A program made the position numbers and the translations under genes. From assembly GCA_000002445.1 (NCBI GenBank), contig CP000071.1, positions 224,001 to 288,000 on the forward strand: DNA of 64,000 nucleotides, written 5' to 3'. Source of the DNA: Trypanosoma brucei (taxonomy: Eukaryota). This document shows, piece after piece, positions 1-64,000 of the stretch; the stretch's first letter is position 1; each line of letters opens with the position of its first letter. Below the pieces are notes generated by a model. The model did no database searches and was not told the origin of the DNA. It saw only the letters and a program-made list of their open reading frames with translations.

Positions 1-3000
1 TGTTGTTGCCACCTGAAAAGGGAAACCAGAGTTTAATACCGTCGGGGGGTAGCATACCTGCAACCTGACGATACAATTGAGCTGACGAAGAAAGTCCAAA
101 ACAACACTCTGCGCCGAATTGTTAGAAGGAATGTATTTACTTTGATACAGAGAGAGACGCAAAAGATACCTTAGTGAAGTCGCAGCGTAGTGACGAATCT
201 CGTTTGAATCACTAAACAGAAATATTTTTTTCCGGTCCAAAATGCACCGACACAACTTAGGCAGCAGCACGATGTTAACATCAGCGGCAAACACGTCCAG
301 CAGCTTCGTGATGACGTGAAGCGCCCGTAATATGCCTCTTTTCACGCCAGTAAATGCCACTTTGATGTTTGCCTCTACGCTATCTGAATCACGTACCCCC
401 GAGGTCACATTCACGGGGGAGCCGGAACCATCATCCAGTGGTGTCAGCATGTCAAAGAAGGGTTCGTACATTGACCAAACATCATGGGTTTTCACCTTAC
501 CGTACAGTGCACCAAGACCTGAAATGAAACTCATGAGCACCGTATGTGACAAGAGGATGTTACTGCATGCTTGTAGCAGCATACTGACATAGCAATCGAG
601 CGCCTCCCGACGAAGTTTAGGGTTTCTTTTGGAGAGACAAATTGCAGCAACGATTACGTCAACAAGGCACGGAAGCTCCTGAGGGTATTCTTTGCTTCTG
701 TTACTCTCGCTTTGCACAAGCTTCATGTAGTCACTAAACCAAAGGTACGCAACCTGTATGTACCTTTTCACAGTCTCTTCAACTCCTGCGGCTTCACCTA
801 AAGACCTCCACATAGACGCCAGTCCCACTGAAAACGAGGTTTGATCACGATTTGCTAGCAGCACGTTCCACACCCAAGTCCCTCGGATTCTCTTCTCGAT
901 GGCAGCCTCGTTGACTAAGACTTTTCCCACCGAATCGTCGGTGTCTGATGCCTGTTCCTGAGCACCTTTCGACGTGTTTTCGTTATCGTCCAAAATTCCC
1001 GCCAACTTAGAAATCAAATTTTTCAGCCCCTGCCGCACCATCCTTCTCTCCGCCAAATCCTTCTCTTCATGACAGGTGGTAAAAGATTGCATGCGCAACC
1101 TTAACCCAGGCACCTCATTGTCAGGTACAGTAAATACTTCGCCATCGCCAGATATATCTGGGGGAGCGCACGTCCTGTCCACCCGAATGGACTTAGGGGG
1201 GAATACCAACCCCATTTTTCCATGGAGGCTAAAGGAAGTGTGGTTTTCCTGTAAAAATCTGTACCTGTTGCTAAAAAAAGAGGTGGTATCTTCACCTTCC
1301 ATGCTTCCCTTCCGCATCAAAATGTTCACTTTGGGTGTCTTCTCTTTTAACGAATATAGCACCACCCGCAGTACAGAGAACGCCGAGCGACGCGTCTCGG
1401 CACAGATGTCCACTGTAAGTTTGAACAGCGCTGCAATGGAAGCTGGTGAAAGAAGCTCGTAATGTAGTTGGATGTGGTTACAAGAGAGGGTACGCAGCAT
1501 CTGAACAGCAAACGTCGGTGCCGTATGTGAGCACTTCATTGCAAGCGGCAACAGCTCATCTGTAAGACACGCTATCGCCATGGGTTCAATAAGGAATGGA
1601 GTGCACACCTCCGCAGCACGGTCCCCATATAAGGAGCATGCGCTGCCTGTTCGGCGAAGCTGGTCTGGTATTTTTAATCCCACTTCAAACATACGCCGAA
1701 TAAAAGATGCGTCACGCTGATATACGTCCAAGGAAAAACCTATTACTGTTTGCATAATTGCACCACTCAGCGCCTTTCGCAACTGCACAAGAGAACCTTT
1801 CTCGCCTACACCGCTCGTTGCGATATCGTCAGATGCGTTGGCAAGCGCGGAGCCTTTACCGTGGTCATCACTCTTACTCTGACTTGTTTCGGCACCAGTA
1901 CACCCCTCAACAAAAAAAACGTCACATATTTTTGCTGCATCACTGCCACGGTCACCCTCCACGCAGGAATCATTGCCCTCACTGCTACAATTCTCAATTT
2001 GTAAAATTTCCTCCCCTGGTCCAGTGTGTCCTTCCTTATCACATATGCTGTTCTTCTCTCCACTACAAACATCGCCTTCCTGTCTGACGAAATCGATTAT
2101 ACCCTCCAAAACATCGAAATGGCGCAGGAGAAACTGGCGACAACCATCGAAACCGAGGTATGGCAGATATGTTCTTAGAATGCAAGAGCAATGTTTTCGG
2201 ACATCTGGGTACGGTGAAAACAGCAATGAGTACGCGATAGAGAGGGTGTCACCAAGGTACTGAGGATAAACAACCATTGGATTCTGTTGGCGGCGGCAGT
2301 GGAGGAGATATTCTGATCGCAGTCGCCAGAAAAGGGCTGGAAAATAGAAGCGGTGCCTCTCCGACTCCACTATAATTGCGGAGAAGTGCTTGAATTCCAC
2401 GTCAAAAGGGATGGTGTAATCATTGGGAATGTTTGTTCGGGTGTCTAATCCCATTTCCCGAAAAAAGAGTGTAAGAACGTAGCAAAGCGTATCGACGTCA
2501 ACCCCTTTTGTGTGGGCAACATCCAGCGGCAATTTACCACGTACCAACAAACTTTGATCGCGTCGCAACACGGTAGCAATAACAGCTTCATCAGCCACGC
2601 CACCTGTCACACGTCTCAACACATAATCCAAAAGTAGACTGTGAATGCTCTCCGTTAACCTTGTAGACTTCTCTAGAAGCGATGGGGAAACCTCGTGTAG
2701 GGGCCATGGAGTTTTAGGGTCCTTATAGTGCCATGGCGTCATGTTGGTCTCACCGTCCGTGGCACACTGAACTCGCAGCTCACAGTTAACGGCCCAAACG
2801 GTATCCAACCAGCACACTGCACCGCAAAGCACGTTATGAGGCGTGACGACGTCGTGGCTGCCCTCAGCGTCAGGAGCCGACGGTGCCTGATGTGATACCA
2901 ACTGACGCACTGAATCGTCTACACACCCACCATTTTCCCTCAGACCTTCGTTCACACTATCGTGATGTGAACTAGGGGACAAATGAGGCGGAAGGAATGC

Positions 3001-5637
3001 ACGCAGGCCCCGTGCAGCCTCCTTACGACTGGGGACCCTAATGTGCTCGATATTTTGAATAATGTCTGTGAGATCCGTCAGAAACAACTGATAAACCTCA
3101 TGGAGGAACGAAACATGTTCCTCCGATGGTTCCTGCCACACAGGTTCCACATCAAAGTAACGATACAGTCCCATGCTAGATTTATCTTGTTTCTGTTCCG
3201 AGTCGCCCTCAGCGGCACATGACTCTTCCTCCATCATGTGATCGCCCCGTACCAGTGACGAATCCACAGCTCGGACACCGACACACCTGGTTTCAGAAAA
3301 GGCGAAGAAAACAGCCGTGTAAAGTAGGGCAGCGCAGCAGCGCCGCTTTCGATTAGTTATCGAGAAAAGTTGCGCTTGAATGCAGTCCAGCAACTCGTAA
3401 CGATAAGGAAAGCAGGCTAATCCAGCACCGCAAACGCAGCTGGACAATAAAGACGAACACCACAATACCTCCTCGTCGTTGCACGTATTCACATCACTGC
3501 GCAGCGGCGGCAACAACCGTGCAATCGCCCACTTCATCACGCGTTCAGGAGAACGCCGAGCAAGGGGTTCCAGCAGGCAACCTACAGAGGGTACCTGCGA
3601 GTTTTTCACCTGCGTTTCCGCCTCTTTAAGAGCCTTCTTCAAGCAATCACTGTAAGCTTCGTCACTGACATTGTGCGAAAGAGAATCTATAATACTCGCC
3701 AGAACATCCGCGTCACTGTCTTCAGTATCTCCCCGCTTAGCACTATGAAACAGTTGTTCCACAACGCTGACAGCAAACTCACACTCAGCAACTTCACTGC
3801 CCAATAATTCGTCTAGATTTAAAACAGTAAAGACGGCAAACAAGAACTCTCGCACACTATTAGAAAGTTGAATACTACTGCAATTTATCCACTGCGGTAC
3901 TAGTGGAAGTATCTCACTGAGGAACGTCCGACAACTCTCCCGGGTCTCACTGCATTCACTAAATGGCAAAAGGGTCTTCGTAAATAACTTGAGGGCCACA
4001 GAGCACTGTAGGGGTGACTCCAAGCATCCACGAATTCCAGCTTCAACGTACTTGAAGGCAGGTGGTTGCATAATTTTGGGTGAAAGAAGCGTAAGTAACC
4101 CCACTGCATTTATAATAGAGTGGTGGCCGTGGTATAACGCGGGGATAATCGCGGGGGCCACAATCTCGACAAGGGAATCGACGGTCTCCCGCTTCCAACG
4201 ATATCCATTAATGACAAAACCATTTCCTGGATCTTTCTCACCCGTTAGCAACCAACTGTGCTTGTGCTTCACCCGCAAGTAAGCGGTTTCCAGGAAGGTG
4301 TTGTAAAACGACAACAAGTGCCCCAGTGCTCTACTATCAACGGCACAAGGTGTAAGAAAAACACTGGTTGAAGACACAAACCGACGCAGCTGATTCCATA
4401 GTGGTGAGGTGGTACAGCAAGGTAGTGCCTCACTAATGCGCCCGACAATCTTCATAAACCGACCTTGACTAACTTCCAGCACTTTGCGGCCGCCAAAAGA
4501 CCATGCAGATGAAACGAGGCGCTCCGGCTTATCATTGCTACTAATGGGCGGTCTCATTACGCTCAATATCATACTGAACAATGTTTCCGCGTATTCATCA
4601 AGGTCCATGATTCCAGCACGCTCTCGACAGATCTTAAACACAATGTCCAGCGAAACCATGAGCCAACTCCCTGACCTCTGCTGCCAATAACGTGCATCCA
4701 CAAGCAAGAAACGCACAATACGCTCCGTCATAGGCAGCGCTCTTCCCGTTACACGATCATAAGTAGCATGAATTGGTAGAAGAATATATAAAAACCACAG
4801 CGCCTGCACCGCCTGCTCACTGTCTTGGGAGAAATAAGGCGCACAAATCTCCCACAACCCATTTAGGGATTCGCCATCAAAGTGCAATGAGGCACACCAG
4901 CACAAATTTGCTAGTATTTCAGCAACTTCTGCTTTTACATGGGTGTAGAACCGAATACGAGACAACCGTGATGATTCGAAAACAAGTGAGTGAACGATAT
5001 CCACGAGCGGTTTCCACGGAAGGGAAAACCCGGGGTGCTTCAATGCATATTTGCGTCGCCCACGAACAACTGAGCAAAAGCAACTCACAACAGAACTCCA
5101 CGCGCTCACGTTACGAATCATGAAGTCCCAGTTCACAATCCACGTATAGAGAAAGATTACGACGTTGCGTTGCACGTCGCGAGGGAGGTTGTACGAGAAA
5201 TTTTTATTTGTAAATGTCCTCCTAAAGTATGTGCAACGACACACTAATTCGTCTTCGGCATCGGACCAGTCACTGTACTCGTTCCGTGGGGAGCTGCATA
5301 TAGGCACGAGTGGAACAGGAGTTCCCGTGCCATCAGCGACGCCAAAGCGTGAGCAGGATGATCCCTTCTCTCCGTGTTCACCCCGCTGCTCGTCCACGTT
5401 GTTAGAATTAATTCTACCCGCAACCTCCTCTGGAGTTCCGAATGCCAGCAGTAATAGCATGCCCTTTTCTATAGCCATGCGGTCCTCACGCTCAATCGCC
5501 TCTCGTAGGCGGGGATGCGTGCAACGGTCTAAATACGGCAACAGCCACTGCTCTTGTAGGTTTCTCTTCTTTGAAACATCTGTCGCGTCACCCACGGCCA
5601 ATGAAACCTCCGCGGAGGATCTCTCATCGCTTTGCAT
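1..5637 (-). CDS. Large hypothetical protein, at least 1879 aa in window. It is partial: the C-terminus and stop codon lie beyond the left edge. The ORF is absent from the supplied track because no stop closes it inside the window.
   Basis: I translated the minus strand by hand in one frame (codon first base at coordinate = 0 mod 3) at 1260-1760, 3000-3060, 4440-4500 and 5580-5640 and found no stops. The first in-frame ATG is at 5635-5637 (N-terminus MQSDERSSAEVSLAVGDAT...). An upstream in-frame stop lies at about 5872-5874. Plus-strand ORFs across this span are all short. Trypanosomatid genes lack introns, so I assume one continuous frame; I did not translate every base. Confidence 0.55.
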   Translation of the reverse strand, partial: MQSDERSSAEVSLAVGDATDVSKKRNLQEQWLLPYLDRCTHPRLREAIEREDRMAIEKGMLLLLAFGTPEEVAGRINSNNVDEQRGEHGEKGSSCSRFGVADGTGTPVPLVPICSSPRNEYSDWSDAEDELVCRCTYFRRTFTNKNFSYNLPRDVQRNVVIFLYTWIVNWDFMIRNVSAWSSVVSCFCSVVRGRRKYALKHPGFSLPWKPLVDIVHSLVFESSRLSRIRFYTHVKAEVAEILANLCWCASLHFDGESLNGLWEICAPYFSQDSEQAVQALWFLYILLPIHATYDRVTGRALPMTERIVRFLLVDARYWQQRSGSWLMVSLDIVFKICRERAGIMDLDEYAETLFSMILSVMRPPISSNDKPERLVSSAWSFGGRKVLEVSQGRFMKIVGRISEALPCCTTSPLWNQLRRFVSSTSVFLTPCAVDSRALGHLLSFYNTFLETAYLRVKHKHSWLLTGEKDPGNGFVINGYRWKRETVDSLVEIVAPAIIPALYHGHHSIINAVGLLTLLSPKIMQPPAFKYVEAGIRGCLESPLQCSVALKLFTKTLLPFSECSETRESCRTFLSEILPLVPQWINCSSIQLSNSVREFLFAVFTVLNLDELLGSEVAECEFAVSVVEQLFHSAKRGDTEDSDADVLASIIDSLSHNVSDEAYSDCLKKALKEAETQVKNSQVPSVGCLLEPLARRSPERVMKWAIARLLPPLRSDVNTCNDEEVLWCSSLLSSCVCGAGLACFPYRYELLDCIQAQLFSITNRKRRCCAALLYTAVFFAFSETRCVGVRAVDSSLVRGDHMMEEESCAAEGDSEQKQDKSSMGLYRYFDVEPVWQEPSEEHVSFLHEVYQLFLTDLTDIIQNIEHIRVPSRKEAARGLRAFLPPHLSPSSHHDSVNEGLRENGGCVDDSVRQLVSHQAPSAPDAEGSHDVVTPHNVLCGAVCWLDTVWAVNCELRVQCATDGETNMTPWHYKDPKTPWPLHEVSPSLLEKSTRLTESIHSLLLDYVLRRVTGGVADEAVIATVLRRDQSLLVRGKLPLDVAHTKGVDVDTLCYVLTLFFREMGLDTRTNIPNDYTIPFDVEFKHFSAIIVESERHRFYFPALFWRLRSEYLLHCRRQQNPMVVYPQYLGDTLSIAYSLLFSPYPDVRKHCSCILRTYLPYLGFDGCRQFLLRHFDVLEGIIDFVRQEGDVCSGEKNSICDKEGHTGPGEEILQIENCSSEGNDSCVEGDRGSDAAKICDVFFVEGCTGAETSQSKSDDHGKGSALANASDDIATSGVGEKGSLVQLRKALSGAIMQTVIGFSLDVYQRDASFIRRMFEVGLKIPDQLRRTGSACSLYGDRAAEVCTPFLIEPMAIACLTDELLPLAMKCSHTAPTFAVQMLRTLSCNHIQLHYELLSPASIAALFKLTVDICAETRRSAFSVLRVVLYSLKEKTPKVNILMRKGSMEGEDTTSFFSNRYRFLQENHTSFSLHGKMGLVFPPKSIRVDRTCAPPDISGDGEVFTVPDNEVPGLRLRMQSFTTCHEEKDLAERRMVRQGLKNLISKLAGILDDNENTSKGAQEQASDTDDSVGKVLVNEAAIEKRIRGTWVWNVLLANRDQTSFSVGLASMWRSLGEAAGVEETVKRYIQVAYLWFSDYMKLVQSESNRSKEYPQELPCLVDVIVAAICLSKRNPKLRREALDCYVSMLLQACSNILLSHTVLMSFISGLGALYGKVKTHDVWSMYEPFFDMLTPLDDGSGSPVNVTSGVRDSDSVEANIKVAFTGVKRGILRALHVITKLLDVFAADVNIVLLPKLCRCILDRKKIFLFSDSNEIRHYAATSLRYLLRLSLYQSKYIPSNNSAQSVVLDFLRQLNCIVRLQVCYPPTVLNSGFPFQVATT

Positions 5638-7907
5638 CAACAAAAGGCAGCCAAAATTTCCACGCACAATCGATAAATAATACCACACAAACAAACAAAG
5701 ATTTGTCCCAAGTGCTAAAAACCTTGCGTCTACCTCTGCAGAAGAGTGACGCGAAGCGTGCCTAGGAGTTTTTTTTTTTTTTAAAGGGCGGTTTCCAGTA
5801 AATTTCTGCCAATACTTGTTTTCCACCTTTGATTTGTTACTAATTATCTTCTTTCCGGTTACCTCCCCTTCTTAGTCTACTACACACCTAACGATGGTGG
5901 TTTTATAGCTTTTTGATGATTGGATGAATTTCCCTTTGATTCTTTTCACTAACTAACAAATGTGCGTGTTGCAACTACCCTTTTTTGCCTTCTTGTCCTT
6001 CCCTTTGCTATTTTCTCTTTCGTATGGGCTAACTACTTTCACTGTTCGGTGTTTCTTTACTTTCCTCTCTACTTCTTTCCCTATCCTTCTTTTATTTCTT
6101 ATAGATGCTTCTTTTTTTTTTTAAGCTTTCTCTCCTTCTTATCACTGTTGTCGTTATTGTACTACTGTGATTCTTGCAATTACGATAGAAAATCTCTGCA
6201 GTTCTTATTTCCTTTTTTTTTCCCCCTCTCTTTGTGCACCTCACCCGTGCGAGTGTTAATTACTGTACGAATTTACGAGCAACTCCCCCTTCTCGTCACT
6301 GTCGCGATATAAGGACTTGAGTATAAATAATCAGCAGTAACAAAACAAAATTTGGTAAATAGAATACCTCGGGAGGTTAACTTCGGAAGTTTTCTTAAAA
6401 AAAAAAAGAACGGCAAATTACTGATGCTACAGAATGTTTTTCGTTTTATGTGCGCCTCTCAGTGCAGTTTTTGATTCGTATGTTAATTAATCTTCTTTAT
6501 TCCCTCTTCTGTTTTTCGTCAAATTAATGGAAATATGTATAAATGTGTTTGGTTTCACACCTTGTTGTATATCCGTACCTGTGCTTGGATGGAAGCAGAA
6601 AGGTTAAATCAAATTTACGAAAATAAACGTTGTCACTCCTTTTTTTCCTTCACCGTTTTGATTCCCTCCTCCTTTACAAAACACTGTTATATGAAGTTAT
6701 TAGAGTCTTATTCAGCTCTTTTCTTTGTAAGTTATTGTATTTTTTGCTCGGTTTTCTTTTTCTTCGTTCAGCTCAGAACTTTTGCTGTTTTCTTTTTTTT
6801 TGTGTGTGTGTGTGTTTCGGGTGGACAAACTGTTTCTCTTTTCCTGCTTTCCTTTTTTTTTTAACCGTAAACGTCCTCAAGCATAACACAGAGCGAGCTT
6901 CTTTACACTCCTGTACTTTCCTCACCTTCTTTTTTTTTCAACTAAGTTTCTTTGATGATCTTTGCCTTCCTTGCCGTTGTTGGTTTTGTTTCCCTTGTTA
7001 GTTCTTTTATATCCATTGAAGTGCCACAATAGTGGGCGGTAAGGTGAAAAATAATAAAAAAAAGAAGACGGAAGAAGAGTAGGCAAATGAATGACGAAGC
7101 AAATAAGCAACAAGGGATTAATTAGAGTCAGCAGGGAAAGGAGGATAAAAGAAGTGGGGAAAATAAGCGGCAGAAGCCCCACAGTGAAACAAAAATACAT
7201 ATGAAGGAAGTGTAGGGAGAAAGGGAGTTAAAAGAGGAGCGGGAGATTTAGCAAAGCGGAAAGTTATGCGATGACGGAACGCAACTCCACTTCCCTGGGG
7301 TTGCCGCACCATTAAATTCATGTAAGCGCTAAATTGGCCCGGGGAGTGACGCCACGTAGCAGTAAAAATACGAAACAGATATAAGAAAAAACTGAGAGAA
7401 ATGACGGCAAACAAAAGAGCCGTTCAGGTTTCCTTTTCCTTATATGTTCCTCGTCGGTCCCTACCTTACATAATGAGTGTGCTACTTTCCACCTTACGTA
7501 CATACACCAGCAACCACAAACATATGCATACCATATATGTGTATAAATAAACATATGCATGATCTTTCTTTTAGTCCCCTCCCCTTCTTCCGCTATCTAA
7601 GAAGACTGCAACACGCAACATGTGCAAGGAAACGGAAAGGTGGGGACGGGAAACCGGAAGAAAAAGAGACGCGGATTCGGGGCCTCACCATATGTAAACC
7701 ATCTAATTACGCAATTGGGCGTCGCAGCCCATAGCGAACCGACCCCTCCGCCACAACATCCATTCTGTACACATAAAAACATCCACCGCGGTCAACCAAG
7801 GACATAATTCTTATCCATGAAGAAAGAAAACATGCGAACACACACACACACATGCAAAACACAACAGAACACACGAGATTACCAGCCCTCTCTATTCAGC
7901 CACTCCA

Positions 7908-8909
7908 TTACGGAAGGAGAAAGCAAACCTCAAAGTCCCGCTCCCCACTGCCGCAGTATACCTGTCCACAGTCTTTAGAACCTGGGCGATACCAAAAGAG
8001 TGAGCCAGGGTACAATAAATTCTCCACAGTCACAATGCTGGCGGTAGGCTCGTACTTAACGACCCACACACCCCGCGGTTCATCATCTGTGATGGGCGAG
8101 AGGCGGTCCGTCACGCTACTGTATGTTGGGCCATACAAGATGCGATTACGCTCCGGGTTGCCGGCATGGAAGACGCGTAAATAGCACGATGGTTTCATTG
8201 CATGACGCGTCGGTTGTCCAGCGAAGAGGGTGTTCTTTTCAACATCGCCCGCAGGTGTAAAGACGTACTGGCCACGTACAATTAGGGAGCACGCTCTATC
8301 GTGTAGTCCGATGAAATGCGCTAAACGAATGGTCTCGGGCACCGCCACAATCATAAATTTTGGTCGCTTCTTTCTTGGTGGTTCCTCTTCAACCTCCTCC
8401 TCCTCCTCCTCCAATTCTCCCTCGTCCTGTTCCTCTTCTTCTTCCTCCTCTTCCTCCTCCATATCTTCTTCATTTTCCTCGCCTTCCCCACCATACTTCT
8501 CTTTTGCATCCTTCAGTAAATCCTCCGCATCAGGTACTTTTACCTCTGGTTCAGGTTCGGGAGGAATGTCACGACGCACCTTGTAGAGGAACGAAGGATC
8601 GCCAATGTAAACCCCGCGAAGTTGATCGCAAAAAGCCACCTGGTCCTCCGAGAGGGTCTCTAACACCCGCCACGACGTTCCGCCATCAACGCTGAAGAAA
8701 GAGTGACGAGCGCCAAACAAACCATTTGGCATCACTTGCGCAACAAGGTAATCCCCTCGCACACCGGTAACCTTTCCCCAGAACTGCACAGGGAGGTTAT
8801 ATTTGAGAGCAAGGAGCGGTAGAGAAGACTGTAGAGCCGCGCGCTCCGCCGTGCTTAATGCCTTGCCCACATATGGAAGGCCAAATATACAATCGGAAAC
8901 AGATGACAT
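7908..8909 (-). CDS. RSP9: Radial spoke head protein 9 (RSP9/RSPH9) homologue, a flagellar axoneme component, carrying an internal poly-Glu acidic insertion.
   Basis: Track ORF 7908..8975 trimmed to the first ATG, M23 (cat at 8907-8909; MSSVSDCIFGL...). It resembles RSPH9 as I recall it across the whole length: the N-terminal LSxAERAALQSSL...FWGKVTGVxGDYLVAQ block, GDPSFLYK, ETIRLAHFIGLHDRACSLIVRGQYVFTP, and the C-terminal LLYPGSLFWYRPGSKDCGQVYCGSGE block. An E-rich block of about 45 aa separates the two halves. Confidence 0.65.
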   Translation of the reverse strand: MSSVSDCIFGLPYVGKALSTAERAALQSSLPLLALKYNLPVQFWGKVTGVRGDYLVAQVMPNGLFGARHSFFSVDGGTSWRVLETLSEDQVAFCDQLRGVYIGDPSFLYKVRRDIPPEPEPEVKVPDAEDLLKDAKEKYGGEGEENEEDMEEEEEEEEEEQDEGELEEEEEEVEEEPPRKKRPKFMIVAVPETIRLAHFIGLHDRACSLIVRGQYVFTPAGDVEKNTLFAGQPTRHAMKPSCYLRVFHAGNPERNRILYGPTYSSVTDRLSPITDDEPRGVWVVKYEPTASIVTVENLLYPGSLFWYRPGSKDCGQVYCGSGERDFEVCFLLP

Positions 8910-9700
8910 GCGCTGAGAGGTGATTGCCGACTGCACAAAAGGGATGAGTGAATAGTCAGAACTAAAATAAACCAAGAGACACCTTTGATGCTGGCAATGA
9001 GAAAACCTTCTACAATTTTTTTTTCTTTTCCTTACAATCTAACCTTCCCCTCACACTTTTATTTCAGTTTACTCTTTCAGAGTTATCTGCGCCTCTGCTC
9101 TATTCTCCACCTGACCGACTTGATATAGAAAGATACTGGTGGTGCACAACCTCAAAGGGTAAGGTGGAGCAAAGCTGAATCCAATTTATATTGGCATACC
9201 CACATGCAACAGTTTCAAACAAATCATCCGAGCAGTACAAACTTATGCTCTAGTGGGAAACTTCCCCAGCATATCGACAATTTAAAAAGATTGCAATGAA
9301 ATACAGGTTCATTAGGAAATGTGAAAGGAACTTCCAGGAGAGAAAGAAAAAAGGGTGCAGAAAGTATGTTAAGTCTTCATCCCTTATCTTCTGTGCAAGA
9401 TACAAAAATACCATTGGATGCCTACTCCCCAATCTTAAACTACAAGGTTATTTCTTCTTCAATAGACAAAAGCAAATAAGTTAATATATACCTACCCCGC
9501 ACGTCGAGAATTTCACAAACCTCAACACATATACACAAATATACACATATACATACATACATATATATACACGACACGTGTGTACAAACATATCTGTACA
9601 CTAATGAACGCGATATAGCAGAGAGGACCTTGGTCAACGTAAGCCCTACTAACTCCTTTTATACACAGACAGACGTAAACATATATTTATTTATTTAAAT

Positions 9701-11362
9701 CTATTCACTCGTCGACCGCCAACCAAAATGCCTTAACCCCGTTTCTCTAAATTCTTCCCGTACGAGAGGTGCCATGCGAATATCCTTGTCTGTTTGGTAC
9801 ACAATCCTGTTTGCTATCTTTGCCCCTGCATTGATTACCTCTTGTTGTACCGCGGCAGCTTGCGATAGGCATGTGCGACCGGTTTCCTCTGCACGCTTAG
9901 CGGCCTCCAAACTCCATGTAAAAAGGTATGCTCCACTGCAGGCAGTGATACAAACCTCTCCGTTTCCCTCATAGCGATCAAATCCGCCAGAAGTGAACTT
10001 TAGTGCTTCGATTCCACCCAGTGCACTAAGTTGTGCGGGAGTTGGCTGCAGCCTCAGCGGGGAAGGTTTATCTTGACCCATACGTGAAGTAAAGCCGTTC
10101 TTTTCTCCATTATTCCCGCACGCCGTTCGCATGAGTAACAGGAACTTCTCACATACCGCCACAACATACTGACCATTAGCGGTCACATCTATATCGACAA
10201 TAGGCACTTTCGTCTCGAGTAGAGTTTTTGCCGTCTTGGGATTGTGGCTACCATCTTTGCGGCGACTCCCCGGAGGTCCCGTGTAAAGTCGGACACTTCC
10301 AGTGCCGTCACCAATAACGAGATAACCGTTAGCCGAGGTAGCGTGGCATGTGAAGGGTTTCCGTAGAGACCCCAGTTTATAATCAGCCAGTGACATTCCG
10401 TCTTCAACAATGATGTTCTTCCTTGGATCAATACGAAGATCAACGTTGAAGGCGACATCCTTCGCAAGACAAGTATATATCGGCTCGGGCCGCGCAACAT
10501 GTTCGCTATACGTCACACGTTGCAAGTTCACCGGAGTTCTGAACTGCTGAACCACCTCCCCCCGCTCCAAATCCACCTCGCGCAAATGGCTGTCCTCCAC
10601 GCTAAAAAGGAGGAGCTTCCTTTCTAAATCGTCAATCAGTGCACCGTCGCAGGTTTGGACACTCTTAAGGTCGATGGTCTCCGGCTTCCTCCCCTCAAAG
10701 CCATTGGCGTCATAAGAATGGGCTTGAAGCTGAACTTCATTTTGGGTCTCTCGAACAACCACAATCCGATTGTGTTTCATGGACTCACTGTAGCACACGT
10801 TACCAGATCCTGTTGCCTTCACGCGCTCTCTATCCAGATCAAGATGATAAGTCGGTTCACTGTAATCATCCTCTGGAGCAACATACGTTGAGGTTTGGCC
10901 GATATATTCATATATTGGGTCCTGGGCTGTAGATACATCGAGGGGTGTTTGCGTCAGCATCGAGTACGTGCAACGATTATACATTTCCACGAATTTTCTA
11001 GTTACAATTTCCCCGGACCCACCGCTTTCAAGATCAACAAACTTGAATGCAAGGTTTTGAAAGGTGCCGTCCACTAAAGATAGCCAGTGCACCGAGCACT
11101 CGCGATAGCAGTGTGCGAGCGACAAACCACTTCCGAGGGACTGCTTCAACACCTCGCCCTCCTCTTCGTCCACAAGTACAAAACTGTATGGCAATTGTTC
11201 ACTTCTATTTTCATAGAGAATTAAAGAGAACGATCCCATTCGTTTTCCTTCAATAATGGGCACGAAGCAGTCATCGCTTTTAACGTACAACAGACCGCTG
11301 CCAGAGAAGAGCTCTCTCCTCGTGGAGCGATTATTTGAAGAAAATAACTTGTGGAATGACAT
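9701..11362 (-). CDS. VID27-like protein (vacuolar import and degradation 27 family; N-terminal PH-like region plus C-terminal WD40-like region).
   Basis: 553-aa ORF starting at an ATG (cat at 11360-11362). The N-terminus (LFSGSGLLYVKSDDCFVPIIEGKRMGSFSLILYENRSEQLPYSFVLVDEEEGEVL) and the C-terminal blocks (GYLVIGDGTGSVRLY, IDVTANGQYVVAVCEKFLLLM, ACSGAYLFTWSLE) look like the VID27 family to me. This is recall by eye, not a search. Confidence 0.5.
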   Translation of the reverse strand: MSFHKLFSSNNRSTRRELFSGSGLLYVKSDDCFVPIIEGKRMGSFSLILYENRSEQLPYSFVLVDEEEGEVLKQSLGSGLSLAHCYRECSVHWLSLVDGTFQNLAFKFVDLESGGSGEIVTRKFVEMYNRCTYSMLTQTPLDVSTAQDPIYEYIGQTSTYVAPEDDYSEPTYHLDLDRERVKATGSGNVCYSESMKHNRIVVVRETQNEVQLQAHSYDANGFEGRKPETIDLKSVQTCDGALIDDLERKLLLFSVEDSHLREVDLERGEVVQQFRTPVNLQRVTYSEHVARPEPIYTCLAKDVAFNVDLRIDPRKNIIVEDGMSLADYKLGSLRKPFTCHATSANGYLVIGDGTGSVRLYTGPPGSRRKDGSHNPKTAKTLLETKVPIVDIDVTANGQYVVAVCEKFLLLMRTACGNNGEKNGFTSRMGQDKPSPLRLQPTPAQLSALGGIEALKFTSGGFDRYEGNGEVCITACSGAYLFTWSLEAAKRAEETGRTCLSQAAAVQQEVINAGAKIANRIVYQTDKDIRMAPLVREEFRETGLRHFGWRSTSE

Positions 11363-13153
11363 TCCGAGTATTTATCGGTCCTTAAGAGTTGAATCTCGTG
11401 CTCTACTACTGCGTCCCCCACCAAAAAAAAAAAAGAGCAAGATGTTGCTGTCTACTTTGACGATACACACGCACAAAGAAAAGAAAAAGGAAAATAAAGG
11501 CCCCTTATTTTAAGAGAAAAAAGAGCTATTTCTTTCGCTTTGTCTCTAACGTTGCTGCACTTTAGCTTCCTCCAAATATAATGAATAGCAAGGCGCTGTT
11601 GCACTGTCCGTTCCTTTGGCGTCAAAAAAAAAAGCAGAGAAACATGAAGGTAGTAAGAAAATGAATGGGACACTTTAAGTAAAAAGTTTCTGTTTGTTTC
11701 GTATATTATTGTAACAATAACGAAAAGTGCAGTGGAATTTGAGACGCGTGGGTCGAACGCAGCAGCCTGCATTTTGAAAAACAATGCCAGTAATTGAATA
11801 AACTCCACGATGCACTTTAATATAGAAAAAATGCGCCACAAAACAAAGGATTCCAACGCGAAAAAATACATAGATACGCAAGTGCACAAATATATAAGCG
11901 CGCACCACTGGAACTTACGTTCGGTCCCCTAACGCAAATCAGTTATTCGGAACCTTGCAAATGTTATAGAGAAACAGTGGAGGTACCACCTCGTTCTGGC
12001 TTGTTGAAAAGGAAATAAAATAAATGAAAAAGAATACAAAGTCAGAAAATTTTCTGATAATTGCACTAGTAGCAATATATCCCTCTGAAAATGCAGCTGT
12101 TGTGTGTAATCCGAGGGAGGGTAGTCACTTGAATGTAACAATACATGAGTGCAATGCGTCGAGCCGAGAAACAAACGAAATAAAGATGTAGAAACGGTTG
12201 GGACACGCAGAAACGTTTCGTCTTCGGGAGTGAAGAAAATTTTCCAGTTGCTCGCCCAGTTGCGAGAGCCACACCATCTGCCCGCGGTATGGAACAATTG
12301 AGTTACAGAATACGCTTTTCACAGGATTTCATTTTTAGTGTGTATGTAATGTCTGTAGCATCAATGGATCACGCCATTTTTTCTTCTCTGTTTTTATTTT
12401 TTATTTTTTGTCATTAGTCTTTGCGCTATCACCGAAGCTGCTGTTGTCATTTGAATGAATTCCCGTAGAGGAGCAAGTATATTAATGATGTTACCGTTGC
12501 ACTGGGTCTTGGGAACCGAATAACCCAATGCCTTCCTTCTCTTCTCACACCCTTTTGCTCCTCTTGTTGGTGCTTACCACTTGCGTTCCTTCATACAATA
12601 ACAGTATTCAGCGGAGTTTCATTTTTCTTCACAACAGTTAATGGTTCCTTGTTGATTTCTCCCTTACATAACATCATCTTTCTCGCTACCCAACTTATAC
12701 ACGAGAAACGTTTGCTCGCCACAACACTTTTTCAGGCATAATGAGACAGCGTGACATGAAAGAAAAAAAAAGATGGACCCTGTAGCCACAAAAGAGTAAC
12801 GAAGCTTTGTTGCAGTCACATGTCGCTGTGAGAGATGACCGAAACATAATGTTGAAACAACAAAAGGAAAAGCGAAGAAAAGTAGCAACGCGATTAACAT
12901 CACAAGCTAAAAGGAGGGGGGAAATGGCACAGGTGGAGAATATAACACGCTGTAAAGTTTCAGCATGTTGGTATAGCCAGGATGGAAAGTGGCAGAACGA
13001 TTATGCAACGGGGGAAACCCCATCTACAATATTTCACTCCCCATCCCCATGGTTTATTTCGAATACGGGCAACCCCATTCACAAAAACAGGACTTGTACC
13101 ACCCCTACGCACCCCTCCCCGGTATGTATTCTTTTCAGGTACTGAACTTCCCA

Positions 13154-16100
13154 TCAAGGCCTATTCCGGGCTGTTTGCACCGCCACCAGAAACTCTTCCA
13201 GCAACATCTTGTGGTTCATCTGACCAGTGCCCATCATTGGATTCTCATACCAACACGCAACTACGTTACTTTTTGGTGAAGATATCACGTAACATAATCC
13301 ACTCATGTGCAGCAGGCGGCATTTGCCTCCCATCATTGGATTATCCGGCAAGTAGCGATAAGTGGAGCTCGTCAGTGTGTCAAGTAATCGTGCCCGGAAA
13401 TGAGGTCCCTCTTCCTCATTTTGTGCAAGCACCGTATAACAGGGAATCATCTCATCTTGTTTTGCACTACACTCATACGTCGGCAACAGGACGCAACGAA
13501 GGTGGTACGGTGGGGCATTGGCGCTTACAGCACTGACCCAATTGAGGAGAACGGGTTGTGTACACACCATCCACGACACCCTTAGAAGATAGTGGCAGCG
13601 ACGATTGTATTCCCTGGGTAGTGACACATTGATAGAAATTTGACGGTTAGGGGGCGGTTCCTCCAGGCACCTTGTTCGACCCGTTCTACGATCCATCGCG
13701 CGGCAATGTCCAAGTGAGAGTTGCTCTTCGTCAACAAGAACAACACAATTAACCGTCGGTTCCTCATTTGAAGAATCGCCAACAGGGATACCAGTCGAGA
13801 GTTCTTCAACGTTCTCTGCCCAGGTAACCGGGGTGCGCACACGGAGGTTCGAATTGAGACTTTTTTCCATAAACCCCAAAAAATCTTGGTAGGAGACGCA
13901 CGCGTTGTCAAGCGATTCTGGAATAATTGCTAAGCACATCTCGTTCTCGGGAAAGGTCAGCGTTAATGAACGCGGAATGAAGGTATCGGATCTACCACGG
14001 TCATGTATGTATGAGTCAAGGGCATCCCACTGAAAGGCAGCCTCTTCACTAATTTGCATCTCCAGATTCACCCTCCGGGCACTAAAACTCGTGTTCAGGT
14101 AATTTAGCAACAAAAACTTGTGCTCGACCTTTTGCATCTTGGGCAAACTTGTGTATACACTTCGGTGCAATAGTCTCGTGATGTGAATGCTCTGACCCGT
14201 TTCATCAATTTTCAGCTCGTGAATCTGATAACCGATTGACGTGACGACACGTGCATGGGGAATCACGTCTTCACGTGGCCACTGAATCTCCGCCACTGAC
14301 GGCAGGGACAGCACGATTTGATGCCGATGTTGTAAACGCTGAAGAACATATTCCAAACTTTGCATTGTATCACGCATTGGAATAGAGTATTGGTGAATCG
14401 GTTTGTCGAAGAAGCTGTCTCGTGGGTAAGCAGGTTTCGCGCCGAAAAGAGGCAATATTCTACAGTAACACAACGCCGACCAGTGCGAACGCTGTGCGGC
14501 AGCTGCGCCTGCATCGTTTGAGTACGAACTAGACAACTCTGGATGAGCGAATTTCCAGCGTCTTCTCAAGATCGTTTCGGTGCTGGCACCGTGCGCAGCA
14601 ATTGACGCCTCGTCTGTGCGTACAGAGGTGCAGTATGGATTAATAGGTTTCATAGCGAACATCACGCCATTCTTCAACTGTACATGCGCAACCGGTGCCG
14701 TTACCGCCCCAGATCTCTGGTCATGTGCATTATGACCACGAGCCTCACAGGAACTAATGCTTCCAGCTGATGAAGGCAGAGGCATGGTATCGACATGAGG
14801 AAAGGAAGTCGTGGATGGCAAAAAGAAATCGTCCCTATACTTCAGCACCACCCTCTCGTCTGCTATGAATGCCACGTTATTTTTTCGGGTGGGGAGGAGA
14901 AGTGTTTGACCATCAGCAACAATAACGCTAAGGTCACGGTTAAAGATATTTGCCGCGCAAAACTTAGGATCAATGTTTTTACGTTCCTCACACGTGAAAT
15001 GATCCATCTTATCTGAGAACGAATCCATGAACCACGTCCAAGTGTTAGCATCATTGATGATGCACGGGTTCCAAGCACGCCCTGAATGAGTAACCAGGTT
15101 CAGATCGAGCCTGAGAACCATATTACCACTTTGAACATCAAAGTCAACAATATTTCTCCCGCACGGAACAATACTGGGGGCGTCGATGGATGTCCCCACC
15201 CGTCCTATACGGCTGACCTGGCAGCAGTTACCTATCCCTTTTAAAATAAACTCACACACCGTATCCCAATTCCCCTGTCCTTTTCCCTCCAAGCAAACAT
15301 TTACAAGGCGATACCACCTTGCACAAACAAACGGTTGGTGTGCTAATTGCTTTCTTGATCCGATTTGTGGGTAACCAAGTGACCCCCAAACATCCCCACC
15401 CGGTAAAGCTGGGCTGAGTTCCATCAGTGAGCGAAAAGCAGCTTCTCTCAACTCCCTACCTTCACTCAAGGCATCTGCAGATACATCTTTTGTTTGACAG
15501 GGATCTGCGGATGCCTCTCTTGAATTTCTCTGAGCTTGCGTCGTCCGTGGAACATCTTCACCTAAACCCGTTGGGGTGCCCGATAGTGGAGCGGAGGATT
15601 TTACCTTTTGAGAGTCCTCACTCTCAGAAGGGGCTTCCGATTTAGCAACCGAAGGGCCGGAGGTTCGTGGCTGAATAACAGGCAATAACAAAACTCCACG
15701 GGGTTGCATGGGGGGAATAGCCAATCCGGGTGATAGAGGCGCAACTTCCCCGGCACATCGATGCATATCAATTTGTTTCCAGTGTTTCTGAAACCACTCC
15801 TCTCGTGTAAATAGCTCAGAGGACGGAACATTGCCACCAGTGAAGTCCGATGGCAGTTGGTAAAAGTAGCATCGAGCCCATTCAGCGTCTATATAAAGAC
15901 GGTGGCAAGGCTGCTCAGCGCCAAAGTGAGAAAAGCTAGGATTTTCATCATCATTAACACACTCCAGTAATGGTGCAGAGTGGAGCGGTGGGCGACCCAT
16001 ACAAATAATGTTTACCTTCTCCATACCAACTTTCAGCAGCCGGATGCATATTGCTTGCACAAGATCATTGGTGACTTGAAATATGCCCTTCCCAGCGGAA

Positions 16101-17713
16101 ACCACGCTAATCATTAGCCCAGTGTTCTTGTCACTCCGAAGCTCTTTGGTTTCATCTAATAAAAGTCCGATGGTTTCAACAGTGCAGGAATTTTTCGATG
16201 GAACGAAAAGGTCCCTGGCGGTTAAATTTTCAATCGTTTTTGAAGAGGAAGAGGAAGTGCAACTACCAGCAACGGCGCTGTTGCAGTAAACAACAGAGGT
16301 TACCCCACCTGCGCGAAGCTCTTCCTTTACCTCACCCAATACACGTCGCAAAAACTCCTCACACTGAAGGTTGATATCCTCCGTTATCATTGGGGACCGG
16401 CTGTCATCAGGCACGTGCATTACATGAACGACGTCCACACAACCCCTAATAGCATACTTAGGGTGCAGTCTCCCGGCCATTACAATACGGAGATGTGGTG
16501 AGGCTTTATGCTTAGAAAGTTGTTGGGTTAAGTATTCGCCGAGAAAGTTTTTGACTGCCCAATCAAGCTGAATACACCCATCAGAGGTGAGATTCCACAT
16601 CTCAGCTGATATTTCGAGTATAATGTAATGGACCGCCGAGAGTGAAAGAAAGTTCACCACCGTGCCTTTCGTTACAAGTCCGCAACGCACAGAACGATAC
16701 CCCTTTGACTGCTCCTCCACCTTTCCCTCTTGACGATGATGTTGCGCCGCACCACTGTGCTCAAATCCATTCGATAATAAGCCTGTGCGAGGGGCTGGAG
16801 GCGCCTGCGGCACGCCACCACCACTATTGCCATGCGGTGCAGGATTATTTTCCCTTTTCCTCAGCATTTCGTTAACCTTCAAACAAAAACCTAAAAGGTT
16901 AATCTCCTCTCCTTCGTAAATAATGTTATCCCGCAAAGCCTCAGCAATAAGAAACATATCCGCACGCGAAATCTGTTGACGCTCAAAGGACAGTTCGACG
17001 TGCGAGAGACCGAAGCGCTCACACACCTCATCGTAAGAAGGTATAACACGCGCTACCGCCTTGCCATTGGCGATATTGTTGATGAACTTGCTCTTGTTAG
17101 CCAACGAGTAGAGGACGCTTATTGCCCCATTCGAATGAGGAGCGTCTTTTTCGCCAAAACAATATGCCCGACACACCCAACTTTCGTGACTGACGCATGG
17201 TGTAGCAGTGGCCGAGTCCCATCCCAGTGACTGAGCATCCGTGTGAGTTGTTCCTCTTCCGGTTGCTATTGCAATCGGATCCGATGAGGGGAAAACACCC
17301 AAGCGGGCAGCACCACCATCAAAACGTAACGGTAGTTGTGACCCTGTAGAAAAAAGAGTGCCAGCATTCGAGGTGCCACCGACGCCGCCCACGGAGGGAG
17401 CTATTGATTGGCCTTGTGAACATGATGACCCACAAAAGCTGTTACTTCTGTAGCCCTCCCCACAGCCGTCCCCGCTGTCGTGGGATGGGATGAATAGTTC
17501 GATTATGGCTTCAGTGAATGGTTCGCCGGGTGCGGGCATCGGAAGTCCATAGTTTTTGGGGTAGTACAAGAAAGGTACTGTAGAAGTGCTCTCCGCATGG
17601 CTTCGGAAGACAATCGTCGTAAGGATATTGCTCTGTCCATCAGTAGTTTGTTTTTCTACCTGTCGACGCCTCCTGCGTAACGGTACACCTTCCGTCTGAC
17701 AGTGAGTGGCCAT
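13154..17713 (-). CDS. Large hypothetical protein of 1519 aa; I could not recognise the family.
   Basis: Track ORF 13154..17803 begins with a TTG (caa at 17801-17803), so I trimmed it to the first ATG, M31 (cat at 17711-17713; MATHCQTEGVPLRRRRRQ...). It is a long, complex-composition open frame on the strand shared by all other genes. Confidence 0.55.
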   Translation of the reverse strand: MATHCQTEGVPLRRRRRQVEKQTTDGQSNILTTIVFRSHAESTSTVPFLYYPKNYGLPMPAPGEPFTEAIIELFIPSHDSGDGCGEGYRSNSFCGSSCSQGQSIAPSVGGVGGTSNAGTLFSTGSQLPLRFDGGAARLGVFPSSDPIAIATGRGTTHTDAQSLGWDSATATPCVSHESWVCRAYCFGEKDAPHSNGAISVLYSLANKSKFINNIANGKAVARVIPSYDEVCERFGLSHVELSFERQQISRADMFLIAEALRDNIIYEGEEINLLGFCLKVNEMLRKRENNPAPHGNSGGGVPQAPPAPRTGLLSNGFEHSGAAQHHRQEGKVEEQSKGYRSVRCGLVTKGTVVNFLSLSAVHYIILEISAEMWNLTSDGCIQLDWAVKNFLGEYLTQQLSKHKASPHLRIVMAGRLHPKYAIRGCVDVVHVMHVPDDSRSPMITEDINLQCEEFLRRVLGEVKEELRAGGVTSVVYCNSAVAGSCTSSSSSKTIENLTARDLFVPSKNSCTVETIGLLLDETKELRSDKNTGLMISVVSAGKGIFQVTNDLVQAICIRLLKVGMEKVNIICMGRPPLHSAPLLECVNDDENPSFSHFGAEQPCHRLYIDAEWARCYFYQLPSDFTGGNVPSSELFTREEWFQKHWKQIDMHRCAGEVAPLSPGLAIPPMQPRGVLLLPVIQPRTSGPSVAKSEAPSESEDSQKVKSSAPLSGTPTGLGEDVPRTTQAQRNSREASADPCQTKDVSADALSEGRELREAAFRSLMELSPALPGGDVWGSLGYPQIGSRKQLAHQPFVCARWYRLVNVCLEGKGQGNWDTVCEFILKGIGNCCQVSRIGRVGTSIDAPSIVPCGRNIVDFDVQSGNMVLRLDLNLVTHSGRAWNPCIINDANTWTWFMDSFSDKMDHFTCEERKNIDPKFCAANIFNRDLSVIVADGQTLLLPTRKNNVAFIADERVVLKYRDDFFLPSTTSFPHVDTMPLPSSAGSISSCEARGHNAHDQRSGAVTAPVAHVQLKNGVMFAMKPINPYCTSVRTDEASIAAHGASTETILRRRWKFAHPELSSSYSNDAGAAAAQRSHWSALCYCRILPLFGAKPAYPRDSFFDKPIHQYSIPMRDTMQSLEYVLQRLQHRHQIVLSLPSVAEIQWPREDVIPHARVVTSIGYQIHELKIDETGQSIHITRLLHRSVYTSLPKMQKVEHKFLLLNYLNTSFSARRVNLEMQISEEAAFQWDALDSYIHDRGRSDTFIPRSLTLTFPENEMCLAIIPESLDNACVSYQDFLGFMEKSLNSNLRVRTPVTWAENVEELSTGIPVGDSSNEEPTVNCVVLVDEEQLSLGHCRAMDRRTGRTRCLEEPPPNRQISINVSLPREYNRRCHYLLRVSWMVCTQPVLLNWVSAVSANAPPYHLRCVLLPTYECSAKQDEMIPCYTVLAQNEEEGPHFRARLLDTLTSSTYRYLPDNPMMGGKCRLLHMSGLCYVISSPKSNVVACWYENPMMGTGQMNHKMLLEEFLVAVQTARNRP

Positions 17714-18761
17714 TGGACCTCCAACCGTTGTTGTTAAGGTACTCAAGCCTTCTTTGCGTATTGATTCCACACGTGTAGTGTAGAAACCAAGACTAAAACA
17801 CAACGAACTTCTAACGACAGTGACGTCACCGCTGCGACACAGTCCTCACACCTTCCCCTTTCGCTTCAACTGTACTATCGAGAAACAAAGATACGCGACA
17901 AAGGGGGGCATGGTTGCCTGTGTGAAACAGCTTGAGAAGGTACAACACACTAATAAACATAGTTGAAGTACCAACGAACTTGAAGGAGAGAAGTGCAGAG
18001 GGGTAAAACGCCCACCCCGCAGAGGGTTCCCTACCACCCTCTACACGCCGGCAACACGAGCCACGCAAACACAATGAAACTAAATGATTTAAAATACATC
18101 ACAAATGAAGGTTATACCTTTCACCTACCCGTATGCGCCTCTTTTTTTTTTTTTTATTGCGTTGCACAGCACCATTGTCATCCGCATACGGCTTCCACTC
18201 TGTCCTTACAACGCACCGACTACCAAAAATTGGAGGGTAAAACTGTGAACGTAAAACAGAAGGTACATGGAATACTGGAATAACTAACTCCTACGGATAG
18301 AAGGGGAAAACACAAATAAATTACCTTCGTCTTTCAAACACTGCCAGAGCAGTCGGTGTTGATAAAAAGAGAAACACGGCAACACACATGTCGAAACCAA
18401 ACAAGATTATTTTTTTTGAAGAACCCCTCTCATTGCGTCCATCAAAAGAGGGATCAACACCGAACTCACTGCAACTCCTAAGCAAGCCACTTTAGAAACA
18501 AGCCCACACTCACTCATGCCTGTCGGCGACTTATCCTTTTCACCATGACGCGCACAACGGCGACTTCAAAACTAGCATCTGAACGCGGAGTACCGCAAGG
18601 CGATTGAAACGGATGAAATATCATGTAAAATAGATTCCTACATACCATACTTTAACTGGACTAGGTGTTCAAATATATGTATATAGTACATGCCTCAACA
18701 CTAAGAACAAGAGTCACCTAGAACGTACAAAACTAGGTATAGCAGATGCTGCTGAGCTTTC

Positions 18762-21700
18762 TCAACTCAATGTTATATTAATGCCGCGCAACATTCGTAC
18801 GACCCTTTGTTTAACTTTTTCATTGGGGTGACCGCTCAGTCGCCCTCGCATTTCATTCACTAGTGACTGTAAATAGCTGTCACCAGCCTGATCACGCAGC
18901 AATTCGCCATGATCACTGCAACTGCCGCTGCTGAGAACATCTTCCCCAGAAACCACCCCACGCTGAGACAAGACTAAAATACGTATTTTCAGTGCCATGG
19001 GAACCAGCAGAGGTGGCAATTCCCCACAGTCAAGCGTTCGCAGCAATTCCGTTCCTCTTCTTTCATACGTCCCTCTACTGCCTGTACCTTGAGGAACAGG
19101 AGCCTGTCTCCGACGCTTGCCTCCTAATCGCAGGCACGCACTGTCTACAGATCCCAACGCAGTGATGCATCGGTACTCCGCGTGCCGCTCCAGTTGCTCG
19201 ACATGGTGAATCGCTGCCTCCGCTTCCCCAAGTGCCATAAAATAGTATGCATAGCATAACTCAGTAACACAGCGGAACATCCAGTATCCCCGGCGTTCCT
19301 CCGTGGATGAACAAATGAGCTCTTTTCGCCGTAAGACTACGTCCAAGAGGGTAAGGAAACACCTGATGCGCTGCTTGTTACTAAGGAAGGCATCAAATGT
19401 AGGAGGAGCAGCCGGCACATTACCTGACGACTCCGCCTGAGCTACGCCGGATGCATAGTAGAACAAGAAAGATGTATCATCATCGACGTCTGGAGCCTGA
19501 GAAGGCGACCAGCCACCATCCACCACTGGAGCTCCTGACGCCACCCCAAAGGTACAGCGGTCCCACCGTGGGATCTGCACACGACCACCACCTGGCAGAG
19601 TCCACCTCCTAAAAGTCGTCTTTAGCCCATCCCTCAGCTTGTTAAATACCCGGTGCATATCTTGAAACCAACTCGAGACGGTCCCCATAACATCCGTTCC
19701 AGGAATCGCGGCCTCATTCCTGTCATCGCCTGTGCGTTGGCTCGTTGAATCACCGCGTTCCTCCCTTTGTCCTGGACCACCGCCGACAACTGGCAACTCC
19801 TCAACTAACGTCCCTTCATCTGCAGCTCTAATATGGCTAATGTGTCGCTCAGTGGCAGGAGTGAGGATAGAAGTGCCAATAACAAGAAATGGATCGTCCT
19901 CTCCATTCCCGCTAGCAGAACTAACACCGCTGTCACTTCCCACATGCCTATCAATACTGTCGCCAAGGTTGCTCGTATCCTCCGGTAGAGACATACGGGC
20001 AGACGAGAGAGCTGTGGCATCATCAGTGATCATGTCGTCAACATCAACATCACCATCATCTTCGGCCCCCTCAACGACCATGCCGCGTATCCCACTAAAA
20101 GCATCAGATTCGGCGGTAGTTGAACTCATCGCACCGTTCGCAAGGAATAAAGGCGGCACAGTACCTATCCCACCAACAACCCGACGGGAGCCAAACACCC
20201 AAGTGGCCACTAACTGCCTTGTCAAAAGAATCAAGTCGGTGAGGGACATATGTAGAGCTCTCTCTGCAGCAGCGAACTGCTCCAGTGACGCTTCAACATG
20301 CGACCGCGAGAAATTCACGTGCCATATGCGATCCTGTGACTGATATTGCCCTACTTCCTCGTTGGACTCGTCTTCGTAATGAGAGTCAAAATCGTCAACG
20401 CTGCCTCCACCATCGTCGTCACTGTCATCACTTACCGTCGTGTTCAGTTCCACCCGCACATCAGTTCGGTCCTCGGTATCTGGTGTGCGGGTTACCAAAT
20501 TGTCACCAAGGGAGAGAATTTCGGAGAGTCGATCGCCACGAGTGGAGGGGATTTCGCCAAGCAAAATTCGTCGTACAGTGTCTACCACCCCAACGACAGA
20601 TCTTGAGAAAGTGTCTTCCACCTCCTCACGGTGTTCTATTGACTGAGAAACCCTGCCGTTGAGGGGGCCCAGTACCTTAATAGTATCGTCAATCCCAGAC
20701 GTCAACAGCCGACCGGTGCGATGGCTGTACAACACAACGTTGACAATGCTAGCATCCCCAGGTGTTGTATGAATAAGTTTCCCATCACTGGTTCGCCAAA
20801 AGAACACATTGCCGCTGTCACAACCCGAACAGACAATGCTGTCATCCTCCATGAAGGTAACGTCCTTGAACATAGTTTGTACATTCCTTCGCCCCGACAT
20901 TTTCACAGCCCCATCCGCCGTGGCAACAGTCAGTTTATCAACCGCTCCCATATCCAAAACCGATGAAAAACCAGTACACGTTGCGTTCCGTGACGCACTC
21001 GTCGACACAGCTCTGGAGTACAGGGTTTCCAACCAAGGAACAACGTAGACATGCTCTTCACGGTAGTTAACAGCAAGAGAAGTACCGTTCGCACTAAAAG
21101 AAAGTCCGCTTACGCCATTTGACCGACGAACACAAGGTATGGTGATGGCAGCAAAGGCACCAAGCGAGCACATACGCACATCGTGTAAGTACACCGCCTC
21201 AGTATTGGTGCCTGAAGCCAAAAGAAACGGCCAACGATCGTGCACTGCCAATGTACGCACCTCCCCTACACTTGGCAGACATGGGTTTCCGTCGGTCGTT
21301 CTTTCGCTTTCCAAGCGACGGGTGCGGGTGTCAATTCGGGATATGAACCCATTGAGGTAACCAACGTACGCCGTGTCAGGCCACCACGGAGAAACAGCAA
21401 TGGAAGAAGCTACTTGGGAATGCCGGCATTTGTAGAACGACTCACCCACTTCTAAATCGGTTACCAACGTACGGCCATCACGTGCACACGACACAACATG
21501 GTGATCATTGCCTGGAACAAAAACGGCATGGAATATGTTGGAACTATGCCGGGTACGGTATCGCTGCTTTATTTGCCATTCAAATGTGTCGTACAAACAA
21601 AAAGCAAGATCGTCAGACCCCGATAGCAACAACTCACCACTCGCGTTCATCGAAAGAGAATTCACGCAACCATTATGCCCCTCTAACTCACGCCTGAGCC

Positions 21701-22022
21701 CAAATGAGCGTACAAAACTTTCGCTTGGGGTTTGGGCGCCCTCGGATGCGATAGGGTTGGCTGAATGCTCCATTTCCTCCGGGTTTGCGAACGGATCGCA
21801 ATGGGATTCCCTTGTCCCATCCAAATGAGTAACGGATTCAATACAACCCCGTAAATTATGCGGCAATTCTTGCTGGTACGCTTCCGCCCTCTGCGTGTGG
21901 ACCAGAGATCGCAGCGAACCTGTGGAGAACCCCAGCGGCTGCATCCGCCACGCTAAGCGAACGTCATGGCAATAAAGAGGGAGCTGGTCCCTTTTAGTCT
22001 GTTTGAATCTCTCGCACTGCAT
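18762..22022 (-). CDS. WD40-repeat protein, 1086 aa, with a DCAF-like N-terminal WD40 propeller (DDB1/CUL4-associated-factor type) and a long acidic, Ser/Asp-rich C-terminal extension.
   Basis: Starts at an ATG (cat at 22020-22022). WD repeats are visible (GHNGCVNSLSMNASGELLLSGSDDLAFCLYD; HSSNIFHAVFVPGNDHHVVSCARDGRTLVTDL; CDSGNVFFWRTSDGKL). The H-x-x-N-V/I-F...SCARDG-x-x pattern is what I remember from the DCAF5/6/8 (WDR22/WDR42) family. Confidence 0.5.
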   Translation of the reverse strand: MQCERFKQTKRDQLPLYCHDVRLAWRMQPLGFSTGSLRSLVHTQRAEAYQQELPHNLRGCIESVTHLDGTRESHCDPFANPEEMEHSANPIASEGAQTPSESFVRSFGLRRELEGHNGCVNSLSMNASGELLLSGSDDLAFCLYDTFEWQIKQRYRTRHSSNIFHAVFVPGNDHHVVSCARDGRTLVTDLEVGESFYKCRHSQVASSIAVSPWWPDTAYVGYLNGFISRIDTRTRRLESERTTDGNPCLPSVGEVRTLAVHDRWPFLLASGTNTEAVYLHDVRMCSLGAFAAITIPCVRRSNGVSGLSFSANGTSLAVNYREEHVYVVPWLETLYSRAVSTSASRNATCTGFSSVLDMGAVDKLTVATADGAVKMSGRRNVQTMFKDVTFMEDDSIVCSGCDSGNVFFWRTSDGKLIHTTPGDASIVNVVLYSHRTGRLLTSGIDDTIKVLGPLNGRVSQSIEHREEVEDTFSRSVVGVVDTVRRILLGEIPSTRGDRLSEILSLGDNLVTRTPDTEDRTDVRVELNTTVSDDSDDDGGGSVDDFDSHYEDESNEEVGQYQSQDRIWHVNFSRSHVEASLEQFAAAERALHMSLTDLILLTRQLVATWVFGSRRVVGGIGTVPPLFLANGAMSSTTAESDAFSGIRGMVVEGAEDDGDVDVDDMITDDATALSSARMSLPEDTSNLGDSIDRHVGSDSGVSSASGNGEDDPFLVIGTSILTPATERHISHIRAADEGTLVEELPVVGGGPGQREERGDSTSQRTGDDRNEAAIPGTDVMGTVSSWFQDMHRVFNKLRDGLKTTFRRWTLPGGGRVQIPRWDRCTFGVASGAPVVDGGWSPSQAPDVDDDTSFLFYYASGVAQAESSGNVPAAPPTFDAFLSNKQRIRCFLTLLDVVLRRKELICSSTEERRGYWMFRCVTELCYAYYFMALGEAEAAIHHVEQLERHAEYRCITALGSVDSACLRLGGKRRRQAPVPQGTGSRGTYERRGTELLRTLDCGELPPLLVPMALKIRILVLSQRGVVSGEDVLSSGSCSDHGELLRDQAGDSYLQSLVNEMRGRLSGHPNEKVKQRVVRMLRGINITLS

Positions 22023-22129
22023 CCGATGTCAAAGCCCAAACACAGGCACTGGCCAATCCTGTTTCAGACTAATATGTGCTATCGAGCAATAATAGTGAAA
22101 ATTTAGTGCGATTGCCCACCCCCTCAAAG

Positions 22130-22153
22130 TATATATATATATATATATATATA
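22130..22153. repeat. (AT)n microsatellite about 110 nt upstream of the WD40 gene ATG.
   Basis: Seen directly at 22131-22153. Confidence 0.9.
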
Positions 22154-23304
22154 ATGGTATGTGTGAATGTATGACGTACAAAGTATTGGTTCCCCCTCAC
22201 TATGTCCACTGGTCGCCTCTGATTACTGTAGAGCCTTTCCTTGCCCAACCACAAATCCCAATGGATTGCAATTACTTTGTCTTTTTTCTTTTTTTGCCTT
22301 CGCTTAGTTTGCCCTTTAGCTGTTTGCACGGGTGGTAAACAAACCGATACCGAAGGTCCCTCCAGAGGGCGAAATAGTGCGCAAGGAAAAGAAATATCAA
22401 AAACACAAACGAAACCGCGCAAAAAGCACGCATGCGTTACACGCACACACACAACCACAATTACACGACAGCGTAAACATAAACAGGATGTGTACAAGAC
22501 CTCAGCAGAATGCATTCACTACAGGTATGCAATGACCAACACCGAATTTCGCCCCTCACCCAACATAATCCTACTGAGGACACAAAACGATATAAACTTC
22601 CGAAAATAAAAAAGTACGCCACCAACCAGAAGCATGTGATAGCAAAATTCAGCAGACTCATTTTTCGCAAGATAGTAAGTATAAAGTGACTAAACTATGT
22701 AACAATAAAAAAAAAAACAAAATCATTAGTTGCCTAACAGAGTGTTCCTCCAAACACATTCGTAACCTCCTATCTCCCTCCTTTTCTTAATGTAACGAAG
22801 GCAGTGTGAGCGCATACACTAGTGTTCGGGGGAAAACATTGGCTGTGACTAAGTGCTTCTTCAAGATTCGCGCCCCCGTAACCAATATGGCAGACAAGCC
22901 ACATGAGCAACGGAGTATTTATTCAACCCTGAGGCTCGCCACTTTATTCCTTTCTCATATACTTCACCAACGGTCACCCCGCACACGGACGCATGCATGT
23001 TCGCTACCCCAAGTAGTGATGGCTCAAATCCCCTTTCCACTTCCCCGATTCTGAGTGCTGCAGAAACTACTGGATCGACCTGTAAAAAGCAAATCATCCA
23101 TCAATGTGCACATCACTAATAACAAAACAAACCTCGTAAAGTCACCCTTTTCCCTTCCCTTGACCCACACACCCCCAATTGGTGTGTGAAGAGCAGACAT
23201 GCACATTTCCATCTGTGCAGCATGTATTATCAGGGAGGAAAAAAAGAAAATAAAAAGTACGCCTTCACCAATGGTAAGTTTCCCGCAAATAACTTAACCT
23301 CCAA

Positions 23305-25641
23305 CTACACGCTCACAGCGCTGCTGTCACTTGCCGCAACATCACTTCTGGTTTTCTTTTCCCTCGCGCTCACTTCGGTGGCCTCAAGCTGAAGCAGTAC
23401 TTCTATACTGTCAGTGATGTCCTCCAACACTTCCACTCTCACGTCCTCACGGGTACGGAATGTAAGTAATGTATCCTTTCCACCAATTTTACGGCGCTGG
23501 CGCACCCACTGATATTGTGTGATGGACATGGCCAGGTTCAGTGCTATAATCACCAGAAGTATGTATACGACAGTCACAGTATTCGCAAGGAAGGTCGCTA
23601 GAGAAAACGAAGAACCCCCGGCGGAAGCAATTGCGGGAACGAGGGCGTCACCGAACATCATGAAGTAAAGTGTCATGAAAGAGTAGTTCACATCGGTGAA
23701 GCGACCGTCACTATGTGGTCCAAAGACCATGCAGTAAAACAAAACAAAACCAATGAACATTGGCAGAATACTCAACATACCAAGAAACAGCTTCGAGATG
23801 AGACGAAGCATCGCCTGTACATTGAAGTACATTTCGGGGAAATACCGCGATTGCGAAAGAAGATTCACACAAACGAAGAAGGCAGCCACCCCTAATGTCA
23901 TGTTTTCCACCGCATCAAAAAAACAAGACAACTGTACGCCAAACAGCCTCACAGAAAATAAGGAAACGTATAGCAAAATGAGAAGGTCGGCGACCAGACC
24001 AACAAAATGCCATCCATCGCCTCCCTTCTCCTGCAAACGGTGATGCCACTGCTCGTACATATTCATGAAACCAACTGGCCCGGAGTCACGGGCCCCTGGT
24101 CGAGACGTTCTGTGCATTATCCACTGATCAGCGTGATGTCGCACCCACCGTTTCAAGCTCTTCACAATAAGCATAGTGACACCACGATCACTGTCTGCCC
24201 CATCAATTTCACTCGGAGATGATTCAACATCAGTTCCCTCCGAGTGACATTTCCTGCCTGAACCAACACCTTCTCTGGCCCTAGGAAGTGAATAACCACC
24301 TTCACGACTCTTTTCGGCAGCCGCTTCACGTCGAAAAGAAATCGCGGACTTAAGTGCACGGAACCTGATCGCCATATCCAAAAGAGCAAGCAGAAACATT
24401 ACTGAAGTGAGGAGAAATCGCGGATGAATACGAGGTTGAATATGTTTTGCAGTTGATATAATATTGTATGTGGTCTCAACATAGCCGCCACGGTGGAAGA
24501 AGAATTTGACTTCGATCGTCCACTGGTATATAATCATACTAAAACCACTGGTAGATCGAGAACCGTCGGTCAGCTTGGCGATTACTTGTGGGAGTGTCCC
24601 ACGCAAACGTATACTACGCACATTATCCGTCAATGAAAAGAAAAAAACATCCGCATTAGTGGCCGCGTCGCCCTTAATTTGTCTCCTACAGGGGCTGTAG
24701 TATTTCCCAGAGAGGGTACTGAGCCTCGGTGCGCATGCGGTATTTATTCGAATATTGGGTGGGGAATCTAAAACATTACCTGAAGACGTTTCCGCACGCG
24801 AGTACCGACTGCTATACTCTTCCTCGCCGTCATTTGTTTTGCTACTTCCATTACTCCAATCCCTATATTCACTGGCAAACGGTCCTAGAGGATCTTCCTC
24901 GGTCAATGTCACTGAAAATATTTTTGTATCGGAAGGTCCGATATGCTCTCGTGAACCAAAGGCAAACAATTCCACGTCCATCTTCACGGGTGTCACCGCA
25001 TTAATCGTGACGGTTTCCGCTTCGCTAGTATCAGCAAGATTATTCATTTCCTTAGTAAGTATTCTATCCATCTCTTCAACACGCTGAGGTGTCTCCCCGT
25101 TCAAAATGTATCGAAGGAATTCCGTTCCCTTACCCGTAGCAGCACTCATGTAATAATGATACTTCAGTTCCGCCTCTGCTGCAGCAGCCAACTCGTAAAA
25201 TGCCGCGACAAAGTCTTCAATTCTCGAGAAAAGGTCCTTGCGGTTATGGACGAAAACGGTGGGGAGACGCACAATATCTCCGCTCTCCTTACCAAGATAA
25301 TCGTCAGCCAAAAAATGCCCAAGAACTGCTTTGCGTTTCACATAACTCGTTGTGTAGGAAGGCACGTGATATGCTAACGAAAGTACAAGAATACCGACTA
25401 GCATGAGCCAACTTACAATAAACCTGTGCGGAAGTGGCCGACCCATGAAGAGAAGGTCGGTAGTGGCGGAACCGATGCTCGCTGAATGCTCACGTCGCAC
25501 GCCGTCCCTTCCATTCATACGCTCCTCCGCTCCTTTAGAATCACGCCTTGTGTAAAGTAATGGCCGACACATGGCGTCAGATCCTGATGTTGAGTCCACG
25601 CCATCAGACCGACTCCATGCGCTTAGCGAAGACCCAAACAT
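23305..25641 (-). CDS. Polycystin/mucolipin-like (PKD-channel family) multi-pass cation channel, about 778 aa.
   Basis: Track ORF 23305..25647 begins with GTG, so I trimmed it to the ATG at 25639-25641 (MFGSSLSAW...). It shows the TRPP/TRPML topology: a cytosolic N-terminus, TM1 (FIVSWLMLVGILVLSLAY), a luminal loop of about 390 aa, then about five closely spaced TM helices with a pore-like segment (FDAVENMTLGVAAFF...FMTLYFMMFGDAL). Confidence 0.45.
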   Translation of the reverse strand: MFGSSLSAWSRSDGVDSTSGSDAMCRPLLYTRRDSKGAEERMNGRDGVRREHSASIGSATTDLLFMGRPLPHRFIVSWLMLVGILVLSLAYHVPSYTTSYVKRKAVLGHFLADDYLGKESGDIVRLPTVFVHNRKDLFSRIEDFVAAFYELAAAAEAELKYHYYMSAATGKGTEFLRYILNGETPQRVEEMDRILTKEMNNLADTSEAETVTINAVTPVKMDVELFAFGSREHIGPSDTKIFSVTLTEEDPLGPFASEYRDWSNGSSKTNDGEEEYSSRYSRAETSSGNVLDSPPNIRINTACAPRLSTLSGKYYSPCRRQIKGDAATNADVFFFSLTDNVRSIRLRGTLPQVIAKLTDGSRSTSGFSMIIYQWTIEVKFFFHRGGYVETTYNIISTAKHIQPRIHPRFLLTSVMFLLALLDMAIRFRALKSAISFRREAAAEKSREGGYSLPRAREGVGSGRKCHSEGTDVESSPSEIDGADSDRGVTMLIVKSLKRWVRHHADQWIMHRTSRPGARDSGPVGFMNMYEQWHHRLQEKGGDGWHFVGLVADLLILLYVSLFSVRLFGVQLSCFFDAVENMTLGVAAFFVCVNLLSQSRYFPEMYFNVQAMLRLISKLFLGMLSILPMFIGFVLFYCMVFGPHSDGRFTDVNYSFMTLYFMMFGDALVPAIASAGGSSFSLATFLANTVTVVYILLVIIALNLAMSITQYQWVRQRRKIGGKDTLLTFRTREDVRVEVLEDITDSIEVLLQLEATEVSAREKKTRSDVAASDSSAVSV

Positions 25642-27404
25642 AAACACTTCGTTTCGCGCAGCGAATCATGGAAAGAAAGAGAACAATTAGGTGAGGAAAT
25701 GTAAAATTAAATCGAATGTGTGCTATTAGAGAAAGAGAAAATGACAACAGCAGTGGATATAATCAAAGCTCCATTGACCCGTAACAATAATACCAAGAAT
25801 AGATTTACCTATTCAAATATGTCTATATAAATATATACCTTGTTAGATATATATATATATATATGTTTGCGTACATGCAAAAACACAAGAGTCATCCGCA
25901 ACCGGAATCAAGTTACATGTGAGAATCTTCACAAATCACCACGTGAGGTGTTGTCTTGTGTGCCTCCACATCGCCACCCCGACGCTTTCGAAAACTGTCG
26001 CCGCAATTTCCACAACCTTTCACTTTTCTTAACGCGCATGTGATTCCTTCATAAAAGGGAATGAAGGGGAGGGAAAAGAGCAGCAACATCAAAAAAGGAG
26101 GAAAAAAAAAAGCAAATGTAAAAGCAAAAAAAAAAATAAATTAGCGGCAGTAGAAGGAAAAATATAATGATACGGATGTAAGGAAAGCCACCGAAACCAC
26201 GCATAGCAACGACAGCTTGGAACACAAAAATAAGTGCTCGGCAACTGCTGAGGTGTAACAAATCAGCTGATATTTCTGGACAAAGCACATATTCAACACA
26301 ACACAACGCAACGACGCTCCTCCTACTGTAACCAAATGCTACACAGCAAATGCATTAAGTAACAGAGAGATTGAGAGAAAGAGTAGGAGCGTTTAAAGAA
26401 AAAAAAAGGAGGAGACGAGAAAGAGTGTGCACAAAGTTTAAGGAGGTAAGCTGGTCCCACAGAAGGTAAATTGTGTTTGTGTGTCAAGGGGGAAAAAAAA
26501 AATGAGGGACAATGAACGATGCGTTAATTACGATATGGTGAGACTTCGTCCACTCGAGGGATATCGTGTGAAAAGAAAAAGGTACCGCTACATTTTGCGA
26601 CTCCCGTGAGAATATCAACGCAACGCACTAACGAGCGAAGGCACATGCAACCACAACAAATAAAGTTCATTCCCACAGAATTGATACAAGCAGCCCATTC
26701 CAATTTCCTTTCAAAAAAAAAAATTAAAAAGAAATTTCGGCCGTCATTTCCAGCCCGCAAACACTGTCTCCCCACTGGGCTCCCTCTTCTCTTCTATCCT
26801 TTCTTTTTCTTTCTTTTTTTCTTTTTCTTTTTTTTTTGATCAGATTACTTCCTTCTTAAACGCCACTAACCCGCACCCCTCCGCTCAGCTCAGCCCAACC
26901 CGGCTGGTGTCTGTTCGCCGTCTCCACTCGGTATTTTGTTGATGTTTGTTTCTCCGGCTTTCGGTTACTCCCTTTTCTTTTTCTTTTTTTTTTTTAGGCG
27001 CGTTAAGATTATTTCTGGTGCAGAAGCCACAAACAATAATATGGAAGAAACGCACAAAAAAAAAACAGTGAGAAGAATATTTGCAAAGGGAAGAAGAAAG
27101 CAAAACAGCAACCAAAAAAAAAAGTGCTAAAACCGCTTGCACTATGAAAAGTAATCTCATCTTCCACAAAAAAAAAATTAGCTGGAGACATGATTGAATT
27201 CCTTTCATCAGCAGCTGCTGACGGTAAACCATTCGCTGACAGTCTCACACGTTGGTACGGAGTGCACAGTTGAAAATATGGTGAAAACTAATCGACCGCG
27301 CAAACTGCTTGACCAAGTTTGTAAATAGAGAGAGAATGAATATATATATATATATATATTTCGGAAAGAATGATGGGAAAATATCGAAACCAGGCGCCTC
27401 AAAG

Positions 27405-28079
27405 TCAAAACACCTCTTGAAGGGTTCCTTCCAGCAGTTCCTCATCATTAAAAAAACATTCAAGAGCTTCATCTAGAGATTTCTCATGAACCTTACTTAC
27501 GGGTACCACCTTCCCTCGCCCATTTTCCCGGCGCTTTTCGGGACTTGCAGGAACTTTAATACGTTGGTTAACAACCTTCGGAGGCGATAACAACCTCATC
27601 GTTGGTTCAATTTCAACCCTGTGCAAGTTCATATCCGTTTCAACATCTAGTAATGTATCATGCAGCAATTGCTCTTCCCTAAAAAACTCATCGAGAGTAT
27701 CTTCAAGCGATATGTCTCTCACCACTCTTGAGGTTTTTTCCGCTCTATTGGTTGTTTTTTCCACAATCGGAGAGATTTTATTTCCTCTGGAATCCTCCTC
27801 CTTGTGCCTTTTCACATTTGTTATATTTTCCTTTGGTCTCTCAACCGCTGTTGATTCGAGTGCATCCTCAACTTTTGGATTAATAATATTTAATTCGGCA
27901 CGGCACACGTTGACTCGGCGGGGCGCTACGAAATGGGCCCATTTTAGAGGAGCAACACGAAGAAACACGCCAATCAACACAAAAATAAGCACAGCACACA
28001 ATAACTCTAATATGATGGAAATGTTTGAAGCATACGCCAACTTTTCCCTATCGATTACCTGAAAGAAAAAAAAATACAT
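27405..28079 (-). CDS. Small hypothetical membrane protein of 224 aa, with a single N-proximal TM helix and a charged tail carrying an internal repeat.
   Basis: Starts at an ATG (cat at 28077-28079). It has the TM segment ISIILELLCAVLIFVLIGVFLRV. It also has two copies of the motif SLEDTLDEFFREEQLLHDTLLDVE and SLDEALECFFNDEELLEGTLQEVF. Composition is non-repetitive and it sits on the same strand as its neighbours. The poly-Phe right after the start is encoded by a poly-A run, so the true N-terminus is uncertain. Confidence 0.35.
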   Translation of the reverse strand: MYFFFFQVIDREKLAYASNISIILELLCAVLIFVLIGVFLRVAPLKWAHFVAPRRVNVCRAELNIINPKVEDALESTAVERPKENITNVKRHKEEDSRGNKISPIVEKTTNRAEKTSRVVRDISLEDTLDEFFREEQLLHDTLLDVETDMNLHRVEIEPTMRLLSPPKVVNQRIKVPASPEKRRENGRGKVVPVSKVHEKSLDEALECFFNDEELLEGTLQEVF

Positions 28080-28894
28080 CTCAGTACTCTCGCAGCGAGT
28101 CCCTCAAAGAAATGGTTTGAGTGAACACTTTAGTCTGCGATCACAAATAATAATTTTTTTAGAAAAAAAAAAAACTTCCCACTTTCCCGTCCGACCTTGC
28201 ACTATTCTGCAAGCACGTATCGGTTTATTTATCTTTATAATCTTTCGTTTACCTTGTCCCTTTTTCTCTCTTTTTTTTTTCTTCTTCGTCTTCTTTTGTT
28301 TTGGTGTGGCGCCTCCTTACTAAGATATGAGATATCTACGGCACCAAAACCTTTTTTTTTTAAAAAAAGAAGACTAAGCGGTAACAAAATGTAATTGTGC
28401 AGAATGTCATGGAAACAAATGAAGCTATTAGTTCAGAAGTTTGCAGAGTGATGACACACAAACACACAAACATATATATATATATATATATTTATATATT
28501 TATATTTATTGATTTATACGGTGGAGTTGATACACATATAATAGAAAGTAACAATAACAGTAGTAGTAGTAGTAATAATAATAAGGCTTAAAAAAAAAGA
28601 AAAAAGAGGGATGCAGAGAGGCGGAGTGCGCAGGTGGATGGGGGAAAATAAAAAGTAATTGAGGGTGAGAATAAAAGTAAGTAAGCAAGTAACTAAAACA
28701 AAAAAAAAAGTAAAACAAAACAAAACAAAACATGCACACGGAAGCCCACATACACACGCCTGCGCACGTCTAGTGTACGAATATTGGTCAAAGAATCTTT
28801 AGAATGACATGAACATACACACGCATATCCATTCCTCTCTTTAAGTGATTGCTTACAGATTGTTAAATATAGTTAAGTATAAGTGTAAATATAT

Positions 28895-28926
<32 letters not shown>

Positions 28927-30845
28927 ATTTGTGCGTGTGTGTGTGTATTTTTTTTTGTGTTTCTTCTTTTAGCCATCTGATTTAGCAGTGTCGACACCCG
29001 AGATCCGTAGTCAAGAGAAAAATGTTGGGAATAAGTAATAATCGTAAAATAAAACAGAAAAAAACAGATCAGATCAGAAGATATTGTCGCAAACAAAAAA
29101 AACGAAAAATCGGGGAATCTTGGACTGAAAAGGTACGGAACGGTAACATAAAAAATCATAAACAAAAACAAATGATTTTTTTTTTTAAAAAGAGGCGGTG
29201 AAGTAAAGCAGGAAAGGTAAAAGCAGTAATGACGACGGGATTAACCACCTGGGAAGACAACAAAAAGGACAAAGGTAAAATTGAATGGGGAGAAGGGAGT
29301 GGTTCGTACCGTCGCTGCGGTGAACCTTAAGCAAATAAAGATGAGATGAAAAAAAAAAAGAAGGAAACGAACAAACTCTTTTAGTTTTTGACAAAAATTG
29401 GCATTTTCGTACTACCTCGACTCCTCCCTCTTTTTGTTATTGCTGTTGTTTTCGGGGCTGCGAAACTATCAATATGAGGGGGGGGCGGAGGAAAAAAGCA
29501 AAAACAATTACAATTACAATTACAAGATCATTATTTTATATGACAGCTATTACGCACCTTAATATCAGTACGCGTGTGTTTACTTTTAACAAAAATAAAA
29601 TCACACATTAACAAACAATCATAAATGCCTTTATTTCCTTCTCCCACCACCACCACCACCCCCCCTGTGATAACCATTCAACTGCCTTTATTATTCCCTT
29701 TTCTTGTGTTTCTTTTTTTGTGTGTGGGTGTGTGTTTTTGTGTTTCGCATAACCTAACAACCATGTGTATTATATACCGAATTAAATATATGCCCGTAAA
29801 TATCGATATATATTAAATATTTCTCCACCCCTTCCTCTTTCTTTTCCTTAATTTATTTTTTCTTCCATCACCGTGGAAAATTGCTCATTGGTTCACTGTT
29901 TTATCACCACACACTTTTAATATCCCCCTTCCTCCACTTTACATTGCGCCACCGCAACAAAAAAAAAAGATACGAAAAAAAAAACAAACATAACATAACA
30001 TTAAAAAAGCAAATGAACTTAAACAACATAAATGGTAAATAGAAAACACGTAAAGCGAGTGAAATGAGTTGGTTGTAGAAATATGAAGGGGTTGAAAACA
30101 AAAATAAAAAGAACAGACAAAAAATACATAAATAAATTGAAGAAATCTGGAATTAAATATATATATGTGTCTGTTGTGCATAGTACACGTAAATGTCCAC
30201 AAAACCCTAACTCATGAAGAATATGGGAAAAAAAGATATTGTTGTCGGCGTTGATGAGAGTTTAAGGAACATAACGAGATGATAAGCACCAAAAAAAGAA
30301 AAAAAAAGAAAAACAAACATTTGTCAGACCACAAAAATAAAAAAACAATGGAACCTGAAACAACACAACTGCGCCGAGATTCGATTATCATTTAAAGAAA
30401 AAAAGGAAGGAATAACATTTAAAAACGAAAAAAAAACAAGAGAAAAAAAATCAGACAACGATACACCGACGGAATGAATAAATTAATAAAAACACGACGA
30501 ATGTAACTGCGCAAAGAGTAAAGACGGAAGTCGAACACAACAAACAGAATAACGAGGTAAACAAAAACGAACATAAGATGATAGAAACACCAAGGATACG
30601 CAATATTACACAATCACGCAGCATACGAGAAGGGGGGAAAATGAATGGAAAAAACAGCCAAAACAAGAGAGATGCACGACGGATAGAAGATCAACTAAAA
30701 AACAAAACGGGTTGAAAAAAAAAAAACTCAAAAAATTCAGCGAGGGAAGCGCATAGGAGTCACCAAATATGCGATTAGTTTCCTCTCAAGAGTCAATGCA
30801 ACACACCGCATGCACACATAAATATATATAGATATATGGATATAT

Positions 30846-30848
<3 letters not shown>

Positions 30849-30882
<34 letters not shown>
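30849..30882. repeat. (TA)n microsatellite of about 34 bp.
   Basis: Seen directly. Confidence 0.9.
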
Positions 30883-30886
<4 letters not shown>

Positions 30887-33209
30887 CCCCGTACTTTCCT
30901 TCATTTCCTTCCACATAAACATGTTTTTATGCTTACTTTTTCTCCCCTCCTCCTCTTCCTCCCCCTCAGTTCGTTTCTCTACCTCAGTTATGTTATGTTG
31001 CATCACAAATTTTTCGCTCCGCCATATATCTAAATAAATATATATATTTATATATATTTATTTATTTATCAATACTTATTTATAAGCATATGCATATCAA
31101 TGTTTCAATTATCTTATCAACAGCATCCATGTACTTAATAACTTTTTGGCCTCCAACACTTATCCACGGCACCGAACAGAACGAAACTTTTTCATATAAT
31201 ATTCCTTTAACCGATGTGCCCCAAAGATATATACAAACGCAATTAGAACAACAAAATCATCATCTGCGTTATGATGATTTCCTCTTTTTTTTTCTTCTTC
31301 TTCTCATTTTCTTTTATTTTTTTTTTAATTTCTAATTGTAATTATTTTCTTCCTTCCACACACACACACCCAAGTGGTCATAAACACACGTACATGCATA
31401 ATTATATATAAGTGTGGTATATATATATATATATTCCCTACCCCATAATATCATATTATATTGCACCAAAGGTGCGAATACAAACGAAAAAAAAATCAAT
31501 ATACATAAATGTATAAAATATGGATGCGTATGGTTATAATCGCAAAGGTTTATCTCTTGTCTTCTTATTTCTCTCTCACATAATTAGATATTTTTCTTGT
31601 TTTTGTTTATTTTCCCCTTTAGTTCTTTTTGTTTTTTTCTTAAAATCGCCTTCGCCACCAAAAAACCAAAAAAAAAAACATAAATACATACACACACGTA
31701 ACCTTCCCGCATTCTCCATATCTGCTGAATGGTTGGTTTGTTCACGATTTATTTATTTATTTATTGTTTTGTTTTCGCTCCCTCCCCTCTCTTTCTCTTT
31801 CTCTTTCTCTTTCTCTTCCTCATCCAAAATCCAAATTCCCTCTTCCTGCTTCTTTTTTTTTCTTTTCTTTTTTTTTCTTCTTCTTGCTTTTGATATTTAT
31901 TTAATCATTTTATGATTATTATTTTGTGTGTGTGTGTGTGTTTGTGTGTCTGTTCTTTTCCTTCTATTTCTCATTCTCTTTCTCATTCCCCTCCTATTCT
32001 TATTTCTTTTCCTCTCCCTCACTTTCCTTTTTCCTTTTTATGCTTCGTTATTACCTGTGCTTTTTCTTTATATAAATAAAAAGAAAAAATTGATGGAAAA
32101 GAGAGAATAATTAGTGCCAATTCAGAACAAATGGGGTACCTGAAAAAAAAAAACAGAAAAATAAACAAAAAAAAAGAAAAATAAGTAAAAAGTCCACACG
32201 ATGTTCGATTGTTTTGTGTGGTCGCTGCAACAAACAGTGAAAAATATTGTTCGATCCTAATTAGTAAGTTTCCTTATTATTTTTTTTTAATTAGTACTGA
32301 CTGATTCACTTCTGAGGAAACGCTTCAACAGCATTTCTATTTTCTTTTTTTTTTCTTTTACCTTCCTCCTTTTCTAGTAGAATTACCTCCTTCTTTCTTC
32401 TTTTTTTTTTATTATTTAAATATTTTTTTAATTGATTGTTATGACTATTCTTTTTTTTTCTTTTTTTGAAAAAGAAAACTTTTTGTTTCACCTGCATCTC
32501 TAACTTCCCTCTGATATTTTTTTATTTTTCTTTTCCTTCACGATATAAAATTAGCCCGATTCGGTTCACTTTTAAGCCTTTAAGTTCATATGAGGAGAGG
32601 GAAACAAGAAAGAAAGAAAGGAAAAAAAAAAGAAGAAAGGGATAAATTTGAAATAATTAAATCCATGCATTCCAACAAGGAAGGAAACGTTCATTTTCCT
32701 GGCCGTATTTGTTTTGTTTTGTTTCCCTCATTTCACATACCCATAAAATTGTGTTGCTCCATTTACTGAGTAATGGATGACAACAATAACAGGAAAAGAA
32801 AAAAAAATGGTAATAATAATTATTATTATCATTATGGTAATAATATATTTTTTTAATGACTAATAATAACAATAATAATAATATTAAAAAAAGAAAAAAA
32901 GAAAGGGGAACAAAAAAAAACTCGATGTGCTTCGTCTTCTTCACCTTAACTCTAACCGCTCCCCATAGCCTTCGTTTTCGTATTTCCACTTGCATTCGCA
33001 AAAGGTAATGATAGTAATAATATTAGTAATTGTAGTAATTATAATAAATATAATAAATATAGCAACATAACGACATGGCATATTTTAAATTGTAAAAAAG
33101 GGTGAGGAAAGAAAAAAAACAAAGAGGGGAACGGACAAAGGGGAAATAGAGAAGCTACAAGGAGAAGTTTAAAAAAAAAGAGCGCTTCAGGGCATTGGCA
33201 TATGGATAG

Positions 33210-33215
<6 letters not shown>

Positions 33216-33252
<37 letters not shown>
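33216..33252. repeat. (GA)n polypurine microsatellite of about 37 bp, which is (TC)n on the transcribed strand.
   Basis: Seen directly: agagagagag... at 33216-33252. Confidence 0.9.
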
Positions 33253-33256
<4 letters not shown>

Positions 33257-33586
33257 AAAAGTGAGCTAAAATAAAGGTAAAAAGGAGGAGGGAGCAAAAA
33301 AAAAAAAAGAGGAAAATAACAACAAAACAAACGCGGAAAGGATCAACAGAAACACAAACAAAGATATGCACCCGCACACGCGTACACAAAACAGGTGGAA
33401 AAGGAAAAAAAACTGAAAATGGAAACAAAAGGGGAAAAAATGGGAAAAAATGGGGGATCACAACGTTGTTCAAAGAAACCTAACAACTCAAAAAAAATTT
33501 TCCCCCTTTTTCTCATTCTTCTACTCGCACCATACAAAAAAAAACAATAAATCGCAGCCGTGGGAGCGTTGGCAAACACAACACAC

Positions 33587-33632
33587 ACACACGCACACAC
33601 GCACACACGCACACACGCACACCGCCACAATT
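33587..33632. repeat. (CA)n/(CACACG)n tract, which is GT-rich on the transcribed minus strand. It lies about 200 nt past the kinase stop codon.
   Basis: Seen directly: cacacacacacgcacacacgcacacacgcacacacgcacacc. Confidence 0.9.
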
Positions 33633-33843
33633 AATATATTGAGGGAAAAAAGAAAAAAAAACTCTACCGCACTTCATCATTTTAAAAAGAGGGGGGGAGG
33701 AGAAAAGAAATACAAAAAAACCGTTGAAACACATTCAACCAAACACATATCGAAAAGGAACTTGAAGACAAGCCTTCGGAGGAATGATAATCAAGTAAAT
33801 GAAGGCTATGTCAATGACGATTATATGCGGGTGTAAAGTCTCC

Positions 33844-34734
33844 CTAGACGGTTTGTACCGCATTTTGCACCTCTTCATCCGATACATGAACCACCTGATG
33901 AGTGTTCGGCACCGTTTGGTTCCCGCCTTCCACAAACCATGGATGTTGGGTAATCTCCGCAACTGTTATTCGACGCCGCGGGTCTACGGTTAGCATGCGC
34001 GAAATAAGACTTCGAGCGTTAGGTGAAAAGTGACGTGACATGCGATACTCCCCTCGCTCAATTTTGGTAAAGAGAGCATTAACATTCTCGTCATCAAAAG
34101 GAAGATATCCCGCAAGCATCACAAACAGCACCACACCGCAGCTCCACACATCAGCCATCACACCGTCGTAGCCGCGTTCCTTCAGTACTTCAGGAGCCAC
34201 ATAATTTGGAGTGCCGCAAACGGTTTGCAACATCGTCCCTTGTCCACCTGCATTTCCATTATGCAAATGGCTGAGACCAAAGTCGCTTATCTTCAGTGTA
34301 TCATCCGAGTCAAGCAGCAGGTTTTCAGGCTTAAGATCGCGGTGGGCAATACCTTGGCTATGACAATAGTGAACACCTGCAATGAGTTGATGGAAGTAGT
34401 GACGTGCAGTATTTTCATCAAAACGCTTTGCTGCTGCGATTTTATCAAACAACTCCCCACCAGTAACGAGTTCCAGTACAATGTAAATGTGGTTGGTTGT
34501 TTGCATAACCTCTCGAAGCTCGATAACATTCGGTTGGCGCAACACCTTCATTACTGCAATCTCTCGTTTGAGTTGCTCTTCCATCCGCTCCCGCACGAGT
34601 TGTTCCTTGTCTATAATTTTAATGGCCCATTCTTTTCCAGTTTCCACATCACGGCCAATCTTTACCTTTGAGAAGTTTCCGGATCCGAGCGTTTTTCCAA
34701 GTTCATAACGCCCAATGCGTTTCGTACCTCTCAT
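33844..34734 (-). CDS. Serine/threonine protein kinase of the CAMK/CAMKL type (AMPK/SNF1/CIPK-like catalytic domain only), 296 aa.
   Basis: Track ORF 33844..34896 trimmed to the ATG at 34732-34734 (MRGTKRIGRYELGKTLGSGNFSKVK...). The dropped 54-codon extension runs through a (TA)n tract (IYIYIYIY) and is non-coding. All kinase subdomains are present: GxGxxG, VAIK, HRDLKPENLLL, DFG, APE. Confidence 0.8.
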   Translation of the reverse strand: MRGTKRIGRYELGKTLGSGNFSKVKIGRDVETGKEWAIKIIDKEQLVRERMEEQLKREIAVMKVLRQPNVIELREVMQTTNHIYIVLELVTGGELFDKIAAAKRFDENTARHYFHQLIAGVHYCHSQGIAHRDLKPENLLLDSDDTLKISDFGLSHLHNGNAGGQGTMLQTVCGTPNYVAPEVLKERGYDGVMADVWSCGVVLFVMLAGYLPFDDENVNALFTKIERGEYRMSRHFSPNARSLISRMLTVDPRRRITVAEITQHPWFVEGGNQTVPNTHQVVHVSDEEVQNAVQTV

Positions 34735-34766
34735 GACGGTAATTATATCAAACGCGCAGGTATCAA

Positions 34767-34793
34767 AATATATATATATATATATATATATAT
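34767..34793. repeat. (TA)n microsatellite beginning about 35 nt upstream of the kinase ATG.
   Basis: Seen directly. It accounts for the spurious IYIYIYIY N-terminal extension in the track ORF. Confidence 0.9.
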
Positions 34794-36157
34794 TCCTTTT
34801 CTTTTTTCCTTTCCTTTCCTTTCCTTTCCTCTTCTCTCTCTTAGGGAAGTTTCCTCTAGCAACTGCTTCCGGTTGCCGCCCCTTCCCCTCCCTCACTTTG
34901 TTGTGGTTCCTTTGTTTTTTTTTCTTTTTTTTTTGTTCTTTCCCTCTTTCGCAGACTTTATTTCCTTCTGTTTTTTTATAATTATTGTTGATTTTTTTGT
35001 GCGTGTCTTTTTCCTTTTTTTCCCCCCTTTATTTTCCTTTTTCTGTTTTTGTTTTCTTCCCTCAAAACAAAAAGTAAAATTCTCTACTGTTTCTGCCTGT
35101 TCAAACCCTTGACACTCACTAAGATTATGTCAGTCTTAAGACGGGAGCCAAAACAACAAAAAAAACAAAAGGCAAAGGCACAGACAAAAACAAAAATATA
35201 AGTAATAATAATAAAGAAAAAAATTAAAACTAAAAAAAAAGGGATCAAACTGATCGTAGTCCTCTTTTTCTTGTAAGTGTTTTTTGTTTCGTTATATTAC
35301 TGCGGTCCCTTCAAATTATTCTTTCTCACCTATGTTTTTATATCTTTTTTTTTCTTTTCTTTTCCCTATTTGAATCGTTATCACCCAACGCACAACTTGT
35401 GAAGTTCCTATATTCCGTCAAGATCCCTTTTTTTGTTTTTGTTTCTGTTGTTATTGTTCTCGCCTCTGAACTTTCCCTTCTGTTTTCCAGCTTTTTTTTA
35501 AAAAAAAAAAGTGCTTTCTTTTTTCCCTTCCTTTTCCTTTTCCTTTTCGTTGTTTTTGTTGTTTTTTTCCTTTGCGTCCGCCTGTCTAAACCTCGTTTAC
35601 ACCCTTCGCCTCGGTGGCTCACGGCGTTGGAGGACTTGCCACTAAACGAGTGGACGCCCGGCAACTATAGGAAACAAATAAAAAGAAAAAGAAAAAGAAA
35701 CAAATAAAAGGAGAAGTGAATTGAAGTGAAGAAAGAGAAACACATGTAATCAACTTGTGAAACACAAACAATAAAGAAGTAAACATAGACGCATTCATTC
35801 ATTCATGCGTTTACCTTATGTGTATGTATATATATATTATTATTATTATTATTATTTTTATTATTTATAGATACAACGATAGCGGCACTACTACTAGTAC
35901 TACTAAATATTTAACAAACAAGGAACGTATGAATAATAACAATAACGTCAACAAATACCCATACGCAAATATGAAACCCCCGAGGACGCCGGAATTACTC
36001 CAGTTGATGGTTTTCTAAATAATAAAAAAAAAGGGTAAGAAAAGAACAATGCCGCCAGCACCTCACACGCAAAGATTTATATAAACACAAAAATATAAAA
36101 TGCGTACAGATATATGTATAAATATATTCGCTCTCACATACAACTAAATATACATGA

Positions 36158-36158
<1 letters not shown>

Positions 36159-36195
<37 letters not shown>
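36159..36195. repeat. Compound (TA)n(TG)n microsatellite.
   Basis: Seen directly: tatatatatatatatatatata followed by tgtgtgtgtgtgtgt. Confidence 0.9.
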
Positions 36196-37156
36196 ATATA
36201 TATGTATCTGTATGTGTATGTATATGTTTATTTTCATTTTCATTCTTACTTATTTACGGACACGGAAGTGCACCAATAAATACACGTTCCATTAATTTAC
36301 CCCTTTCATTTGTAGCAACGCACGCAAATTCATATAATTAACCTCTTTGCTTCACCATTTCAACTGCTTCTTTGATTTTATTTTGTTCCATTTTTCCCCC
36401 CCCCCTTCCCTTTTCTCTCTTTCGTACCGACAAAAAAAAACTAACAAGGTGGAACGAAACATGGAGTGAACCACAAAACAAAACAGTAAGTAAATATAAC
36501 CAAAAAAAACAATAGGGGGAAAAAAAACAAAACTATAATATGGAAAAATAAAAATGAAAAATAAAAAAAAAGTGAACAGGCAAACGACGCCATGCACGCA
36601 TAAAAATACAGAAAAGTCACCTTTCCTCCCTCAAAAAAAAAAAACAGGAATGACACACACGCACAAAGAAGTAAAAGTGGCTCACAAGTTTACAAATATG
36701 GAGAAATCTCCCCGAATCCCATCTATCGTTTCAGCTTCTGCTTCTTCACATTAATTTCCTTTAAATGAGATACACCGTTTCCTAACACCAGCAACAATAA
36801 CAACGATTATGGAAAGCAAAAAGTCACATTTGTTTCCTATACTTTTCGCTGACTCCCCTTCTTTCCTATCTTCAATATTCTTTTTTCAGAAACCTTCTCT
36901 CCTCCTCCATCTCCCCTCCTTTCCTTTTCATTTCTTTTAGTATTCTGCTCCAAACAATACTAAAAGTAATTAATATTATTATTATTATTACCATTATTAT
37001 CATCAGGGGTTTGCAGATACCATTTGCTTTGTTTCACTCAGTAAGCAAAAGAGGGGGAGAAAGAAAGGCGGGCGAATGGAAAAACAAACACGAGGCCAAA
37101 TGTCGGCGCTGAAATATCTCCAGAGTAGAACAACAAAACATAAATTAAAATTGCCA

Positions 37157-39406
37157 TTACATAACATGGCAGCATTTCGTTTTCTCTCTCTGCCGCGGAA
37201 GGCCAATCAACACTGAGGAGGGGACCGCTTCCCCAACAGTTTGCTGCGGGGACGCACACGACTCGAAGGAACGCACAGACGTTAAGGAACGACGCGCTGT
37301 TCTATCGGTTACTTCAGACTCGGCTGCCGTATGTGACTCGGCTGCCGTATGTGCAACTGATGGTGGGCGTGATACCACTATAACACCCCGTCGTCGACTA
37401 CCAAATGGTGCACTTGAAAAGGGTGAATGCTCCTCCGAGGTTGCGGGAAACGGTTCGGATGTTGCTATCGGAGACCGACGTCGCGCCGTTTGTGTAACCG
37501 CAACAGGAACCTCCGCAGCGGGTTCCGTATCCAGAAAAAAGGGTACCCGATTAGACATCGGTGACGACGCGCAAGCGGTAGAAATGTTCGGTGAATTGGC
37601 TGGAACTTCACTAAACATGGGTAACGACCGACTTGAATGCAAAGCTATCGATTGGTGCGGACCACGTGCGGTCGTTGGGCACAGTTCAGTAGAATCCGCA
37701 ACTGACGAACACCGTGACGCCTTCTCAGTTACAGGGTGTGAGTGAACGGTCGGTGCAACTGAGGAGCGAAGCGATATTTTGTTCGTGACCAGAGATCGCT
37801 CGACGGTAGTCGGAAGTGCCGGGCATGTCCACTTTTCAGGGGTGACGAGTGACGCATCGGCAGTAGGCGTTATCGATAGACGGTCTGAAGCGGCCGCTGG
37901 TGATGATGGCGATTGCGCGGTGGGTGCTTCCTCTAACGAATTCTGCGAACCATCCGCAGCGACAGCCGTCGATCTCGCTGTCGGCACAACTGATGGTTGA
38001 GGGGAAGCCCTCGAAGAGGCACCCGTCATCTTAATAATGGGTGTTATTCCGGTCCGACGTGAAAAAAACTCACTAGCAGTAGGAGAGGATGGGCTATCTA
38101 ATAAACATGAACCACTCTCCGAAAGACGCCTCCACCTCACAACCCTTTCGGCGACCACACGCCCACTTGCCTCTTCAGTAGTTCGCGAGGTCCTCCTAAG
38201 CGATGATGCGGGAGTTCGAGGAGTACCCCTCGACGTAACCCGCCCAGACGCTGCATTTGCGCTGCGTGTAGACCCCATAATTGTAACTATAGGGATTCGA
38301 GGTGTCGTGCTTGCCGTCGCAAAACCCCCCATTGCTCCAGGTTTTCGACTAAGGCTTCTTCTTGATGTCACTGCAGGAACCTTAAGTGGGACTAAACCAT
38401 TTGTTACCGAAAGGCTTGCTTCCATCCCACAGCTCTTTAGGGTACTTATGGCTGATGGTTTGGGAACTCGTGGTGTGACAACGGCTGATGTTTGCACAAC
38501 CTTCGCATCATGAATATGAGGGACATCCTCATCCACCACAAGTTCAACCACCACGTCATCGTCACCCACAGGGCTCGCGGGGATATTATTACCTTTGACT
38601 GTGGTAGGCGTAACGCATGCCTCAGGTCTTCGATGTGTCATTCTTGTTGCAACGACAGGTGGACGGAGTGTATCGGTCGTTCCTGTAATCCCGTTTCCTG
38701 CGCCACAGTTTCGTGGAGTTTTTTTTGCCGCTGTCTCAGTGACCCTAGGAGTTCTTTCGACACGTACTGCCAAATCAGGCGATGGCGGTTGTTCTTCCCT
38801 AGAGGTAGAAGGAACCTCTACATGTTCCACAACTATTGTTGGAGACGCTGTTTCCCGAGTGGCCGCAGCAGCGCGGGAAGCAATCTTTGTAAGAGGCAAG
38901 TGCTGCGAGTAGGGGGACATTAAAATACACTCGGCGCTTTCACCCGGAAGGAACCATTCACTGCAGCTTAACTCCGGAGCTGCAGGAGTTGGGGACAATA
39001 ACTGTGGAGTGGGTTGATCCGAAGACGCCATGGGAAGATAAATGACAGTCTTGGCCAAACCGTCTCCCGCGTCTACTGATTTTGTGGCCTCGAAATCATC
39101 ATCACATGAAGGGATTAAATTCAGCGGCGTTTTTTGTGCGGGTAGTGCGCATTGCCGCGGTGATGGAGCACGTGAGGTAAACGTTGTGGCACTGCTCTCA
39201 AACCATTTCATAACGCTGTCACCATCAAGTGTGTGAGACGAGGTGTCGCATGGGCGCGGTGTGGGGTCACCTGTTACCTTCTTTCCCAGTAGAGTCGGAA
39301 CCGTGCGGGGAGTGCGGTACAAGAGATAATCTTGTGCAGGATCTAAGTGTGTAATTATCTTACATCTCTTAAATTGTTCCAGTTCAGCAAAGATGTTGAT
39401 AGTCAT
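37157..39406 (-). CDS. Ser/Thr/Pro/Ala-rich hypothetical protein, about 749 aa, mostly low-complexity and predicted disordered.
   Basis: Track ORF 37157..39463 begins with TTG, so I trimmed it to the ATG at 39404-39406 (MTINIFAELEQFKRCKIITHLDP...). It is a long open frame on the common coding strand with S/T/P-rich composition throughout and no domain I recognise. Confidence 0.45.
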   Translation of the reverse strand: MTINIFAELEQFKRCKIITHLDPAQDYLLYRTPRTVPTLLGKKVTGDPTPRPCDTSSHTLDGDSVMKWFESSATTFTSRAPSPRQCALPAQKTPLNLIPSCDDDFEATKSVDAGDGLAKTVIYLPMASSDQPTPQLLSPTPAAPELSCSEWFLPGESAECILMSPYSQHLPLTKIASRAAAATRETASPTIVVEHVEVPSTSREEQPPSPDLAVRVERTPRVTETAAKKTPRNCGAGNGITGTTDTLRPPVVATRMTHRRPEACVTPTTVKGNNIPASPVGDDDVVVELVVDEDVPHIHDAKVVQTSAVVTPRVPKPSAISTLKSCGMEASLSVTNGLVPLKVPAVTSRRSLSRKPGAMGGFATASTTPRIPIVTIMGSTRSANAASGRVTSRGTPRTPASSLRRTSRTTEEASGRVVAERVVRWRRLSESGSCLLDSPSSPTASEFFSRRTGITPIIKMTGASSRASPQPSVVPTARSTAVAADGSQNSLEEAPTAQSPSSPAAASDRLSITPTADASLVTPEKWTCPALPTTVERSLVTNKISLRSSVAPTVHSHPVTEKASRCSSVADSTELCPTTARGPHQSIALHSSRSLPMFSEVPANSPNISTACASSPMSNRVPFFLDTEPAAEVPVAVTQTARRRSPIATSEPFPATSEEHSPFSSAPFGSRRRGVIVVSRPPSVAHTAAESHTAAESEVTDRTARRSLTSVRSFESCASPQQTVGEAVPSSVLIGLPRQREKTKCCHVM

Positions 39407-41482
39407 TCTGCTCAACTCTATAAATGAAAAGAAAGCGTTTGGTGTGCCCCTCCTAGTTTTCAACCTCTCACCTTATTCCCCTCACCTTCCACGCTTCTTT
39501 GCTGTTTCCTCTTATTTTTATTTTTACTTTTATTTTTGATAATTTGATCCTGTTTGTTACCCCGCTGTACTTTAATTTGAAGTATATTTGTCCTCCTGTT
39601 CTCTACCTATTTCCTTTGATACTTGAATATGCGTACACGTTTATTTTATATACGTATAATCAAATATATATATATATATATATCTGGTGCGATTTCGCCA
39701 CTAGAAATCTTCTTCTTATATTACAGGGACCCTCCTTCTTCCAAAAAAAAGGGGGGGGTAAAAAAATGATAATCAAAAAGCTAATAAAAGATGGTTCAGT
39801 GACGGAATTTCTTCTCTGAATAAAATATGAAGGCCTTCACTGTTGGGTAAAACCCCTCCCCCTTGTTCAGCACCTTTCCTTATTTTCTCCTAAATTTTCC
39901 TTTCCTCTACTTAGAGCAGCAAGGAAATCAAACAACGCTGATCATATCCATGAAGAAGGAAAGGAAAGAAAAAAAAAAGAGTTCAATATGGGGAAACCCA
40001 AAAGGTTATCGTGTAAAGACGGTAACAAAACAACAAATGAAAGGGGGAAAAAAAAACGGCATCCAAGCCATTCATAGAAATGGTTATCAAACATCAGATT
40101 GTATTGCAACTCTTTCTTTGTTTTTTTTTCCTCCTTGCGTTTCCACTTCTCATTCATGGCTATTGCTTCTACTCCGCTTTGTCTTTTTTTTTTGTTTATT
40201 TGACGTCCGTATGCTTGCATGCGTGTGTCTGTGCATGTTTCGTGTTCGTTTGCTTCTTTGTTTTACCTCCATCCTCCTCCTCCTCATCCTCCTCTTCCCC
40301 CTCAAAAAAAAAAAAATGATTCACCACAAAGATACTCTCGCAAAAGAGAGCAGGAACAAAATATGGTGTCTGTTTTCTCAGTGTGAGCAATCGTGTTTTT
40401 CCACGAGGCAAAAAAAAAAAAAAAAAGACACACCACGCGACGAAGGGTCACGATAACCAGCAAATTGAAAAAAATAATAATAAGTGTAATAATAATCAAA
40501 ATAAAAAAAAAGAAAAAGAAGCAGTTTGAAGGAATAATACTCATTCTGGTACCTCCTTTGCTATTGCCCTTTTTCCCTCCTTTTGCGCTCCACTCCACCT
40601 CACGTCCGTGGAAACGTATGAGTGCAAACTTCAACCCGCAAAAAAAAAAAACAGAAAAAAAAACGCTACAAATGCGCGGATGGGCGACGGAATCAATCAT
40701 TGGTCAAAAGGCGCAGGGGGTCAGTTTTTTTTAAATCTGTTTCTGTTTCTTTTTTTTTTTTTTTGCTTTTCTTTTACTTCATTCATCCTAATTTTCCTCT
40801 ACACCTCCCTTCCTTTCTTGTTTGTTCGTTGTTTGTTTTTTTTTTGTTGTTGTTGTTATTGTGTTGCTTCCTTGTTTTTTATAACTCTCCTCTTCTTTAT
40901 TTGTTGATTGGTTCCCTCATCTTCTCTTTTCCCCCTTCACTATTTTTCTTTCTTTTCTTTCCTTTCTTCTAAACTTTCACTTCATTCCTCTTCCTTATTT
41001 CCAAGATTATGTCACTAAAAGGTGCCATCAGAGGAATGAACTAATGAATTTGAAGAAAAAAAAAAAGAAAAGAAAGAAAATGAGCAAAAACACAACAACA
41101 CATGCACACACACACACTCACACACTGACACATATGCATACATACATTTATATGCACAAACATACGCGTGTACATGAATAATAAGAGATTAAAAGGAAGG
41201 AAAGAGGTGCTCACACAAAAAACAAACAAATACGCAGAGACACGCACATACAAAAGTAAAAAAAAAAAGAAACAAAGATATAAATAAAAGCACTAGCAGA
41301 TAACAAGAGGAGAGGGAGGTTGACGGAAGCAAAAATAAATGAACGAATGAGGAAGAAGAGACGTAAACGTAGAAAAGAGAAAGAGGGAGAGAGAAGGATT
41401 GCGCGAGGCATGAAAAAAGGAACTAAAAACAAGATGAAGTTCCTTTTCTTCTTTTCCCGCTTTGCTATTCATATTTAAATAT

Positions 41483-41487
<5 letters not shown>

Positions 41488-41513
<26 letters not shown>
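41488..41513. repeat. (TA)n microsatellite.
   Basis: Seen directly. Confidence 0.9.
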
Positions 41514-41519
<6 letters not shown>

Positions 41520-42111
41520 TTTTTTTTTCTGACTCTGATTTTATATGACGAAGGCTTCCTTCATGCCGCACTTCCGCTATAATGAAAAGAAAAAAAAAGA
41601 GGAGGAAGAAAAAGAGGGGGAAAAGTGGGAAATGGAACACATATGCATATGTGCTCGTGTGGTGGCTTTATAAACAAACTTACTTCCATTGTTTTCCTTT
41701 ACCCCCTCCCCCCGATATTGCGTGTTTGTGTTGTTTTTTTTTTCTTTATTTCCCCCTTCACTCCACTCCCCTTTTTGACTTCTCCTCCTTTCTTTCCTAT
41801 CCATTCCCCCTCACTCCATTCATCGTATTTTTATACCTCCTCTTTGTCTTTCTCTTTCCCTCTCATTCACTCTCACTCTTTTCATTTAATTAGTGTATAT
41901 TTATGTTTTGTTTTGTGGTGACGTTTTTTTTTTTTCCCCCCCCTCCTTTCTTTTCTTTTCTTTTCCTTTTTGCTGCTTGTTTTTCTCCCTTTTTCTCCTT
42001 TTTTTTCACTTTTATCCTTTTTGTTTTTTTTGTTTCGGAGGGAAAATGGGGGGCCGTTGTTTCGGTTGTACCTCTTTTTTTTTTTAGTTTTTTTGTTCTT
42101 TTATTTTTTCT

Positions 42112-42738
42112 TTAGCAACATCCACTCTTTTGACCTCCGCTGTTGGTTGCTGGGCGGTTATTACCGGTTAGTAATGGCCTTCCACCAGCAGTTGCGCCGC
42201 TGTTGGCTCCCTGAGCAGCCACACGTTTCTTAATATTTTTTGCCATCTCAATGAAAGCCGTCTCCACGTTGGAGGATTCTTTAGCACTTGTCTCCAGGAA
42301 GGGAATCCCGAGGCTGTCAGCAAATTCCTGTGCCATCTGCGTGTCAACGGCCTTCTTCGTAACGAGGTCACATTTATTGCCGACTAGCAGCTTGTTCACA
42401 TTCTCACTGGCAAACTTGTCAATTTCAGAAAGCCAAGTTTTTACGTTGTTGAAACTCTCCATATCGGTAGTATCATACACAATAATAATGCCGTGTGCCC
42501 CGCGGTAGTAACTACTGGTGATGGTACGGAAGCGCTCCTGGCCGGCAGTATCCCAAATTTGTAATTTAATAACTTTACCATCAATATCCAGTGTGCGAAT
42601 TTTAAAGTCCACACCGATGGTGCTGATGTAACTCTCCGTGTAGCTGTCGTCCGCAAAACGGAGAAGGAGACACGACTTTCCCACACCGCTATCGCCAATG
42701 AGCAACAGCTTAAAAAGGTGATCGTACTCTGTAGACAT
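42112..42738 (-). CDS. RAB1: Rab1 (Ypt1) family small GTPase, 208 aa, with a C-terminal CC prenylation motif.
   Basis: Starts at an ATG (cat at 42736-42738). Canonical motifs are GDSGVGKS (P-loop), WDTAGQE, NKCD and ETSAK, plus the Rab1/Ypt1 effector and RabF/RabSF signatures ([25 protein letters not shown]). It ends in GCC. Confidence 0.9.
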
Positions 42739-42849
42739 AATTCACCAGTTTACTTGCAAAATAACTTCTTTGATCCCTTTTCCCTACTGTTCTCGATTGA
42801 TTTGGCTGCTGTTGTTGTTACAGTTGTTGTTGTTTTAACACTTCCTTTC

Positions 42850-42892
42850 TTTTCGCTTCACAAAGAGGAAACAAAAAAAAAAAAAAGAAACC
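42850..42892 (-). promoter_or_regulatory. Candidate polypyrimidine tract plus AG trans-splice acceptor for the Rab1 mRNA, read on the minus strand.
   Basis: Plus 42861-42890 is caaagaggaaacaaaaaaaaaaaaaagaaa, which reads on the coding strand as a U-rich polyY run (TTTCTTTTTTTTTTTTTTGTTTCCTCTTTG). The first AG dinucleotides follow downstream of it, about 110-130 nt upstream of the Rab1 ATG. This placement follows the known trypanosomatid SL-addition rule (polyY, then the first downstream AG). It has not been mapped. Confidence 0.3.
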
Positions 42893-45800
42893 TTCCCCCT
42901 TCTTTTCTCCTAATATGTCTCTGTTACCTGAGATGGTGCTGCTAAGTGAATGATTTCACACACGCAAAAACAGACTATAACCTACTTGTCGTGACTGTGA
43001 GAATACACTTCAGTTTGTTTGTTTTTTTTTTAAAAAAGAAAGAGTTGTAGAGCAATTGAATACTGTAACCGTTTGGAAACGTGCAAGTTAAATGCGAAAA
43101 TTGAAAAAATATATATATATATAGTCCAGAAAATTTAAAGGAATAAAAGAAGGAGGAATAAAAGACGCAATACGCCTAACGGTAAAGGCAGAAAAAAAAA
43201 ACAGACGTACATTAGAAAATTAATGGTTTTAATGAAGAAACCAAAGGAAACCTTTACACCATTCTGATCATTTGTTGGATGTCTCTCTCTCATACGCTTT
43301 TCTCTCTCTATATGCAGTTAAAATTTCATCCTCTCCTTTACGTCTAACGAAACAATTTTGGTCCTTCCTTCATCTTCTACCACTTAAAAACCAAAACAAG
43401 CACCTAACGGGGAAGACGACAAAGAAAAAAAAAGAAGGGAGGAAAAAAGGCATCGTTCAATAACTGAGTAATGGAGCAACATTGGGAATCAGAAAAGAGA
43501 GAGAGAGATAGAGAGGAGAAGAATAGAAACAAAAGTGTGTTAAGTTGAAGATGCCACTGTGACGACGGCAAAGAGGAGATAACAAAAAAGGGAAAAGAGG
43601 AAGATGAGTGAAAGAAATAGAGAGAAAGCGGGGCTCAAATGTAAAAAAGTGAAAAAGAAAAAAAGTGGGAAAGAACATAATCCGGAAGCATAGGCTTACA
43701 TAGCAACCACCCGCCAAGTTCTGCGAAAACATGGTTGAAAGGGTCACTGCCACAATACTCGCACCTGCGCATATGCCTTCATATGTAGATCCTGAAATGT
43801 ACACGGAACTCCCACACACAATTGGCAATGAAACACACAAATATTCAAATACAAAATATATTTAATGGGAAGAGGGGAAATATTGGGCATACGTGCGAGA
43901 TTAAGTGTCACAGTTCACATCCACGAAACTAAACACCACCTTCACGTCATCACACCAATTCATTCTCCTCTTCTCTTTTATTTACTTTTAAACGCTCAAC
44001 ATTGCGCCAGAAACCGTAACAATTGTATCTGCTCCCATTGTGGTTTCTTCACATATATAAACCATCGAAGAGTCGAATGGAAAACAAAACATTCCACCCT
44101 CTTAATACTTTCGATTTGGATATCTTCTCTTTTTTTTTATTTCTAACCTCCCTTTTTCTCTCTCCCTCACTTTTAATAGTTCCTACTTTTCGTCCCGCCC
44201 GTTAACCCTCTTTCCTGCCCGAAAAACAAACGGTCCCACCATTTCATTCCTTTTGCTGCCCTCTTCTCTTATTTGAAAATCACCTCCCGTTCGTTATGTT
44301 ACTTTCTTCACTTCCTGTCGTATTCTTATTTATATTCATTCCTTCGCTTGGCGATCCGTAATTGTGTGTACTTGTGTAACGATATGCACGAGAAGCGCTC
44401 GTTCCTGTACTTAATTCTCTCCCCCATATAGACAACACACATGCACACATCCTACAAAACGCATCATATAACCTCCTTTCCCTGTGCTTTTTTTTTTTAC
44501 TTTTTGCCTGCACCTAACAATCGAAAATATATTAGAAGCCAAACACATACACACACACATATATATATAGATATAGATATATGCACAGGTTTTTTTATTT
44601 TATTTTTTTTAAAAAAAAAACATACAAACGTACACATACGCATTATTCCGCTTCCTTTACCCAGGCGCTGCAACTTCCCTCCTTCTGATATATTTATCGG
44701 TACATTCGGCAGGGAATGAGGGACCTTTTCCCGTAAAATGGTATAAAAGTGACGGCGAAACGCCACTTAAAATGTATGTGTAAATATAAATAAATAAATA
44801 TGTATATATATGTGTGTGTGAATGTTCCTTTTTATTTCCTTTTGTTTTCTTTTCTGATCCTTTTCTTCAACCGATTAATTGAGGACAGTCAAACAGGGTG
44901 GTGGATTCACTTCCCTGATCTTCACTATAGTCGTTACAGCCTTTTGCTTTTTATTTATTAACTTACTTGCATGACTTGACGAGTCACAAATACACAAGCA
45001 TTATCATACGTCCTTTCCCTTCACTTTTCTTTTCCTCCTTTTGTCCCCCAAAAACAAATCATCGCCCTGTACAAAACAAAAAATATTACCGGAATCTCCT
45101 CTCAATTTCACCAATTACTCTTCACGCATCTCAACTCCTTCACCACATGTTCTCTACACACTCTCCCAACCTCTTGTCAACAACATTTGTGTAAAAAGCA
45201 GAAAAATGAAGAGACAATGGGAATCTAACGTAAGCTCACGTCACATCTGCTTCATCGCACAAATAAAAATGTTAAAGAAAGAAGAAAAAAGAAGAAGAAA
45301 AACGTCGCAGCAGCAGTGGTGGTAATACACTAATGGAAGCTGTCAAACTGAAAAAACAAAAAAAAAGACGAAGGATCGCCAGAAGGAGATGGAAGAAAGG
45401 AAGAAAGTGGAGGGAAAAAGCAGGGGAGTAGAAGCAGGAAAGTTAACATTATTACTATAGCATAAAATGATGATAATAATGTTAATAAAGGATCGAAGGA
45501 GCTAAAACCGTTACGATTCCATGTCTCCCACCCACTACAAATGGAAATTAAAAACCTTGTGAAGTGAAGTTGAAACAGACATCGGTTATATCTCTGCCCT
45601 TACCTTTACATGGCATCATTCCCCTATCACATCATCGTCTTTTCCTCCTTTTCACTTCCCCATCATTTTCACCACACGCGTTTATTATTACTATCTTTTT
45701 TTTTGTTTGCTGTTGTTGTTTACAAATACTTCACCACGCACCCAATCGGAGAGGCAGCACCTTCCACACAAGTAGATATATATCCTACGTATAACACCTA

Positions 45801-46275
45801 TCGATCCCCTTTAGATTTTTCAATACACCTTCACAATGCGCATTCATATCCCCACCTCTCTTTTTGTTCTTTTTTTTTTTCCTTGTTCTCTTTCTTTCTA
45901 CATGGGATGTGAATAATTCATCTCATAAGGGAAAAGTTCCATCAGAACCGTGAAATATAAAGAAAACCGCGAGGTAAACACCCCACATAACCCTTAAACC
46001 TCCGCTCCCCCACCACTTGAATTCACCCCATGTAAACCTCCTCCACACATGCGCAGTCGGAACTACATTGAGTACCGACAGGACACAATAGTAATTGAAC
46101 ACAGAATTCGTCAAAGGAAATTTTAAAAAAAAAAATAATAATAATAATAATAATAAAACAAAAACAAAAAAAGAAGGGAGGGTGAAACAACAACAACTAA
46201 CCTCCAGCACACTGCAAGAAAGAGCCACGCCGCTTCCACCCGAACGCCCTCCTCCCCCCCTCCGCCTTTGTTCAG

Positions 46276-47262
46276 CTAATCTCGGCGTTTGCGGTAATTT
46301 TCACTGCCAGACCTGGAGCCGCTGCTTGCGCTTCGACTGCGCTCCCGACGTCTGCGGTCCCGCTTTTTATAACCGCGACTCCCCGCTGAGGCTTCACTGC
46401 TTCGGCGGCTGTACGATGACCGGCTGCTGACGGGACTGCCACTCCGGCTGCGGTTGCGAGTGCGGCGACGACCCCGACTGTTACTACGATGGCTACGGCT
46501 ACGGCTACGGCTACGGCTACGACTGCGGCTTCTGCTGCGGTTACGGTTGCGGTTGCGACTACGACGTCGTCTGCCACGGCTACCGCTACGGCGGCGGGGG
46601 CGATCGACCCGATCATCATCAAGGCGGCCCCGCTTTCCTTCCCGGCTTTGCTGCACGGAAAGACGGCAATCTTGCATGTACTGATTGTGCATCATTTCAA
46701 TCATTCGCCGAGCATGTGCGGGACTCGGAACATCGACGAAGGCACATTCCCCACGGCGACGGAAGCCAATAATTGGGGCGGCCTCCTCGAGTTTACTGCG
46801 CAGTTCCCTATCCGAGATTGACCGTCCGCTCGGACCTAAACCAACGAAAAGAGCCGTGCGGCCTCCCGCGCTGTTGTTGTAGCCCCCGTAGTCGGCACCT
46901 CTTCCATCAAAAGGAACACCACGCCCACGTTCCCTGTGTCGGCCTCGCTCCCTTTCACGTCCCCGTTCACGATCACGATCGCGTTCCCCTTCGCGATTAC
47001 TCCCACGACTATGTTGAACTACCATTCGCGCTTCACCGATATATTTGCCATCCATTTCAGTGATTAGCCTATCTGCAGCTTCCGGGCCCGCCACATCAAC
47101 AAAAGCGCAACGGCCACGAATGCGAACATCAGACACGGGGGCCACCTGCTCCAAGCGCTCCCAAAGCTGTTCTTTGCTGATTGTAGAGGCGGCTGGGCCG
47201 AGGCCAATGTACAATGATACCACTTCTGGGTTATCACTTCCACTCCCGTCTCTGGAATCCAT
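46276..47262 (-). CDS. TSR1: SR-family splicing/RNA-binding protein with two RRMs, an RE/RD-rich linker and a C-terminal RS domain (TSR1-like), 328 aa.
   Basis: Starts at an ATG (cat at 47260-47262). It has two RRM-like domains (LYIGLGP...RCAFVDV...GEARMVV and LFVGLGP...ECAFVDVPSP...CRLSV), a (RD/RE)n linker, and a long (RS)n tail (RNRNRSRSRSRSRSRSRSRSHRSNSRGRRR). TSR1 is, as I recall it, a two-RRM SR protein in T. brucei, which matches this architecture and size, and it sits next to a Rab1 gene. Confidence 0.7.
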   Translation of the reverse strand: MDSRDGSGSDNPEVVSLYIGLGPAASTISKEQLWERLEQVAPVSDVRIRGRCAFVDVAGPEAADRLITEMDGKYIGEARMVVQHSRGSNREGERDRDRERGRERERGRHRERGRGVPFDGRGADYGGYNNSAGGRTALFVGLGPSGRSISDRELRSKLEEAAPIIGFRRRGECAFVDVPSPAHARRMIEMMHNQYMQDCRLSVQQSREGKRGRLDDDRVDRPRRRSGSRGRRRRSRNRNRNRSRSRSRSRSRSRSRSHRSNSRGRRRTRNRSRSGSPVSSRSSYSRRSSEASAGSRGYKKRDRRRRERSRSASSGSRSGSENYRKRRD

Positions 47263-49336
47263 CTTTTTGAAACGGCACAGAGACTCTCCTTTTCCTCTTC
47301 TTTCTTTCTTCCTTAATTACTTTCCTTCTTTATTGTTATTATTATTACTATTGTTATTCCCGGAGTCCCCTCGAATAATATTTGCTATTCCTCTCGTATA
47401 GTGATAGCAGCGTGATATTTGTATTTTCACCTTCTTGGTTGTGATCGTGCTCCGTTCTCCGTTGCCTCCACGTATGTTCCCCTCACCGTGCTTCACTTGT
47501 GTGTAGCCCCAGTGCCGTGAGTTTGTTTGTTCGGTTGGTTTTTCTTTTCTTTTCTTTTTCGGAGCTTTCTTCTGTACAGTAAATAAAAGTTAAGATATTA
47601 TATTTGCGTAAGAGGAAAATAGAAGAAAGTCGATTCCACACCGGTAATTAGTTAGAGGACCGCACACAAATAAATGATTAAACAAATGGAAGGGGGGGTT
47701 TAATGAGACGTGCAAGACCGGTGGAATTCACAGTGAAATCCCGACAGAAACAAAAGGTGCCATCACACAAGAAACGCGGCAAAACTAAACATTAGCTTTT
47801 TTTTAAAAAAAAAAAAGGCAACCCTGCGTGACTCGATAAATGGCCTCACATAGGATCACCTTTTCTCCCTGTTTCTTCCAACTCTTTATTCTCCAACGTG
47901 CGTGCGCATGCAAACATATTATCATAGAGAACAGCAGGAAATTGAAAATGTTGCAAACATGACTCAAATTTCCGAGTTACAGTTGGAAAATGTCATGGAT
48001 TTAATTATTTCAAATTTGACGTCCTTTTTGTTTAATTTTTTCTGCTTCCCCTTCCTTTGTATTGCCTTTCATTTCTATTTATCTCCTTTCTGTCTCCCTT
48101 TTATTCTTACCATGTCGATGTAAGTTTGAATTTGTCATGAAAAATAAAATAAGACCTACGAAAGAAAATGAAAAGAAGGGGTAAAGGGGGAAAAACTGAT
48201 GAAATGCGCATAATTAAGTTTAAATATTTAACACCCTTGAAAATTGTTATTATCAATATGTCCACAGTTATAAATAATGAGTTACGGGAATCAAATACAA
48301 AGCCACACGACACTCTTCAAGCACCGATATGATAACAAAAATTGAAATAATATTGAAAAAAAATTATAGGAATGGAACCAATAATGAGGGACAAAAAAAG
48401 AAAAAGAAAAAAACAAAACAAAGAGAGATTGAAGCCCTTGGAGGCAGAAGGGGAAAAGAAAAACAATAAATAAACGAATACATGGAAAAAAAAAAAGAAA
48501 CGGGACAACACGAGTAAGGGACGAAAATGAGAAAAATGTCCCTAAAAAAAGGAAACGAAAAACAGTGGAAAAAAAACGTGAAAGAAAAATTACACAACTT
48601 TGCAGCATGAGAAAAGCAAATAATGACAATAGAAAATTTTTTAAAAGAAAAAAGGGGCTCACGCACACAGACAAAAAAAACAGTAATTAAAAAAAAAACA
48701 CTCTACAAATTCAGACGACGAAGGAAAAAAGAAAAAAAGAAAAATTTAATTGAAACGAAATTATTTGGGTAGGAGAAAGTGGCGATGCTGAAACAAAATC
48801 TGTTGCGCATGTGGAGAAAAGAGCACCATCGAAATCTTCAAAAGAAAGCAAAAAAAAAAAAGTAAACATACTTGAAAAAACGTGAAATATTTCCTATCTT
48901 GAACCTGTTCGGATATGATCCCTCTTTTATCTTTTATTTCTTTTTTTTTTTGATCCCTTCGTCCAAATCCCCATCAAGGCACAGCATTCAGCACTTCTCC
49001 TTTTTCTTTAAAAGAAAATAAACAAGCATTAACAAAAAAAAAGAAGATAAGCCAGTTGCTATAATGAATAAAATGACTAGAAACAATTTGAAAAAAAAAA
49101 GGAGAGAAGGAAAAAAAGAAATGACACCATTTATTTTTTTTTCTTTTTTGCTTAGTTTTGCTCTTTGCCTATTTTCTTCCTTCTGGTGCTCTGCACTTCT
49201 CTACCAGTCTCGCACAGAAAAAGTCATACGTTATTTTTTTTTTCCCCACCTCACCAACCTGATTTTCATCATCTAATCTGGTAGTTGGGATTGCCTACTT
49301 GCGTTTCTTCATCGTAACACACACACACACACACGC

Positions 49337-49400
49337 ACACAAGCATATTTATTTATTCATTTACTTATTTATTTATTTATTTATTTATTTATACATTTGT
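49337..49400. repeat. (CA)n followed by (ATTT)n/(TTTA)n tetranucleotide repeats.
   Basis: Seen directly: acacacacacacacacgcacac followed by catttacttatttatttatttatttatttattta. Confidence 0.85.
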
Positions 49401-52201
49401 TTACTCCTTAGACGGGACATGGCCTCGGGAACGTACACACGTATTTATTTATACGCTGCAAGCATAGGCGAAAAAAAAAACAATAATAAGCATAATAATA
49501 ATAATAATAAGTGGAAATGCAGTGGCGACAGCCACCCACCCTCTCTCCTCCCCTCCCTTCCATGGAATACAATAATAAAACATTTTATTTCCCCAACAGG
49601 TTCTCAACGATTCATTATGTTTCGTTTTTCATTTATTTATTCTTATTATTTTTTTTTGAAATTTGGTCGGTTCCCGGTTACAGCAAATGAGGAAATGAAT
49701 GAGTGAAATAACACTTCACCAAAAAAAAACATGCAGACATTTACGAGGTAACGGAGGGACCGCCACTTTTTTTTTTTCTTTCGTAAACAAAAAGAAGAAA
49801 AGAGGCGGAGCCGAATATTTGCATCCGCATTCTCTTCTTCTGTGTACACTCGACCACGTTTATAATAATGCAGTGTACATTTTTACCTTATTTTATATAA
49901 TTATTTCTTCACATTTTCCTCCGAGATTGTCATTTCCGCCACCTGCAAACAACACAAGTCACGGAATTGAAGATATTTATAAACGCTTGAAGGTGGTGAG
50001 GAACAAAATGAATTGATATCAAAAAAACAAAACAAAAATTGGAAACCGTAAGAAGCATATGACAGCGAGGAATTAAAGTGCAACAGAAAATGAAATATAA
50101 TTATAAAAATGATAACAACAATAATAATAATAATAACAGTGATAACACCAAATATATAATAATAATAATAATAATAATGAAAATGAAAATAAGCGAACAA
50201 AACAATGCAATGATGTGAAGAGAACACACTGAAAGAAGAAGGTATGGGTATTGACGAGATGTGATGTGTTAGAGGGGAAAGTGAGAGAGATGAAATATAA
50301 TTTCAAAGAAAAAAGGAATTAAAAAGAATCAAGTAATATACCTTTTTCTTCTTTAATTTCTCTTTACCTCTTATATTGGTGCTTCTTCGATTCCCTTTAT
50401 TATTTTTTTTCTTTCGGTTTATTGTGAGTGTAGAGAAAAAAAAATTGGAGTGGCACCAAATCAGCACCGAAAGATCCAACGGTAGTTGGAGTTAAGAGCA
50501 AAACATAACATAACATTTATAATAATAATAATAGAAAAAAACACTCCATCTGTAAGAAAAATTTCTACACCCCTTACAAAAAACATCATTCAGAACAAAA
50601 AAGAAAAAAAAGCGAAATAATATTTTCAAGTAACTTTTTACTTATCTCTTTCCTGACTCACCATATGGCATATGATTGCCGCAGTGGAAAGAAACAAAAA
50701 AAACAAAAAAAGGCGAGTGGGAAGAGGGAGCACGCATCTAAAAATATATTTTTCTTAATAAAAAAAAAATTCATATCATTAATTGTTGTTTTTATATAGT
50801 TATTTGTATTTACAACAGAAACAACAGCATCAAAATCAGTAAAAGAAATGGAAGCGGCGCATTACTGGTCGGTGGCATTATAATAATATGATGAAGGTGG
50901 GGGGAAAATAAAAACGAGGAACGCCTAATCATTTCTAAAATTACTTTATCATTGGAAAATTAGAGACAATGGAGTAGAAATGAAATGAAATTCAAATGTC
51001 ACACCCATTTTTTTTTACTTATATTACCCACTCATAAAATAAAAAGGGTAAAAATAAAATAAAGTCCCCCGTTTCCGGTAGCGTTAACTCCCTCGACAAC
51101 CCTTGCAATTTAATATAATCAAAGCAGGAAAAAAAAAAAAGAGAAACAAAAATGTGTTTGTAAGTAAATATTTCATCGGCCGCTAGGCTTTTCTCCTTCC
51201 TTCTTTTTTTTTCGTTTCTTCCTTCCATCGTTTCCTTCTCCTTTTCAGGTACGTGGAGCAGTGGTATGAAGGGCCGGAAATAAAAATGTACGGAATAAAT
51301 ATAAAAGGGAGAAAAGAAAGAACAAAACAAAGAGCATGACGAGACCAAACCGTTTTACGCTTACATAAACAAAAACAAAGTCAAAAAAAGAAACATGCCA
51401 TTTAGCTGTTAGCTTGTTTCTGCTCGGCAGTCGTGCTTTTTATATATTTCTTATTTATTTATCTCCCGCTTCACAAGTTTGAGAGAATACAAAATGAAAT
51501 TAGGGCATCAATAAAAACAAAAAAATCATACTTTAAAAAAGACTGCAACAGCAACACATGGGGGAGAGATTAAAACATTTATTTTTATCTAAACATTTGC
51601 TTTAATTATATTTTATGTAAAATTGCACACGCGTGTGTAATATGTCCCCTCTTTTTTCTATTTTTCCCCCTTTCTTTGCCCGCTTCGTCACTCCAAATGA
51701 CTAACGGCATGAAAAGGAAACGAAACAGAAGAAGTACACTTATAATATTTACTTTTTAGTATTTAATTATCTTTTCATTGTTTATTTTTTTTTTTCCTTT
51801 CCCCCTTCCGTATTCTCCATTTAATATTTTGATACATAAGAATAATGACGCCAAAACAGACGAAAAAAAAATCTGACGACGACATCATAACATTCATCAC
51901 TTTATTATCATATCAGTAATAGAAGTAATGGCAGAAGCAGAAGTGATTGTAATTTCTTTCAATACTTAACGAAAAAAAAAAAAGTAACAATGGCACAATC
52001 AGCACACTCGCTTTCCATTGTCCTTTTTTATTTGTTTTTTTTTTTGGTTCCTTGATAGTCGCGTTTATTCGTTCAGTTTTGGGTTTTCATTTTATTCTCC
52101 AAAACAAAAAGAAAAGCACACATGCACCCGTGTGGAATAAAAACAAGAAACAAAAGAATTAATTAATTAATGACTTCAACTTTCATATTTGAGAAACACA
52201 G

Positions 52202-52245
52202 ACACACACACACATACACACAACATATATATATATATATATATA
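52202..52245. repeat. Compound (CA)n(AT)n microsatellite.
   Basis: Seen directly. Confidence 0.9.
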
Positions 52246-55200
52246 GCATGAATGAAATGAGTTGAACAAATGAAAGAGCACATGAGAGGAAACACGAAAC
52301 ACAATAAAAACATATATTTATTTGTTTATTTAAAATGCCTACGCGGGTGTGTGCCCTTTTCTTCTTGGACTTTGTTCCTTCGTTACTTTCAAAAAAAACG
52401 TTAAAAACATCCGCTGATTGTTATTGATTTTTTTTTGCATCTTTCCTTCAACCCACTGGAAAATTGATACGATTATACCCCACCGTCTTTATTTTCGTCC
52501 CTTCAACTCTCTTTAAAATACAATGAATATTGGAGTGAACACGAAAAGAGGAGTAAAGCAGAAGAAAAAAACAAAGATGAAAAATTAGGGAAATACAAGG
52601 ACAAAAGGAACACACAACAAAAATAATAGTAACAATAATTATCGGAATAAAGCAATAAATAAGACAGCAACAACAACAACAATATTATTAAATAATAATA
52701 ATAGTAATAGTCAATAACAATCATCTTAATAATAATAATAAACGAACGAATAAAATGGAAAGTAAAGGGAAGACACAGAGAGAGAGAGAGAAAAGAAGAG
52801 ACAAAAAAGAGGGGAAAAGTGATGGAGCTCCATGGCTAAACCACTTACACTCAAGTAAATATTTACTAAATTATTCATTAATAATAATATATACGTTTAT
52901 ATTTATCTACACTTATCCAACACTTACTTATTTCTTGTCTTCTTTTCCTTATTTGGATTTTACTTTGTTTTATCAGTTGTTTCTCTTTTGTTTTTAAAAA
53001 AAATGGTGTAATCCCAAGCAGTCTCTCATGCTATTTCGTCCTCTTTTTCTAATTTTTCTCTTCTCTTCTCTCTTTCTTATTTTTTTTTCTTACAATTTAT
53101 GCCATACATGATTAAATATATTGAATAGGTAAATACATGGTTATATTGTACACATGTTTTATACGCGCAGTATCATCTTTATATTTGTCTGTTTGTTTTT
53201 TTTTTTAGGTTCTGCTCAAATACAAAGAAAACAGGAGCGACGGGGTATTATATACCTCTTCTTCTTTTTGTAACCCTCTTGGCTTTTTTTTTTTAATGCA
53301 CGTTAATTCCTCAACCCCTCTCTTGTTGCTTGTGTTGTTGTTTTTCATCTTTTACATTTGTGAATGTAATGAAATGGATAACAATAATATTAAACAATAT
53401 TATTCAATCAAATAAGATAAAGCTTATACACACGGAGAGGCAACAGACAAAAAAGAAAAAAAAGAAAAACTGTCATAACCCTCCCTTCCTCCGCTCGAAT
53501 CTTTTGAACAAAACGAACCAAAAGAAAAAACAAAAAACGAATATAAAATGAATCAAAACACGAGCTGAGAAATTTAGAACACACGCGCAAAATGAAAAAC
53601 AGCAGAGCATAAGAAAAACAATAAAGGAGAAAAACGGAGGAAAAATTAATGTTAAGGTGAAGTGGAAGGAAAGGAAAAAAAACATATGAAGCAACAAAAG
53701 GGAGATTGGGGCAAAAAAAAATCAAAAAAACACAAGAAGCATTCAAAAGAAAAGCACATTATAAACTAATCAATTGATTACTGTTAAAAACAGACCAATC
53801 AAATCAGCATGGGCGCACATTTATACATAAATATAACAACATCATAACATTCATATATATGTTTATGTGCATATATTTTCACGTTTATATATATTTGTAT
53901 TTATATTTAAACATTTATTCGTGAGGAATTTTATATACTTCCCAGGTATCGCTCACATTCTCTTTTCGTCCTTCATCTATTTAGTTTGTTTCTTTTGTTT
54001 TATTACTGTTTTATTACTACTATTATTATTGCTTTTATTGTTATCTTGTTTTCATTGGTTTTTGTTGCCTCGGTCTCGTTTCATTTTGTCTTTTTTTTTT
54101 TCATTGCGGTTTCATTTACGTCAATCTATCTTCAACTTCGACGGTATTAACCGAGCGGCTACGAGAATATTCATGAGAATACAAAACATATATATATATA
54201 TATTATTTATTTAATTTAATTTAATTAATACGAAATAGGGTAAGATTAGGTAAATACAAATAAGATGAGTGAGTGTGATGGCCACTTCTGTATTTTTGCC
54301 TTTTTGTTTGTTTGCTTGTTTGTTTGTTTTTTTTTATTTTTTCCGTTTTCTTTTTATTTGCTTTGTTTTCTTTTCAGTTTGGTACCAATAAGGGAGAGAG
54401 AGAAAAAGAAACAACAAAATTAAAACTCCACAAACGAAAACGTTTGGATAGGAAAAGAAAGGACAAAAGGTTTTATAAGGAAAAAAAAACGATTATTTTA
54501 AGTAGAGAACGGCACACAAAAACAAAAGGGTGAAAAAGATAAGAAGAAAGGTAAAATATCATCGACTGGGTCGTTTTTTTTCTTTTCATTATTTATCAAT
54601 CGGGTTGTGTCTGTTTGGTGTTTGAAAATTTTTTAAATTTGTGTTTAATTCATTTGTTTCGTTTCTGCTTTTTTTAAAGAAAGAATCAACAATCAAACAA
54701 AAACGGCGTCGGCAAATAAAAAGAAACGGAAAGATAACAACAAGTATCGTAGACTAATTTTATATATTTATAAATATCCATACAAATATAGTGCTATATT
54801 AATATATATATATTTATTTATTTATTTATTTTGTTTCATTTAAATGTAAAAAGAAAAAAGAAGATTGAAACAAAAACGGAGGAAGGGAGGGAAACATATA
54901 ATCAATCAACAAGGGGTAAATAAGAAAAAAAACAAAAAAGAAATTGGCGGCAATGTTTTCCCTTTGCGTTGCTGTTGTTGTTCTTGGTCGTTTTTTTTTT
55001 GCTTTTACTTTGCTTACTTTAAAGCTGCTTTTTTAAAAAATCAATACAAAGCCCCCCCCCGGCCCCAAACATTTTGCTTCGCCTCATTTTATAATTCCCC
55101 AATTAGTTGCACATTTCATTTATTTGTACAACACCGACAAGAGCGCAAAGGAAGTGAGAGCGGGAGAGGAAAAAAAAGAAAAGGAAAAAGAAAAAGAAAA

Positions 55201-55945
55201 AACAATACGGGGAAACAAAAAGTGACACATCACGCCTCGACAATATTAGTCATGAAATAATATTTGTATTTCTCGTTCATACTCCTCCTTCGATACCTTT
55301 TTTTTTTTTTCCCCCTCCCGCTTCTTTCTCATTTTCATATTCATTCCCATTTCCCTTTCTTCCATCTTCCTTTCTCTATCACTCTCCCCATTTTATTTAT
55401 AATTATATAAATAAATATATACATATATATATATATATATATTTATTCTTTCCAACTTTGTATGCTCTTACAAACACAAATACGCACAAATATATTTATA
55501 TATGTATTTATATTCATATAAATATATAAATGTGAATGTACATACCTGTGTGCAATTGAATGATTGGCGGAATATACATATATTTATTTATATTATTATT
55601 TTTAGTGCATTTGCAGCACGAGGTCAATTGCTCCTCTTCCTCATCGTCATCATCGTCGTTATTCATCTTCATTTTCTTTTCTTTCCTTCTTTATTCCTCC
55701 ACCACTACCTTTCCCATGCCTACCCTCGCCTTCCCCTCTTTATTCTTACCACCATTATAATAATATAACGCAACATAACATAAAATAACATATCATATAA
55801 TTATTATTTATTTAATATCATTAGTCAGTTTATCAATTGGCATTTGTTATTACTTGATACTTGGCATCATTTGGTGTCGTTTGGTGTTGTTGTTGCTGCT
55901 GCTGTTTTTTTTTCATTTTTTACTTTTTGCTTTTTTTGTGTACCA

Positions 55946-55966
55946 ACACACACACACACACACACA
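55946..55966. repeat. (CA)n microsatellite, followed by (TA)n-rich sequence to about 56060.
   Basis: Seen directly. Confidence 0.9.
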
Positions 55967-56031
55967 TATATACATATATATATCTAAAGATATATATATA
56001 TTACTGAAATCAATTAAATACATCTACTTCA

Positions 56032-56063
<32 letters not shown>

Positions 56064-59000
56064 ACGTGTCTGTATGTGTATTTCTACTTCATTTAATTAT
56101 TCTTTTTGTCGTTTGCTTTTTTATTTTATTTTATTTCCCCCTTCTTCCTCTTTAATATTGTGGTCACTACTGCTACTTTGTGTCACTGCTTCACCTCCCA
56201 CCCTCCGCTGCGTAATATATATATATATTTATTTATTTATATTAGTTCATCAATAGTTAAACTTATTTCAATTAATTTAATATTTTATTCCTTTTTCCTT
56301 TTCTTCCTCCTCTCTTATTAATTTATCCACATATTTTTGTACTTTCCTCCCGCATTCTTTATCTTCCTTCTTTTTTTTTCTTTTTTTTTTTTAGTTACCT
56401 CTTCCGATATCTCAATCGTACAAAAACAAAAAATGTTTTCTGCGGAAGAAAAAGAAAAACAGTACAAAATCGCTGGAGAATGGAAGCAATTAACGAATAT
56501 ATAAATATAAATATAAATATGTGAAATATAAATCGAAACGAAGGGATGGAGTGGAGTGGAGTGGAATGAAATGAAGTGGTGAAAAAAAAAAAAAAAGATG
56601 TTCGGACAAAACAAAAAAATGGAGAGAAATTTTTTATTAAAAGGAAAAAAAAGAAAAAAGAAGGTGGAAAAAGGCAACAAGCACTTCACAGGAAAATAAA
56701 ACAAATATGTGCATATGCAAAAAAAAAAACAACATTAAGGGAAGGAAAATAATAATAATAATAATAATAATAACAAGGATGATAAAAGAAAAAAAATGAT
56801 TTGCGCCCTTCTTCAATTACAACTATCCACCGGAAAAAAAACACACACACCACAACATTAATGTAAGTTATGTGTAAATAAATATATTTAAATATATTTA
56901 CTTATTTATTTCATTCGTTGAAATGCACTCGCTTAGAAATAATATACCGACTCCTATTAGTTAGTGTAAGTGAGCAGTCAATGATGTGATGATCGTGTTG
57001 GAATTTTATTAAATTAAAAAAAAAGAAAAAAAGAAATGATGAAACAAAAACCAAAAGAATGATAAACATTTAAATATTTATAATATATTAAGGTGTGTTT
57101 GTGTGTTTGAATGAGTGAATAAGTGAATGAGAAAGTCAACAAATGGAAATATTCCCCTTATATATATATATATATATTCTTTTTACTTTTTATTAAAATT
57201 CCATTCACCATTCCGCCCTCTCCCACACATACACTCAACCACGCACTTACATGGAATGCACCGCGTTATACAAATACATTTTAAAAAAAAAAAATTTATT
57301 TATAAAATATATAAATTGCGTATGCACCATATCAGTGCGTGAAGAAACCATGATGGCAACTCAACACTGTTGGCAGCTTGATCTGAGACAGAGAAACAAA
57401 ACACACAACAAAAAGAAAAAAAAAGGAAACTGAGTTACAGAGTAGAAACAAAATAAAATAAAAAAAGGGGGAAAAGCACAAGAAACACTATTGACAAGCA
57501 GCCCACCTTGTACTTAAATACAAGTGCATGCACTTATTCACTTATATATTTATTAATATTTAATTCTTAACGTATATACATTTTTACATATACCCTTCCG
57601 TTACATTGCGTTAACAATCATATTACAAATCCCTTCAGTACCCAAATTCCCTTGACTTTTATTCTATCTCTTCTTTCTCTTTTTCTTTTTTTTTTAAAAA
57701 AAAGGATTTTTTTTTCTTCATTTTCTTTTGTTTTTCTATTTTATTTTATTGTTCCTTTACAATTTTTGTTCGTGTTTAATTTCCCCTTTCCTCCCAATAC
57801 ATTTATTTAGACACAAACACACAAGCGGAAACAATTTTAAGACATTGCAACACAAATATAATTTACACACATACATTGAGATGGAAATGAAATGGGGACG
57901 TAAATTAATTATTTTATTTTTTTTCAAAAAAGGAAAGTGGAACCGAGTGGAGTTTATTTGAATGAGAGAAAAAAAATTTAAAGAAAAAAAACACACAAAA
58001 AAAACTAACAAAGACGGGAAAAGGAAACAGGGGAAAAAAAAAAGCAGCAGCAGCAGCAAGAGGTGAAGCAGTGAAAATAAAAATACAACAACAAAATCGC
58101 AACAATAACAGGAAAAAAAAACAAACAAGAATAATAAGAAAAAAAAAACATTTACGGATAAGTAATGGAAAACAAAGAAAAAAAAATTATAAAAGAGCAC
58201 AAGAAAAGACAAGAGAGAGAGAGAGAGGGAAAGAAAAAAAAACAGTTAAAAAACAAATAAATAAATAATAATAATAATAACACAAACGCAAAAAACAGAG
58301 ACGAAGTAAAAAAAAGAAAAAGAAAGAAAAAGAGGAAAGCTTAAAGCAGGCATGTTAAAAATATAAGAAAAGAGCGGAATGGAGTGAAATGGAATGGGAA
58401 CAGAAGGAAGAATCGTGCTTTTATTTCTTTTAGTTGTTGTTGTTGTTTTCTTTTCTTTTTTTTTTGCATGCAACTTTTTATTTATTTGTTCGATTGTTTA
58501 ATTTAGTTCATTTCTTCTTTTAAAAAAAAATGATTCGTTTTCCTTCTTTTTCTTTCATTGGTGTTTTATTTTTGCTTTGTTTTTTTTTGTTATTATTTTT
58601 TTTAACTATTTTTTGTTCTCCCATTGCATTTTCTTTAGGTTGTGAAGTGTGACGGTGGTTACGAATGGTAAAGGGAAAAAAAGGGGGAAAAGAAAGAAAG
58701 AAAGAAAAAGAAAAATGAGGGAGAAGATAAGCAAAAAGTATTTTTCTTTTTTTTTTAAAAAAAAACAAAAGTAAAAGTAAAAGAAGGAGCAATATATCAC
58801 AAATTTCTCTGTTGTTCTTTTTTTTTCTTTTTTTTCCCCCTCTTTTCCCCTTTTTTTTTTCTGTTTCTCTTTGCTTTTATTTTTATCTCACCTTTTTTAT
58901 TTACGCCCCACCCCCCATTCCCACGTAAACACACCGTTATGTTTCATTTCAACAATCTTTCAAAAGGGAACTCCAACAGGAAGAATAATAAAGATAATAA

Positions 59001-59742
59001 AGATAATGAAAAAGAGGAAGAGGAGCAAAAGCCCACGCAGCCCTGATAAAACAGCAGGTAAACGGGGGGGGAAAAAAAGGAGCAACATCAAAAAAAAAAA
59101 GAAAGAAATCAAAATAGGAACGTGAAAAATAAATAAATAATAATAATAATAATAAAACAAAAATAGTGATCGACAGTTATGTCAAACACATAGGGATTAG
59201 TAGATAAGACAACTTAAAAGAAAAGGAAAATGGAAACCGCCAGAAAATGAAAAAAAGGAAAAGATATAAAGTCAAATATAAAAAAAAAAGGAAACAAATG
59301 TCAAAGGAAAATGACGTGCGTCAAGCGAAACATTGGCCCACTACCAATAACACCCTCTTGGTTCTACAGGTTATGGGGAAGAAAAACAATAAACGAACAA
59401 GATAAGCAATAAAGGAAAAGAACAAAAAAAAACGAAAAACGAAAAGAACCCAGTCGGGTGGAGGAAACAGGAATAAACAAGAACGTAGGAGAAAACGAAA
59501 ACGAAAGTAAAGAAAATAATAAAGCAGATGCTCCTCCTGTCGCGGCAACGAGGAAACATCCATATCATGTCCCCTTCGGAACACTCTCGGGGGGGAATAC
59601 AAACGGAAACTCTCATATTTATGCGCAATCTCCAAAATGAAAACTTCCACTCTAACTTCTTGTTCGGTCGATTGGTTTTACTCCTCGTCAGGCTCATGTC
59701 CGTGTAACGTAACAGGTATTAAAATTGGAGAAGGAAAAGAGT

Positions 59743-61140
59743 TTAATTGAAGCGACATCCCATGGGCAACGTTGTCGGCATAACAGGTGTGGTAAATAAC
59801 TGTTGTTGCGGGTGTTGGTTGGTAATAAAAACTTGCCTCGTTGAATTGGGTTGAAGCTGCTGCTGAATGTACGCTTGAGGTTGCACCTGCTGGAGCTGAT
59901 TTGTACTTATAGCCATCATACACGACTGCTGTCCACCAGGTTGAACAATTGCATACCCCTGCGGTGGGCGGGAAATGTTGGAGTATTGTTGTGTAACGAA
60001 CTGCTGGGGTTGAGCCAATTGCTGCGGCTGGAGTTGCTGAGGCGGAGCCTTCCAAACGTATTGCATTACCTGTTGCTGCTGTTGTTGCTGGGAAAAGTCA
60101 CGAAGGTCCTGACCTATTGGGCTTTGCACGCTACCCACCTGACTAATTTGCTGGGTTGGTACCATCACCATCTGGCATCCAGTGGAACCATTTACATTTT
60201 GCACAGGTGTTAGGAACTGCACATAACCCGGTGGCGGTGCAGATGTCCCGGAAGCGAGGGACGGAGTGGCCTGAAGGCGCTGAGTTGCCCCTGGTGCCGA
60301 AGTTGCCATCGGCGAAGGAGGAGCCGCAAAGGATTGAACCATTTGATTCAAACCAACTGCCGGCGTAAACGCACCACTCAAGGCGGTTTGTTGCTGCTGT
60401 GGAACTACCGCAGGCCGTTTCTGCATGGAAACCGACAATAAACTCGAGGGGACAATTTGTGTTCCCATAGAGTACACGCCACCAGGCATCTGCACGATGG
60501 ATTGAACCCCTGCTGAGGCCCGAGCAACTTGTGGGTTGGCCAACGGCATTTGCTGCGCCACAGGCATCTGTGCGTGTTTCGATCGCTCCCCAACCCACTC
60601 GTAGGGAGGCGGGCAATCCTCCTGCGGATTATATGACGGAAGAGTTCGCTGGCCCGTACCGGCAGGCGGCTGATCATAACCGGCCACGGGATTTGCAGAG
60701 ACCAGAGCAGGTGGAGAAGTTGCGGAGGGTTCAGTCACACTCATCACACCGGGGGTTGGCGGCTCACTGGAACTCAGCGGCTGAGAGAAGCGCGAATATG
60801 CACTGAGTAGGCTCTTTGAGTCTACCTGATCCAACGTTCGTGACGTTTCAAAGGTCGAGTGACCGGACTCTTGAGAAACAAGGAGAGATTTGGAATCCTT
60901 CGAGCGTAACATCGCCTCAGTGTCCAGGGCCGTGTGAAGATGATTTGCAGCACCCTCTGGTACAACAGCCGTCGATGCAGGAGCCGCTGCCCCGGACCTC
61001 GCTTTGCGCATTACCATTATGTTGTCATCATCATCATCATCATCGTTCATTTGCCGTGTGAGGCTCTCCGTGATGGTGTCAAGATTATCTCGGTCATCGG
61101 AGGTGCAGAGAAACATCGTATCGTAATTGAATTCAGTCAT
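59743..61140 (-). CDS. Gln/Pro-rich hypothetical protein of about 465 aa, with a poly-Asp run and a PPPY (PY) motif.
   Basis: Track ORF 59743..61209 begins with TTG, so I trimmed it to the ATG at 61138-61140 (MTEFNYDTMFLCTSDD...). The C-terminal two thirds are Q/P-rich and low-complexity (QQQQQQ, PQQLQPQQLAQPQQ). It contains DCPPPYEW. It is on the common strand. Confidence 0.45.
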   Translation of the reverse strand: MTEFNYDTMFLCTSDDRDNLDTITESLTRQMNDDDDDDDNIMVMRKARSGAAAPASTAVVPEGAANHLHTALDTEAMLRSKDSKSLLVSQESGHSTFETSRTLDQVDSKSLLSAYSRFSQPLSSSEPPTPGVMSVTEPSATSPPALVSANPVAGYDQPPAGTGQRTLPSYNPQEDCPPPYEWVGERSKHAQMPVAQQMPLANPQVARASAGVQSIVQMPGGVYSMGTQIVPSSLLSVSMQKRPAVVPQQQQTALSGAFTPAVGLNQMVQSFAAPPSPMATSAPGATQRLQATPSLASGTSAPPPGYVQFLTPVQNVNGSTGCQMVMVPTQQISQVGSVQSPIGQDLRDFSQQQQQQQVMQYVWKAPPQQLQPQQLAQPQQFVTQQYSNISRPPQGYAIVQPGGQQSCMMAISTNQLQQVQPQAYIQQQLQPNSTRQVFITNQHPQQQLFTTPVMPTTLPMGCRFN

Positions 61141-61873
61141 TGGTATAGGACTCAATGGACCGCAGTACAAATAACAATAGGATGCTATAGACGGAAAGAA
61201 GGCTTGCAACCTTTGCCCACGCTCGTCTCCAAATCAAATAATCCTTTTCCACAGATGCTTTCTTTTCCTCTTCCTCCTGTTGCTCTCACAGCTTCTTCGA
61301 CAACAATGCAGAAAAAAGACTTCTGCCTTTTCCTAGTCCTTTACTCTGTTTGTCTGTTTGTTTGTTTGTTTTTTTTTAATTTTTTCTTTACAATTTGTTT
61401 TTTGTGTGTGTGGTTTTTCTTGGCTTCCTTCAAAAATGATGATTTTCTGTTCTGTATTTTTTTTAGCTTTTTTTTCTCTTTAAGCAGTACCTTCTTCTCA
61501 ATTCGCTTCCCTTCTTTATCGCTCGTGTATCTGTTGCTTTTTTTTCTTGATAATCTACAAGAATTTAAATGCAAGTTGGAGAATATTTTACAAAAAAAAA
61601 AGGTCGAAATGAGAAGTAGCGGGGATGTTATCAATGCATTTTGTATCTCGAAGCGTAAGAACAGCTGGCAAAACAGACGGAGCTGCCAAATGGGGGAAGT
61701 AAACCTATTCAAGAAATAAACAAACACTACTAAAATTGCGAAACAGTTTGTAAAGATCAGGCATATGGAAGTCGAAAAAAAAAACACTCGGAAACCATGA
61801 AAGTTAAAAAGAGCGAGGGAATGTTTTTCAGTCAGCACCGCAAAACAAAACAAAACAACAATTCCACTCGTCT

Positions 61874-62356
61874 CTACTCCCCATCATTGAAAGGTGGTGC
61901 ACCAGCTTCAGTAATAGCATACATACGTGCAAGTGAGTTATAACCCATTACGTCTCCTGCGCGTAGCAAATTTCCCGCGTCGCAGTTGAAGGGGCTTCTG
62001 GCGTCAGGTTCCGTTAGCAAACTAATGATTGCACGACAAACACTGGAAATAGTCCACGCAGGAGACCACCGACTTTTCAAAATATCAAGGCACACAGCGC
62101 CCGTATCGAAGTTAACATTAGGATGAAAAACTTTCGTCACAAACCACGCAACGGGAGGCACCATTGGGTAATCCGGTGGTATTTGTAAACGAAGACAAAA
62201 ACTACCACCTTCATACGGTGTGTCTGGAGGTCCATCTAACACCGCTTCCCATGAAAATAAATTATTTGATTCCGCCAGCTTTAGCACAACATCATTGTCA
62301 GGGTCACGCTGAACTTCTTTTAGCTCTTTCGAAAGCCGGCTGATGGGGCACGGCAT
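61874..62356 (-). CDS. Ubiquitin-conjugating enzyme E2 (UBC fold), about 160 aa. It may be the peroxin PEX4-type E2.
   Basis: The track ORF begins with a TTG that runs through a poly-A/T stretch, so I trimmed it arithmetically to internal M31 (MPCPISRLSKELKEVQRDP...), a typical E2 N-terminus. The UBC signature HPN(V)...G.(V)CLDIL...W.P is present and the active-site Cys sits in GAVCLDIL. The PEX4 suggestion rests only on my unverified memory of T. brucei chromosome 8 gene order. My nucleotide read of 62340-62400 was off by one relative to the track translation, so I rely on the track for this gene. Confidence 0.75.
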   Translation of the reverse strand: MPCPISRLSKELKEVQRDPDNDVVLKLAESNNLFSWEAVLDGPPDTPYEGGSFCLRLQIPPDYPMVPPVAWFVTKVFHPNVNFDTGAVCLDILKSRWSPAWTISSVCRAIISLLTEPDARSPFNCDAGNLLRAGDVMGYNSLARMYAITEAGAPPFNDGE

Positions 62357-63094
62357 AACAACAGTTATTAAACTCCTACAAACTCTACACATATCATCAC
62401 AGAGGTTTTTTAAAAAAAAAAATGTAAGAAGCTCAATTACGTACAAACAGGAAGTTAGTTACACAAATTGAAGCTTGTAATAAGAAACACAACAATAGCG
62501 TAAAAGGAATACATGACAGGCAAAAGCCTACAACTCCACAACAAAGGCATAATACAGTTGTATGTATAAACCAATTAGAGAAAGTTGGATTGTTTGTTTT
62601 TTTTTTTTTTAAGGCCAAACAAACACAGTTCCCCACAAAAAAAGTTTCTTCACCCACACAATTAAAAAAAAAGGAACAGCTCCCCCCCCAAAAAAAAAAA
62701 ACTGCTCTCTTTCGCATCAAACCGACAAGGAAAACGCACCGAAATCTACAGGAGTGGAAAAAAAACAATAATATAAAATTTTAAAAAAAGAAAAAAAATA
62801 CAATCCTTTACAACTCTCCAAAAAAAAATTTTAGATGAAGAAAAAAAGTGTATAATACTCTTAAAAACAGGCTTTGCATGGAACTGAAAAAAATATTTAA
62901 AAAAAAAGTTGCAAACACAGAGGTAGTTAAAAAAAAAATACAAAGTATATAACATTACAACTCTAGTTTTTTTTAATTGGCAACGATAAAACCATAACGA
63001 GAAGCCTTAAGTAACACCCAACAATGACACGTTTGCGTGTATGTAATCCCTCACGCTAATCCTTGGCTGCTACACCGAAACGGTACTACTTGGA

Positions 63095-64000
63095 CTACAA
63101 AAGACCAACTAATGTGAAAGTAAGGGAAAATAATAATAAGCGTAAATTGTGGTTCTTATTGCTTGCTGCACTTCCCATTGAAGACAAACGACCTTCACCA
63201 AACTCGATCAGAGAAGCAACTCCAGCCACCTCCATCGTTTTATTCAGTTTGACCTCTTTTCTCCGCACGGCAATGCTGGCAATAGTAATCAGCTGTGTGG
63301 ATGTATTCAGATCTTCAAGCATATGAGAGACCACACGTGTGTCACTCTCCAGTCGCTCCGAGAGATTTGGAAAGTTGTCCATAAGTTTCTTCCTCATATC
63401 ATCCAGAGATTTGGGTGTCACCACCCAAGCTGTTTCCCCGCACACCTCAGCAGCCTTCTTTGCTTTCTCATCTGCAGCATTTCCAGCTATCTTCCTTAGC
63501 GTATTTTCCATGAGTGGTAGGTAATGAGCCCTTATACTTTTGAGATTCCTTGCATACCTGCTTACCTTCTTAAACACATTCTGTGCTTTACTTACTGCTT
63601 TCGCAACCTCAGCAACGGCCCGCTTCACCTGATCCATGTGTCCCCCCGGACGCTTTGCATCCGCTTGGCTCCGTTCCTCCACTTTAGAAACCATTGCAGA
63701 ACGGCTCACAGCTTGCTCCGTGAATGCGTCCACTGCACCTTTTAGGCCTCTGTACTGCTCAACCATCAAACACACTGCTTGTGTCTGATTCAGAGTAAGA
63801 TTGTACTTTCTGGTGATAGAGGCCTTTGTTCCCTCGACCAGTTCCTTCACCGTAGACTCACCTTTGAGCGCCACCGACCTCCAAGTAACGACATTGTAGA
63901 GCACAAACTCCAGCTTCCACAGCTCCCCGGAACTTTCCCGGGTGTCATCCTCCAAACCTTCCGAAGCACCCTCAGGTAACGTACTAAACAACTCCAACAG
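63095..64000 (-). CDS. Partial CDS whose N-terminus lies beyond the right edge. The protein is alanine/lysine/glutamate-rich and helical, with a C-terminal hydrophobic tail that fits a GPI-anchor signal or TM segment.
   Basis: The open frame continues past 63997 into the window edge. The C-terminus reads ...SMGSAASNKNHNLRLLLFSLTFTLVGLL, a small-residue omega-site-like stretch followed by a hydrophobic tail. It is on the common strand. Confidence 0.45.
   Translation of the reverse strand: MLELFSTLPEGASEGLEDDTRESSGELWKLEFVLYNVVTWRSVALKGESTVKELVEGTKASITRKYNLTLNQTQAVCLMVEQYRGLKGAVDAFTEQAVSRSAMVSKVEERSQADAKRPGGHMDQVKRAVAEVAKAVSKAQNVFKKVSRYARNLKSIRAHYLPLMENTLRKIAGNAADEKAKKAAEVCGETAWVVTPKSLDDMRKKLMDNFPNLSERLESDTRVVSHMLEDLNTSTQLITIASIAVRRKEVKLNKTMEVAGVASLIEFGEGRLSSMGSAASNKNHNLRLLLFSLTFTLVGLL

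Follow-up and report, generated by a model that had tools for sequence, protein, structure and literature searches.

Background

What does the left edge of a 64-kb stretch of Trypanosoma brucei DNA (the window) encode, given that the mechanical list of its ORFs holds nothing longer than 171 aa over positions 1-5637? The original prediction, made from the letters alone, held that a minus-strand frame of at least 5.6 kb and at least 1879 codons passes uninterrupted through this region and continues past coordinate 1. It further held that this frame is one giant gene, and that its product is a large helical-repeat protein of the HEAT/ARM-like type, whose family it left unassigned. The analysis described here supports the conclusion, held with high confidence, that the frame covers the 5' 85% of a single-exon gene encoding the T. 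brucei proteasome activator PA200/Blm10 (PSME4).

The family has an orthology signature, namely a single-copy gene with the PF11919 domain (former DUF3437) at the C-terminus of its product, and PA200 is found in every eukaryotic supergroup, kinetoplastids included, where it was recorded in L. major (Fort et al. 2015, PMC4453063). PA200 is also listed for the T. cruzi genome (PMC3117861). The gene is thus already known, both because it is annotated and because PA200 in kinetoplastids has been published (Fort et al. 2015).

An open frame that runs off the edge of the window

Translation of the minus strand from 5637 to 1 yields 1,879 codons without a stop and begins MQSDERSSAEVSLAVGDATDVSKKRNLQEQWLLPYLDRCTHPRLREAIE, the same N-terminus that had been quoted with the original prediction. 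That prediction had been translated by hand in part, and the three stretches left out (1800-2990, 3070-4430 and 4510-5570) were checked and contain no stop. In full, the frame is open from 5871 to position 1, a run of 1,957 codons, and 5637 is the first possible ATG, none lying between the upstream in-frame stop and that position. The six-frame check found this frame alone to be open, the other five holding 55-130 stops over the same region and staying open for 63-162 codons at most. Given the regional base composition, 1,879 successive codons would escape a stop with a calculated probability of about 10^-41.7. The giant frame is missing from the ORF list because the list, by its stated rule, omits ORFs that cross a window end, as this one does on the left; the original prediction, which put the omission down to the want of a stop inside the window, fits this rule.

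About 100 nt 5' of the ATG, a pyrimidine-rich tract is followed by an AG at 5737-5736 (-), a candidate trans-splice acceptor.

Beyond the window the frame can be followed in a T. brucei-group contig of 99.56% DNA identity (L001), where it runs for 318 further codons, ending in ...MPLMKMPKYLV and then a TAG. By this comparison, the last 318 codons and the stop of the PA200/Blm10 gene would lie to the left of the window edge, in agreement with an annotated protein of 2,197 aa and with the predicted continuation past coordinate 1. The features within the window are collected in Table 1.

Table 1. Features of the PA200/Blm10 gene within the window, with residue numbers (aa) counted from the ATG.
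Feature	Positions	Strand	Basis or remark
PA200/Blm10 partial CDS, codons 1-1879 of 2,197	1..5637	-	no stop; 100% identity to XP_846917.1
ATG start codon	5635..5637	-	residue 1 of XP_846917.1; orthologue N-termini align here
N-terminal and middle HEAT-like repeats, aa ~195-865, collinear with human PA200 130-797	3043..5055	-	profile 225-896, E 6.5e-43
HEAT_PSME4_mid (PF16507) match, aa 631-863	3049..3747	-	Pfam E 6.2e-12, 45.4 bits, gathering cut-off 25.2
Acidic, Ser/Gly-rich insertion, aa ~1189-1281	1795..2073	-	pLDDT <50, no secondary structure, no alignment consensus
C-terminal-half alpha-solenoid, aa 1000-1879	1..2640	-	too diverged for direct PA200 sequence match

One gene, its database copies and its orthologues

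All residues of the window ORF (1879/1879) match residues 1-1879 of a single protein of T. brucei brucei TREU927, XP_846917.1 (UniProt Q57YF1), which GenBank labels "hypothetical protein, conserved". This protein falls into a 99%-identity cluster together with its counterparts from T. b. gambiense and T. equiperdum, the representative of which (P0001) has 2,207 aa; its extra 10 N-terminal residues arose because a gene caller of the prokaryotic type chose a GTG as the start. Full-length orthologues of 2,195-2,207 aa, alignable end to end at 33-36% identity, are present in T. cruzi, T. rangeli, T. grayi and T. congolense. Another relative, P0017 (4,174 aa), is apparently a fused gene model in which some 2,000 unrelated residues come after the PA200 part.

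A long open frame could in principle arise by chance, be a pseudogene or join two genes, and in favor of such a reading it may be said that GenBank offers only the "hypothetical protein" label and that the gene is broken into RHW70976.1 (1,335 aa) and RHW70786.1 (233 aa) in one T. b. equiperdum assembly. This split probably stems from faulty assembly or annotation, as TREU927, DAL972 and T. equiperdum OVI carry the 2,197-aa model intact. A chance frame or pseudogene is further contradicted by the probability of about 10^-42 and by the conservation of length and frame among five Trypanosoma species whose proteins have diverged to 33-36% identity, and a two-gene fusion by the alignment of human PA200, which spans the protein from close to its N-terminus to its final residues and indicates one gene. 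An origin by chance, decay or fusion is therefore scarcely credible, and the claim of one giant gene stands.

Homologue searches with the full ORF, or with a six-sequence Trypanosoma profile, returned Trypanosoma proteins only, apart from one weak match to a Schistosoma PSME4, probably because so long a query overloads the word prefilter. An exhaustive HMMER scan with aa 1-1200 detected only 20 relatives among 1.84 billion cluster representatives, and the lineage is therefore highly diverged. A single T. brucei-group cluster was present in the exhaustive protein search, which is consistent with, though no proof of, a single-copy PA200 gene in T. brucei.

Assignment to the PA200/Blm10 family

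The assignment, which supplies the family that the original prediction left blank, draws on Pfam, on profile searches of PDB sequences and on searches by fold. Two Pfam models specific to PSME4 match above their curated cut-offs. One of these, HEAT_PSME4_mid, lies within the window (Table 1); the other, PSME4_C (PF11919), matches aa 2109-2196 of the full-length protein (E 4.4e-15, 55.7 bits against a cut-off of 22.5), a region beyond the window edge that is known only from the database copies of the gene and from contig L001. PSME4_C is found in all 16 aligned relatives and PF16507 in 10 of the 16. No HEAT family other than PSME4 scored above its curated Pfam cut-off.

A single sequence was too little to reach a PDB entry: phmmer with the 1,879-aa ORF alone gave no match to PDB sequences, and family profiles were needed. 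The six-sequence Trypanosoma profile matched human PA200/PSME4 only (E 4e-12), with collinear N- and C-terminal segments. A profile of 16 family sequences matched human PA200 chains (8CVS/7NAQ/6REY/6KWX) at E 6.5e-43, over about 670 collinear positions and the extreme C-terminus, and matched no PDB protein other than PA200. The residue correspondence to human PA200 given in Table 1 is the authors' own mapping, made from the conserved FSLPW and IQNIE landmarks.

Between these matching ends, aa ~900-1879 are not alignable to PA200 by sequence. A fragment profile of aa 1000-1879 found no match among PDB sequences, and when the family profile was aligned with the Schistosoma PSME4 by hhalign, only the N-terminal ~330 columns aligned, so that sequence methods cannot place the second half.

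Predicted fold

Because HEAT solenoids cross-match each other, PSME4 matches might reflect a repeat composition shared with a generic HEAT/ARM scaffold of the karyopherin, CAND1 or SF3B1 kind, and structure prediction bears directly on this alternative. The AlphaFold2 model of aa 1-1150, built on a 5-sequence alignment, has a mean pLDDT of 57, with aa ~125-785 at 70-90 and almost all helical. When this model was compared with the PDB by Foldseek, the top nine matches were human PA200 (8CVS, 6REY, 7NAQ, 6KWY, 6KWX) and yeast Blm10 (4V7O, 9D0T, 9D4C, 9GBK). The human PA200 matches had E-values of 5.6e-14 to 2e-12 and TM-scores on the query of 0.50-0.52, and the structural alignment with 6REY covered about 800 columns at 5.2 Å. 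Generic HEAT solenoids (SF3B1, CAND1 and importins) reached E-values of at least 6.7e-6 and TM-scores of at most 0.28.

The AlphaFold model of aa 1000-1879, built on an 11-sequence alignment, is likewise an alpha-solenoid (mean pLDDT 64.7). Here PA200 was again the best Foldseek match, but the comparison is not discriminating, with designed ARM proteins and importins ranked alongside it, and this half is where the generic scaffold reading finds its support. Against that reading stand the two PSME4-specific Pfam models and the lack of any other HEAT family, a profile match to PA200 that is collinear over hundreds of positions plus the C-terminus and shared with no other PDB protein, and, for aa 1-1150, a lead of PA200/Blm10 by many orders of E-value and about twofold in TM-score. 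A generic scaffold is thus very improbable. The placement of the second half as PA200 is supported by its modest structural margin in the model and by its position between two PA200-homologous ends of one ORF.

Both models are almost wholly alpha-helical solenoids, and the original description of a large HEAT/ARM-like helical-repeat protein was apt. Taken at their moderate confidence, they fit the monomeric HEAT-like alpha-solenoid of about 1,800-2,200 aa, with its dome fold, that marks the PA200/Blm10 family. The acidic insertion at aa ~1189-1281 is predicted to be a disordered loop that protrudes from the solenoid.

The putative docking tail and anchor loop

Human PA200 caps the 20S alpha-ring as a monomer, and so does yeast Blm10. 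Contacts between PA200 and the 20S core have been described for the human protein, whose SPCYYA tail binds the alpha5-alpha6 pocket while an internal loop docks at alpha1-alpha2 (PMC6863390). In T. brucei the corresponding docking tail is encoded just outside the window. The protein ends in ...PKYLV, and the proteins of five Trypanosoma species all end P-x-Y-L-V/F (L001:6707-6721, P0001-P0005). The third-from-last Tyr, which aligns with human Tyr1841 of the SPCYYA tail, is invariant in 16/16 relatives, and most family members outside Trypanosoma carry a Y-Y/F-x tail.

The preference of the human HbYX motif has been redefined as Tyr followed by Phe or Tyr (Opoku-Nsiah et al.). With Leu as penultimate residue, the Trypanosoma tail departs both from strict HbYX, which has a penultimate Tyr, and from the Y-F/Y rule. 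Because the third-from-last Tyr is invariant and the relatives keep Y-Y/F-x, the Leu reads in the alignment as a conservative, lineage-specific substitution in a tail that has not been lost.

The internal loop appears reduced. In the profile alignment, as read by the authors, most of human loop 561-576, which belongs to the collinear human span 130-797, is placed in insert states, and the T. brucei protein has a short loop at that point (~aa 634-640, of low pLDDT).

Could the Y-L-V/F tail and the extreme divergence of the protein together reflect a co-evolved, parasite-specific PA200-20S interface? This is doubtful, and it is offered as a speculation. Were it true, the trypanosome alpha5-alpha6 pocket would recognise an aliphatic penultimate residue, which would extend the HbYX and Y-Phi rules, and, the proteasome being a validated drug target, the PA200-20S interface could provide a protein-protein contact open to selective targeting. 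The Y-L-V docking tail, the one mildly unexpected feature of the gene, is a small testable lead and no discovery.

Proposed function

The searchable literature yielded no functional study of T. brucei PA200, and for Trypanosoma and Leishmania only reviews and comparative genomics were found. By analogy, the T. brucei protein most likely works at the 20S proteasome as human PA200 and Blm10 do. The protein, of about 245 kDa, would fold as a dome-shaped solenoid of HEAT-like repeats, and a monomer would cap the alpha-ring of the 20S core without ATP or ubiquitin. Its extreme C-terminal tail would insert in the alpha5-alpha6 pocket and leave the gate partly open. As with human PA200 and yeast Blm10, the result might be modulated degradation of peptides and unstructured proteins, chaperoned assembly of the core particle, or both.

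How these activities are balanced is where a second reading enters, in which the protein is a true PA200/Blm10 homologue but serves mainly as a chaperone of assembly, storage or nuclear import, while PA26 (11S) supplies activation. A PA26 activator is indeed well characterised in T. brucei. Among the best structural matches, several show Blm10 on assembly intermediates (9D0T, Blm10:13S; 9D4C, Blm10:alpha-ring). Leu stands in place of the penultimate Tyr, which is regarded as key to gate opening through HbYX, and whether PA200 aids substrate entry is still disputed (Fort et al. 2015, PMC4453063). A mainly chaperoning role is opposed by the conservation of the third-from-last Tyr and of the terminal carboxylate context (P-x-Y-Phi-x). 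Moreover, the yeast protein combines both roles, and sequence data do not separate assembly from activation. A mainly chaperoning protein is an unlikely alternative, and a role at the 20S like that of human PA200/Blm10 is the preferred reading.

Surroundings of the gene in the window

The window as a whole has the layout of a trypanosomatid minus-strand polycistronic unit, on chromosome 8 according to equiperdum locus tags. It contains 14 ORFs of at least 200 aa, all on the minus strand except two, which lie on the plus strand across longer minus-strand ORFs. Its coding regions, at about 45-50% GC, are set apart by low-complexity spacers with a GC content near 30%. Neither tRNA genes nor Rfam families were detected anywhere in the window, and a tandem-repeat scan gave nothing relevant to the PA200 gene.

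Between 7908 and 47262 (-) lie genes for a radial-spoke-head-like protein, VID27, an IML1/DEPDC5-like protein (1,549 aa), a WD40 protein (1,086 aa), a protein kinase and an RRM protein, ordinary conserved eukaryotic genes all. The same interval holds three ORFs of 224-780 aa with no Pfam match, and a 208-aa ORF at 42112-42738 is also present. Inside the ORF of the RRM protein, an imperfect 24-nt tandem repeat (46491-46597; 4.6 copies, 61% matches) implies a short low-complexity peptide repeat.

The RRM gene (46276-47262) is separated from a 488-aa ORF without a Pfam match (59743-61209) by about 12 kb, ~47300-59700, that has 27-33% GC, AT/TA microsatellites and pyrimidine/purine runs and no credible ORF. 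For an intergenic or UTR region, such a length is unusual. A shorter stretch of similar low-GC, low-complexity type occurs at ~28-34 kb.

At the right edge, a minus-strand frame (63095-64000) is open from 64000 to a stop at 63095, 301 codons, and matches Pfam GARP (E 8e-25). GARP is the glutamic acid/alanine-rich protein of Trypanosoma. The ORF listed here as "300 aa TTG" is probably the 3' part of a GARP-family gene that starts beyond the right edge.

The two edges carry the same lesson. An ORF track that requires a stop inside the window can hide the largest gene of that window, and the GARP-family gene is likewise truncated. The main value of the finding is one of quality control, the gene itself being a conserved and annotated component of the eukaryotic proteasome system.

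Comparison with known systems

Like human PA200 (PSME4; 6REY, 6KWX, 7NAQ, 8CVS), the T. brucei protein is one giant polypeptide of HEAT-like repeats. The two share collinear similarity at human residues 130-797 and again in PSME4_C (human 1758-1843), both modelled halves match human PA200 best in fold, and the equivalent of Tyr1841 is kept. The differences are nonetheless considerable. Identity in the structural alignment is only about 15%, and the T. brucei protein is longer by some 350 residues (2,197 aa, against 1,843 aa in human). It also carries disordered acidic insertions, for example at aa 787-833, 861-929 and 1189-1281. Its tail reads PKYLV where the human one reads PCYYA, and in the authors' reading of the alignment the position aligned to the 561-576 loop is much shorter.

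From yeast Blm10 (4V7O, 9GBK, 9D0T, 9D4C) the distance is greater in kind, as there is no HMM-level match to its PDB sequences and the likeness is structural only, at ~10-11% identity; the yeast tail is YYA, unlike the YLV of T. brucei. Leu is the penultimate residue of the Trypanosoma proteins, whereas Tyr or Phe stands there in most of the family's other members. Set beside the PA200 orthologues of kinetoplastids (L. major, Fort et al. 2015; T. cruzi, PMC3117861), the T. brucei protein shows no other difference of consequence and belongs to the same orthologous group.
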